Assembly: GCA_963765245.1 (NCBI GenBank)
Contig: CAVXVP010000006.1
Location: 124,093-188,092 of the forward strand
Source: an uncultured Chloroflexia bacterium
Lineage (GTDB): Bacteria > Chloroflexota > Limnocylindria > Limnocylindrales > CSP1-4
Length of the DNA: 64,000 bases
Direction: 5' to 3'
The first letter of the stretch is position 1. Each line of letters opens with the position of its first letter. The notes under the pieces were generated by a model. The model saw nothing but the letters and a program-made list of their open reading frames with translations, had not been told where the DNA came from and did no database searches. Made by a program: the position numbers and the translations under genes. Below, one piece after another: positions 1 through 64,000 of the stretch.

Positions 1-573
1 AAGACGGCCGGGATCATCGGCGCCAGCCCGCGGACGTTGCGCCGCGAGTAGACCGCGCCGCACGCGTAGCTGAACGCCGCGCCGAGCAGGGCCAGCTCGC
101 CGATCACCGACGAGCCCGCGCCGGTCAGCCCGCGGCTGGTGATGATGACGACGCCGATGAAGCCGACCACGAGCCCGACGACGCCGTTGACCCGCATCGG
201 CTCGTCGGCGAGGAAGAGCGACGACAGGACGATCGCGAAGAGCGGCACCGGCGAGGTCAGGATCGCCGCCAGCGACGACTCGACCGACTGCTCGGCCCAG
301 GTGATCAGCAGGAACGGGATCGTGATGTTGATGATCGCCATCACCAGGAGGTGGCCGTAGATGCGTCGTTCGCGCGGCAGCGGCTGCTTGGCGATGCGGA
401 CGACGATCCACAAGAGGAGCGCGCCGACGACGAGCCGGAAGGCGACGAGCGTGAACGTCCCGAAGTCGTCGACCGCGAGCTTGATGAACAGGTAGCTCGA
501 GCCCCACATGAAGCCCAGCGCAAAGAAGACCAGCCAGTTGATGCGGTTGGCGCGGGCGTTCATCGGGGCATCA
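1..573 (-). CDS. EamA/DMT-family transporter (runs off window edge; N-terminal part present)
   Basis: Minus-strand ORF with ATG at 573-571. Translation MNARANRINWLVFFALGFMWGSSYLFIKLAVDDFGTFTLVAFRLVVGALLLW... is multi-TM with EamA-like duplicated halves. Confidence 0.7.
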
Positions 574-643
574 TAGCGGCGCTTGGCCTACGGCCATAGG
601 CCAAAAGAGTGGTTGGCGCCGGTCGGCGCGGCCTTCCGGGCCG

Positions 644-857
644 GGTTGATGCTTGATTTCGGCCGCTGGCGAACACGCCGCTGGCGTATGCCAATGGGCG
701 GCATCAAACGCCCACCTGCGGCCAAGGCGGCTGGTCGCATCGCCCTCCCTCCGCGCCGCACCCACGGCCGCGTCGGGCGATCCGTGCGCTGCGTGATGCC
801 GCCCATTGGCATCACGGATCGAGGTGGTTCCGGAGCCCCGAAATCAAGCATCAAACC
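644..857. repeat. Copy A of the interspersed nested-inverted-repeat (MITE-like) element
   Basis: Outer IR TTGATGCTTGATTTCGGCC (646-664) pairs with CCGAAATCAAGCATCAAAC (838-856). Inner IR TATGCCAATGGGCGGCATCA (687-709) pairs with TGATGCCGCCCATTGGCATCA (793-815). The same module recurs at 32832, 33355, 49609 and 60918. Confidence 0.6.
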
Positions 858-944
858 AGATGCGCGCGCGTCCATACCATCAGAACCCCGGCACAGCCGG
901 ATCCGTTGCATCCCGGGCGCCGCTGGTCGCCTACTTCCAGCGGG

Positions 945-1718
945 TCAGGATCGCCTCGCGGTCGAACAGCGCACGCCGACGCGCAGCCCGATCAGGCTCA
1001 CGATGAAGATGATCGCGGCCAGCAGGAGGTACCCGGTCGCCCCGACGAGCAGCGTGCCCGTCGCCTGGAGGAGGGTGATCGCGATGATCGGCACGACGAT
1101 GATGCCGCCGATCTGCTGGGCCACCCGCGGGTCGTTGACCCGCGCGCTGACGATGACCCCGGCGACGACCGACGACAGCCCGACCGCCGGCCCGAGGATG
1201 AAGACGCCGACCAGCCAGCTCGAATCGGTGACGACGCCGAACAGGTTCGGCCCGTAGACGATCGACGCGAGCGCGACGAACGCGATGTACGTGACCCAGC
1301 CGGCCAGGACGCCCGGCACGAGGGCGGCGATCGCCTTGCCGACGAGCAGCTCGAGGGTGCGGATCGGCGTCGCCAGGACCGGCTCCAGGGTTCGCGCCTG
1401 CTTCTCGCCGATGATCGAGAAGGTCGCGATCGAGAGCGGGATGTAGGCCGGCATCAGCAGGAAGAACGCGAGGAACTGCTGGACGGCGAACGCCCCCGCG
1501 AGCTCGGCCTCGGTGAAGCTCGCCCATTCCGGCCGCTGGGCGAGCACCTGCGTGGCCAGCTCGGGCGGCAGCGCGCGATTGCCGACCACCCCGGCCAGGG
1601 CCAGCGGGGCGATGGTGAGGATGACCGGCGGGATGAGGATCGTCGACATCAGCAGCCGGTTCCGAATGGTCTCCGACCACTCGCGGCGGAGGATGGTCGT
1701 CACGATCCGCGCGCGCAT
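945..1718 (-). CDS. ABC-2 type transporter permease
   Basis: 257 aa polytopic protein (MRARIVTTILRREWSETIRNRLLMSTILIPP...). Its ATG at 1718 is immediately downstream of the ATPase gene stop, a typical exporter pair. Confidence 0.75.
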   Translation of the reverse strand: MRARIVTTILRREWSETIRNRLLMSTILIPPVILTIAPLALAGVVGNRALPPELATQVLAQRPEWASFTEAELAGAFAVQQFLAFFLLMPAYIPLSIATFSIIGEKQARTLEPVLATPIRTLELLVGKAIAALVPGVLAGWVTYIAFVALASIVYGPNLFGVVTDSSWLVGVFILGPAVGLSSVVAGVIVSARVNDPRVAQQIGGIIVVPIIAITLLQATGTLLVGATGYLLLAAIIFIVSLIGLRVGVRCSTARRS

Positions 1719-2675
1719 CAGGCGGCCTCGTCGCGGTCGGGCCGGACGCCCATGACCTCGAAATAGACCTGCTCGAGGGTCGTCGCGCGCTCGCGGACGG
1801 TGACGATCGCCGCCCCGGCGCCGACCAGCGCCCGGACGAGGGCCGGCGTGACCGCCCCCGGATCGTCGGTGGCGACGACGAGCCGCAGGTCGGCGACCTC
1901 CACGGCCGTGACGCCGGGCACCGTCCGCGCCGCCGCGACCAGCTCGTCCGATGGCGCCTCGGCCAGCCCGATCTCGACGCCACGCCCGCCGAGCGAGTCA
2001 CGCAACCCCGCCGGCGAATCGACCCGCAACAGCCCGCCGCGCACGAACGCGACCCGGTCGCACAGCCGGTCGGCCTCGTCGAGGTTGTGCGTCGCGAGCA
2101 CGATCGTCCGGCCCGACCGCCGCAGGCTCTCGATCGCCTCGCGCACGACGTATGCCGCCTCCGGGTCGAGCGCCGCCGTCGGCTCGTCGAGGAAGACGAC
2201 GGCCGGCTCGTGGAGCAGTGCCCGGGCGATCGCCAGCTTCTGCTTCATGCCCTTGCTGAAGTTGCCGGCCACGTCGTCGCGCCGGTCCCACAGCGAGAAG
2301 AGGCGCAGGTAGTGCTCGATCCGCTCGGCGCGCGTCGCCGCGTCGAGGCCATAGAGCCGCCCGAAGAAATCGAGGTTGGCGCGTCGCCGACAGCTTGTCG
2401 TACAGCCCGGGCGTCTCGGTCAGGATCCCGACCCGCGCGCGGACCTCCTCCGGGCGTTCGGTCACGTCGAGGCCGTCGACCCAGGCGCGCCCCTCGGTCG
2501 GGGCGATCAGCGCGGTCAGCACCCGGACCGTCGTCGTCTTGCCCGCGCCGTTGGGTCCGAGCAGCCCGAGGACCTCGCCGCGGAGCACCTCGAGGTCGAC
2601 CCCGCGGACCGCCCACAGCTCCCCGAAGCGGCGGCCGAGACCGGTCGCTCGAAGCATCACGGGGTCTGGCGTCGT

Positions 2676-2677
<2 letters not shown>
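1718..2677 (-). CDS. ABC transporter ATP-binding protein (frameshifted around 2385)
   Basis: N-terminal part MTTPDPVMLRATGLGRRFGELWAVRGVDLEVLRGEVLGLLGPNGAGKTTTVRVL carries the Walker A motif. C-terminal part NFSKGMKQKLAIARALLHEPAVVFLDEPTAALD carries the signature and Walker B. The two parts lie in different frames joined by a 1-nt indel. Confidence 0.75.
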
Positions 2678-5738
<3,061 letters not shown>

Positions 5739-5741
5739 GCC

Positions 5742-7993
5742 GTGCCGATCGCCTGGTCGCCCGAGACCGCGCGAGCTCCACCTCCACAACGGGCGGATCA
5801 GCTACGTCGATGCGCGTCCACGACAACGGCACGCTCGGTCATCTCCATTTCGGCGCGGCGCTCGACCCGACTCGCTCGCACGCGCCACCTCGAGACCGAC
5901 GGGCTTCGCCGGTTTCTCGAACCGCGTCGGTGAGCCGGTCGCCGCTCGAATACCCGACGACCGGCAGCGGCGACTACCGGATCCCGGCCCTGACCGTCGA
6001 GCTCGCCGACGGCTCGACGGTGCTCGACCTCGTCTACCTGGAGCACCGGATCGTCCCCGGCAAACCGGCACGGCCCGACGGGCGACGGCCTCCCGGCGAC
6101 CTACGTCGAGTCCGATGACGAGGCGGACACGCTCGAGGTCGTCCTCGCCGACGCCCTGAGCGGCCTCGCGCGTCGAGCTCGTCGTACACGATCTTCCGCG
6201 ATCGCCCGGTCGTCGCCCGCAGCGCCCGCATCCGCAACGACGGCACCAGACACGATCCGCCTGACCGGCGCGATGAGCGCCGCCGCTCGACCTGCCCGAC
6301 GCCCGCTGGGAGTTCGTCCAGCTGAGCGGCGCGTGGGCCCGCGAGAACCACGTCGTCGACGCCGGCGACTGCGGCCCGGCCGCCAGTCGGTCGGCAGCGA
6401 CCGCGGCGTCGTCGAGCCACATCCACAACCCGTTCGTCGCGCTGCGCCGGGCGACCACGACCGAGGAGGACGGCGAGGCCTACGGCTTCAGCCTCGTCTA
6501 CTCGGGCAACTTCCTCGCCGAGGCCGAGGTCGACGCCTTCGACACGACCCGCGTCCGGCTCGGGATCAGCCCGAACACGTTCACCTGGACGCTCGAGCCC
6601 GGCGGCTCCTTCGCGACCCCCGAGGCCGTCCTGGTCTATTCGGACGCCGGTCTCGGCGCGATGAGCGACGCGCTCCACGGCCTCTATCGCGAGCGCCTCG
6701 CCCGCGGCACGTGGCGCGACAAGCCGCGGCCGGTGCTGCTCAACAACTGGGAGGGCGACCTACTTCGCCTTCGACGAGGCGAAGCTGCTCGAGATCGCGA
6801 CCGCGGCGCGCGACCTCGGGAGTCGAGCTGTTCGTGCTCGATGACGGCTGGTTCGGCGAGCGCGATACCGACAACCACCTCGCTCGGGGACTGGTTCGTC
6901 GACCGGCGCAAGCTGCCCAACGGTCTCGACGGCCTGGCGGCCAAGGTCGAGGCGCTCGGCATCGGGTTCGGTCTGTGGATCGAGCCCGAGATGATCAGCG
7001 AGCAGAGCCGGCTGTTCGAGGCGCACCCGGACTGGGCGATCGGCGTCCCCGGCCGGCCGCGGACGGAGAGCCGCCAGCAGCTCGTCCTCGACATGTCGCG
7101 GCCCGGAGATCGTCGACCACCTCTTCGGCGTCCTGTCGGAGGTGCTGGCCAGCGCCCCGATCTCGTACATCAAGTGGGACATGAACCGGACGATCACCGA
7201 GCCGTTCAGCACTCGCGCTGCCGGCGGATCGCCAGGGCGAGTTCTTCCACCGCTACATCCTCGGCGTCTACGACCTGTACGCCCGGCTGACGGCGGCCTT
7301 TCCCGGAGGTCCTGTTCGAGTCGTGCGCCGGCGGCGGCGGCCGGTTCGACCCGGGGCTGCTCGCCTACGCGCCGCAGGCCTGGACGAGCGACGACACCGA
7401 CGCCGTCGAGCGTCTGCGGATCCAGTGGGGGACGTCGCTGGCGTACCCGCTGAGCTCGATGGGCGCGCACGTCGCCGCCGTCCCGAACCACCAGACCAGC
7501 CGGATCACGCCGATCGAGACGCGCGCCGCGGTGGCGTTCTTCGGCGTCTTCGGCTACGAGCTCGACCCGACGACCCTCGGCGCCGACGACCAGCGCGCCA
7601 TCGCCGACCAGATCGCCTTCTACAAGACCCATCGCGACCTCTTCCAGCGCGGGCGGTTCGTCCGCCTGCGCAGCCCGTTCGAGGGCGGCGGCAACCAGAC
7701 CGCCTGGATGGTCGTCGCGCCCGACGCGTCGAGGGCGATCGTCGGCTACTACCAGGTCCTCAACCGGCCGGTGCCCGCCGCCGACCGGCTGCGGCTGCGC
7801 GGGCTGGACCCGCGAAACCGTCTATCGCGTCTCGGGCTGGCCGGACGTCGACGACCGGCTGTTTCGCGACAACGCCGGAGAGCGCGGCGGCGACGAGCTG
7901 ATGCGCGTCGGCCTGTCGCTCAGCGCCGACCGGCACGACGCCGACCAGTGGGGCGACTTCAAGGCCTGGCTGTTCGTCCTCGAGGCGATCTAG
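5742..7993 (+). pseudogene. alpha-galactosidase (GH36) with multiple frameshifts
   Basis: Segments LHLHNGRISYV, MRVHDNGTLGHLHFGAAL, EYPTTGSGDYRIPALTVELADGSTVLDLVY, LPDARWEFVQLSGAWARENH, FVLDDGWFGERDTD, GLWIEPEMISEQS, ISYIKWDMNRTITEP, FESCAGGGGRFDPG and C-terminus FKAWLFVLEAI are spread over three frames. Stop at 7991-7993. Confidence 0.75.
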
Positions 7994-8147
7994 GCGCACG
8001 ATCCGCAAGGTGGTGCGCGCAGTCACCCATTTACGGTTCTGTGACATCCGCCTCCGAACCGATCCGGACCATACTCACGACACGCGACGGTGCACATGCC
8101 CCGCGCGGCGACGAAGCCCAACGTCGACTCGCATGCGCCTCGGAGAA

Positions 8148-8502
8148 ATGGCCATGACGGCGTTCGGATGGTTGGATCGACTGACCCTGCGGTTGTTCCT
8201 CGCGCAGGGCGCCGACGTCGTGACGTTCCTCGTGCTTCTACCTGCTGGTCGGACCGTCGGTCCATGCCGAGCGCAACCCGCTCATCCTCGGGTTGATGGC
8301 GCTCGGTGGACTGGCTGCCGTCGGTGTCTTCAAGATGGCCGTGACCTTGATCGTCATCTACCGCTACGGCCACGCGGCGCCCGTGAAGCACACCTGGTTC
8401 ATCCCGCTCCGGACGATCGCGATCTCGGCGGCGACGGCGTCGGGCATCGTCGGCGCGGGGTTCAACCTGAGCGCGATCATCGGCGCCCACTGGATGGGCT
8501 GA
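8148..8502 (+). CDS. small hypothetical membrane protein (one frameshift near 8240)
   Basis: MAMTAFGWLDRLTLRLFLAQGADVVTFLVLLPAG then shifts to ...ILGLMALGGLAAVGVFKMAVTLIVIYRYGHAAPVKHTWFIPLRTIAISAATASGIVGAGFNLSAIIGAHWMG. Hydrophobic, no assignable family. Confidence 0.35.
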
Positions 8503-8522
8503 GCGGGCGGCCAGCCGGTGGC

Positions 8523-9446
8523 CTAGCCCTTCGTCGACCCCAGCGTCAGCCCGCGCACGAACTGCTTCTGGAGCACGAAGTACACGACGATCGTCGGGAG
8601 GCCACGATGCATGATCGCGCCGGCGGCGAGCAGGTTGTTGTCCGTGAAGAACTGACCCTGCAGGTTGTTCAGCGCCGACGTGATCGGCCGCTTGTTGCCG
8701 GTGAACATCAGGACCAGCGCCCAGAAGAAGTCGTTGTAGATGAACGTGAACTCGAGCGTGGCGAGCGCGGCCAGCGGCGGCTTGCACAGCGGCAGGATGA
8801 CCTGCCAGTAGGTCCGCAAGACCGACGCGCCGTCGACGAGCGCGGCCTCGGTCAGCTCCTTGCGGCATCGTCTTCATGTAGTTGCTCAGCACGAAGGTGC
8901 AGAAGCCGAGCTGGAAGGCGATGTGGATCAGCATGATCCCGAAGTACTGGTCGTACCAGACGCCGTTGTCGCTCAGCGGCGCCGGCAGCGGCAGGCCAGG
9001 TAGATCCGGTAGAGCGGCGTGATGATGACCTGGGCCGGCAGCAGGTTGCCCGCCGTGAACAGCATCAGCAGGAACAGGTTGAACTTGAAGCTGAAGCGCG
9101 ACACGGCGAACGCGATCATCGACGCGAGCAGCAGGACGATGATCACCGCCGGGACCAGGATGACGATGCGTGTTCAGGAAGAACTGCGGGATGTTCGCCC
9201 TGGTCCCAGGCGTTGAAGTAGTTGTCGAGGCTCAGGCTCTGGGCGATCGAGACGTAGCCGTTCTTGGCCGTGTCGCCGATACGGCCGGAACGAGGTGTAG
9301 ACGCGTCCACAGCGAGCGGGAACAGCCAGAGCAGCGAGATGACGATGAGGAACGCGTGGAGCGCGACCCGGCCGGTCGGATGCCGCGCTTCGGTCGGTGA
9401 CGACGGCTCGCGCGGGACCGACCCGTTCCTCGGCGACGGCGGTCAT
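8523..9446 (-). CDS. carbohydrate ABC transporter permease (MalG-like), frameshifted
   Basis: C-terminal ORF ...ATLEFTFIYNDFFWALVLMFTGNKRPITSALNNLQG... with an EAA-like region ELTEAALVDGASVLRTYWQVILP reconstructed across frames. N-terminus MTAVAEERVGPARAVV. Confidence 0.7.
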
Positions 9447-9457
9447 TCGGGCGCCTC

Positions 9458-10383
9458 GAAGGTGCGGGTCAGGAACACGATGATCGGCCCGACCGAGATC
9501 AGCAGCAGGACCACCGCGATGGCCGAGCCGAACCCGACCCGGCACGACTCACCGACGATGTTCTGGGTGATCAGCACCGACAGCAGCTCGAGGCCGTTCT
9601 GGCCCTTGTTGATGACGTACACGATGTCGAACGCGCGCAGCGATTCGATGACCGTGATGACGAGGATCGACGACGTTGATCGGCTTCAGGACCGGGCAAG
9701 ACCACCCGGAAGAACGTCTGGCGCTCCGATGGCGCCGTCGATCGCGGCGGCCTCCCGCAGCGACGGGTCGACGCTCTTCAGCCCGGCCAGGTAGAGGACC
9801 ATGATGTAGCCGATGTGGCGCCAGCTCGCCGCGACGAGGACGGCCGCCAGGTTGATGTTCTTGTCACCGAGCCAGCTGATCGTGCCCGATGTTCGGGAAG
9901 AATTGTGGATGACGTTGTTGATGAACCCCTCCTCCGGCGCGTACTGCAGCTGCCAGATGAACCCGACGATCGCCAGCGACAGGACGACCGGCAGGTAGAT
10001 CGCGCTCTGGTAGATGCGCGTCCCGCGGATGTTCTTGTCGAGCAGGACCGCGAAGAAGATGCCGATCGGCGTCGCGATGAACAGGAACGTCAGCAGCCAG
10101 ACGAGGTTGTGCTGGAGCGGCCGGCCAGAACGGCGGGTACCGCGTGAACATGTTCACGTAGTTGTCGATGCCGACGAACTTGATCCGTTCGAGGCCGCCG
10201 ATCCCGTTCCAGGACGTGAACGACAGGAAGATCGACGAGATCGTCGGGACCCACACCAGGAAGATGTGGATGAACGCCGGGATCCCGACCGCGAGGCCGA
10301 GGACGACCTTGTCCTGGCGGGTCAGGATGCGAGTAACGCCGCCGGCGTCTGGGGGCACCGGCGGCGTTCGACGAGACAGCCAT
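9458..10383 (-). CDS. carbohydrate ABC transporter permease (MalF-like), frameshifted
   Basis: ILTRQDKVVLGLAVGIPAFIHIFLVWVPTISSIFLSFTSWNGIGGLERIKFVGIDNYVNMF... ends ...LTRTFEAPE. Sits between the binding protein and the MalG-like gene. Confidence 0.7.
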
Positions 10384-10429
10384 GCGGTCAGACCTCCTGC
10401 GAGGGGGTCAGTGTACGGCTGACGTTGGA

Positions 10430-11829
10430 TCAGGAGATGCCGAGCGAGTCCCAGAAGTCCTGGATGCTCTTGAGGTAGGCGGTCATGTCCTGGTCGGGGT
10501 TCGTCAGCCACGTCTGCAGGAAGCTCTGCATCTGCTTGGCGAAGGCCGGGTCGGTGTCACGGTCGAGGAACTGGGCGATCGCCTTGCGATCCGCCGATGA
10601 TCTCGGCCGACTTCTTCTGGAAGGCCGAGTAGCCGCTCGTGTCCGCGTCGTTGCCCGGCAGCCACGCTGTTCGGGTTGGCGACGAGGAAGGTGATCTGGG
10701 CTCGGCCCGTAGACGAGGTACTCGAGGAACGCCATGGCCGCGTCCTTGTCGGCCGCCAGGGTCGGCGACTTGGCGGTCATCATGAACCCGTCGATCGGGG
10801 CGTCGATGCCGAGCTCGCTGTCGAACTCGGTGCCCGAGGGTCGGGAACGGGAAGAAGTCGAGGTCGTCGTGGTCGGCCTGCGCGGTCGCCTGCTGGCCGG
10901 CGAAGGTGCCGAGGAAGTACATCCCGGCCTTCTTCTGGACGAGCAGGTTGGCTGTGTCCTGCCAGGTCCGGCCGAGGGCGGCGGAGATGTCACCGTTGAA
11001 CGGCAGGAGCTCCTTCCAGGCGTCGAAGACGGCCGCGGTCTTCGGGTCGGTCCACTTCTGGGCGCCCTTCATGAGCTCGATGTGGTACTGGTAGCCGTTG
11101 ACCCGCATGTTCAGGATGTCGAACGTGCCCATCGCGGGCCAGCCGTCCTTGTCGCCGAACGCGAGCGGGGTCAGGCCGTCGGCCTTCATCTTCGTCGCCA
11201 GGGCCTTGAACTCGTCCCACGTCTTGGGGACCGTGTAGCCCTTGTCGGCGAAGACGCTCTTGCGGTAGATGACGACCCACGGGTAGTTGTAGAACGGGAC
11301 GAAGTACTGCTTGCTGTCGTTGCCCGTCGACGACGCCTTGAACGCGTCGCTGAAGTTGCGCGCCGATCTTGGCCCACAGGTCGCTCGAGGTCGGTGGCGA
11401 GGCCCTGATCGGCGAAGAAGCGCATCCGGTAGCCGGCGAACCACGTGAACACGTCGTCCGGCGTGCCCTGGAGGTAGGTGCTGATCTGGTCCTGGAACGT
11501 GTTGTGGTCGACCGTGTTGACCTTGACGGCGATGCCGGTCTTGGCCGTGAACGCGTCGACGACGGCCTGCATGGCCTTCGTGTCGGTGTCCTTGTTCGAG
11601 TAGTTCGACCCGAAGGTGACCGAGCCGGTGGCGGCGCTGGCGCCCGCCGACGGCGGCCGGCGCGCTGGCGGCCGACGTCGCGGCGGGGGGTGCGCTCGGC
11701 GCGGTCGAGGCTGCCGGGCGTGCTGCAGGCGGCCATGATCGCGGGGATCGACACGAGGCCGGCGGCGCCGGCGAGGCCCTTGAGAACGGTCCGTCTGGAG
11801 AGCGCGTCCACCCGAATGGGATCTGCCAT
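10430..11829 (-). CDS. sugar ABC transporter substrate-binding protein (Tat/lipoprotein signal), multiple frameshifts
   Basis: Start MADPIRVDALSRRTVLKGLAGAAGLVSIPAIMAACS. Internal YNYPWVVIYRKSVFADKGYTVPKTWDEFKALATKMKADGLTPLAFGDKDGWPAMGTFDILNMRVNGYQYH... is typical of family 1 sugar binding proteins. Pieces lie in three frames. Confidence 0.7.
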
Positions 11830-11870
11830 GGCGTGTACTCCTCCTCAGATGCTGCCCGACAAAATCCGAC

Positions 11871-11985
11871 AGGATCAGCCGGATTGTCCCTACCTGCAAC
11901 CCTTGTGTCAAGACATCGTAATGGATGTTGGCGGGTCTTTGTGGGAATACGTTGACTTTCTGTGCTGTTCGGCGGCAATCTGTCG
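11871..11985. promoter_or_regulatory. divergent promoter region with two inverted ATCCGACAG / CTGTCGGAT sites (candidate DeoR operators)
   Basis: AAATCCGACAGGATCAG at about 11871 and CAATCTGTCGGATCAG at about 11968 are reverse complements about 95 bp apart. They lie in the AT-richer intergenic region between the binding-protein gene (-) and the DeoR gene (+). Confidence 0.3.
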
Positions 11986-12012
11986 GATCAGAAGGGGGAG
12001 GTGCGTCACTCG

Positions 12013-12828
12013 ATGCTCGCCCGGCAGCGCCAGGCATTCATCCTCGATCGCGTGCGCGAGGACGGCGCGGTCCGCGTGGCCGACCTCGTGCGCGAGCTCG
12101 GCGTCTCCGACATGACCGTTCGCCGCGATCTCGAGATCCTCGACGAGCGCGGGCTGCTCGAGAAGGTCCACGGCGGGGCGACGTCGATCGCGGGCACGGC
12201 GCTGTTCGAACCCGGGTTCGCGGCCAAGTCGGCGCTCCAGCAGAGCGAGAAGGACGCCATCGCCGATGCGGCGGTCGCGCTCGCCGAACCCGGGATGGCC
12301 GTCGCGGTCTCGGCCGGGACGACGACCTACGCGCTCGCCCAGCGGCTGGGCGTCGTCCCGGGCCTGACCGTGGTGACCAACTCGGTCCGGGTCGCGGATG
12401 TCCTCCACCAGGTCGGGCGCAGCGACCAGACGATCATCCTGACCGGCGGCGTCCGCACGCCGTCCGACGCGCTGGTCGGCCCGTTCGCCGTCGCCGCGCT
12501 GCGGACCGTCCACGTCGACCTCGTCTTCGTCGGTGTCCACGGCATGGACCCGCGGTCCGGGTTCACCTGCCCGAACCTCCTCGAGGCCGACACCGACCGG
12601 GCGCTGATCGACGCCGGCCGCCGGCTCGTCGTCGTGGCCGACCATTCGAAGTGGGGGGTCATCGGCATCAGCTCGATCGCGCGGCTCGACCAGGCCGACG
12701 TGCTCATCACCGACGCCGGGATCAGCCCGGAGGCACGGGTGATCCTGTCCGACGCGGTCCGGGAGCTGATCGTGGTCGACCCGGGCGCCTCGACGCGGGT
12801 CGCGCTCGACGCTGCTCATGCCAACTGA
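12013..12828 (+). CDS. DeoR family transcriptional regulator (intact)
   Basis: MLARQRQAFILDRVREDGAVRVADLVRELGVSDMTVRRDLEILDERGLLEKVHGGA... has an HTH N-terminus and a DeoR C-terminal sugar-binding domain. Stop at 12826-12828 overlaps the galT start. Confidence 0.8.
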   Translation: MLARQRQAFILDRVREDGAVRVADLVRELGVSDMTVRRDLEILDERGLLEKVHGGATSIAGTALFEPGFAAKSALQQSEKDAIADAAVALAEPGMAVAVSAGTTTYALAQRLGVVPGLTVVTNSVRVADVLHQVGRSDQTIILTGGVRTPSDALVGPFAVAALRTVHVDLVFVGVHGMDPRSGFTCPNLLEADTDRALIDAGRRLVVVADHSKWGVIGISSIARLDQADVLITDAGISPEARVILSDAVRELIVVDPGASTRVALDAAHAN

Positions 12829-13972
12829 GCCAGGCGTGGGGCGGTCGGGCCGGTCGCGGTCGTGCGGAGCTCGCCCGCCTCGCGGGTGAGCCCCATCGCC
12901 GCTACAACCCGCTGATCGACGACTGGGTCCTGGTCTCGGCCGGACGCACCAGGCGGCCGTGGCTCGGCGCCGAGGAGCCCGAACCGGAGCGGCCGAGCCT
13001 CGCGTTCGACCCGGACTGCTACCTCTGTCCGGGCAACACGCGCGCGAACGGCAACATCAACCCGGACTACTCGGAGACGTACGTCTTCACCAACGACTTC
13101 TCGGCGCTGCGTCCGGATACCTCGATCGCGGCGTTCGACGACGGGCTCCTGCGGGCCGAGGGCGAGCGCGGCTCGTGCCGGGTCGTCTGCTTCTCGCCGC
13201 GCCACGACCTGACCCTCGGGGCTGATGGCGCCCGACGCCGTCCGCCGCGTCGTCGACGTGTGGGCCGAGCAGACCGCCGAGCTCGGCGCCGAATACCGCT
13301 GGGTCCAGGTCTTCGAGAACCGCGGCGAGGCGATGGGCGCCTCGAACCCGCACCCGCACGGCCAGATCTGGGCCGGGACGGCACTGCCGGGTGATGCCGC
13401 GCGCGAGGACACCTCGCAGCTCGCCCACCTGGCCGCGACCGGGCAAGCCGTTGCTGCTCGATTACGTCGACCACGAGTCGGGCGGCCAGCGGGTCATCGT
13501 CGAGACCGACGAGTGGCTGGTCGTCGTGCCGTTCTGGGCGGCCTGGCCGTTCGAGACGCTGCTCGTGCCCAAGCGTCCCGCCGCGCGCCTGACCGATCTC
13601 GATGACGCATCGCGCGACGACCTGGCGGTCGTCCTCCACGAGCTGATCGCCCGCTATGACGGGTTGTTCAAGCGGCCGTTCCCGTACTCGATGGGCTGGC
13701 ACCAGGCGCCGTTCGGCGATGGACCGACCGACCACTGGCAGGTCCACGCGCACTTCTATCCGCCGCTGCTGCGCGCCAACGTGCGCAAGTTCATGGTCGG
13801 CTACGAGCTGCTGGCCGAGACCCAGCGCGACCTGACCGCCGAGGACGCGGCCGGTCGCCTGCGGGCGGTCAAGCTGGAGGGGTCGTCGCGCCGGCCATCG
13901 CTGCGAGCGAACCCGAGGCCAGCCGAACACGGTCTGACGATCCGTCCGACCCGGGCGCGCCGCCGGCCGTGA
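12819..13972 (+). CDS. galT: galactose-1-phosphate uridylyltransferase (GalT), 2-3 frameshifts
   Basis: [87 protein letters not shown] and [26 protein letters not shown] are collinear with E. coli GalT. Confidence 0.8.
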
Positions 13973-14295
13973 CGGATCCTGGCGCGAATGACGCGTCGAT
14001 TCGATCGCTGCCGCGAGGACGGGCGATCGCCGGATGACCCGGCGTCGGGGCGGGCTCGCGCTCCGAATCGGGCTGGTCGACCCGTCGTTGCCCTCGGCGG
14101 GCAGCGGCCGCATGGGGACCGGGATCATCACGCGGGGCCGAGGAATGCCCCAGCGTTGCCTTCAGCCCGGCGCGGATGGTGGCTCATCGTCCTCCTGGTG
14201 CCAACGGTGGCCCCGATCCTTGGAGACGTCAATAGCACGTCAGCCGTTCGACGCCGTCGGCGCCGGGTAGCATGGGCACCTCACGAGGGAGGCAC

Positions 14296-15721
14296 GATGC
14301 GGACCTGGGGCGGGCGGTTCAGCGGCGAGACGGATGCGCGCGTGGCGGACTTCACGCGCTCGATCGAGGTCGACGCCGCCCTCGCCGCTGACGACATCGC
14401 GGGCTCGATCGCCCACGTCCGCGGTCTCGGTCGGGCCGGGATCCTGAGCGCGGACGACGTGCAGACGCTCGTCGACGGGCTGACGGCGCTCGCCGAGGAC
14501 GTCGCCGCGGGCCGGCTCGAGTGGGACGGGTCGCTCGAGGACGTCCACATGAACATCGAGGCGGCGCTGGCCGCGAAGGTCGGGCCGCTGGCCGGCCGAC
14601 TCCACACCGGACGGTCGCGCAACGACCAGGTCGCCACGGACCTGCGGCTGTGGACGCGCCGGGCGATCGACGAACTCTTCGTGGCCCTGCTCGACTTCGA
14701 AGGGGCGCTCGTCACCCTCGCCGAGCGCGACGGCGACGGCCGTGCTGCCGGGCACGACCCACATCCAGCCGGCCCAGCCGATCCTGTTCGCGCATCACCT
14801 GCTCGCCTACGTCGAGATGGCCGAGCGTGACCGCGGCCGTCTGGCCGATGCCCGGGAACGGGTCAACGTGTCGCCACTCGGGTCGGGCGCGCTGGCGGGC
14901 GCCGGCTACCCGCTCGATCGCGAGGCGACCGCGGCGGAGCTCGGCTTCGATGGCGTCAGCGCGAACTCGCTCGATGCAGTCTCGGACCGCGATTTCGTGG
15001 TCGAGACGATCGCGGCGGTGGCGCTCGGGATGGTCCACCTCAGCCGGCTGGCCGAGGAGATCACGTGGTGGTCGAACCCCGCATTCGGGTTCGTGCGCGT
15101 CGCCGATGCGTTCTCGACCGGCAGCTCGATGATGCCGAACAAGAAGAACCCGGACCCGGCCGAGCTGGTCCGTGGCCGCGCCGCCCGCGTCATCGGGGAG
15201 CTGACCGGGGCGTTGACACTGCTCAAGGGCCTCCCGCTCGCGTACCAGCGCGACCTCCAGGAGAGCGTCGCGCCGCTGTTCGACGCCGTCGAGGTCTTCG
15301 AGACCTCGCTCCGGGTGATGACCGGGCTGGTCGAGACGCTGACGGTCGACGCCGAGACGGATGCGCGCGGCCGCCGGCGAGGGCTACACGACCGCGACGG
15401 CCGTCGCCGATGCGCTGGTCCGACGCGGCATCCCGTTCCGGCCGCCCACCACATCGTCGGCGTCGCTGGTCGCGCCAGGCCGAGGCGGACGGGATCGGGC
15501 TCGATGCCGTCTCCGACGCGATGGTCGGCCTCGGCCCTGGCGGGGCAGTGACGATCCGACGGCCGCCGCGCTCGCCGACGGAACCCGGGATCGGCGACGA
15601 GCTCCGGGCGGCCGCCTCGATCGACGGCGCGCTCGCGTCGTGCGACGTCATCGGCGGGACGGCGCCAGCTCGGGTCGCCGCCGCGCTCGCCGCGGCCAGG
15701 GAGCGACTCGACCGCGCCTGA
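14296..15721 (+). CDS. argH: argininosuccinate lyase (ArgH), about 3 frameshifts
   Basis: [26 protein letters not shown]..., [42 protein letters not shown] and [11 protein letters not shown] (fumarate-lyase signature). RBS GAGGGAGG sits upstream of the ATG at 14296. Confidence 0.85.
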
Positions 15722-15773
15722 CGGGCGGCCGGGCCTCGTCGCGGCGGCTCGACCGGCCGCGTACCATCGGGCG

Positions 15774-16878
15774 ATGCTGGACGACGCAACGATCGTGAAG
15801 GCGCCCAAGGCGCTCCTCCACGACCATCTCGATGGCGGCCTGCGGCCGGCCACGGTCATCGACCTGGCAGCCGAGTACGGCTACGACGCGCTGCCGACGA
15901 CCGACGTCGACGATCTCGCCGCCTGGTTCCGGCGCGGCGCCGACCGCAAGAGCCTCGAGCTCTACCTCGAGACCTTTGCGCACACGTTCGGGGTCATGCA
16001 GTGGCCCGACGCGATCGCCCGGGTCGCGGCCGAATGCGCCGAGGACCTCGCCGCCGACGGCGTCGTCTACGCCGAGGTCCGGATGGCGCCCGAGCTGTGC
16101 ACCGAGCAGGGTCTGACCCTCGACGAGGCCACCGCCGCGATGCTCGACGGCTTCCGGATCGGCTCGGCGCGCGCGGCCGAGGCCGGCAACCCGATCGTCA
16201 TGAAGCTGCTCATCACCGCGATGCGCCAGGCCGCTCGCTCGGTCGAGGTCGCCGAATGCGCGATCCGCTGGCGCGACGCCGGTGTCGTCGGGTTCGACGT
16301 CGCGGGCCCGGAGAAGGGCTATCCGCCGACCCGCTACCTCGATGCCTTCGAGACGATCCGCCGGGCGAACTTCCACATCACGATCCACGCCGGCGAGTCG
16401 TTCGGGCTGCCGTCGATCTGGGAGGCGCTCCAGTTCGCGGGCGCCGAGCGGCTCGGGCACGGCGTCCGCATCGTCGACGACATCACCGTCCGCGACGACG
16501 GCTCGGTCGAGCTCGGCCGGCTGGCGGCGTTCGTCCGCGACCGGCGCGTCCCGCTCGAGATGTGCCCGAGCTCGAACGTCCACACCGGCGCCGTCGCCAT
16601 CGGTCGCAGACCACCCGATCGACCTGCTCCGCCGCCTGCGCTACCGCGTCACGGTCAACACCGACAACCGGCTGATGAGCGGCGTCTCGCTGTCGAGCGA
16701 GTTCGCGGCGCTCGACGCCGCGTTCGGGATCGGCCTCGGCGAGATGGAGTGGCTGACGATCAACGCGATGAAGAGCGCGTTCGCCCCGTTCGACGAGCGG
16801 CTGCGGATCATCAACGAGGTGGTCAAGCCGGGCTACGCACGCCTTCGCGCAGAGGAGTCGCGGGTCGTCGTCGGCTGA
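15774..16878 (+). CDS. add: adenosine deaminase, one frameshift near 16605
   Basis: [25 protein letters not shown]..., [26 protein letters not shown], and after the shift [31 protein letters not shown]. Confidence 0.8.
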
Positions 16879-16890
16879 CGGCTGCCTCTG

Positions 16891-17400
16891 ATGAAGATCG
16901 AGACCGGCGACACGTTCCTGATTCGGGCGGACGCAGGCCGTGTCGCCGTCGGCCAGGTCGTTTCGGCGACGCCTTCTTCGCGCCAGGTTTGGGTGGCAAT
17001 CTTCTGGCCTCCGATTGAGCCAGTCGAGGTCGATGCGCGCCTTCCAGCGTTGATTTCGACACCTCCGGCGCTGCTCGGACGGACGCTGGATGCGTTTCTG
17101 AGGGACGGCCACTGGCAGCGGCTCGATCGTGCCGACGTCGTCTCACCGATCCAGTGGCCAGCGTTCAAGATCGCGTCCGCACCTGGGGTGTTTCAGGTCG
17201 TCGACCACGATGGCGTCCCGCGGCGGTTGGCATCAGACGACGAGGTGGCAAGCCTGCCATTTCGGTCGACGATGTCGCCAGCAGGGATCGAGATGGCCGT
17301 GGCAGCTCTCGCCGGCATCGGTCAGTGGGACGAGTGGTTCGACAAATTGCTACCAGGCTTGCCAAACACGGAATCGGCAATCCTTGGACAGACCCAGTAG
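16891..17400 (+). CDS. hypothetical protein (intact, lower GC)
   Basis: 170 aa: [52 protein letters not shown]... GC is about 62% against about 72% in flanks. No family recognised. Confidence 0.5.
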
Positions 17401-17409
17401 GTCGCTCAC

Positions 17410-17968
17410 GGTGACCGCGGTACAGCTCCAGTTTCATGCAGAGGCGCGCGAGATGATCGACATCGCTTTCGAGTGGGCTCAGAGGTACGGCTTTCGGCTC
17501 GCCGCCGAGGAATACTTCCCTGACTATCGAGCCGTCCAACTGACGAAGGGCCGACGTGGCGACGGCGAGACGTTCAGACAAGTCCGACGGATCGCGCTCG
17601 GTCGACGCGAATTCGACCTGGCTGGCTCGACGACTCACCAATTCGTCACACGGAATGAAGACTGCCTCTCTCTGTCGATCCACTGGCCAACCAAGGAGGG
17701 GCTTCGTGAATTGTCCCTCGGGGGCGTCACGGAGCAGGTGGACCTGCTCAAGAGCTGGAGGCGGATGATCCGCGAAGCAAAGGCGTCGATGCATAAGGGC
17801 GCGGTCATCCACGGGCGCCTCTCCGGCATTACGTCGCCGGTCCCGGCTCACCGTCACACGGCCGGGGCGCACGAGCTCGCGGAGCGGGGCGTCAGAATGC
17901 TCGCTGTGGCTGGAGGAAACGAGTACCGCTTCGATGACGTTTCCGTTGTGCTAGCGGATGAGTCCTAG
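17410..17968 (+). CDS. hypothetical protein (intact, lower GC)
   Basis: GTG start directly after the upstream stop: VTAVQLQFHAEAREMIDIAFEWAQRYGFRLAAEEYFPDYRAVQLTKGRRG... No family recognised. Confidence 0.45.
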
Positions 17969-18015
17969 TCTCAGAAGATACCGAGTGCCAGTCGCGTGTA
18001 GGGCGGCCGACGATG

Positions 18016-19282
18016 TCAATCCCCGGCTGGCAACGCCACCACGAAACGGGACGAGGCGAACCCGTTCGGTTCGAGGTAGATCCGGCCGCCCATCGCGGTC
18101 ATCAGCCGGCGAGCCGCGAACAGCCCGATCCCCGAGCCGCGACTCCGGCCGCGGCCCTCGATCCGGACGAACGGCTCGAAGACGCTCTCCCAGTCCTCGC
18201 GCGGGACGCCCGGGCCGTCGTCGGTGACGTAGACCTGGATCTCGTCGCCGATCCGCCACACGCCGATGCTCACGCCGTCCTCGGTCGGGGCGTACTTCGA
18301 CTCGTTCTCGAGCAGCTGTTCGAGGACCTGGCGGAAGCGCGTCTCGTCGCCGATCGCGATCATCGGCTCGTGCGGGCGGTCCCAGCGGATCGGGTGCGAG
18401 CGCAGCAGGAGTCGGAGCGTCTCGACGGTCTCGGCGACCGCCTCGACCGCGTCGAACGGCGCCCGCGACAGCCCGGTCAGGCCCTCGCCGCGCACCGACG
18501 CAAGGATCGAGTCCACCAGCCGATCCAGCCGCCCGAGCTGGTCCGAGGCGGCGTCGCCCCACTCGGCCGCGTCGGGGTTGGCCGCTTCGGCGGCGGCCGC
18601 CTCTTCCAGCAGGTCGACGTAGACGCGCACGATCGAGAGCGGCGTCCGCAGCTCGTGGGTCACGACGCTCATGCAGCTCGGCCCGCGCGGCGTCGAGGGC
18701 GGTCAGCTCGGCCAGCCGCGCCTCGACCTCGGCCGTCAGGCGGCCCTTCTCGACGATCCCGGCGAGGAGCGCGGCGATCGTCCGGAGCAGGGCGATCTCC
18801 CCGTCGTCGAAGGCACGCTTCTCGCGGGTCTGGACGTTGAGGACACCGACCACCGTGTCGTGCCATTCGAGCGGCACCGACAGCATCCCGGCGAGGGCCT
18901 GGATGTCGAAGCCGCGGACCCACGCGAACCGCTCGTCGACCGTGACGTCCTCGACCGTGATCGGGGTGCGGCTCGCAGCGACGCGTCCGGTGATGCCCTC
19001 GCCCCAGCCGAGGCTGACCCGGCCGACCTGCGAGCGGTCGAGGCCGTTGGTCGCGGCGAGGGTCAGCCGCATCCCTTCGTGGTCGGCGAGGTAGAACGAG
19101 CAGACGTCGACGCCCATCGCGGCCGTCGTGCCGTCGACGATCGAGCGCATCAGCTCGTCCCAGTCGCGCGCGAGCGTCGCGAGCTGGGCGATGTCGTGGA
19201 GGAAGGCGAGCTCGTCGAGCCGCCGATCCGAGTCGTCTCGGTGGTGCGCCGGCGCGTCGCTCGCGGGGGTTTCGTCGGTCAT
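18016..19282 (-). CDS. GAF-domain sensor histidine kinase (one frameshift near 18670)
   Basis: N-terminal GAF domain (VCSFYLADHEGMRLTLAATNGLD...VPLEWHDTVVGVLNVQTREKRAFDDGEI), then a HisKA domain (VVTHELRTPLSIV) and HATPase_c (VYVTDDGPGVPREDWESVFEPFVRIEGRGRSRGSGIGLFAARRLMTAMGGRIY). Confidence 0.75.
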
Positions 19283-19303
19283 CTCGGTCCCGGCGCCAGC
19301 GAT

Positions 19304-20017
19304 CTACCCCTCCGCCAAAGCCGGGATCTCATCGCGCAGCGCGATCAGGTCGTCGTCGTCGGGCGCGTACCCGCGGAGCTCCTCCTGGTCGGGGAGTGCC
19401 TGACGGAGGAGCGACCGCGCGACGTCGAGGTTGCCGCTGAGCGCGTGGAAGCAGGCGAGGTTGTAGCGGGCGTAGGCGGCGGCACGCGCCGGCCAACCGC
19501 CGCGGTCGATGATCGCGGTGATCTCGTCGGCGAGTTCGAGAGTCCGCGATCTCGAGGCCGACCGCGGCCGCGATCGGTGTCAGGTGGGTGAGCGTGTGCT
19601 CGGAGCCGTTGCCCATGATCGTGCCGCTGATCCGGGGCAGGGCGAGCGTCTCGTCGGGGGCGGCCTCGATCTCCGCGATGAGCTCGTCGGTCGACGCGTC
19701 GGCGTCGGCGACGACCTCCGGCCACGACCACGCGACCCGTTCGGCGTGGAACTTGGCGTTCGCCTCGTCGGTCTCGACCTCGATCGGCTCGTTCGCGCCG
19801 ATCCGGAGCGCCCGCAGCCGGTCGACCGTTCGTCCCTTCCATGCGTTCAGGTGCGCCTGGACGTCCTTCGGCGACCAGCCGCCGTCCGGCGCCGGCGCGT
19901 CACGAACGCCGGGATCGAGCGCGGCGAGGACGTCGCGCTCGGCCGCCGCGAGCCGCCCGGACGGCCGCGATGAGCCCGGCACGGAGGCCGTCGATGTTGG
20001 TGTCAGTCTCGTTCATG
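19304..20017 (-). CDS. ClbS/DinB-like four-helix-bundle domain protein with C-terminal helical repeat region
   Basis: MNETDTNIDGL... with WSPKDVQAHLNAWKGRTVDRLRAL (DUF1706/DinB-like). C-terminus ...ARYNLACFHALSGNLDVARSLLRQALPD... Reconstructed across two frames. Confidence 0.4.
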
Positions 20018-20032
20018 GCGCGATGGTACCCG

Positions 20033-20594
20033 TCAGCGACGCGCTGTCACTCGTGGGTGGCGGCGTAGCGCCTGGTAGACGACACCCGAACCGAAGACGC
20101 GCGTGTCGATCAGCTTGAGCCCGATGCGGGCGATCGAGCCGAGGGAAGAACGGCGTGCCATCGCCGAGGACGACCGGGTGGATGACCAAGTGGTACTCGT
20201 CGACCAGGCCGCGCTCGATGAACTGGGCGGCGAGGGTCGGTCCGCCGATTTCGAGGTCGCCGTCGAACTCGGCCCTGATCGCCGCAAGCTCCTCGCCCAC
20301 GTCGCCCGTGACCAGTCGGCTGTTGAAGTCGACCGACTCGAGGCTATTCGAGAAGACGATCCTCGGCGTGGCGTTCCAGAGCCGGGCGAATTCGACCATC
20401 GGTGCGGTCGACTGCGGGTTGGATTCGCCGGTCGGCCAGTAGGCGGCCATGACCTCGTAGAGCCGACGGCCGTAGAGCGAGGCGTCCACGCCGCGCATCT
20501 GGTCGTTGAACCAGGAATGCAGCTCGTCGTCGATGATCCCCCAGTCGACGCTGTGGTCCGGCGTCTCGACGAACCCGTCGAGCGACACGTTCAT
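20033..20594 (-). CDS. dihydrofolate reductase family protein (RibD C-terminal domain), C-terminal frameshift
   Basis: MNVSLDGFVETPDHSVDWGIIDDELHSWFNDQMRGVDASLYGRRLYEVMAAYWP...HLVIHPVVLGDGTPFFP then shifts to IARIGLKLIDTRVFGSGVVYQALRRHP. Confidence 0.6.
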
Positions 20595-20647
20595 CGATGT
20601 AGATCAGCTTGCCCATCGCCCGCTCCGAGCCCCGCGGCGCGCCTGGC

Positions 20648-21934
20648 TCAGACGCCGGCAGGCTCGGGATCCGCGACGGTCGTCGGCAGCGTCTCGAGCA
20701 GCGGATCCGTCCACGTCCAGGCCGCGCCGTGGTGCTTCCCGACGGCGCCGTGGCGGGCCGCCTCGACCCGCAGCGGCAGCCCGAAGATCTCGATGAAGCC
20801 GACCGCGCTGGCGTGGTCGAACGCGTCGCCCTCGTCGTACGTGGCGAGCGCCTTGTCGTACAGCGACATCGGCGAGCGCCGCCCGACGACGACCGCGGAA
20901 CCGTGATCCAGACGCACCCGGACCTCGCCCGAGACGACCCGCTGCGACGACGCGACGTACGCCCGCAGGTCGCGCGACAGGGCGCTGAACCACAGGCCGT
21001 CATAGATCAGCCGAGCCAGCTCGTCGGCGACGAACCGGTTGAACCGCAGCGTGTCGCGCGACAGCGTCAGACCCTTCGAGCGCCCGGTGCGCGCCGTGCA
21101 GGATCGGTCGCCGCCGGCGTCTCGTAGATCTCGCGGCTCTTGATGCCGACCAGGCGATCCTCGACGTGGTCGATCCGCCCGACGCCATGCGCGCCGCCCA
21201 GATCGTGGACGCGCTGGACGAGGTCGACCGGCGCGAGCCGCTCGCCATCGATCGCGACCGGGATGCCGCCCTCGAAGTCGATGACGATCTCGATCGCCGG
21301 CGGGGCGTCGGCCGCAGCCACGGTCCACTCGATACGCATCGGCCGGCGGCGTGACCCACGGGTCCTCGAGGACGCCCGGTCTCGCACGAGCGGCCCCACA
21401 GGTTGACGTCGATCGAGTACGGCGACGCCTTGGTGATCGGGATCTCGATCCCGCGCTCGGCGGCGTAGTCGATCTCCTGGTCGCGGGTCAGGCCCATCCC
21501 GACGCGCATCGGCGCGACGACCTCGAGCCCCGGATCGAGGGCGTGCGTCGCGACATCGAAGCGGACCTGGTCGTTGCCCTTGCCGGTGCAGCCGTGGGCG
21601 ACCGCGTCGGCGCCCTCGCGCTTGGCGACCTCGACCAGCAGTTGCGCGATGAGCGGCCGGGCGAGCGCCGTGGCCAGCGGATACGCGCCCTGGTAGAGGG
21701 CGTTCGCCTGGAGATGCGGCCAGACGTAGTCGGTGACGAACCGCTCGCGCGCGTCCACGACGTACGCGCGCGAGGCGCCGGCCGACATCGCCCGATCCTC
21801 GACGCCGGCCCGCAGCGAGCCGCCGCCCAGGTCGACCGTCAGGGTCACGACCTCGACGCCGAACTGTTCCTTGAGCCAGGCGACGGCGACCGATGTGTCG
21901 AGACCACCCGAATAAGCGAGGACGACCTTGTTCA
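20648..21934 (-). CDS. argG: argininosuccinate synthase (ArgG), 2-3 frameshifts
   Basis: [88 protein letters not shown], and a C-terminal part [33 protein letters not shown]...[18 protein letters not shown] in another frame. The GTG start overlaps the argR stop. Confidence 0.85.
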
Positions 21935-22519
21935 CGGGATCCTTGAACCTCCGGAGCGTGACTGGATCGATTCGAACCGCGCGCGCCAGCGCTCGAGGCG
22001 CGCCGCGTCGGCGAAGAGGACGAGCAACGTGTTGTCGCCGGCGAGCGTGCCCTCCTGCTCGCGCAGGTTCGACTCGTCGATCGCCTGGGCGATGACGCTG
22101 GCCGTGCCGGGCGTCCCGGTCAGCACGAGGATGAGCCCGCTGCGCCCGATGGTGACGGGGATGTCGCCGAGGATGCGCAGCAGCCGCTCGTCCGAGGCGG
22201 CGGCCGCGGTCGCGACCGACGACCCCGCGACCGATTCGGGCGTGACGTAGACGTGGCCGTCGGTGCCGGGCGCCTTGACCAGCCCGAGCTCGGAGATGTC
22301 GCGCGAGACGGTCGCCTGGGTCACCTCGAAGCCCTGCGCGCCGAGCGCATCGACCACCTCGCGCTGGCTCCCGATCGGCCGCGTGGCGACCAGCTCGCGG
22401 ATCGCCCGCTGGCGCTGGGTCTTGAGGTCGTGGCTCGTGGATCCGTTGGTCGTGCCGTTCGCCGTGCGGCCGTTGCCGGCGCCGTTCCGGCCGTTGCTGG
22501 CGCCGGCGCCGGCGCTCAC
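21931..22519 (-). CDS. argR: arginine repressor ArgR (intact)
   Basis: N-terminal low-complexity tail, then a winged-HTH ([48 protein letters not shown]) and the C-terminal oligomerisation and arginine-binding domain ([21 protein letters not shown]...NTLLVLFAD). Confidence 0.8.
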
Positions 22520-23304
22520 GCGGCACCCGCGGTGGCGGCGCGGCTGGCGGTGATGCGCGTCCCGAACGTCGGGTCGGAGAGGGCGCGGGTCAGGGCCTCG
22601 GGCGCGGACGAGTCGGCGATGATCGCCTCGGCGCCGTCCCAGCCGAGCGCACCGAGCGCCGCTCGCACCTTGGGCACCATCCCGCCGGCGATGACGCCGG
22701 ATTCGATGAGGGTCTCGGCCTCGCCCGCGGTGAGCGCGTCGAGCCTGCGGCCGTCGGCGTCGCGGACACCGTCCACGTCGGTGAGCAGCACGAGCTGGCG
22801 GGCACCGAGACCGGCCGCGATGCCGGCCGCGACGTCGTCGGCGTTGACGTTGCAGACGATGCCGTCGGCGTCACGGGCCAGCGGCGCGACGACCGGGACC
22901 TGGCCGCCGACCAGGATCGCGTCGAGCAGGTCGCGTCGCAGCCCGACCACCGACGCCACGAGCCCGAGCTCCGGGATCCGCTCGGCGATCAGCAGGCCGC
23001 CATCGACGCCGGACAGGCCGACGGCATCGACGCCGAGGTCGCGCAGGCCGGACACCAGCTCGGAATTGACCACTCCCCGGAGAACCGCGGCGGCCACCTC
23101 GAGCGACTGGGCATCGGTGACCCGCAGCCCGCCTTCGAACTTGGACGGGACGCCGAGGCGCTCGAGCCACTCGGTGATGCGCTTGCCGCCGCCATGGACC
23201 AGGACCACGGGACGTCGTCGCGCGACCGCGGCCACTTCCGCGAGGACCTGGCTCTGGTCGGCGATCGTCGTGCCACCCAGCTTGATGACCAGCACTTCGC
23301 TCAC
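22516..23304 (-). CDS. argB: acetylglutamate kinase (ArgB), intact
   Basis: MSEVLVIKLGGTTIAD...VVLVHGGGKRITEWLERLGV...GLVASVVGLRRDLLDAILVGGQVPVVAPLARD...CNVNADDVAAGIAAGLGARQLVLLTDVDGV. Confidence 0.9.
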   Translation of the reverse strand: MSEVLVIKLGGTTIADQSQVLAEVAAVARRRPVVLVHGGGKRITEWLERLGVPSKFEGGLRVTDAQSLEVAAAVLRGVVNSELVSGLRDLGVDAVGLSGVDGGLLIAERIPELGLVASVVGLRRDLLDAILVGGQVPVVAPLARDADGIVCNVNADDVAAGIAAGLGARQLVLLTDVDGVRDADGRRLDALTAGEAETLIESGVIAGGMVPKVRAALGALGWDGAEAIIADSSAPEALTRALSDPTFGTRITASRAATAGAA

Positions 23305-24680
23305 GTCGTGTACTCGCTGTTCTCGATCACGTAGGCCTCGGTCAGGTCGCAGCCGAAGCCCTCGCCACTGCCCGTGCCGAGGCCGAGGTCCAGTGCGATG
23401 ACGACTTCCGCCTCGTTCATCGCGGCACGCGCCGCCGCGCGATCGAAACCGACCGGGCCGCCCCGGCCTCCGTCGTACACGAGATGACCGGCGATCCAGA
23501 TCCGGAGCTTCGCGGGGTCGAGCACGACCGGGGTACCGGCACGCGCCGACGCCTCGTCAGCGGGCAGACCGGCCGCCTCGAGCACCGATGCGATGGCCAG
23601 CCGGGCGTTCCCGGCCGCACCCGCCACGCGACCCCAGTTCGGGTCGCGACCGTGGGCAGCCGCCTTGACCAGGCTCGACGAGATCACCGACCGGGCGACC
23701 GCGCGGGCCTCGGCGTCGTCCCGTGCGCCCGTCACCGCGGCCGTGATGAGCGTGCTGGCGCCCTCGCCGTCGGCCGCCTGCTGTCGTGCCAGGTCGCGTG
23801 CGATCGCCTCGATCGCTCGTCCGAGGGCGGCAGCGGCCGGCGAATCGTCCTCGGCCGGGGCGGCCCCCGCCACCCCGGACGCGAGGACGAGGACGGTATC
23901 GTTCGTACTGGTGTCGCCATCGACCGAGAGCTGGTTCCACGTCCGCGCCGCGGCCGGCCGGAGGAGTGGCCACAGGACCTCGGGCGCCACCGTCGCGTCG
24001 GTCAGGATCACCGACAGCATCGTCGCCATCTGCGGGTGGATCATCCCGACGCCCTTGGCGACCCCGCTGACCCGCACGGTCACGGCTCGGCCGTCGGCCG
24101 CGGGCAGCTCGACGGTCGTGGTCGCGGTCTTGGTCCGCGAATCGGTCGTGCACAGCGCCGTCGCCACGGCGAGCAGCCCGTCGTCGGTCGCGGCGAGAGT
24201 CGGCACGAGCGCCGCAAGACCGTTTCGGACCTTCTCGAGCGGCAACCGGGTTCCGATGATCCCCGTCGACATGTGCTGGGTCCAATCGGGCTCGGTCACC
24301 GTCGCCGCTGCGAGCATCGCCGCGACCTCGAGCTGGTCGGCGTCGCCATCGGGGCCGGTCGCCGCGTTCGCGCTGCCACTCGTCGAGATCAGCGCGTTCG
24401 CCCAGCCGTAGCCGCCGCGCGGGTCGCCGGACGTGGCCGCGAGATTGGCCCGTGACAGCCGGACGGGCGCGGCCGCGAACGCGTTCGGGGTGAAGACTGC
24501 GGCCGCGGCGGCCGGACCTGCCGTCGTGACGACAACGGCGAGGTCCGGCCGGCCCGAGGCCTTGATCCCGACCGCCATCCCGCCAGCCTTGAAGCCTGCC
24601 GGGATGACGGCGCGTCGCTCGACCGGTGGGAGGTCCGTCGAGGACGCCGGGACGGGAAGGTTCGTGACGGGTGCAGTCAT
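23301..24680 (-). CDS. argJ: bifunctional glutamate N-acetyltransferase / amino-acid acetyltransferase (ArgJ), intact
   Basis: 459 aa with ...GFKAGGMAVGIKASGRPDLAVVV..., the autocleavage region ...ATMLSVILTDA..., and ...GCDLTEAYVIENSEYTT at the C-terminus. Confidence 0.9.
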   Translation of the reverse strand: MTAPVTNLPVPASSTDLPPVERRAVIPAGFKAGGMAVGIKASGRPDLAVVVTTAGPAAAAAVFTPNAFAAAPVRLSRANLAATSGDPRGGYGWANALISTSGSANAATGPDGDADQLEVAAMLAAATVTEPDWTQHMSTGIIGTRLPLEKVRNGLAALVPTLAATDDGLLAVATALCTTDSRTKTATTTVELPAADGRAVTVRVSGVAKGVGMIHPQMATMLSVILTDATVAPEVLWPLLRPAAARTWNQLSVDGDTSTNDTVLVLASGVAGAAPAEDDSPAAAALGRAIEAIARDLARQQAADGEGASTLITAAVTGARDDAEARAVARSVISSSLVKAAAHGRDPNWGRVAGAAGNARLAIASVLEAAGLPADEASARAGTPVVLDPAKLRIWIAGHLVYDGGRGGPVGFDRAAARAAMNEAEVVIALDLGLGTGSGEGFGCDLTEAYVIENSEYTT

Positions 24681-25790
24681 GGCGCGAGAGGAAGCTGCTC
24701 GAGGCCGGCCGTCTCGGGCAGGCCGTGGACGATGTTGAAGGCCTGGATCGCCTGGCCCGCGGCGCCCTTCACCAGGTTGTCCTCGACACCGATGGCGAGG
24801 ATCCGGCCGGTCCGCTCGTCGAAGCTGACGTGGACCTGGACGTGGTTGCTGCCCGTGACGTCGCTTGGTCGCCGGCGGCGTCGACGACAGCGTGACGAAC
24901 GGCTCGTCGGCGTAGGCCGCCTCGTACAGCCCGTCGAGCTCGGCCTGGCTGACCGGCGCGCGTCGGACGCACGTGGCAGGCCGACAGGATGCCGCGCGTC
25001 ATCGGGATGAGGTGGGGGAGGAAGTCGACCGCCGACGATGCCGGGGTTCGCGGACACGTCGAGCCCGGCACGGACCGCGATGTCGGCAAGCTCCTGCTCG
25101 ATCTCGGCGACGTGCCGGTGGCCGCCGATGCCGTACGCGCGAACGCTCTCGTTGACCTCGCCGAACATCAGGTCTCGGCTTCGCCTCGCGACCCGCGCCC
25201 GAGACGCCGCTCTTGGCATCGACCACGAGGTCGTCGATCAGTCCGGCCCGCGCGAGCGGCGCCAGCGCCAGGAGCGTCGCGGTCGGATAGCAGCCCGGCG
25301 AGCCGACGATCGCGACCGGGGCGTCGACCAGGGCCTCGAGCTCGGCGCGATGGAGCTCCGGCAAGCCGTAGACCGCCTGCTCGAGGAGGTCCGGCCGCGG
25401 GTGCTCGAAGCCGTACCAGCGCGGATAGTCGGCGGCGTCGCGCAGCCGGAAGTCGGGCCCGAGGTCGATGATCGCCGTGCCCGCGCAGCGATCGAGGTCC
25501 GGGGACCGAGACTCGCGCGCGCGGTGCCGTGCGGGAGGGCGCAGGAAGACCGCGTCCGCCGGGCGGCAGCTCCGGCAAGTGGATCGTCGAGGTCGAGCGT
25601 CGTCGCCAGGTGGGGGTGGACGCCGCCGATCGGATCGTGATCGCGGCTCGCGGCCGACCAGGCCGACCAGCTCGACGTTCGGATGCCGCGCCAGGAGCCG
25701 GACCAGCTCGCCACCGACATACCCGGTCGCGCCGATGATCCCGACCCGGATGCGCCGCGGTCCGCCGCTCGCGTCCACCCCGCGCGCAGA
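24677..25790 (-). CDS. argC: N-acetyl-gamma-glutamyl-phosphate reductase (ArgC), about 2 frameshifts
   Basis: RIRVGIIGATGYVGGELVRLLARHPNVELVGL..., IVGSPGCYPTATLLALAPLARAGLIDDLVVDAKSGVSGAGR, and C-terminus FDERTGRILAIGVEDNLVKGAAGQAIQAFNIVHGLPETAGLEQLPLAP. Confidence 0.8.
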
Positions 25791-25807
25791 CCGCGGCACG
25801 AAGGCCG

Positions 25808-25840
25808 TCTGGTTGCTCGCAGGTGCCTCGTCAGTCGTCG
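25808..25840. promoter_or_regulatory. AT-rich palindrome upstream of argC; candidate ARG box (ArgR operator)
   Basis: AATGACTATACAACGTCGACTGCATAGTCATGCAA has an ATGACTAT...ATAGTCAT inverted repeat and a TGCATA-N3-ATGCAA core. It sits in the only AT-rich stretch between argC (-) and the cyclase gene (+). Confidence 0.35.
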
Positions 25841-25906
25841 TCACGGTCGAATGACTATACAACGTCGACTGCATAGTCATGCAACGCCTCGGCCCGGCGT
25901 CACGGA

Positions 25907-28900
25907 TTGAGTACTCTGTGCCGGATGACCTGCTCGACGTGCGGCGAGGCAGCCCCAGCCGACGCGCGGTTCTGTCCGCATTGCGGTTCGTCGATGACTC
26001 CGGGATGCACGGGATGCGGGACGCCGCTGTCGACGGGCGCCCGGTTCTGCGCGTCGTGCGGAACGCCCGCTCCGGCCACGGCCGCGGGGCACGACCGGCG
26101 ACCGATACCGGCCGTCCCGCGCACCCCGGCGACCGTCTCGGAACGTCGCCTGGTCACCGTCCTGTTCGCCGATCTCGTCGGGTTCACGACGCTCGCCGAG
26201 AGCCGCGACGCCGAGGCCGTCCGCGAGCTCCTGTCGCGCTACTTCGAGCAGTGCCAGGAGGTCATCGGCCGCTACGGCGGCACGGTCGAGAAGTTCATCG
26301 GCGACGCGGTGATGGCCGTCTGGGGCGCGCCGATCGCGCACGACGACGACGCCGAACGCGCGGTCCGCGCCGCGCTCGACCTGGTCGACGGCGTCCGCGC
26401 GCTCGGTCCCGGGCATCCAGGCACGGGCCGGCGTCCTGACCGGCGAGGCCGCGGTGACGATCGGTGCCACCAACCAGGGTCTCGTCGCGGGCGACATCGT
26501 CAACACCGCGTCGCGCCTCCAGAGCGTGGCCGCGCCGGGCACGGTCCTCGTCGGCGAGCAGACCGAGCAGGCCGCGAATTCGGCCATCGCCTTCGAGCCC
26601 GCCGGCGACCAGGTGCTCAAGGGCAAGGTCGCCCCGGTGCCCGCGTTCCGCGCGATCCGGATCGTCGCCGAGCGCGGCGGCCGCGGCCGGAGCGACCAGA
26701 TCGAGGCGCCCTTCGTCGGTCGCGACGACGAGTTCCGGCTGCTGCGCGATGTCGTCCTCACCACCGCTCGCGACAAGCGGCCGCGCCTCGTGTCGATCAC
26801 CGGCGTGCCCGGCGTCGGCAAGAGCCGGATGGCGTGGGAGCTGACCAAGTACATCGACGGCCTCGTGGACACGATCTACTGGCACGCGGGCCGTTCACCG
26901 TCCTACGGCGAGGGCGTCACGTTCTGGGCGCTCGGCGAGATGGTCCGCGGCCGGATCGGGCTGGTCGAGGGCGACGACGAGGCCGCGACACGGGCCGCGG
27001 TCGCCGCCGGCGTCGCGCAATGGGTCCCCGACGAGACCGAGCGTCGCTGGATCGAGCACGCGCTGCTCGTCCTGCTCGGGCTCGAGGGCAGCGCCGGCGC
27101 CGCCCGCGAGGAGCTGTTCAGCGCCTGGCGCACGTTCTTCGAGCGGATCGCGGCGACCGGGCCCGTCGTCCTCCTGTTCGAGGACCTCCACTGGGCCGAC
27201 GCCGGCCTGCTCGACTTCATCGACCACGTGCTCGACTGGAGCACGGGCGTGCCGCTGACGCATCGTCACGCTCGCCCGGCCGGAGCTGATCGAGCGCCGG
27301 CCGGGCTGGGGGACCGGCCGGCGGACGTTCATCGGCCTCGCCCTCGAGCCGCTCCCCGACGACGCGATGGGCGAGATCCTCGCGGCGCTCGCCCCGGGGC
27401 TGCCAGGCCGCCGGCCGGGCGACGATCATCGCCCGGGCCGACGGCATCCCGCTGTACGCGGTCGAGACGATCCGGATGCTCGCCGCGGCCGGGCCGCTCG
27501 GCAGCCGACGGCGACGCGTCGACCGGTCGATCTCCGACCTGGCCGTCCCGGCGACGCTCCAGGCACTCATCGCCGCCCGTCTCGACGCGCTCGACCCGGG
27601 CGATCGATCGCTCATCTGCGATGCGGCGGTCCTCGGTCAGAGCTTCACGCTGGCCGGCCTCGGAGCGGTCAGCGGCCTCGACACCGACGAGCCTCGACGC
27701 CAGCCTCCGCGCGCTCGTCCGGCGCGAGCTGCTCGTCCACGACGTCGACCCGCGATCGCCCGAGCGCGGCCAGTACGCGTTCGTCCAGTCGCTCGTCCGC
27801 GAGGTCGCGTACGGGACGCTGGCCAAGCGCGATCGGCGCAGCCGGCATCTCGCGGCGGCACGCTTCTTCGAGGGCCTCGGCGAGGACGAGCTGGCCGGCG
27901 CACTCGCCTCGCACTACCTCGCGGCGTATCGCGCCTCGAGCGACGACCCCGAGGGCCAGGCGCTCGCCGCCCAGGCGCGGCTCGCCCTGCGCGGCGCCGC
28001 CGAACGTGCCGCGGCGCTCGGCAGCCACGACCAGGCCGGCGTCTTCTTCCTCGAGGCGCTCGAGGTCTCGAGCGACCCGGCCGACCGGGCGGACCTGCTC
28101 GAGCGGGCCGGGTTGGCGGCCGACGCCGGCGGCCACTCGGAGATCGCCGAGGCGCGGCTCGCGGAGGCGGCGGCCATCTGGCACGACCTCGGCGAGCGAG
28201 AGCGCGAGGCGCGAGCGATCGGCCTCCGCGGTCGAGCCGTCGTCAATGGCTGGCGGGCTCCCGACGCGATCGCCCTGCTCGAACCGGCGCTCGCGGCGTT
28301 CGAGGACCTCGGCGACGACCCCGGCCTCGTCCTGATCGAGCACCAGCTGGCGCGCGCGTACTGGTTCGAGGAGGACCGTGTCCGGGCCGTGCCGCTCGCG
28401 GACCGCGCCCTCGGACGCGCGGAGCGGCTCGACGACCTCGCCAACGTGGCCGACATCCTGGTCACGAAGGGTGCGCTCATCAGCGGTCAACGGACGGCCG
28501 TACGAGGGGTTCGGGTCGATGGAGGCCGGTCGCGCCCTGGCCGAGGAACGCAGGGGCTCAACTCGATCGTGGCCCGGGCTCTCCTGAACATGGCCGGGAC
28601 CCACATGAGCCGCGACCCGCGACGGGCGTTCGAGCTCGGGCTCGAGGCGATCGCCCTCGCTCGACGCATCGGCTTCCGCTCGTTCCTCTGCGACCGCGGC
28701 CGGGAATTCGCTCGAGGTCGCGGCGGACCTCGGTGAGCTCGATTGGGCGATGGCCATCGGGGACGAGCTGCTGGCGCTCGACTTCGCGCCCAGCGATCGG
28801 AACTCGCTCTTGCGCGGCATCAGCCAGGTGCGACTCCTGCGCGGCGAGCCGGTCGATGACCTGTTCGCCGAACACGCCGAGGTGCTCGTCGACGAAGGCC

Positions 28901-29505
28901 GACCTCCAGGAGGTGTCGAACTACGAAGGCGCCGTGGGCGTTCCGGAACTTCCTCGCGTGTGACTTCGCCGGCGCCGCCGCGCTCTGGGAGAAGGCCGCC
29001 CGGACGGTGACGCTCAACGCAGCCGCCGACCTGCCACGTGCGGCGCGGGCGGCGATCTGGGCGGGTGACCTGCCGACCGCGGAACGATTGACCGCCGAGA
29101 TTCGCGAAGGAGTGGGCGCACGGGCAGTGTGCACACGCCCGCCTCACGGGACTCACCGCGGGCCTCGCCGCCACGGCCGGCCGCCGTGACGACGCGATCA
29201 CCGGCTACGCGACGGCGATCGCGACCTTGCGCGAGCTGGGGCTCGAGGTCGACGCGGTGCTGACGATGCTCGACATGGCGCGGACCCTCGGCGCGACGGA
29301 TCCGGCGGTGGTCCCGTGGCTCGAAGAGGCCCGCGCCACGATCGAGCGCCTGCGGATGCCGGGTCTCAACGGCCTGCTCGAGGTCGCCAGCGGGGGAGTG
29401 GCCGGATCGGCGGGATCGGTCGCGCGCAGCGGTCCCGGGAGACACGTTCGCGACCGAGGCGACCGGCTAACCACGGGTCCGCGCCATACCCTACTTGTCG
29501 ACTAG
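25907..29505 (+). CDS. zinc-ribbon / adenylate-guanylate cyclase / AAA-ATPase / TPR multidomain regulator, about 8 frameshifts
   Basis: Double zinc ribbon (CSTCGEAAPADARFCPHCGS...CTGCGTPLSTGARFCASCGTP). Class III cyclase domain (RRLVTVLFADLVGFTTLAESRDAEAVRELLSRYFEQCQEVIGRYGGTVEKFIGDAVMAVWGAP). P-loop ITGVPGVGKSRMAWEL with a ...LLFEDLHWADAGLLDFIDHV NB-ARC-like region, then long TPR-like helical repeats to ...GLNGLLEVA. Stop at 29503-29505. Confidence 0.7.
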
Positions 29506-29517
29506 GGATTGTCTGGT

Positions 29518-30066
29518 ATGCTGCGCCGCATCATGCCGAACGCCGTCCCCACCGACGCCAACGCCCGCCTCCCGAAGGCGCGGATGATCGACCCGCGCGG
29601 CCATCGATTCGGTGCCGGCGTCTCGGCCATCGCGCTGATCCTCGCCTTCCTGACCGGCACGGTCTGGCTCGTCGCCCTCGCCCTGCTGTCGATCGGCGTC
29701 AGCGCCGCGTTCGGCCTCAAGTACTCGATCTATGGCGTGATCTGGCGGCGGATCGCCAAGACCCTGGCACTCCCCAAGGTCGAGCCGGAGCACGAGTACC
29801 CGCCGCGCTTCGCCCAGGTGCTCGGCAGCGTCGCGCTGATCCTCGCGCTGGTCTCGTTCGCGCTCGGGCGCGACGACCCTCGGCTGGGGCCTGACCCTCG
29901 CGGTCGCCGGACTGCAGACGCTGCTGGCCACGACCGGCTACTGCCTCGGCTGCCGGCTCTACTTCCTGCGCTGGTGGGTGCCGGATCTCGTGACCCGGAT
30001 CTGGACCCGCGGACGCTCCGGCGGCCCGAACCGCGCCCTCGCGCCGGAGCCGATCCGCTACAACTG
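29518..30066 (+). CDS. DUF4395-like membrane protein (one frameshift)
   Basis: MLRRIMPNAVPTDANARLPKARMIDPRGHRFGAGVSAIALILAFLTGTVWLVALALLSIGVSAAFGLKYSIYGVIWRRI... C-terminus ...TGYCLGCRLYFLRWWVP in a second frame. Confidence 0.45.
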
Positions 30067-30131
30067 ACCCCAGGCGAAGCGCCCGGTCCTCGGGGGAGGC
30101 CGGGCGCCAAGCCTCTCCGGCGCCCGAGTCC

Positions 30132-30622
30132 CTAGTCGACGAGTCGACGATGTCGGCGCGCTGATACGGCCCGGTCACGATGACCTCGGCCTCCTCGGTC
30201 GGCTCGCCCGGACGCGTCACGCGGTAGCGCGTGGTGGATCTCGGTGGGCACCGGCGGAGAGCATCGCGCTGACCGGGCAGTACTTCGTCGCCGACAGCTC
30301 GATGCAGCGCGCGATCGCGGCTGTCGAGACGTCCCGGACCCTCGACCTCGTGGACGATGTCGATGCGGGTGTAGACCTTGGGGTACTCCTCGCGCTGCTC
30401 GCCGCGGACGTGGATCCGGTAGGTGACGATCGGCTGGCGCTTCTTGAGCGCGACGCTGATGACATCCATCGCACTGCATGCCGCGAGCGAGGTGAGCACG
30501 GTTTCGACCGGCCCGAGGCCGTCGTCGGCGATGTCGTCGTAGGCGAACGTGCGACCGCTCCCGGTCTCGACATCGAAATGGAGCCCGTCCGTCAGTCGAA
30601 GCTCGGCGGTCTTGATGGACAT
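30132..30622 (-). CDS. OsmC/Ohr family peroxiredoxin-like protein (C-terminal frameshift)
   Basis: MSIKTAELRLTDGLHFDVETGSGRTFAYDDIADDGLGPVETVLTSLAACSAMDVISVALKKRQPIVTYRIHVRGEQ... and ...KYCPVSAML in an alternative frame. Confidence 0.65.
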
Positions 30623-30625
30623 CGG

Positions 30626-32761
30626 TCAGGCGGCGTCCGGCGCGATCGGCCGGGCCTGCGGCGTCACGTCGCGCGGCCCGTCCTCGGCGAACTGCTCGTT
30701 GTAGAGCCGCGCGTAGACCCCTCCCTGGGCGATCAATTCGGCATGCGTGCCACGCTCGACGATCCGGCCACGCTCGTAGACGAGGATCCGGTCGGCGCGC
30801 AGGATCGTGGACAGTCGGTGGGCGATGGCGATCGTCGTGCGGCCCTCCATCAGGCGCTCGAAGGCGGCCTGGATGAGCCGCTCCGAGACGGTGTCGAGCG
30901 CCGACGTCGCCTCGTCGAGGATCAGGATCCGCGGGTCCTTGAGCAGGACCCGGGCGATCGCGAGGCGCTGCTTCTCCCCGCCGGACAGCTTGTAGCCGCG
31001 CTCGCCGACGGTCGTGTCATATCCGTCGGGGAGTTCCATGATCCGTTCGTGGATCGCGGCGGCCCGGGCGGCGACCTCGAGCTCGTCGTCGGTGGCGTCG
31101 GGTCGCGCGTAGCGGAGGTTGTCGCGGACCGAGGCGTGGAAGAGGTACGTCTCCTGGGTCACGGTCCCGATCACCTCCCCGAGGGAAGCGAGCTTGATCC
31201 TGCGGACATCGATGTCATCGATCTCGACCGCGCCGGAGTCGACGTCGTAGAGGCGCGAGACGAGGTAGGTGGTCGTTGTCTTGCCGGAGCCCGAGGCACC
31301 GACCAGGGCAACCAACTCCCCGGGTTCCGCCACGAAATCGATGTCCTCGAGCCCGAACGACGGGACGATCTCGATCTGCGGGATGTCGAGATCGGCCAGG
31401 GCCTCGCCGTCTCGCCTCGGCTCCATCGCCGGCCGCCGCTCGCGACGACCGAGATCGGTGCCCCCGCCTCGACCGCCTCGGCGAGCTGCTCCGCATCGGC
31501 CGTCTCCCCGTCACGATCGTTGACCGCGGTGTGGGCCAGGTGCGATGGCACGGCCGCCGTCGGGTAGTGGAACGAGACGTCCTTGAAGCGGACCTTGCCA
31601 CGCATCGTGGCGCCGTCCATCGCGACCGCATCGGGCGCATCGACGATCTCGGGGTCCATCTCGAGGTACTCGAAGATCCGATCGAACAGCGCCAGCGAGC
31701 CCTGGATCTCGACCTGGATCCCGAGCAGCTGACCGAGCGGGAAGAACAGTCGACTCTGGAGCGTGGTGAAGGCCACGATCGTGCCCGCCGTCGGCGCGTC
31801 CGGGCTGCCGTTGGCGGCCAGCGTCCCGGCCAGCCAGTACACGAACGCCGGCATGATGCTGAAGATCGTGCCGATGATCATGAAGAACCAGCGCCCGACC
31901 ATCGCCTGGCGGATCTGGAGCTTGGCAAGGCGCGCGTTGATGCTTCGGAACTTGTCGATCGACGTCTGCTGCTGACCGAACGTCTTCGACAGCAGGATGC
32001 CCGACACGCTCAGGGTCTCCTCGGTCGTCGCGGTCAACTCGGCGAGCGACTTCTGCGTCTCGGTCGAGACCTCGCGGCGGACCTTGCCGACGCGATAGGT
32101 CAGGTACAGGAAGATCGGCGTCAGGCCCAGGGACAGGAGCGCCAGCCGCCAGTCGAGGATGAACATCGCGACCATCGTCGAGATCGCGATGGCGAGGTTG
32201 CTGGTGATCGAGCTCGCGGTGTCGGTGACGACCGCCTGGACGCCGCCGACGTCGTTGGCGAGCCGGCTCTGGATCTCGCCCGTGCGCGTCTCCGTGAAGA
32301 AGCGGAGCGGCATCCCCTGGAGGTGGGCGTACAGCGCGCCACGCAGGTCCTGCATGACGTTCTGGCCGATGACGTTGTTGAGGTAGCGACTGGCCGACGC
32401 CGATCAGGCCCGTGATGATCGGCAGGGCGATCATCAGGCCGACGTACAGGTTCAGCTTCGAGTAGTCCTGGCCGATGATCACCTGGTCGAGCAGGAGGCC
32501 AAGGAGGAGCGGGTTGACCAGGCCGATCAGGCTCGTCGTCAGGATCGCGATGAGGACGACCGCGACCTGCAGCTTGTACGGCGTGAAGAAGGCCGCGATC
32601 CGGCGAAGCGTGCGGGCGCGACGTTCCTTCGGGATCGGTTCGTAGTCCCGCGACCCTCCGCCTCCGAACATCGCGCCTCCCCTGCCTCCGCCGCCAAACC
32701 GCCCGCCACCGCTGGCGGCGCCACCCGTCGCCGTCCTCGTCTGCCCTCGTGGGAATGCCAT
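30626..32761 (-). CDS. fused ABC exporter (TMD plus NBD, MsbA/MdlB-like), 2 frameshifts
   Basis: Six-TM domain ([30 protein letters not shown]...), NBD with Walker [12 protein letters not shown] and signature [33 protein letters not shown]-terminus ...[11 protein letters not shown]. Confidence 0.8.
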
Positions 32762-32831
32762 CAGCCGACGCTACCACGGAAGGGGAGAATCGGCCCCGCC
32801 GCCGTCGCGGCGCCCATCGAACCCCCAACGC

Positions 32832-33473
32832 GGTTGATGCTTGATTTCGGCCGTCCGCGAGCCACCTCGATTGCTGATGCCAATGGACGGCATATGTCGG
32901 CCTGGGTCGATGCGCTCGGGTGATCGCCCGATATCCAGCACGATAAGTCGATCGATCGCTAGCGTCGCCGCGTGACGTTGGTTCGAGTGGGCAACGTGAC
33001 CCGCAGCGAGCAGCACGGCTTCGATCTGATCGGGGCCGAGCTCAAACGACGCCGCCGGGCGCTGCGGCTGGACGCAGCGCATGCTCGAGGCGCATTCCGG
33101 GTATCGACCAGACGGTGATCTCCAGGCTCGAGAACGGCAAGCAGTACGGCCTTCGCTGGTCGCGGTTCGCCGGCTGGTCGACGCGCTCGGCGGCTTCGGT
33201 CCACTGCCCACCGCGAGCCATGGCCGGGCCAGGTCGCCTCCGCCGGACGCACAACCCGTGGCGATCGTCGACCGGGAGGTCGATCTGGACCTGGACGACT
33301 GGGACGAGGCCGTTTGAGCCAGCCGATGCCGAGATCTGCCGACAACTTCTCGACGGGATATGCCGTCCACGGGCATCAACGGAGCAGCTCCCGTTCGGGT
33401 AGGGCTCCGATATGCCGTCCATTGGCATCAACTTCGGAAGCGTCCGCGGACGGCTGAAATCAAGCATCAAACT
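32832..33473. mobile_element. 642 bp composite copy of the nested-IR element enclosing an XRE-family gene remnant
   Basis: Left module 32832-32898 (GGTTGATGCTTGATTTCGGCC ... TGCTGATGCCAATGGACGGCATATG). Right module 33355-33473 (GATATGCCGTCCACGGGCATCAAC, GATATGCCGTCCATTGGCATCAAC ... GAAATCAAGCATCAAAC). The left inner repeat is the exact reverse complement of the right inner repeat. Confidence 0.55.
32972..33317 (+). pseudogene. XRE-family HTH transcriptional regulator, 2 frameshifts
   Basis: Frame 1 ...[20 protein letters not shown]. Frame 2 [19 protein letters not shown] is the classic HTH_3 recognition helix. Frame 3 [20 protein letters not shown]...[15 protein letters not shown]. Confidence 0.5.
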
Positions 33474-33557
33474 GGGCCGGGGCTGTGCGTGCGAGCGGCC
33501 CGGCCTGGCGTGCGACCGGCCGGCGGCGACGGGCCGACCGCGCCGGGCGGCCGGACT

Positions 33558-34648
33558 ACCAGGCAGCGGCTGACGCGGCCTCGGTGATGCCTTCGGATTC
33601 GAGCCAGCGTTCGGCGTCGATGGCGGCCTTGCAGCCGTCGGCTGCGGCGGTGACGGCCTGGCGGTATCGATGGTCGTGGACGTCGCCGGCGATGAAGACG
33701 CCGTCGATCTTGGAGCCGGTCTCGTCGTGGACGACCAGGTAGCCCTTCTCGTCGACGTCGAGCCAGTCGCGGAAGGCCTCGGTGTTCGGCCGATAGCCGA
33801 TGGCGATGAAGACGCCGTCGACCGGCAGGTGCCGCTCCTCGCCGGTCGCGCGTGTCGGTCAGCCGCAGCCCATCGACCTTGTTGTCGCCGGTGACCTCGT
33901 CGACGGCGGTGTTGGGGTGGATCTCGATCTTCTCGTGCTCGTTGGCGCGGTCGACCATGATCTTCGACGCCCGGAACGTGTCGCGGCGGTGGAGCAGGTG
34001 GACCTTGGTCGCGAACCGGGTGAGGTAGGTCGCCTCCTCGAACGCGGTGTCGCCGCCACCGATGACGGCGATCTCGCGGTCCTTGAAGAAGAAGCCGTCG
34101 CACGTCGCGCAGGCCGACACGCCGCGGCCGCGCAGTCGGGTCTCGCTCTCGAGACCGAGCCAGAGCGCCGACGCGCCGGTGGCGATGATCACGGCCTGGG
34201 CTCGGTACTCGGTGCCGCGCGCCCAGATGCGGAACGGGCCGCGCGGAGAAGTCCACGCGATCGATGTCGACGTCGAAGATCTTCGATCCGAACCGCTCGG
34301 CCTGGGCGCGCATGGCGGCCATCAGGTCGGGGCCCTGGATGCCGTCCTCGAAGCCCGGGTAGTTCTCGACGTCGCTGGTCAGCATCAGCTGGCCGCCCGG
34401 GCGCCGAACCGGCGAGGACCACCGGTTCGAGGTTCGCGCGCGCGGCATAGATCGCGGCGGTCAGCCCGGCCGGGCCGGAGCCGACGATGACGACCTTGGC
34501 CTCGACTGTGCCGCCGCCCCGCGACGACCGATGTCGGCCCGCCGGTCGCGGTCGACGCGGCGTCCGCGCCGTCGTCGATCAGGGTATGCAGAAGCCCCCG
34601 AAGGGGTTCGATGCGGGTGGCGGTCTGTGCCGTTGGTCTCGTCGCTCA
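33558..34648 (-). CDS. trxB: thioredoxin-disulfide reductase (TrxB), about 2 frameshifts
   Basis: [35 protein letters not shown], redox-active [48 protein letters not shown], and C-terminus [38 protein letters not shown]. Confidence 0.8.
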
Positions 34649-34732
34649 TGTGATCGTCATCGTAGCATGAGGTCGATACCCCTGGGGGGTATACGGCGGA
34701 GCGGGCTGGCGGCTGGCGGGGGAGGGCGAGGC

Positions 34733-35637
34733 TCACGGAAGGTCGTGGAGCTGCGGGATGACCTCGCGCCCGACGAGTTCGAGGGCGGCGAGATCGGGCA
34801 GCTGGCGCATGCTGACGATGACGTGCTGGGCGCCGGCGTCGGAGAAGCTCGCCGAAGCGCTCGACGACCCGGCTCGGCGTCTCGGTGCCGCCGGAGCCGT
34901 CGGTCGAGATCGTGACGTTCTGGAGGGTCGATCGCTCGATCTCGTCGGGGTCGCGGCCGACCGCCGCGCAGTGCTCGGCGAGGATCGCGTACTTGCGGGC
35001 GATGCCCTCGGGCGAGCCGAAGACGTTGGTCGCGTCGGCGTACTGGGCCACGAGGCGCAGGGTCTTCTTCTCGCCTCCGCCACCGATCATGATCGGGACC
35101 CTGGGGCGTGACAGTGACTGCGGGGAGTTGAGCAGCCGCTCGGCCTGGAACAGCCGCCCGTGGATACTCCCCCTCGCTGCCGCGCTCGCCCTCCCACATC
35201 CCGTGCGCGATCTGGAGCGTCTCCTCGAGCATCTCGAATCGCTCGCCGAGTGGCGGGAACGGGAACCCGAGGCGCACGTGACTCGTCCTCGTTCCAGGCG
35301 GCACCGATGCCGAGCCAGGCGCGGCCGCCCGACAGGACGTCGAGCGTGGTGGCGGCCTTGACCCACAGGCCCGGGTTGCGGTAGTGGACGCCACCGACCA
35401 TCAGGCCGAGGCGGGCGCGTTTGGTGAGCGCGGCCATGAACCCGAGCGTCGTCCAGCCCTCGAGCATCGGGTCCTCGACCGGTCCGACGCCGCGGATCTG
35501 GAAGAAATGGTCCATCACCCAGATCGAATCGAAGCCGACGTCATCGGCCGTGCGGACGATCTCGGCGAGGGTCGGGCCGATGGCGGCCGTGCCGCCGGGC
35601 CAGGTGAACGAGCTGATCTGGAGGCCGAGCTTCATTT
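34733..35637 (-). CDS. LLM-class (luciferase-like) F420-dependent oxidoreductase, about 2 frameshifts
   Basis: MKLGLQISSFTWPGGTAAIGPTLAEIVRTADDVGFDSIWVMDHFFQIRGVGPVEDPMLEGWTTLGFMAA..., ETLQIAHGMWEGE, and C-terminus HVIVSMRQLPDLAALELVGREVIPQL. Confidence 0.65.
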
Positions 35638-35741
35638 CGTTGCGGAGCGTACCAGTTCGCCGTTCCGTGGCCCGTTCAAGCCCGAAAGTACTGCCCGTTT
35701 GGTGCGCCCTCGCAACAGAACCGCGATTGCAATGCAAATTG

Positions 35742-35775
35742 ACAGGTCCGTGTGTACGAAATACGACTAGTTATG
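35742..35775 (+). promoter_or_regulatory. candidate sigma70-like promoter for the surface-protein gene
   Basis: TTGACAggtccgtgtgtacgaaaTACGACT has a -35 TTGACA and a 17 bp spacer to a TACGAC -10-like box. It sits in an AT-richer intergenic stretch about 130 bp upstream of the ATG at 35906. Confidence 0.3.
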
Positions 35776-35905
35776 GGCAGAGTGCCCTAGTACCTTTGGG
35801 AATCCAGGCTGGGTACTATCGCTCGCCTAGGGGACGACCCGGAACGCCGGGGGCACCAGGAGGCTTCGAGTTATCGCAGCTCCACATCGGGGAACGGAGG
35901 ATCAC

Positions 35906-37197
35906 ATGCCCAGTCGGGGTACATTCCAATTCGGTAATCCATCTGTCCGCAGGGGCGGACGGCTCCGCGTCGCCGGATGGTTGGCGGCGGGGTCGATGGT
36001 CCTGGTCGGGATATTGGCCCCGGGCGGCGCCCTGGCTGCGGGCCCCGGCAACAATGGCCTGGATCCCACAGGCAACGGCACCAAGTCGAATGCCACCGTG
36101 AGCGGCAGCTTGGCTGATGCCGGCGGCAGCGCGACGATGAATGCCGACGGAGTCATGACCTGCGACGGCACCGCGGTCGGCTCGATCAGCGGCACGCTGA
36201 CCCTCAACAAGACGCTCGACGTCGGCTCCAAGATCACGATCTACCTGGTCCCGAACAACGGGTCTAATGCTTCCCCGGCGGGGAACGTCCCGAAGAACGA
36301 GTCGACGATCACCCTCACCGGCTCGAACAACACCAGCGGAACCGTCATCCACTACACGGTCAACGCCACGTCGCCGTTCACCACGTCTTCCGGCGGGGTC
36401 CTTGTCGTCTTCGCCGTCAACGACGATGGCACGACTGCGATCTCCTCGAGCAAGTCGAATTCGCTGAACTGCACCGAGGCGGTCCCGACGCCGACTACGC
36501 CGCCGACTACCCCGCCGACTACGCCGTCCGTCGACGCCTCCGTCGACCCCGCCGTCGACCCCGCCGTCGACGCCTCCGTCCACCCCGCCCAGCACACCGC
36601 CGTCGACGCCTCCGTCGACGCCTCCGTCGCACCCCGCCGTCGACGCCTCCGTCCACCCCGCCGTCGACGCCTCCGTCCACCCCGCCCTCGAGCCCGCCGG
36701 AGATTGGCCTGTTCAGCGTCGCGACCTGCCCGGGTGGTGTCGAGGTCCCGGCCGGCCAGTCAGCCGTGAGCTTCCGCGGCTCGGTGCTGCTCATCCTGCT
36801 GCTGCACGTCCGCGTCGATGGCGCGCTCGTGACGTTGCACGACGCGCTCGGCAACGGCTCGGTCGGTGACCTCATCGTCACTCCAGGCCTCCACACCTAC
36901 TCGATCAGCAACGCGGCCGACACCGCGGTCCTCGCCGAGGGCACTGTCGACGCCCCGGAATGCAGCGAGGCGGCGGCGGCCACAGCAACTCCCACCGCCA
37001 CACCTCTCGAAGGTGGAGTCGAGGCTGAGACGAACGTCCCGACCGCTCCGCGGACCGACGTCCTCGAGGCGAGCGGGACTGCCTCCCCCGGCACGAACCT
37101 CGGCTTCGTGCTCCTGATCATCGGTGTCCTGGCATTCGCGGTCCTCTTCGTGACCCCGATGCCGGCCTCGACCAAGAACAGGATCCGACGCCGCTAA
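35906..37197 (+). CDS. secreted, membrane-anchored surface protein with S/T-P-rich linker (2 frameshifts inside the repeat tract)
   Basis: N-terminal signal/TM segment (LAAGSMVLVGILAPGGALAA), an N-glycosylation-like NxS/T-rich domain, a (T/S)TPP repeat linker 36490-36710, and a C-terminal TM anchor LGFVLLIIGVLAFAVLFV followed by a basic tail. Confidence 0.55.
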
Positions 37198-37223
37198 CCC
37201 TGGCAATCCCCTGAGGGGACAGG

Positions 37224-37265
37224 GCCGGGGCCTCCACCGAAAGGTGAGGCCCCGGTCCTTTGTTA
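37224..37265 (+). terminator. Rho-independent terminator after the surface-protein gene
   Basis: GCCGGGGCCTC-caccgaaaggtg-GAGGCCCCGGTC stem with a nested GNRA-type tetraloop, followed by CTTTGTT. Confidence 0.5.
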
Positions 37266-37317
37266 TGCCGCGCGGCGCTGCTAGGATGCCGGTCAGCCGT
37301 ACGGGGAGAGGCGATAC

Positions 37318-39061
37318 GTGTCCGGTCTGATGTCGAGGCTCGCCACCGAGAGCGTCGGTGCGCGCGCCGAGAAGCACATCCACGACCGGCTGCGCGAGGC
37401 GCTGCCGCCCGAGTTCACGCTGCTTCCAGAACGTCGCCTGGGTCGTCCGCGACCACGGCGTCGAGCGCGAGGGCGAGGCCGACGTCATCGTCGCCCACCC
37501 CGAGCGCGGCTTCCTGGTCATCGAGGTCAAGTCGGGCCCGATCACGCGCGACGCGCAGGGTCGCTGGTGGGCGGGCGGCCGCCCCCTCGATCGCGCGCCG
37601 TTCGAGCAGGCGGCCGACAGCCGCCACTCGCTGGTGGCCAAGCTGCGAGAGCTGCCCGACTGGCCGGCCGGGCTCAAGCCGATGTCCGGCCACGCCGTCG
37701 CCTTCCCGAACGCGGAGGTCGCGAGCCTCGGCACCAAGGTCTTCTTCCTCGGGCCCGACGCCGACCCCGACCTGATCATCGATCGCGCGATGCTCGAGCC
37801 CGACGGCCTGCGCAACGCGCGGCTGCGGACGTGGGTCGACACGGCGTACGAGCTGTGGTCGGGCGGCAAGGCGCAGTCGCCCGGGCAAGCAGGGCATCGA
37901 CATGCTGGCGGCGATGATCACCTCGCCGCTCGAGCTCCGGTCGCTGCTGCGGTCCGAGATCAAGGACGGCCAGCGCGAGGTCGTGCGGCTGACCGACGAG
38001 CAGCTGCACATGCTCAACACGCTGCGCGGGAGTGCGCCGGGCGGCGGTCGTCGGGGGAGCGGGGACCGGCAAGACGATGCTCGCGATCGCCAAGGCGCAG
38101 CAGCTCGCCGGGGAGGGGTTCGAGACCCTGCTCGTCTGCTTCAACTCGCCCCTCGCGCGCGTGCTCGCGGACGAGACCCGCGAGGTGGCGCAGCGGACCG
38201 GGCGGCTGACGGTCAGCACGTTCCACCAGCTGGCCGAGGACCTCGGGCGCGAGGCCGGGACCCTGCCGGAGAAGCCGGACCCGGTGACCGACGAGTGGTT
38301 CGCCGAGACGATGCCGACCGCGCTCGACGAGGCGATCGGGAAGCTCGGGCCGCGCTACCACGCGATCGTGGTCGACGAGGGGCAGGACTTCGATGCCGGC
38401 TGGCTGGCGTCGCTCGACGGGCTGCTCATCGGTGGTCGCGAGGACGTCATGTACGTCTTCCACGACCCGGCGCAGTCGATCTTCCGTCCCGACCAGATCG
38501 GGGAGCTGGGCCTGACCGAATACCCGCTCGACTTCAACTGCCGCAACCCCGCGCCCGATCCACGCGCTGCTCGAGCCGCTGGCCCTCGGCGGCCTCGCCT
38601 CCCAGGCCCGCCGGACCGACGGCCGCGCGCCCGAGCTGATCAAGGGCGACGTCGACGCCGAGACCATCGAGGCGCTGCGCAAGGTGCTCCATCGGCTGGT
38701 GGACGTCGAGGGCGTCGTCCCGGGCTCGATCGCCGTGCTGAGCGGGGTCGGCCTCGAGAAGTCGGCCGTCTGGAAGCAGCGCGTCTACGGCAACCAGGTC
38801 CTGTGGAACGGCGCGGTCGGCGACGACGGGAAGCTGCTGGGGCTGGCGGCGGGGGACGTGCCGGAGCAGCCGGCGGACGTCGTGCTGTGCGAGTCGGTGC
38901 GCCGGTTCAAGGGCCTGGAGCGGCCGGTGATCGTGCTGCTCGAGGTGCCGCGCGACGACCCGGACCGGCTGGATCGGCTGCTGTACATCGGGGCGTCACG
39001 GGCGACGCAGCACCTGGTGGTCATCGCGCCGACGGCGGTCCTGCGGCGGTTGGGCGGGTGA
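37318..39061 (+). CDS. NERD-domain nuclease fused to a UvrD/AAA_30-like superfamily 1 helicase (at least 2 frameshifts)
   Basis: NERD region: GEADVIVAHPERGFLVIEVKSGPITRDAQGRWW. Walker A VVGGAGTGKTMLAIAKAQQL and Walker B/DEGQ AIVVDEGQDFD. C-terminal UvrD_C-like ...VRRFKGLERPVIVLLEVP...LLYIGASRATQHLVVI. Confidence 0.65.
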
Positions 39062-40685
39062 CGGAACGTCATGTCGCACAGGCCTCAGACATCTGGTACG
39101 CGCGCGCGAGCGGATCCGTGCGCGGATCGACCTTCGGCGATCGCCGCGCGCGGCGAACGGGCCACTCGAGGCGATGACTGACTGGCTCAGCGAGCCGCGT
39201 CTTCGGGTTCGCCATTCGGGTGCTCGACGGATCGGTCGCGACCCGCGCAGCAGGCCTGCCGTGGTCGGCGTTCTGACGTCCGCGATCGCTCGGCAGCCTC
39301 TCGCGACCGAGAGTGATCTCGATGGGCCTGCCTCAGCTCGGCGTTCACCCGAGACAGGGCGCCTGCCCGCCGAACCGCCGGCCACGCTGGTCGCCTGCCG
39401 ACGGCGTCCCGGTCCGAACGGGCATCGGGCTCGGGCGATCGCGCACGAGCCCTGGGAAAGGCCGTACATCGGGCTAATCGAAAGCAAGGCGGCTGCGACA
39501 AGGCTGGGGCTGGGTGCGCGGCACGACGTCCAGGTAATCGCCATCCGGCGCGCGCGGGCGAGGAGCTGAGCGCGGAGCAGCAAATGGCGTGGCGCTAACG
39601 TCGGATGCTGTCAAGTAACGGACGGCATGCGAGTGGGCGAATCGATCGAGGGTCCGAACATGGCCGGTGGGGCCAGATCTGCGTGTTCGCCTGACAGGCG
39701 CGTACGAGTTCGAGATGGACAGCCCCAGGCAATTCGAGGATCGGTTCGGGCACGTCCTTCGAGTTGAGCTGATGGCTGGGCCGATCGATCGGCACGGCGC
39801 AGTGGTCAGCGAGGCCTGCGATCCAGCCTACGAAATCTCGGGCGTCTGTGGAACATGACGGCATATGGCGGCGACGTGGATCACGTCGTCGGGCATTCGG
39901 GCTGCGGAAATCTGATCGCGCGACGGCACGCGAGCGCGCGCGGGCGGCGCGCGCGCGAGCCGCCGAAGTCTCGATGGACAGGGCGATGGCACTTCTTGCC
40001 GCAATTGGTCAATACGCCACCGAGATCGGCGACCGTCCCGCTCACGTTGCATTGGCCGACTGTCGGCGCAGCTTCGACAACGGCGTCCTCGTGGTCGGCC
40101 AAGCCGTCTATGGGTGGATGAACAGCTGGACGGCGGGTGAAGCAAAACAAGCTCGAGCAGAGGCGCGAAAATCGTAGCACTAAGGCGAAGGGTCCGTTTC
40201 CACACCTTCAAGACCCGATGGCATGGATCGATGGCCACCACGCGCGCACGTTCGCCCTTTGGGCGGTCGCTCGCGATGGTGACGGATGTCCTCGCGCCAG
40301 GAGAGCAAACTCGGTTCAGCCGGCTTGCCTGGGCAAATCTCTATCCTGTCGCGCCAAACGACATCAAGGGGAACCCCGGCGGGGCTCTGAAAGCAGGCCA
40401 AACCAGGCCACTGCCGCGGCATTCCTCGACGCAGCGATCATCGAGATCCAGCCGCGGCTGGTGCTGGTCGTCGGTGGGCCGTATGTTGGCCGTTCGTCGA
40501 GCCGCTGGGGCTCGACGGGTGGACACGCGTCCGCACTTCCTGACTGTCGCCGAGGAGGCTCCGCTGGCGCAGCGCCGACTTCTCCAGGCGCATCCGTCGA
40601 ACGATCGGCCTGCCCCGTCGCGACCTGACGCCCGGCGCGATCCATCCGGCGGCACGCAGGCAGCCTCGCGGAGACCGTCTGCAAG

Positions 40686-40925
40686 GTGGGATGGGCGAAG
40701 AGCATCCGGCCACCGTCGGGCTACACGTCGGCGCTCAAGGTCGCCCAGATCATCGAGTACGGCTACGCCGACAAGGACCCGCGCCATTACCAGGAGGACC
40801 ATCTTGTCCCGCTCGAGCTGGGAGGAGCGCCGCGCGATCGCCGGAACCTCTGGCCGCAGCCTAACGAGGTCACCCTCTCTCGGAGGACGCGTCGAACTCA
40901 AGGGTCGGGGGCAACGAGATGAAGA
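40686..40925 (+). pseudogene. HNH endonuclease family protein remnant (actinobacterial DHxxPLxLGG...NLWPQ type)
   Basis: ...GYTSALKVAQIIEYGYADKDPRHYQEDHLVPLELGGAPRDRRNLWPQP, then the frame collapses. Lies inside a low-GC degraded stretch. Confidence 0.4.
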
Positions 40926-42266
40926 CTGGTTTTCGACGCCGCTAAACGTCAGGACGCGAGAACGGAAACGGCGGGGTCTCGGAGAAGCTCGCGTCGAGCA
41001 ATCCTCGAGGGACCGGCGTAAGCTCCTCCACGACAAGGCTCGCGAAGAGCTCGCGGCGAAGGTCTTGATCAGTGACGTACTGCGCGACGCTCGGCGAGAT
41101 CGGCCTCTACGATCGCGCTTGGTCGATGAGGTCCACGTACTCGACCGAATGCCTTCGTCCTAAGGAACTCGCCGGACCTTCGGGACGAGGGCGGCAAACT
41201 GCGACGGGCAGCTTTACGTCCTGCGCGGCTGCGCTTCGCGTAGTAGGAGATGACCTCCTCGGCGGTCTGGGGCTCCGGGATCGCGTAGTCGCGGTCGACC
41301 GCTTCTGGAGCGTGATGACGTCGACGCCCTCGTAGTGGAAGCGCTGCGCGGCGCGCCTCTGTCTGCCTGTCTTGATCGGAAGCCGCGGGGGCGTCGGAAC
41401 GCGCTGAACGTCGAGCGCGAGCGATCTCACAGCCAGCGTCTTCTTCCGCGCGAGCATCGGACTGAGAACAGGGACGGCGATGTCGCGGTCGAGCTTGGCG
41501 GGGTCAGGACCGCGATCGTCGTGATGACGAACGGCTCCATGAGGTCCGACGCTGTCGAGGGCGATGTCCTCTTCGCGCTGGAGCTTGCTCGACGAACTGC
41601 AGGAATGCGGCTGATTCCCAATGACGTCGACGCGCTCCGACGTACTGGGGACGTGGTATTGCCGGCAAACATCAAGGCGCAGCCCCGCGTCCGATCGTCT
41701 GTTCCGGGAGGATGTTCGGCTTCGATGCTGTAAACGGCCTGCAGGCCGACGATCACCGTGACGCTCTGCACGTCCCAGCCCTCGCGCAGTCATCAGGCAC
41801 GCTCACGATGGCGTTAATCGGGCTGGTCCCTCGTCGACGCCTGCCGGCGACCTCTCGCGGCGCGTCGAGATCCTTCTTGCGCGACGTCGCCGGTCCGGTC
41901 AGTGTGGATGACGAGCAGCTGCGGTTTGCCTCCCGCTCGAAGCGCCGGATCCACAGCCGAAGCGACGTCTTCATCGCTCGGCAGTGCGGTTCAGCATCAC
42001 GGGATCGATCTTCATGCGCAGAGTTCGCGATACTCGCGCATCTGGACCCGCGTAGGTACGCCGGTGCGGACACTGGCGATCTCGGAGGCTGCTCGGATCC
42101 CGGGTAACCTACAGTGGCGCTTACGACGTCATCTAGGATCGACTGCTTAGGGGTAGTCGTAGACTGTCCAGTGAAGAGCCCGCTCCGACGCGTTGGTAAT
42201 CCGGATCGGTTGCCCGCCTGAGCTCGTCTTGCCATCGCGAACGCCTCTTACGCTCGCTCGTTCGTC

Positions 42267-42730
42267 GTGCGCGGTGTCGTCGTTGACCGGGCACGACGTG
42301 ACGAGTGCCGGAAGCCGCGGCTGGCTAATCACAAAGGGCTCATCTGGCTGTTCGTCGCGTGGATCGGCGTGATGTTCCTCTGTGCGGTCGGCGTCTACAT
42401 CTCCGAGGTCGGTGTGAACCCGGGGATCCAGAGCCCACTGGATGCACTCTGGTGGGGCCTCACAACGATGACGACGGTGGGATATGGCGACATCGCGCTT
42501 GTGACCGGAGAGGGACGCCTTTCAGCGGCGGTGCTTCTGATCCTTGGGATCGGGCTCTACTCGGCCATCACCGCCAGGATGACGAGCTTTCTGGTAACAG
42601 GCGATTCGATACGGACGTTGCCAGCCAACTCGAGCGACTTGCGCAACTCGGTGTGGATGGTCGTCTCAGCGAGGCCGAGTTCGAAGCAGCCATGAGTGCC
42701 GTGCTCCGGCGATACCCGGGGGACGTGTGA
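42267..42730 (+). CDS. two-TM K+ channel (TVGYGD filter) with C-terminal SHOCT domain, one frameshift
   Basis: TM1 LIWLFVAWIGVMFLCAVGVYI, pore LDALWWGLTTMTTVGYGDIALVT, TM2 AAVLLILGIGLYSAITA. In a second frame the SHOCT-like tail QLERLAQLGVDGRLSEAEFEAAMSAVL. Stop at 42728-42730. Confidence 0.6.
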
Positions 42731-43740
42731 GCGTTCGATTCCGGAAGAGCATCGGCGCTCGGCCACGGGATGAGGCTGACTTTGGGCAAGCGCGGCGTAT
42801 CGACGTCGGTCGGAATCCCGGGCGCTCGCGTGTCGTACAACAACTCGGGTCGTGTGACCCGGACGCTCGGCCTCGGCACCGGGATTAGCAGCGTCTCCAC
42901 CGTCCGGACCGGGTCGCGAAGTTCGCGACGGAGCAGCCAGCCCAGACCGACGTCAAGGTCAAGAAGCCGGGCTTCTTCGCCGGTCGCACCGAGAAGCGGT
43001 ACTTCGATGCCGTAGTCGCGTTCGTCGAGGGCCGTGACAGTGACGTGCTCGCAGTCGTGGACGAGGTGTTGGCCGCCGATCCCAGCGCGATCAGCGCACA
43101 CCTACTGGCGGCCGTAGCAGCAGTTCGGTCCGATCAATCGATGGCTTTGGTCGAGGGCCACTTGGAAGCCGTGCTAGCCAGCGAGCACACGATGCCTGAC
43201 CACCTCGAGGCGAAGTACCTGCCGCCGGTCAGGATGGCCGCCGGGATCACGGAGAACGTGGTTGTCGAAGTGCCGTTCGGGCCGATTGGCGCGGCGCTGC
43301 TCCTAGCCGAGGTGTACCAGCTGGACGGTCGCCTCGACGAGGCCATCGGACTTGTCCAACAACTCGACACGGTCACGCCCGACGACCCGGTGATCCGGCT
43401 GTCGTTGTGCGACCTGCTGGTCGCCGATGGGGATTACGAGGGCGCTCTCGAGACCAGCGCCGGCGCGGTAAACGACGGGGACATGGGGGTCGAGACGCTG
43501 CACCTTCGCGGCGCCGCGCTGTTCGGGCAGGGAGAGCCAGGGCACCGCCGAAGCGTTCACCGCCGCGTTGGCCAAAAGAGCTGACCGTGACCCCGACCTG
43601 CTCATGAGCGTGCGATACGACCGCGCGCTGGCCTACATCGCGGCCGGACAGACGCGTAAGGCGCGCGCCGACCTCGAGAAGATCGTGGCAGCCGATCCCG
43701 GGTACCTCGATGTTCGGGATCGCCTCGCGAGCCTACCGTG
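42727..43740 (+). CDS. DUF4236-domain protein with C-terminal TPR-like region (frameshifted)
   Basis: GTG start overlapping the channel stop. VSVRFRKSIGA, then ...RLTLGKRGVSTSVGIPGARVSYNNSGRVTRTLGLGTGIS matches the DUF4236 N-terminal pattern. C-terminus ...DYEGALETSAGAV...YDRALAYIAAGQTRKARADLEKIVAADPGY. Confidence 0.5.
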
Positions 43741-43756
43741 ACGGCTGCGTTGATCG

Positions 43757-44062
43757 TCAGCGCCTCGACGCCACCGGTGACGCCGCGTTCGTGTTGAACG
43801 CCCGGAGCATGACCTCGTGGCGGCCGCCGAGCGAGTAGGTGGCGATGATCGGCACGCCCGCGGTGGCCTGGTGCTTGCCGTGGCGGTCGGTCACCTCGAA
43901 GCGGCCGTTGCCGAGGTTGCGGACCTTGAGGTCCGAGGTCTTGGACTTGTCGGCGACGACGTCGGTCACGTGCTTGTCGTTGGGGGCGTGGACGAAGCTG
44001 AGGCCGACCAGCCCGCCCGTAGCCGAGGTTGGCGGTGTGGATGACGTCACCACTGCCAGCAC
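43757..44062 (-). pseudogene. stand-alone copy of the C-terminal domain of the vWA/FN3 membrane protein (displaced 3' gene end; direct repeat of 47053-47380)
   Basis: MLAVVTSSTPPTSATGGLVGLSFVHAPNDKHVTDVVADKSKTSDLKVRNLGNGRFEVTDRHGKHQATAGVPIIATYSLGGRHEVMLRAFNTNAASPVASRR. About 90% nucleotide identity to the 3' 320 bp of the gene at 47053-48877, in the same orientation. Confidence 0.55.
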
Positions 44063-44142
44063 GTAGCCACGCCGTCGGGGACCCAGAACAAGGTTAATGT
44101 GATGGTGACTTTCGTCCTCGACGACTACGCAGAAGGGGCACG

Positions 44143-44649
44143 ATGAGCGACTCGACCGTGGACCCGACCCTCGACCGGCTGCTCCGCCATATGGGCTGGG
44201 CGAACGCCACGATGTTCGATTGGCTCAGCAGGCTGTCGGACGAGGCGCTCGGGCTGTCGTCCCCTCGCAACGAGTGGACAGCGTCGATGATCCTGGCGCA
44301 CTTGGTCGATTCGGCCGGCGGGTATGCCTCCCGTCTCGAGGGAGTGCCGCGTCAGGCTCGCATCGAGCCGCCGACGACGATCGCGGGGCTGGCCGAGCTT
44401 GCGGCATCGTGCGCCGCGTTCGACGCTCGCCTCCGATCACAAGCAGCCGTGCCGGACGGGCCTTCTCCCTCGCCGAAACCGGAGAACCCGACGCGGGCGC
44501 GATCGACCGTCCTCGCCCAGGCGATCCATCACGCGACCGAGCATCGCGCCCAGATCGCCGGCGCTCTCGCCGCGCACGGGATCGACGCGATCGATCTTGA
44601 CGAGCTCGACGTGTGGGCGTACGGCGACGCGGAGGGTCTCGGGGCGTAG
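44143..44649 (+). CDS. DinB-family (DinB_2) protein, intact
   Basis: MSDSTVDPTLDRLLRHMGWANATMFDWLSRLSDEALGL...ASMILAHLVDSAGGYASRLEG...AIHHATEHRAQIAGALAAHGID shows the His-rich DinB four-helix pattern. Confidence 0.65.
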   Translation: MSDSTVDPTLDRLLRHMGWANATMFDWLSRLSDEALGLSSPRNEWTASMILAHLVDSAGGYASRLEGVPRQARIEPPTTIAGLAELAASCAAFDARLRSQAAVPDGPSPSPKPENPTRARSTVLAQAIHHATEHRAQIAGALAAHGIDAIDLDELDVWAYGDAEGLGA

Positions 44650-44661
44650 CTTTTGGGCGTC

Positions 44662-44696
44662 TTGACAAACGTACGTTAGAACGTACAGTTCACCGC
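44662..44696 (+). promoter_or_regulatory. promoter with GTAC-repeat operator upstream of the Phd/RelE module
   Basis: cTTGACAaACGTACGTtagaACGTACAGTtcacc has a -35 TTGACA and a 17 bp spacer to TACAGT. The palindromic ACGTACGT and the repeated ACGTAC resemble Phd/YefM operators. Confidence 0.35.
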
Positions 44697-44972
44697 GTGA
44701 AGACGATTCCCATCAGCGACCTCCGGCAGCGCGTGGCCGATGTCATCGACGACGTCCAGTCGAGTGATGAACCGACCGTGGTGCTCCAACGCTCCCGCAA
44801 GGCTGCGTACATCGTCAATCCCGAACGGTATGAGCGCGACCAGGCCGAATTGAGCGCGCTGCGTCGCGCGATCTTCCTCACCGAGGTTCGCGAGGCGGAA
44901 GCCGAGTACAGCGCGGGCGACGCCCAGCGGTTCGACGACGTCGAGCAGCTCCTCGACGAGCTCCGGCGCTGA
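44697..44972 (+). CDS. type II antitoxin, Phd/YefM family
   Basis: VKTIPISDLRQRVADVIDDVQSSDEPTVVLQRSRKAAYIVNPERYERDQAEL... Confidence 0.7.
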   Translation: MKTIPISDLRQRVADVIDDVQSSDEPTVVLQRSRKAAYIVNPERYERDQAELSALRRAIFLTEVREAEAEYSAGDAQRFDDVEQLLDELRR

Positions 44973-44973
44973 C

Positions 44974-45228
44974 TTGCGGCTGACGGCCTCCAGTCGCTTC
45001 CTCCGAAGGGCGAAGAAGCTGCGGGAGCCGCAAGCATCGATGCTCCGCGCGGCCCTGCGGCGTTTCGCGGCCGAACCGCTCGACCCGCTGTTGCGAACAC
45101 ACAAGCTGAAGGGCGAGCTCGATCGGTACTGGGCGTTCAGCGTCGATGACGACCTGCGAGTGCTGTTCCGCTGGGAAGGTGACGAGGCGTTCCTGGTCGC
45201 TCTCGGCACGCACGACGAGGTGTACTGA
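44974..45228 (+). CDS. type II toxin, RelE/ParE superfamily
   Basis: TTG start 2 nt after the antitoxin stop. ...RFLRRAKKLREPQASMLRAALRRFAAEPLDPLLRTHKLKGELDRYWAFSVDDDLRVLFRWEGDEAFLVALGTHDEVY. Confidence 0.65.
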   Translation: MRLTASSRFLRRAKKLREPQASMLRAALRRFAAEPLDPLLRTHKLKGELDRYWAFSVDDDLRVLFRWEGDEAFLVALGTHDEVY

Positions 45229-45319
45229 CTCCCGACTTCGATGGCTTGAAGAAGGTCTGCGTCCTTGCCGCCGCCGAGCTCGCCGCGCAGTAACTACCAG
45301 TTACCCGGCTCCTGCCATC

Positions 45320-46084
45320 ATGGGTTGGATGGTCACGGTTCTTACAACCGCTCAGGTGGACAGACTTGGCGAGCGGCTGCGTGCCGGAGATCAGATCTCC
45401 GAGGCCGACCTAATTAGTCTTCAGGGCTTCCGCGCCGAACACGAAGAGGCACTCGTGGAAGTTCAGCGCCGAATCGAACGAGCGCTTCCTGGCATCGATC
45501 AGACAGCTCGCATCAAGACCATCCAGACGCTAGTCGACAAACTCCGTCGCCAACCGACCAAGCTGAGTCGCGTCCAGGACATCGCCGGCGTTCGAATCGT
45601 CCAGGAGATGGACCTGACGGAGCAGGATCAGATAGTGAACGCACTCCAAGGTGAGTTTCCACCGGCGCGGACCTTCGATCGACGAATCGAGCCGTCGTTT
45701 GGCTACCGAGCAGTTCACGTCGTGGTTCGCATCGGGCGCTGTTCTTGCGAGATCCAGGTCAGGACGAGGACGCAGCATCTTTGGGCCGAAGTCGTAGAAA
45801 GACTTGCGGATCAGTGGGGACGTCAAATTCGATACGGAGGTGTGCCGGATGACCCTGCGCGACCGATCGCGGATACCACGCGCGCCGAGCTCTGGGATGT
45901 CGTGGTCGGCATGTCGGACACTGTCCACCGCATCGAAGAGGTTGCGGCCGACCAGAACTTCGGCGTCGACGCTGGTGAGGCACCGGAAGGCTTCGATCGG
46001 GCAGAGGTTGAGGAGGCACGTCGCGCGATGCGGGAAGTCCTGGCCGAATTGGTGGAGTTCCTTGATCGTGGCGCAGCGCTATAG
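45320..46084 (+). CDS. RelA/SpoT-domain (small alarmone synthetase-like) protein; candidate toxSAS
   Basis: DIAGVRIV...GYRAVHVVVRIGRCSCEIQVRTRTQHLWAEVVERLADQWGRQIRYG is the RelA/SpoT synthetase-fold core (G/RxK...D, beta-strand GY.A.H..V, E.Q.RT..Q..WAE). About 59% GC, inside the TA island. Palindrome GTAACTaccAGTTAC lies just upstream. Confidence 0.65.
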   Translation: MGWMVTVLTTAQVDRLGERLRAGDQISEADLISLQGFRAEHEEALVEVQRRIERALPGIDQTARIKTIQTLVDKLRRQPTKLSRVQDIAGVRIVQEMDLTEQDQIVNALQGEFPPARTFDRRIEPSFGYRAVHVVVRIGRCSCEIQVRTRTQHLWAEVVERLADQWGRQIRYGGVPDDPARPIADTTRAELWDVVVGMSDTVHRIEEVAADQNFGVDAGEAPEGFDRAEVEEARRAMREVLAELVEFLDRGAAL

Positions 46085-46102
46085 TCCACCGAGGAGGTTC
46101 GG

Positions 46103-46333
46103 GTGCCGCAATTCCTGATCGTGTACAACCAGCTCACGGGCAACGTCGAGCTAACTGAATACGCCGACGACGCGCGGCATGCCGCGCTTGAACGCCGATT
46201 TGCCCTCGAGCGCGAACATCGCCTCGAGCCGCACATCGAGGTGGTGCTGTTAGGCGCCCGGTCCGAGGACGTGCTGAAGCGCACGCACGCTCGCTACTTC
46301 AAGACCGTTCGGGAGCTTCTCGAAAGCGCCTAA
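46103..46333 (+). CDS. small hypothetical protein immediately downstream of the RSD gene (candidate cognate antitoxin/partner)
   Basis: RBS GAGGAGG 6 nt upstream of the GTG start. 76 aa: MPQFLIVYNQLTGNVELTEYADDARHAALERRFALEREHRLEPHIEVVLLGARSEDVLKRTHARYFKTVRELLESA. Confidence 0.45.
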   Translation: MPQFLIVYNQLTGNVELTEYADDARHAALERRFALEREHRLEPHIEVVLLGARSEDVLKRTHARYFKTVRELLESA

Positions 46334-46368
46334 GGAACGTATTCGACTTCATCGAGCGGCTTAGATAT

Positions 46369-46392
46369 CCTTACATCACGGTCAATGTAAGG
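46369..46392 (+). promoter_or_regulatory. palindromic operator overlapping the vapB RBS
   Basis: CCTTACATcacggtcaATGTAAGG is an 8 bp perfect inverted repeat ending in the Shine-Dalgarno AAGGAG. Confidence 0.3.
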
Positions 46393-46404
46393 AGAACGCC
46401 CGTC

Positions 46405-46653
46405 ATGGAGATCAGCGCTCGGCTGAGTTCGAAGGGTCAGGTCACGGTCCCTCGCGCCGTGCGTGACGCCCTCTCACTCGAGGAGGGTGATCGGCTCGTC
46501 TTCCGCGTCGAGGGCGACCACGCGATCCTGGCCCGGACCGCGGACCTGCTCGCTTTGGCCGGCTCGGTCACCGTGCCGGCCGCAAAACGTGGGGCGCCGT
46601 GGGCGAGGGTGCTCGCCGAGACCCGGCGAACGCGAGCTGCGAAGCCGGGATGA
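46405..46653 (+). CDS. AbrB/MazE/SpoVT-type antitoxin (VapB-like)
   Basis: MEISARLSSKGQVTVPRAVRDALSLEEGDRLVFRVEGDHAILART... (swapped-hairpin beta-barrel motif). Confidence 0.7.
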   Translation: MEISARLSSKGQVTVPRAVRDALSLEEGDRLVFRVEGDHAILARTADLLALAGSVTVPAAKRGAPWARVLAETRRTRAAKPG

Positions 46654-47046
46654 CCGCGTTCGTCGATACGAACATCCTGATCCGACATCTCACCGGCGAT
46701 CCGCCTGCGCCAGGCGACGCGAGCCACGCGTTTCCTCGCGGAAGCCGATGAGCTCTTGCTGCCCGACCTGATCCTTGCCGAGATCGCTTATGTCCTGGAG
46801 TCGTTCTATGAAGCGCCTCGGCCGCAGGTCGCCGCGAGCCTTCGAGCGGTCCTCGCCTTCCCGCCGATCACGGTCGTGGACGCCGAGCTCGCGCAACGGG
46901 CGGTCGAGGTCTATGACGTCCACAGGCTCGACTTCGCCGAGGCGTATCTCGTCGCGTGCGCAGAACGGAGTGGCATCGGAGTCGTGGCGTCGTTCGATCG
47001 CTCGATCGACCGGGTCGGCACTGTCGAGCGGGTGGAGCCCCGCTGA
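46650..47046 (+). CDS. PIN-domain toxin VapC (one frameshift near 46710)
   Basis: MTAFVDTNILIRHLTGDPP then shifts to ...LLLPDLILAEIAYVLESFYEAPRPQVAASLRAVLAFPPITVVDAELAQRAVEVYDVHRLDFAEAYLVACAERSGIGVVASFDRSI, with the conserved acidic residues of PIN. Confidence 0.65.
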
Positions 47047-47052
47047 GGACCC

Positions 47053-48877
47053 TCAGCGCCTCGACGCCACCGGTGACGCCGCGTTCGTGTTGAACGCCCG
47101 GAGCATGACCTCGTGGCGGCCGCCGAGCGAGTCGGTGGCGATGATCGGCACGCCCTCGGTGGCCTCGTGCTTGCCGTGGCGGTCGGTCACCTCGAAGCGG
47201 CCGTTGCCGAGGTTGCGGATCTTGAGGTCGGCGGTCTTGGTCTTGTCGGCGACGACGTCGGTCACCTGCTTGGACTCGGGGGCACGGACGAAGCTGAGGC
47301 CGACCAGCCGCCCGTAGCCGAGGTTGGCGGTGTGGATGACGTCGACCACGGCCAGCACGTAGCCGCGCCGTCGGGAGCGCAGCAGCGTCACGATGATCAT
47401 GGCCAGCCCGCCCACCAGCGCGACGCCGAGGACCACCAGGAACGGCGCGAGGATCGGGGTGCACTCGAGCGCCGTCCCGCACGGCCTGAAGGTGTCCGAG
47501 ACGGGTGACGCGTCGCTCGTGCCGATGGTGTTCTCGGCGAACGCGCGACAGACGTATTCGGTGCCGTTGGTCAGGCCGTCGATCTCGGCGTCGGATCGGA
47601 GGTCGACGCGACATCGACGGTGACCGGCCAGGTCGCGCCGCCGTCGTTCGAGCACTCGTAGCGGAAGCCCGAGATGTCGCCCGACGCCTGGGCGCGACGC
47701 CGACGCGGACGGCCTCGTTGAGCGCCGCGACCGTCGGCTTGCCGGGGGCTGCCGGTTTCCCGGTCGGGGTGACGGCGGCTGACACCGGCGTCCACGGACC
47801 CTGCGAGCTCGGGCCGATGGCGGCCACCTCACAGCTGTAGGCGGTGCCGTTGGTCAGGCCCTCGACGACGGCCGTGCGATCGAGCGAGACGCCCTCGGTC
47901 GATTCGATCCAGGTGCCGTCGCCGGTTCCGCAGCGGACCTTGTAGTCGACGATCGGCGGGGCGCTGGCGGTGCCGGCGGGAGCGGGCCAGGCCAGCTCGA
48001 CCTTGCCGTCGCCGGCTGTGGCCTGGATGCCGGTCACGGCGGGGATCGCCGGCGGCGGGGTCGGTGCGGGCGTCGGCGGGAGGACGGCCGTGAACGTGCA
48101 CGTGGCGTCCTGGAGCGCGACCGCGACCGCGGTGCCGGCCTGCTCGGCGGTCTCGAACACGGTCTGCGGCCAGTCGAAGGTCGCGCCGCTGACGCAGGCC
48201 GGCATGTCCTTGATGATCTTCATCTTGTTGAGCCCGGCCTCGAGCGCGGCCCGGTCCTTTGCGGCGAGACCCATCCCGACCGGCAGGATCGCGACCGGCG
48301 AACGGCTCCCGAACAGGCGATCGATCGTGGGCTGGACGCGGCTGACGGGGACGCCCGGGACGTCGTGCTTGCCGTCGGTGAACATGATCAGGGCCGGGCG
48401 CTCGGCGTCGGCCGGGAGGTGCTTGGCGGCCTGCCTCGAGCGCCGGACGTAGTTGGTGTCGGTGCCGATCTTCTTGGTCAGCGCCTTGTCGAGGCCCTTG
48501 CGGTAGGCGGCGGCCAGGCTCCGCAGGCAGTCGGCGAACTTGCCGACGGCGACCGGGTCGTTGAGCAGCTTCAGGTCCGTGCAGCCCGTGTAATCGGCGG
48601 CCCTCGTCGCGAACTGGATCATGCTCACGGTCGTGTCGCCGGCGACGAGGTCGGCCGACGTCTCGTCGACGCGTGCCGCCATGCTCTCGAGCGCGGCGGC
48701 GAATCGGTCGCGGTTCGCCTTGTCGCGGAGGATCGAGGCCGAGTAGTCGAGGTCGATCACGACGTCGGACTTGTCGGGCCCCGCGGCGCGCGTGGTCGTC
48801 GTAAGGCCCCCGCTGAACAGCAGGGACCCGACGACCATCACAAGGGCGGCGCGCATGGCGAGACGGCGGCGACTCAT
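47053..48877 (-). CDS. vWA-domain / tandem fibronectin-III / single-TM protein with uncharacterised C-terminal domain (2 frameshifts)
   Basis: Signal peptide MSRRRLAMRAALVMVVGSLLFSGG. vWA-like DVVIDLDYSASILRD...ALIMFTDGKHD. Two FN3-like repeats (...ELAWPAPAGTASAPPIVDYKVRCGTGDGTW...GLTNGTAYSCEVAA and ...ISGFRYECSNDGGATWP...GLTNGTEYVCRAFA). TM ILAPFLVVLGVALVGGLAMIIVTLL. About 110 aa tail ...RLVGLSFVRAPESKQVTDVVADKTKTADLKIRNLGNGRFEVTDRHGKHEATEGVPIIATDSLGGRHEVMLRAFNTNAASPVASRR. Confidence 0.6.
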
Positions 48878-49012
48878 TCGACCTCAGTTATGACGTGGCA
48901 GCGCTTCGGCATCAATAGCAGAGGAATGTACTAGGTGCAACCAGACAACGCTGTCGGCGCGGTGACCGGCGGTCGCAACCGAGAGGTAAGGGCGCCTTCC
49001 TACTCTTGCCCG

Positions 49013-49252
49013 ATGCCCGAGATCTCACGCTTCTTCGGGATCGTCATCCAGATGTACGTCGACGACCATTTGCCGGCACATTTTCACGCTCGACATGCCG
49101 GGATGGACCTGGTGCTCGAGATCGGTTCGCTTGCGATCATCCGGGGCCGGCTTTCGCCCCGAGCACACGCTCTCGTGGTCGAGTGGGCGTCGCTGCACAT
49201 GGACGAACTTCGCGCGAACTGGGACCTGGCGAGAGCGCCGGCCTCCCGTTGA
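49013..49252 (+). CDS. DUF4160-domain protein
   Basis: MPEISRFFGIVIQMYVDDHLPAHFHARHAGMDLVLEIGSLAIIRGRLSPRAHALVVEWASLHMDELRANWDLA shows the hallmark ISRFYGIxIxMYxDDHxPPHFHA. Confidence 0.65.
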   Translation: MPEISRFFGIVIQMYVDDHLPAHFHARHAGMDLVLEIGSLAIIRGRLSPRAHALVVEWASLHMDELRANWDLARAPASR

Positions 49253-49284
49253 GGCGCATCGAACCATTGAGATAGCATCCGAAG

Positions 49285-49590
49285 ATGCTTCGCATTCGAT
49301 CCGCAACGGCGCTCACCGGCCGGCGGCTCCGACTCACCCTGACCGATGGCTCGATCGTCGAGCGCGACGTCCAGGATCTACTTTGGGGTCCGGTCTTCGA
49401 TCGTCTTCGCGTGGACGACGCATTCTTTGGTCGAGTCCGGGCGCGATACGGCACGGTGACTTGGCCCGGAAATGTCGACATCGCTCCGGAGACGATGATC
49501 TGGGACGGACCTGACCCGTCCGACGGCAGCCAGCGTCCCGCTGAATTCCTTCGACTTCACAGTCCTTCCCGCGAAGGACAGCCTGGCTAG
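49285..49590 (+). CDS. DUF2442-domain protein (partner of DUF4160)
   Basis: MLRIRSATALTGRRLRLTLTDGSIVERDVQDLLWGPVFDRLRVDDAFFGRVRARYGTVTWPGNVDIAPETMIWDG... Confidence 0.65.
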   Translation: MLRIRSATALTGRRLRLTLTDGSIVERDVQDLLWGPVFDRLRVDDAFFGRVRARYGTVTWPGNVDIAPETMIWDGPDPSDGSQRPAEFLRLHSPSREGQPG

Positions 49591-49608
49591 GTCTTTCAGT
49601 CAGCGTTC

Positions 49609-49672
49609 GCGATGCCGTCCATGGGCATACGAAATCGAACCTCTCGCCGGCGCCGAAAATCAAGCATCAAGT
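49609..49672. repeat. right-end module only of the nested-IR element
   Basis: GATGCCGTCCATGGGCATAC, a 25 bp spacer, then CCGAAAATCAAGCATCAAG. Begins 19 bp after the DUF2442 stop. No left module upstream of DUF4160. Confidence 0.55.
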
Positions 49673-49734
49673 TCCGGCCGAGTCGTTCCGGAGCGGCGGT
49701 CTCGCGCCAGCGGGCTTCAGTCAGGGCCACACGC

Positions 49735-50448
49735 TCAGCCATCCTCCCGGATGATCCGGCGCAGGTCGGCCGCCCGGCCGCTGAGGTCGCGGAAGAAGTC
49801 CGTTTCGGTGATCTCGGCGACCTGCTGTGCCTGGCGCGCGTGGTCGATCTCGATCCGCAGTTCGCGGACCTGCTCGCGCAGGCGTGCCTCGCGGGCCAGG
49901 ACCTCGCGGGCCATGCTCTCGAACCGCCGGGCGAGGACGCCCAGCGCGTCGTCGCGCGCCGCGACCGACGCGAGGTCGCCCAGATCGGACTCGCCGGCCT
50001 CGAGCGCCGCCGCCGCCCCGGTCACCCGCGACACCTGGTCGAGGTACTCGAGCTCGAGGTCGCGCAGCCGCTTCGCCGCCAGCGACGCATCGAGTCGCGC
50101 CTGCAGGATGGCCGGCTGGAAGGGCTTCGGCAGGTAGTCCGTCGCGCCCATCTCGATGCATCGGACGACGCTCGCGACCTCGTCCACGCCGGAGATGATG
50201 ATGACCGGCGATTGGCGGAGGGCGGGATCGGCCTTGATCGCCGCCAGGGTCGCGTAGCCGTCGAGGACCGGCATCACGATGTCGAGGAGGACGACGTCGA
50301 TCGGCCCTTCGGCGAGCCGGTCCAGGGCCTCGCGACCGTCGACCGCCTCCACGACCTCGTGGCCCTGCTCCGTGAGCGCGGCCCGAAGGATCGTCCGGTT
50401 GAGGCGCTCGTCGTCGACGACGAGGACACGACCGCCCGGCGGTCATCA
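49735..50448 (-). CDS. response regulator: receiver domain with C-terminal coiled-coil output (one frameshift at the N-terminus)
   Basis: VLVVDDERLNRTILRAALTEQGHEVVEAVDGREALDRLAEGPIDVVLLDIVMPVLDGYATLAAIKADPALRQSPVIIISG...YLPKPF. About 100 aa heptad-rich tail ...REARLREQVRELRIEIDHARQAQQVAEITETDFF. Confidence 0.7.
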
Positions 50449-50757
50449 GCCCGCGCTCGACCGCGATCAGGGCGGCCCGGACGCAGATCGAACTCGGCCG
50501 CGGCCTCGGCGACCCGCTCGGCGGCACCGTCGAGCCGCCCGCCCGTGCGTCCGTCTCCAGCGCGCGACACAGCGTCCGCCAGGTGATCGGCGCCCATGCT
50601 CGCGCTGTTCGACTTGAGCGAGTGGGCCGGCCGGACGAGCGCCTCCGCGTCGGCACGCGGCGACGGCCTCGCGCATCGCCACGAGCTGGGCCGCGGCGTC
50701 CTCGAGGTACGTCGTGATGAGCTCGCGGAGGAACTCGGGATCGCCGCCGGTCATCTC
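50445..50757 (-). CDS. Hpt (histidine phosphotransfer) domain protein, frameshifted
   Basis: MTGGDPEFLRELITTYLEDAAAQLVAMREAVAA, then in a second frame ADAEALVRPAHSLKSNSASMGADHLADAVSR, the canonical AHxLKG/S phospho-His motif. Confidence 0.65.
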
Positions 50758-50806
50758 CGAGCAGGCGATCGATGGCGGCCGGGTCGAGGACGACGTCGAT
50801 CGTCAG

Positions 50807-53972
<3,166 letters not shown>

Positions 53973-53989
53973 GCGGTCCGGACCGGCCC

Positions 53990-54962
53990 TACGGAACGGT
54001 CTGGTTGACCTCGGCCATGTCGAACGCGGCCGCCGCGGTGACGTAGTCGGTGCCGAAGTACTTCATGCGACGCGGCCTTGAGCTCGCCGCTCGCCTCGAG
54101 GTCGCGGATCGCGCCATCGATGGCGGCCAGGAAGGCCTGCGGGGCGAGCGTCATGCTCCGGTCGATGTAGCCGGTCTTGTAGGTGTAGAACGCCGGCGTG
54201 TCGAGCATCCGGAGGTCGCCGCCCTTCGCGATCGCCTCGGCCCCGACCGGCTGGCTGCACAGGAATGCGTCGATCTTGCCGGCCGCGACGGCGTCGAGCC
54301 CGGGCGGCTCGGTCGCGTAGGTGACGATCTTCGGGTCCGTGACGGCGTAGGTGAGCGTCTCGCCGGGCAGCGCCAGCGTCTTGCGCAGGTACTGCTCGTG
54401 GGTGCAGCCGGAGCAGGCGCCGATCTGCTTCCCGTCGAGGTCGGCCGGGGTCTGGTACGTGGAGTCCTTCTTGACGAAGAAGTTCGCCGGCGTCGTGTAA
54501 TAGGGCTGCGTCACGTACAGCTTCTCCATGCGTGACGTGGTCATGGCACCCGAACCCCAGGCGACATCGAACCGGTCGCCCCAGCCGCCGGCGATGACCT
54601 CGTCGAATGGCACGACGACGAAGCACGGTTCGACGCCGAGCTTGGCCGCGACGAGCTTGCCGGTCTCGACGTCGTAGCCGTCCATCTCGGGTGCCGGTCA
54701 GCTGGTTCGGGGCGCATTTCGTGTTCGCCGCGCGGGTCGCGCCGTCGACCTTCATCGACTGGGGCGGGTAGGCCGGGTCGGTGAACAGGACGAGCGTGCC
54801 GCGAGCCTGGACCTGGGCGAGCTTGTCCTTGGTCGGGTCCGCCGACGGCGCGAGGCCGCGGCGCTGCCCGACGAGCCGCCGCTGCAGGCGGCGAGGAGCG
54901 GCCGACGACCACCGACGCCGAGGACGACCGACCGTGCAGATCGAGCGTCGCTCGGCTCACGT
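53990..54962 (-). CDS. family-3 (amino-acid/polar) substrate-binding protein, paralog 1 (frameshifted)
   Basis: ...YPPQSMKVDGATRAANTKCAPNQLTG / DGYDVETGKLVAAKLGVEPCFVVVPFDEVIAGGWGDRFDVAWGSGAMTTSRMEKLYVTQPYY... C-terminus MKYFGTDYVTAAAAFDMAEVNQTVP. Confidence 0.6.
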
Positions 54963-55976
54963 GATGCCTCACTGGACTGTCTGGCCGATCTTGCCGAGGT
55001 CGAACTGGCCGGCGACGGTCGTGTAGTCGGCGCCGAACCATTTCATCGACAACGCCTTCAGCGTCCCGTCCTGTGGGCCGTCCGGATGATCTCGTCGACG
55101 CGGTCGACGAAGGCCTTGACCTCGAGGCCGGACGTCTTGTCGACGAACCCGGACGGGTACATCGAGAACGCCGGTCTCGTCGAGGAGCCGGAGCGGCTTG
55201 CCCTCCTTGATCGCCTCGTTGGCGACCGGCTCGGCCGTCAGGAATGCGTCGATCTTCCCGGCCGCCAGGGCGTCGATGCCCGGATTCTCGGTCTCGAAGC
55301 CGACGAGCTTGCGGGTCCTTGACCTTCTGGACGAGGTCGACGCCGGGGATCACCAGGGTGCCCTTGAGGTACGACTCGACCGTGCAGCTCGTGCACGTCC
55401 CGATCTTCTTGCCGTCGAGGTCGGACGGCTTCGTCGCGGTCGAGTCCTTCGGCGACGAGGAACCGCTGCGGGCACGTAGTAATAGGGCTGGGTCATGTAC
55501 AGGTGCTCCATCCGGGTCGCGTTGATCGCGCCGGAGCCGTAGGCGATATCGAAGCGATCGCTCCAGCCGCCGGCCGTCACCTCGGTCCAGGTCGGCTGCG
55601 ACGAAGCAGGCCTCGACGCCCAAGCGCCTTGGCGACGAGCTTGGTCGTCTCGACGTCGAAGCCGGTGACCTCGCGCGCGGTGATCTCGTTCGGCTGGCAC
55701 TTCGTGTTCGGGTCGCGGGTGGCGCCGTCGACCCGGATCGATTGGGGCGGGTAGTCCAGCTCGGCGTACCCGACGAGGGTCCCGCGCTCGAGGATCTGGG
55801 CGAGCTTGTCCTTCGTCGGATCGGCCGACTGACGAGCTTCGATGGAGCCGCCGCCGACGCGCACGCGGCGAGCGAGGACGGCCAGCGCTGCCGAGGATCG
55901 CCACACGTCGCAGAGCCGGCGACCGGCGAGCGCCGAGCATCGAGGCCCCTCCGTGTCTGGACTGGCGCTCGTGCGT
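54960..55976 (-). CDS. family-3 substrate-binding protein, paralog 2 (frameshifted)
   Basis: ...YPPQSIRVDGATRDPNTKCQPNEITAREVTGFDVETTKLVAKALG... / ...SDRFDIAYGSGAINATRMEHLYMTQPYYY... Collinear with paralog 1. Confidence 0.6.
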
Positions 55977-56454
55977 CATGTCGACGCCGGCGCCCGGCGT
56001 CAGCGAGATCGTCAGTCGCGGCGGGATCCGTCGCCAGATCGACGGCCGGCTGGACCTCGAACGCGAGCATCGCCGACTCGTCGGCCACGCGGAATGCCTT
56101 GTCGGCCGGGGCCATCGTGGACCCGGACGTCCACCGGCGTGCGCGACGGAGCCCCCGTCCGGGCCGACGGCGTGGACCCACAGCGAGCACGTGGCTGGCG
56201 ATGTCGGCCGGCAGGTCGACGCGTCATCGAGCGCAGCCGATTCGGCGCGTTGATGACGATCTCGCTCCCGTCGAGCCGCCGGCGGCCGGTCGATTCGTCG
56301 AGGTCGACGGAGGTCGCGACCGCGCGGCCCGCCGGACACGACGGACAGGACGCCCCGGTCCGGCGGCCCGGTCTCGAGCCGGTATTCGACGACGGTCCGC
56401 GGCGCGAACGCACCGCGCCGCCAGCTGACGATCGCCAGACGCGACCATCGCGAC

Positions 56455-57770
56455 CCCGACCAGCAGCGCCGCCGCGCGTTCGAGCGGTCGAATCCCAGAT
56501 CCACAGCCCGAACGACGACGACACCGAACAGGAAGACGCCACCGATCGCGAGGGCGACGATCGGCCAGCCGAGCGGACCGATCATCCGGCCCGGCAGACG
56601 GTCGCCTCGGCGACGCGCGGCGACGAGCAGGAGCATCGGGAAGACGCCGCTCAGCAGCGGCAGGGTCAGCGTCCCGACGAGGTTGAGTGGCTCGGTGAAC
56701 GAGATCGAGCCGCGCGACAGGAGCACCTCGACGACGAGGAAGATGACCAGCAAGCGGTGCGGCCCGGATCGCGAAGTCGACGACGCGTCGCCGCGCGCGG
56801 CTCGACCGGCGCGCGTCCGTGCCCGGGCACGGTCACGGCGATCGAGGTCGGCCATCTGGTTGAAGATCCCGAGCCCGAGGTAGATCGCGCTCAGCCCGAC
56901 GCCGAGGACGATGTAGATGGTGCCGAGGACATCGATGATCGGGCCCGACCCGCTGCGCGAGCGGTGTCAGCGCCGTGCCCGCGTAGCCGGCCAGCGCGTT
57001 CGCCCCGACCGCGCCGGTCAGGACCAGGACGAAGACGATGTAGATGACCATCGCCGACAGCATCGCGGCGACGTTGCCCGGCCAGGAGGTGCCGCCCGCT
57101 CGGGTCCCGCGCCAGGACGACCTTGGCGGAGTGGCCCGGCCGAGGTGTGCCCGAAGTAGGCGACCAGGGCCACGCCGAAGATGAGCTCGAGGAAGCGACG
57201 CGTCGAAGGCGATGCCGGCGCCCGCGCGCCGTCGCGAACGCGTCGGGTCGGGCGTTCGCGAAGGCGATCGCCGAGATGAGCAGGAGCAGGAAGATGTTGA
57301 TCGAGCCGACCGCGACCGCCACGGCGACCGTCGCGTCGAGCGTCCCGCGCCACAGGATGGCCATCACGACGGCGAAGAGGGCGCGCGGCCCAGATCAGCA
57401 CGGACACCCCGGTCACGCCGGCCATCGTCGATCCGAAGCCGATGAGCGCGACGCTGAACCCGACCGCATCGAGGACGAACAGGGTCGGGACGACGATCGC
57501 GAGGCCGGGTCGACCGAGGTAGTCGCCGATGAGCCGGCCGAGGAACGCGTTCCCGTAGCGCATCCGGCCGTCGCGGGTGATGCTCTCGACGAGCGCGGCG
57601 ATCGGTCAGCACGTTGAGGACGACCGAAGACGACCAGCAGGACGTCGCCCCGACCGGCCCGAACCCGGCCAACGCGATCGGCAGGGCCAGGACGCCGGCG
57701 CCGACGGTCTCGGTCAGGGTCAGGGTGAAGGCCAGCCAGAACGGCGGCAGCGACTCGAGCCGACGCGACA
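56455..57770 (-). CDS. amino-acid permease-like polytopic membrane protein (HAAAP/APC-like), several frameshifts
   Basis: MSRRLESLPPFWLAFTLTLTETVGAGVLALPIALAGFGPVGA..., MRYGNAFLGRLIGDYLGRPGLAIVVPTLFVLDAVGFSVALIGFG, MAILWRGTLDATVAVAVAVGSINIFLLLLISAIAFA, and AMLSAMVIYIVFVLVLTGAVGANALAGY in different frames. The C-terminal limit is uncertain. Confidence 0.4.
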
Positions 57771-57914
57771 TGCGCGGCCCGTCGCCAGCGAAGTCGCTCG
57801 CGGAACGACAGCGGCGCGAGGCCGGCCGCCGCGAGCGTCGACGCCCGGTCCGCTCGCTGGTACGCCTCGTCGACCGCCGGATCGTCCGCACCGAGCGCGG
57901 CTCCGCAGGCCGCG

Positions 57915-58262
57915 CGCCTGGGCCGGCAGGCCGTACTTCTCGACGATCCGGCGGAGGATCTCGGCCCGCAGCGCCGGATCCGCCGGCACGAGGCTGGCCC
58001 AGCGGTCGGCGTGGCGATCGAGGTCCTGGATCGTCGGCCGGAGCGGCAGGCTGCGGCCCTCGGCGAGGGCGCTCAGGAACTGCCCTTCGTGCTCGGCCGC
58101 CGTCCGCTCGGTCTCGAACCGGGCCATCGCCCGGCGCGCCCGTGACGCGAGGAGGGCCGTTCGGGCCTCGATCGCGTACAGGAGGGTGCTCGCCCGGCGC
58201 GCCGGCATGCCGCCGGTGACGTCCGCGCGGGAGAAGATCGGTGCGTCGTCAGCCGCCATCGC
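57915..58262 (-). CDS. hypothetical protein downstream of the ParA-like gene
   Basis: MAADDAPIFSRADVTGGMPARRASTLLYAIEARTALLASRARRAMARFETERTAAEHEGQFLSALAEGRSLPLRPTIQDLDRHADRWASLVPADPALRAEILRRIVEKYGLPA. Protein-like composition but no family. Confidence 0.3.
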
Positions 58263-59019
58263 CGACCAGCGTGGCCGGCGACCGTGCGGAAGAGGACGGA
58301 CACCGGGTGGTCGGGTTCGCGGACCGAGAAGATGCCCTCGCTGGCGAGTCGCATGACGTCGTCCGAGTGGGGGATGACGGCCGCGACCGGGCAGCCGTAC
58401 GCCTCCTCGACCCGCGCCGCGACGGCGGCGGAGTCGAACGAATTCGGGGAGCTTGTTGACGAGGATCCGGATCCGCGGGACCTCGAGCTCCCGGGCGACC
58501 CGCGCGGTCACGCCGGTCCCCTCGTAGTCCTGGCGGTCGGGTCGCATGACGATGAGCAGGCTGTCGGACAGGACCAGCGACAGGAGCGTCTCCTCGTTGA
58601 GGCCCGGGTGGGTGTCGATGAGCAGGATGTCGAGGTCGAGGGCGGCGATCAGCTGCCTGAAGCCTTCGGTCATCCGCTGCGCGTCATAGCCCTCGCGCAG
58701 GACCCGGGCGATCTCGCCCGGCTTCATGCTCGACGGGATCAGGAGGATCCGCCCGGTCGTGTCGGGGCCGGCGGCGCTCGTCACGTCCGGGCGACCTCCT
58801 CGATCGCGCGGCCGTGCCACAGGAAGTCGTTCAGCGACGCCTCGATCTCGTCGCCGGCCAGCCCGAACAGGACGTGGATGCCGGGCGACTGGATGTCCGT
58901 GTCGATGACGCCGACGCGCGGCCCGCGCGCGCGTAGATCGCTGCGAGGTTGGCGGTCGTGTTGGACTTGCCCGTCCCTCCACGGAACGAGTGCACGCTGA
59001 TGACGGTCGCCACCGACAC
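58240..59019 (-). CDS. ParA/MinD-family P-loop ATPase (frameshifted)
   Basis: MSVATVISVHSFRGGTGKSNTTANLAAIYARAG is the deviant Walker A of the ParA/MinD class. Then ...LDLDILLIDTHPGLNEETLLSLVLSDSLLIVMRPDRQDYEGTGVTARVARELEVPRIRILVNKLP. Confidence 0.6.
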
Positions 59020-59191
59020 CTCATTGGATATCTGGCTGGTGCAGCGCGCGGACGGGAATGGGTCAGGGCGTGACGGCCATCCGGTGCCGTGATGCTAGGT
59101 GGTGCCCCGACCGGACGCAAGTCGGAGTGGGCCTACGGCGACGCGGAGGGTCTCGGCGTCTGATCGCGGAGGGTGCTCCCCTCCGTGCGGG

Positions 59192-59674
59192 TTAGGCCTC
59201 CGCGAGCGCCTTCGCCCGTCGGACGATCGCGGTCATGATCGCGGACTCGAACGAGTCGCCCAGGGCGCCCTCGTTGAAGCGGTCCTCGCGGATGAGCGCC
59301 GTCAGGAGCATCGCAAGTTCGTCGGGCGTGGCGTGTGCAAGGGCGTCTCCGTCACCGTGGAGGGTCTTGGCCTCGGGTGTCTGTGCCCAGCTCGGCCAGT
59401 CGAAGCCGGTCAGCATCATCCCTGCCTCGCCCACGGCTCGCAGGAACGCCTCGGCCGCCGGGCTCAGCTCGTACCAGGGCATCGTCCAGACACCGTCGGG
59501 TCGCCGTTCCGAGTCGTGCCACTGGCCGGCTTCGAAGTCGGGTGCCTCGACGATGGGGAGGGCGGCGGCCAGTCTTTCGATCTCGTAGTGCCGCTCGGGT
59601 TCGGGGTTGTGGTCGGGCTCCGTTCGGGCTCGGGCGGCGTGCTCAACTCGCGGCGCGGACGCGCTCGAGGCCAC
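59192..59674 (-). CDS. hypothetical protein
   Basis: ...GVWTMPWYELSPAAEAFLRAVGEAGMMLTGFDWPSWAQTPEAKTLHGDGDALAHATPDELAMLLTALIREDRFNEGALGDSFESAIMTAIVRRAKALAEA. The start codon is uncertain. Confidence 0.4.
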   Translation of the reverse strand: MASSASAPRVEHAARARTEPDHNPEPERHYEIERLAAALPIVEAPDFEAGQWHDSERRPDGVWTMPWYELSPAAEAFLRAVGEAGMMLTGFDWPSWAQTPEAKTLHGDGDALAHATPDELAMLLTALIREDRFNEGALGDSFESAIMTAIVRRAKALAEA

Positions 59675-60317
59675 CGAGGATCAGGTCGAGCCCGAACGCG
59701 AATTCTTCATCGTCGTCGCATGCGCCCAGGCCGCCGTCGTGGCTGGCCGCGGCGGCGAGCTCGGCGAGGGCCGGGTAGCTGACCGACAGCGAGCGCACGA
59801 CCATCGCCTGCGTCTCGGGGTCGGGCGCGCGGCCGGAGTCGTCGAACAGGTCCTGGTGGAAACCGAAGATCCGGCTGCTCAGGACGTGGAGCGCGTGGTG
59901 GGCCGTCTCCATCGTGAAGCCGCCGGCGATGAGCGTCGCCAGGACCGTGTCGATGTGGGCGAGGGCTTGCGGGCCGGCCGTTCCCCGTTCCTCGAGGACG
60001 CGCGGCGCCCAGGGGTGGCGGAGCATCACGGTCCGGGCGGCCATCACGATCCCGCGCAGGTCCTGGATCCAGTCGCCACCGGCCGGGGGCCGCTCGATCT
60101 CGCCGATCACGACTTCGGCGACGCCGTCGAGCAGGTCGTCCTTGCCCTTGATGTGGCGGTAGATCGCCATCGCGTCGACGCCGAGCTCCTGGCCGAGCTT
60201 GCGCATGCTCAGGTTGTCGAGGCCGCCCCGGTCGGCGAGGGCCACGCCGGCCTCGAGGATGCGTTCGCGGGTCAGGGGAGCGCGGCGTTCGGTCTGCGCG
60301 GTTTTCTGGATTGCCAC
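59643..60317 (-). CDS. TetR/AcrR family transcriptional regulator (intact)
   Basis: ...LTRERILEAGVALADRGGLDNLSMRKLGQELGVDAMAIYRHIKGKDDLLDGV... has a TetR_N HTH plus a C-terminal ligand domain. Confidence 0.8.
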   Translation of the reverse strand: MAIQKTAQTERRAPLTRERILEAGVALADRGGLDNLSMRKLGQELGVDAMAIYRHIKGKDDLLDGVAEVVIGEIERPPAGGDWIQDLRGIVMAARTVMLRHPWAPRVLEERGTAGPQALAHIDTVLATLIAGGFTMETAHHALHVLSSRIFGFHQDLFDDSGRAPDPETQAMVVRSLSVSYPALAELAAAASHDGGLGACDDDEEFAFGLDLILGGLERVRAAS

Positions 60318-60399
60318 CTTGACAGTGTAGCGGTTGGGCTCGTATGTTTACGGCGTAGTCTACGCTGTAGACGCATAGGAGCCGAGGAGGGCCCAGACC

Positions 60400-60921
60400 A
60401 TGTCCGAATCCATCGAGAACGCACCGCCCCAGAAGGCGCCGCCGTCGGTCCCGCGCTGGCTCGTCCGCACCATCTGGATCGGGCATCGCGCCCTCTACTC
60501 GATCACCGGCGGCCGCGTCGGGCTTCGCGGCTACACCGCGACGCAGTGGGGGATGCTCCGACTCAAGACCGTCGGGCGCCAGACCGGCAAGGAGCGAGTC
60601 GCGATCGTCGGCTACATCGAGGACGGGGTCAACCTGGTCACGCCGGCCATGAACGGCTGGGCGGAACCCGAGCCGGCCTGGTGGCTCAACCTCCAGGCGA
60701 ATCCCGAGGCCGTCGTCGAGCTTCGCGGCGAGTCGCGTCGAGTCGTCGCGCGCGCCGCGGTCGGCGACGAGCGCCGGCGGCTCTGGGAGATGTACCTCGC
60801 GCTAGGCTCGACGGCCTTCACCGACGCCAGTGCCGCACTCCGATCCCGGGAGACGGCGCTCGTCATCTTCGAGCCGGCGGGGGAGTGGGCGCTCCCGTCC
60901 GCGGCCCCTGTCCCGAGTTGA
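60400..60921 (+). CDS. nitroreductase-family deazaflavin (F420H2)-dependent oxidoreductase (Ddn/DUF385-like), intact
   Basis: ...WLVRTIWIGHRALYSITGGRVGLRGYTATQWGMLRLKTVGRQTGKERVAIVGYIEDGVNLVTPAMNGWAEPEPAWWLNLQANPEAVVELRGESRRVVARAAVGDERRRLWEMY... Confidence 0.75.
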   Translation: MSESIENAPPQKAPPSVPRWLVRTIWIGHRALYSITGGRVGLRGYTATQWGMLRLKTVGRQTGKERVAIVGYIEDGVNLVTPAMNGWAEPEPAWWLNLQANPEAVVELRGESRRVVARAAVGDERRRLWEMYLALGSTAFTDASAALRSRETALVIFEPAGEWALPSAAPVPS

Positions 60922-61080
60922 TGCTTGATTTGAGGCGCTCGGCGGCACCTCCGTCTTTGATGCTAATGGGCGGCATAAACCCTGGATGAAGTCTGGTGGC
61001 CTCCGACGCGATCACCTTTGATGCCGCCCATTGGCATCACAAACGAAACCTCGCCTGGACGGCCCAAATCAAGCATCAAG
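60918..61080. repeat. complete compact (163 bp) copy of the nested-IR element
   Basis: GTTGATGCTTGATTT (outer L), TTTGATGCTAATGGGCGGCATAAAC (inner L), about 40 bp core, TTTGATGCCGCCCATTGGCATCAC (inner R), CCCAAATCAAGCATCAAG (outer R). It starts at the stop codon of the Ddn-like gene and ends 63 bp before parD. Confidence 0.6.
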
Positions 61081-61084
61081 ACGG

Positions 61085-61143
61085 CCGCCGGGACAAGGGA
61101 CGGCAAGTTGACAAGTAACCCAGCATACTGGCATGCTGGCGCA
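61085..61143 (+). promoter_or_regulatory. promoter/operator of the ParD-ParE module
   Basis: gTTGACAagtaaCCCAGCATactggcATGCTGGcgca has a -35 TTGACA followed by the 7 bp inverted repeat CCAGCAT/ATGCTGG. Confidence 0.3.
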
Positions 61144-61401
61144 ATGAAAGTGACTATCGACCTCGACGCCGACCGCTACCGCGCCATCAAGGTGGAGGCC
61201 GCTCGGACCGATCGGAGCGTCCGCGACCTCGTGGACGAGGCGCTAGAGGCGTGGCTCGAGGCCAACGAGACGCGGGAGGATCTGGCATCCGCTGAGGAGG
61301 CACTCGCCGAATACCGCCGTGACGGAGGCGAGGCGGCCGATGCCTTCTTCGGAACGCTCGCCGCCGAGACCCGGTCGGCGTACGGTTCAGAAGAGGTGTG
61401 A
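61144..61401 (+). CDS. ribbon-helix-helix antitoxin (ParD/CopG-like)
   Basis: MKVTIDLDADRYRAIKVEAARTDRSVRDLVDEALEAWLEANETREDLASAEEALAEYRR... Confidence 0.7.
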   Translation: MKVTIDLDADRYRAIKVEAARTDRSVRDLVDEALEAWLEANETREDLASAEEALAEYRRDGGEAADAFFGTLAAETRSAYGSEEV

Positions 61402-61682
61402 CGGCCGGCCGATATCGAGTCGAGCTCGCACCAGCCGCCAAGCGTCAGCTTCGACGCCTTCCACCCGGCGATGCGGCGCGACTCCGTGGACCGATTCTGA
61501 CACTCGCGACCACGCCTCGACCGCGTGGCGCGACGAAGCTGGCTGGCAGCAACATCTGGCGACTCCGCGTCGGTGAACTCCGAATCATCTACCTGATCGA
61601 CGACGAAGATCGCCTGGTCGTTGTCTTGAAGGTTGCCCGTCGATCTGAGAGCACCTACCGGCGGATCGAGCCGTCCCTGTAA
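61398..61682 (+). CDS. ParE/RelE-family toxin
   Basis: Overlaps the antitoxin stop (ATGA). ...YRVELAPAAKRQLRRLPPGDAARLRGPILTLATTPRPRGATKLAGSNIWRLRVGELRIIYLIDDEDRLVVVLKVARRSE. Confidence 0.75.
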   Translation: MTAGRYRVELAPAAKRQLRRLPPGDAARLRGPILTLATTPRPRGATKLAGSNIWRLRVGELRIIYLIDDEDRLVVVLKVARRSESTYRRIEPSL

Positions 61683-61705
61683 GGGCACCAGTCTTTTGCG
61701 TGACC

Positions 61706-63094
61706 CTAGCGGGACCGCCGAAGGCCCTCTAGGCGTCGCAATGTCAGCGCGACGTTGAGTCGGCGGCCGGCGTCACCCTCGAGGCCGTGGCCAAGAAGGT
61801 CCTCGGCCCGTTCGAGGCGATAAGCGATCGTCCGGTCGGCGAGATGGAGCCGTCTTGCCGCCTCGCGGCGGTTCCCGCCGGCGTCGAAGAACACCTGGAG
61901 GGTCTCGATCAGTTCGTCGCCCATCCGCGGGTCGGCCAGCAGCGCCCCGAGTTCGCGCTCGACGATGGCGGTCGCGAGGTCTGGGTCGCTCAGGAGCAGC
62001 CGCTCGATCCCGAGCTCGGAGAGGTCATCGATGACGCCGCGGCGGTCGATGCCATCGGCGACCCGGAGGCCTTCCTGGAGATCGGCAAGCGATCGGGCGA
62101 GCGCCGTCACGCCCTCGGCCTGCGTCGCGATCGCGATCCACGACGGAGTCCCGGACCCGAACACCTTTTCCACGGCCGCCTTCAGCCGTTGCCACTCGCG
62201 AGGGTCTGACCCGAGGATCGCGACGATCGCACCGCGCCAGGTCACCGCTAGCGGGACGCGTATCCCGGTGCTCGCGCCGTCGTCCGTGCGGCCGGGCCGA
62301 CGAAGCGACTGGTCGATGCGCCGGGCCATCGTCTCGAGGTCGGCCTCGTCGATGCCGGGCTCCTCCGGCGTCGGATCGGCGTCCGGACCCGGCAGGATGG
62401 CCGCCACTCGGTAGCTCGCGTCCGGCTCGAGGCCGAAGCGCATGGCGAGGCGTCGCAGCCGCGCCGCTCCGCGTCCGTCGGCCGGTACGGCGCCGAGCAG
62501 CTCGTCGATCGCCGCCCGGCGCGCCCCGACGTCGCGGGCGAGCAGCTCACGCTCGGTCGCTCGATAGCCCTCACCGACCGCCAGCGACGACATCTCGGTC
62601 GTCAGCACGAGCCACCGGCCGAGCTCGACGTAGCCCTCGTGGCCAAGGTTCTGTCGCTGGATCTCGGCCGTGCCGAACTCCCAGATCGCCCGACGGATCG
62701 CGGCGTTGAGCCCGAGGAACAGGATCAGCCGCCGACCCTGCGCCGCCGCGATCGAGCCCGACTCGTACTGGAGAGCGAGGACCGTCGCGAGGTCGAGCTT
62801 TCCGGCGTCGACGGCCCGGTTCCCGGCTTCCGCCAGGCCTTCGTAGCTCGATGCCTTGATCCGAGGCCCGAATGGATTGGCCGTCGCATTGCCGGCGGCT
62901 CGCGCGTGAAGGACGGCGATCGCCGCATCGAGATCGTCGATGTCCGCTGTGACGAAGGTGTTCAGGAACATCAGGCGGACGCGAGCCAGCAGCTCGTTCT
63001 CGTCGTCCGCCAGGTCACGAGGGAGCGAGCCGATGACGTCCTGGATGTCCGGCAGGACGACGTTGACGATGTTGCGGGGTGCCGCCGACGTCAT
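61706..63094 (-). CDS. PucR/CdaR-family transcriptional regulator (intact)
   Basis: 462 aa. The C-terminal PucR HTH ...LIETLQVFFDAGGNRREAARRLHLADRTIAYRLERAEDLLG is diagnostic. Confidence 0.75.
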   Translation of the reverse strand: MTSAAPRNIVNVVLPDIQDVIGSLPRDLADDENELLARVRLMFLNTFVTADIDDLDAAIAVLHARAAGNATANPFGPRIKASSYEGLAEAGNRAVDAGKLDLATVLALQYESGSIAAAQGRRLILFLGLNAAIRRAIWEFGTAEIQRQNLGHEGYVELGRWLVLTTEMSSLAVGEGYRATERELLARDVGARRAAIDELLGAVPADGRGAARLRRLAMRFGLEPDASYRVAAILPGPDADPTPEEPGIDEADLETMARRIDQSLRRPGRTDDGASTGIRVPLAVTWRGAIVAILGSDPREWQRLKAAVEKVFGSGTPSWIAIATQAEGVTALARSLADLQEGLRVADGIDRRGVIDDLSELGIERLLLSDPDLATAIVERELGALLADPRMGDELIETLQVFFDAGGNRREAARRLHLADRTIAYRLERAEDLLGHGLEGDAGRRLNVALTLRRLEGLRRSR

Positions 63095-63257
63095 GTGACG
63101 AGTTTACGCCTCGAGCCATGACCTCAGGGTCGCGATTGCCGGATAGCCGCAACCGGTCGCCCGCCGGATTGCAGAGACGAGTGGTGGTTTGCGCAGGTCC
63201 GGCAACCGATGATCGTCTCGCACAACCACATCAGCCTTGGATCGGGTGACCTCCAGC

Positions 63258-63485
63258 TTCGGTCCCAGGCGTGAAGGCGGAGTCGGCGAGGGATCCGGCT
63301 TCGCCTTCACCACCACACAAGCCTGGGACGGGCCGACACCCCCGGCGTCCGGTCACAGGCCCAAGGCGGAGCCGGAGCGATCCGGCTCCGCTCTTCGCCA
63401 CCACATAAGCCTGGGACAGGGCGTCACCCCCGCCGTCCAGTCACAGGCCCAAGAGCGGAGCCGGAGCGATCCGGCTCCGCTCTTG
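63258..63485. repeat. about 2.5 tandem copies of an 88 bp unit, each carrying a perfect 12 bp-stem hairpin
   Basis: Units at 63310-63397 and 63398-63485 (CACCACAyAAGCCTGGGAC...GAGCGGAGCCGGagcgatCCGGCTCCGCTCTT), plus a degenerate partial unit 63258-63309 with the GGCGGAGTCGGcgagggatCCGGCTTCGCC hairpin. Confidence 0.6.
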
Positions 63486-63810
63486 CTTTGTCTCTCGGTG
63501 GCGATCAACTAACGCGCACGATCCCCGGGATGCCGTCGAATCCGCTGTCGAACGAGAGGACCCGATCCGAGGTAACCGCGCTCGATCTCCTCGAGCATTT
63601 GGTCGATGTCGGGCTCAGGCGTCGTCGGCTCCTGTCGATAAGCCGCGTGGATATCCGCAAGTCGAGAGGCAGTATCCGAGCGGGCGCTAGTGGCCTGTCG
63701 AGGTTTCGTCATGTGATGAGCGTAACGCGTCACTCCAGTCGCGCCTCGTTGACGGTCCGTTAACCGACGGCCACTAGGCTCTCGTCCGATCCAAGCTGCA
63801 GGAGGATTCG

Positions 63811-64000
63811 CGTGGCCAATGTCGACCATCTCAAGGGCGTCCCGCTGTTCCAGGGCATGACCGAGCAGTCTCTCGAGGCGGTCGCCGGCCTCGCCAACGA
63901 GATCCGATTCGAGGACGGCCAGGAGGTGACCGTGGAGGGCGAACCGGGCGACTCCTTCTTCGTGATCGTCGATGGTCGGCTGCGCGTGTCGCGCCATGGA
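63811..64000 (+). CDS. cyclic-nucleotide-binding domain protein (Crp/Fnr-like), partial at window end
   Basis: VANVDHLKGVPLFQGMTEQSLEAVAGLANEIRFEDGQEVTVEGEPGDSFFVIVDGRLRVS is the canonical cNMP-binding start. Confidence 0.6.

Follow-up and report, generated by a model that had tools for sequence, protein, structure and literature searches.

A probable PhRel/CapRel-type toxSAS toxin-antitoxin module encoded by two adjacent genes in a cluster of toxin-antitoxin genes

We performed a detailed inspection of two adjacent genes located in a 64-kb stretch of DNA (64,000 nucleotides, referred to below as the window). This analysis revealed that they very probably constitute a bicistronic type II toxin-antitoxin (TA) module of the PhRel/CapRel branch of toxSAS, an assignment based on directly observed features, namely homology and the order of the genes, their conserved occurrence as a pair, the predicted protein folds and the catalytic residues, which are intact. 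The pair represents a new, previously unannotated member of a toxSAS TA family that has already been described and experimentally characterised. A preliminary description of the locus had proposed a TA pair of the toxSAS type, and this proposal is borne out by the identification of CapRelSJ46 as the closest solved-structure relative of the toxin, both by sequence and by fold. The same description had considered the small partner to be an undescribed toxSAS antitoxin and the pairing possibly new. This suggestion has to be abandoned, because the partner is a known ATphRel/ATcapRel antitoxin and a clear homologue of gp30 (ATphRel) of Mycobacterium phage Phrann. PhRel and CapRel have a homologous antitoxin in common, and the pairings PhRel:ATphRel and CapRel:ATcapRel have been described and validated (PMC7229694).

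The features of the locus and of its nearest neighbours are as follows (positions are those of the window).

44697..45228, plus strand: genes of a Phd/YefM antitoxin and a YafQ/RelE-family toxin (Pfam hits), a neighbouring module given for context only
45290..45304, no strand: palindrome GTAACT-acc-AGTTAC, located ahead of the toxin ATG and separated from it by 15 nt; a role as operator is unsupported
45320..46084, plus strand: toxSAS toxin gene, encoding a RelA/SpoT synthetase of 254 aa of the PhRel/CapRel clade
46091..46097, plus strand: Shine-Dalgarno sequence GAGGAGG of the antitoxin gene, 5 nt before its GTG (read from the sequence)
46103..46333, plus strand: antitoxin gene, encoding a protein of 76 aa that is homologous to ATphRel/ATcapRel, resembles a pseudo-zinc-finger in its fold and has a conserved H62-A-R-Y65-F66 motif
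46405..47046, plus strand: genes of a MazE/AbrB-type antitoxin (46405-46653) and a frameshifted PIN/VapC protein (approximately 46650-47046) (Pfam hits), given for context only

Toxin and antitoxin genes

The toxin ORF, as read from the sequence, extends from the ATG at 45320 to a TAG at 46082-46084, and its translation contains the motifs GVRIV, GYRAVHVVV and EIQVRTRTQHLWAEVVERLADQWG. A second in-frame ATG, at position 45329, would give a protein of 251 aa, which is the length of many homologues; the two starts differ by three residues and the choice between them does not affect the interpretation. No obvious Shine-Dalgarno sequence precedes the gene, and a search of the 91-nt spacer upstream of it revealed no sigma-70-like promoter.

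The only Pfam domain identified in the 254-aa protein is RelA_SpoT (PF04607; E 9.9e-15, residues 64-157), and the same search found no HD, TGS or ACT domain, in line with the preliminary description of a RelA/SpoT-domain protein lacking hydrolase, TGS and ACT domains. The protein starts with a toxSYNTH RelA/SpoT synthetase core (approximately residues 1-175), which is followed by a C-terminal tail that is helical and variable, and its AF2 model (pLDDT 94) shows the SYNTH core with helical extensions. The residues required for catalysis, which are invariant among 40-45 aligned homologues, have been retained: (i) D87, located in the sequence QDIAG and corresponding to D90 of FaRel2, (ii) G128-Y129 of the G-loop, which align with Y143 of gp29 and Y155 of CapRelSJ46, and (iii) E144, Q146 and R148, which belong to an unbroken E144-x-Q-x-R-T motif. 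Substitution of Y155 in CapRelSJ46 abolishes activity. The active site, of the RelA/SpoT pyrophosphokinase type, is intact in its catalytic residues.

Several comparisons were used to place the toxin within the RSH proteins. When a phage collection was searched, gp29 of phage Phrann was among the best matches, and a direct pairwise comparison gave 38% identity over 186 aa (E 1e-27). The best sequence match in the PDB was CapRelSJ46 (7ztb/9erv), and the same entries came first when the toxin model was compared with solved structures using Foldseek (E 8e-10), followed by RelP and RelQ, with FaRel2 and Tas1 scoring far lower. The toxin also matches the N-terminal part of the PADLOC model PDC-S33 (E 1.2e-24). 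Since CapRelSJ46 matches this model from end to end (7e-87), PDC-S33 can be regarded as the CapRel model. The NCBIfam equivalog of RelQ (YjbM; NF053588), for which the cut-off is 320 bits, gave a score of only 23.3, which agrees with the earlier view that the protein is not a housekeeping RelQ/RelP enzyme.

By sequence as well as by fold, the RSH proteins to which the toxin is most closely related are PhRel/CapRel. Its identity to any characterised toxSAS reaches only 24-38%, so that it could act on a different substrate (other tRNAs, or a nucleotide). A rough NJ tree, whose references included no labelled unfused CapRel, placed the toxin together with gp29 in a large unfused cluster and CapRelSJ46 in a separate clade, with similar distances (0.68 vs 0.72). 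The formal label may be either PhRel or CapRel.

The antitoxin ORF begins with a GTG at 46103, 18 nt past the toxin stop codon, and ends at 46333. The preliminary description had pointed to this 76-aa ORF and its strong ribosome binding site (RBS), and both features were found as described. The protein shares 39% identity with Phrann gp30 over 72 aa, i.e. along its full length (pairwise E 2e-9), and 40% identity with the product of a small ORF of phage WST1. Jimmy et al. (2020) demonstrated that gp29:gp30 (PhRel:ATphRel) is a valid TA pair, with a toxin that is toxic when expressed and is neutralised by its partner, and that the components form a complex (PMC7229694). The antitoxin also matches phrog_22117 (E 9.5e-12) and positions 266-336 of the 349 positions of PDC-S33 (E 6.6e-7), which correspond to the autoinhibitory domain at the C-terminus of fused CapRel. 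A search of PDB sequences with the antitoxin returned chance matches only (lactaldehyde reductase, E 0.3).

In the AlphaFold model of the antitoxin (pLDDT 88.9), a beta-beta-alpha-beta core precedes short helices at the C-terminus, which carry the motif T61-H62-x-R64-Y65-F66. A Foldseek search with this model placed ATfaRel2 and CapRel's C-terminal domain (two CapRel entries) at the top, with scores that are weak in absolute terms; these matches agree in direction with the sequence evidence. When set beside the domain of CapRel, ATfaRel2 has been described as circularly permuted (PMC11782079). In the multiple alignment the motif is nearly invariant and corresponds to THSRYF of gp30 and to Y352-P-N-Y355-F of CapRelSJ46; within this HxxYF element, neither the second Tyr nor the Phe after it varies, CapRelSJ46 included. 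The YXXY sequence is the neutralisation motif of CapRel and ATfaRel2 (PMC11782079). Its first Tyr is replaced by His in the antitoxin and throughout the group to which it belongs. Because the validated gp30 carries the same replacement, it is probably a trait of the family and not a defect.

Conservation and genomic surroundings of the pair

A scan of GTDB representatives (one genome per species), in which the antitoxin was sought with a profile, yielded 80 loci containing a relative of the toxin. The antitoxin is encoded by a separate ORF, directly downstream and on the same strand, in 59 of these loci, and in 7 others it is present in the reading frame of the toxin, i.e. fused with it. In two cases the contig ends before the antitoxin could be seen, and in the remaining 12 none was detected by the profile. 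In eleven of these 12 loci the toxin homologue is only distantly related (the scan gave identities of 24-38%), the exception being L047 (40%). The junction of the split loci is in most cases a 4-bp overlap or a gap shorter than 20 nt. Lack of conservation of the small ORF beside homologues of the toxin would have spoken against the pairing proposed in the preliminary description; the presence of the antitoxin in 66 of the 80 loci clearly shows the opposite.

In a large protein collection the small protein has 80 homologues, nearly all of which are exactly 76 aa long, and many of these are encoded on contigs whose lengths equal those of contigs with toxin homologues. Two long metagenome contigs (L001 and L002) have a 76-aa gene placed 18-19 nt 3′ of the toxin gene, amid restriction-modification, GmrSD and other TA genes. 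The nearest relatives of the toxin occur in Chloroflexota and Gemmatimonadota MAGs, the best match in the scan of GTDB representatives being a protein of a Chloroflexi MAG (68% identity). The distribution is patchy, and one MAG contains two copies (L008 and L009). These data extend the documented range of bipartite toxSAS of the PhRel/CapRel type to Chloroflexota, Gemmatimonadota, Myxococcota, Acidobacteriota and other lineages.

The mean identity to the proteins of the window, calculated for 50 loci, is 47% for the toxin core and likewise 47% for the antitoxin. By these values the two co-diverge, and the possibility that the antitoxin evolves faster, as the sensor domain of CapRel does, was rejected on this basis. 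The only hypervariable part is the C-terminal tail of the toxin, which is recognisable just in the closest relatives.

The pair is located in a region of reduced G+C content (0.59-0.63 over positions 45200-46400), which is bordered on either side by DNA of 0.64-0.70, with values above 0.70 further to the right. The preliminary description of a low-GC patch situated between TA modules was accurate: the Phd/YafQ genes lie upstream and the MazE/PIN genes downstream. The upstream module is composed of a Phd_YefM gene (Pfam E 2e-11; probable start GTG at 44697) and a gene of a YafQ/RelE-family toxin (44974-45228; E 2e-7), and a promoter-like site is found ahead of this operon, at 44662-44689. In the downstream module the PIN gene is broken by a 1-nt frameshift, visible as a change of frame in the translations. 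Together with two frameshifts in a neighbouring FN3-domain gene, this makes three in the adjoining genes (at about 46710, 47700 and 47790), so the island may be decaying or the assembly may carry indel errors.

The 6-bp palindrome noted earlier upstream of the toxin gene is indeed present, and it was considered as a candidate operator. When the 91-nt spacer was shuffled, 18% of the resulting sequences contained a perfect inverted repeat whose arms measure 6 bp or more; among all windows of this length in the 64 kb the proportion is 35%, and no shared inverted repeat was found in the 130 nt upstream of 18 homologous loci. In view of this chance-level frequency and the lack of conservation, the candidate was rejected.

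The whole group of genes occupies a stretch of about 3 kb (approximately 44088-47051), containing a DinB-family gene and three TA modules. On either side of it lies one copy of a 333-bp direct repeat (43756-44087 and 47052-47383; about 93% identity), which represents the 3′ end of the FN3-domain gene, located on the minus strand; the copy on the right is continuous with the gene, and the one on the left is an orphan fragment. The stretch looks like an insertion downstream of the FN3 gene or into its end. No integrase is present with it, and no phage genes were seen among the immediate neighbours of the pair in the long contig. No Rfam families or tRNA genes were found anywhere in the 64-kb window, which therefore provides neither a tRNA-linked integration site nor an RNA antitoxin.

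Proposed mode of action and alternative explanations

The candidate products listed in the preliminary description, i.e. (p)ppApp, (p)ppGpp and pyrophosphorylated tRNA, can be narrowed by homology, which points to tRNA pyrophosphorylation. By analogy with its characterised relatives, the toxin most likely pyrophosphorylates the 3′-CCA ends of tRNA. PhRel and CapRel inhibit translation specifically (bioRxiv 10.1101/2021.04.30.441581), PhRel binds deacylated tRNA with sub-micromolar affinity (PMC11782079), and the PhRel subfamily is listed among the pyrophosphorylators of tRNA 3′-CCA (PMC11559606). The type of partner points in the same direction. The tRNA-targeting toxSAS are neutralised by pZFD antitoxins via the pyrophosphate-donor site, and for those producing (pp)pApp the neutralising partner is a SAH hydrolase or a Tis1-like domain at the acceptor site (PMC11782079). 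An inspection of the neighbouring genes with Pfam revealed no SAH hydrolase/HD or Tis1-like gene adjoining the toxin gene, whose partner is of the pZFD/ATphRel type.

We infer from these relationships a toxic protein, its neutralisation by the partner, a tRNA substrate and a role in defence, which may be combined as follows. The activity of the toxin would block aminoacylation and thereby stop translation. The antitoxin, translated from its own strong RBS in the 18-nt spacer behind the toxin gene, would most likely bind the toxin directly and occlude its ATP (pyrophosphate-donor) site by means of the C-terminal HxxYF element, the presumed equivalent of YXXY. Release of the toxin upon phage infection, or upon loss of the island, would lead to growth arrest. 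It is likely that the pair serves either in phage defence by abortive infection or in addiction of the small island of genes in which it resides. The gp29:gp30 system has been cited as an example of narrow-spectrum prophage defence (PMC11559606).

It is rather unlikely, although conceivable, that the locus represents a subclade of the Chloroflexota/Gemmatimonadota type, which would differ from the PhRel of Phrann in its tRNA or nucleotide substrate or in its triggering, and would still be a toxSAS TA system. The features behind this reading are the 76-aa antitoxin with an invariant HARYF sequence, a rate of antitoxin divergence no higher than that of the toxin core, and the fast-evolving helical tail of the toxin. 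One possibility in such a subclade is that the variable tail of the toxin forms the sensing surface, unlike in CapRelSJ46, where this is the antitoxin.

Three further explanations of the pair were weighed. The toxin could be a nucleotide-directed enzyme resembling FaRel or Tas1, which forms (pp)pApp, or (p)ppGpp in toxic amounts, depletes ATP and leaves tRNA unmodified. The SYNTH fold is common to all RSH enzymes and RelP and RelQ are the next-best fold matches after CapRel, the toxin shares no more than a modest 24-38% identity with its tRNA-modifying relatives, and alarmone synthesis was the first proposal made for gp29 (PMC7229694). We nevertheless regard this explanation as improbable, since PhRel and CapRel, the nearest characterised relatives, are specific inhibitors of translation that bind tRNA or modify it, the fold search placed Tas1 and FaRel2 far lower than CapRel, and the partner belongs to the pZFD/ATphRel type that accompanies tRNA-targeting toxSAS (PMC11782079), with no HD hydrolase adjacent to it. 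It is extremely unlikely that the toxin gene encodes a housekeeping small alarmone synthetase (RelQ/RelP-like) acting in the stringent response, next to an unrelated or regulatory small ORF. Such an enzyme would account for the PF04607 domain and for weak matches to YjbM/YwaC in NCBIfam and the PDB; against it stand the score far short of the YjbM equivalog cut-off, the TA-like operon kept in 66 of the 80 loci, the homology of the partner to the validated antitoxin gp30, the TA and restriction-modification genes in the surroundings (here and in L001 and L002), and the patchy distribution with two copies in a single MAG.

The pair might also be an inactive relic of a decaying island, with ORFs that are in frame and no longer expressed or functional, as the frameshifts of the neighbouring PIN and FN3 genes, and the lack of a promoter-like site or a Shine-Dalgarno sequence directly upstream of the toxin gene, could suggest. 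This is very improbable: both ORFs are of full length when compared with their homologues and keep every invariant residue, and the antitoxin gene has a strong RBS. Moreover, the nearby frameshifts may be assembly indels, and read-through from the Phd/YafQ operon, starting at the promoter-like site (44662-44689), could drive expression.

Interpreted as a PhRel/CapRel-type module, the locus has slight importance beyond annotation, in that a previously unannotated gene pair receives a label. The large natural set of split and fused variants could aid comparative studies of triggering, including the signal that activates unfused systems of the PhRel type (PMC9712102), a question on which the locus itself offers no special handle.

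Comparison with known toxSAS systems

The pair most closely resembles PhRel:ATphRel (gp29:gp30) of phage Phrann, in which the toxin gene is also placed first and is followed immediately, on its 3′ side, by the gene of an antitoxin of about 70 aa. Both systems have the HxRYF motif at the C-terminus of the antitoxin and the G-loop Tyr in the toxin (Y129 here, Y143 in gp29), and the identity amounts to 38% over the SYNTH core of the toxin and 39% over the full length of the antitoxin. The unfused organisation is the usual one in PhRel, as reported by Zhang et al. (2022) (PMC9712102). The differences concern (i) location, since the Phrann pair is phage-borne and the pair described here lies in a small cluster of TA genes in a long contig, (ii) host lineage, the nearest relatives of the present pair being found in Chloroflexota and Gemmatimonadota MAGs, (iii) the C-terminal tail of the toxin, which is shorter than that of gp29 and unrelated to it in sequence, and (iv) the intergenic gap, of 18 nt here and 7 nt in Phrann.

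The relationship with FaRel2:ATfaRel2 of Coprobacillus sp. D7 (PDB 8PU3) is more distant. The antitoxins have no detectable sequence homology and show 9% identity in the structural alignment, and the fold match of the toxin to FaRel2 is much weaker than that to CapRel.

The fused protein CapRelSJ46 (PDB 7ZTB; PADLOC PDC-S33) contains the toxSYNTH domain that, among solved structures, resembles the toxin most, as well as a C-terminal pseudo-zinc-finger domain, acting as antitoxin and sensor, which is homologous to the product of the small ORF and aligns with it at the YXXY/HxxY-F sequence. Its toxin part, however, shares only about 24% identity with the toxin of the window, and it falls, according to the rough NJ tree, within a different, mostly fused clade. 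To our knowledge, triggering by the phage capsid is known only for CapRelSJ46. Both halves of PDC-S33 are matched at the present locus, where they are parted by the TAG codon at 46082-46084, the 18-nt spacer with its own RBS and the GTG start codon. Since the two parts are thus separate proteins, neutralisation must take place in trans, and activation could involve their full dissociation.

A direct repeat around the toxin-antitoxin genes

The toxSAS pair, composed of the PhRel/CapRel-type toxin and its small antitoxin, is located between the two copies of a 333-bp direct repeat:

43756-44087, direct repeat, first copy
47052-47383, direct repeat, second copy

The copies, which are 3296 bp apart, are approximately 93% identical, with two 1-bp indels between them. 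The repeated sequence corresponds to the 3′ end of a minus-strand gene encoding an FN3-domain protein, and it begins exactly at the stop codon of this gene. The stretch between the copies (approximately 3 kb) contains DinB, Phd/YafQ, the toxSAS pair and MazE/PIN. Since the two copies flank DinB together with the toxin-antitoxin (TA) modules, this arrangement suggests that the stretch is an inserted mini-island lacking an integrase.

Genes adjacent to the toxSAS pair

The following features were recorded in this region:

44613-44972, + strand, Phd/YefM ORF as listed (119 aa)
46650-47046, + strand, PIN/VapC gene, interrupted near 46705-46715 by a frameshift of 1 nt
47053-48877, - strand, gene of the secreted FN3-domain protein, with two frame changes
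49013-49590, + strand, two neighboring genes, one matching DUF4160 (E 3.6e-16) and the other DUF2442 (E 1.3e-8)

The true start of the Phd/YefM gene is probably the GTG codon at 44697, giving a protein of 91 aa, whose Pfam match opens at residue 1. Just 5′ of this codon (44662-44689) lies a sigma-70-like site, TTGACA-16-TACAGT, the only one in 44000-47200.

The N-terminal part of the PIN/VapC protein, MTAFVDTNILIRHLTGDPPA, is encoded in one frame and the remainder, from ...FLAEADELLLPDLILAEIAYVL on, in the next; the gene is either a pseudogene or affected by an assembly indel. Both frame changes of the FN3 gene (near 47790 and 47700) fall within one FN3 repeat. The two genes together show three frame changes in approximately 2 kb, which may represent indel errors of a long-read assembly.

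The pairing of DUF4160 with DUF2442 is often considered TA-like; the pair identified here would enlarge the cluster of small addiction-type modules.

Toxin tail and relatives of the pair

45845-46081, helical C-terminal tail of the toxin (residues 176-254)

The conservation of this tail is far below that of the toxin core or the antitoxin, and it can be aligned in the closest relatives only (31-59% identity, where the core shows 64-73%). The tail is nonetheless predicted with high confidence to form two long helices.

Among the loci encoding toxin relatives (one genome per species), L008 and L009 are two paralogous toxin-antitoxin pairs on separate contigs of one Gemmatimonadota MAG (SMAG_U11755), whose toxins share 66% and 62% identity, respectively, with the window toxin. 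Locus L055 carries two antitoxin homologs (854-1066 and 3274-3483) within 2.5 kb. Toxin and antitoxin homology occupy one reading frame in L024, L027, L068, L070, L074, L076 and L079. The fused L024 (Binatia) and L027 (Anaeromyxobacteraceae) were placed, in a rough distance tree, within an otherwise unfused cluster, consistent with published accounts of repeated fusion and fission.
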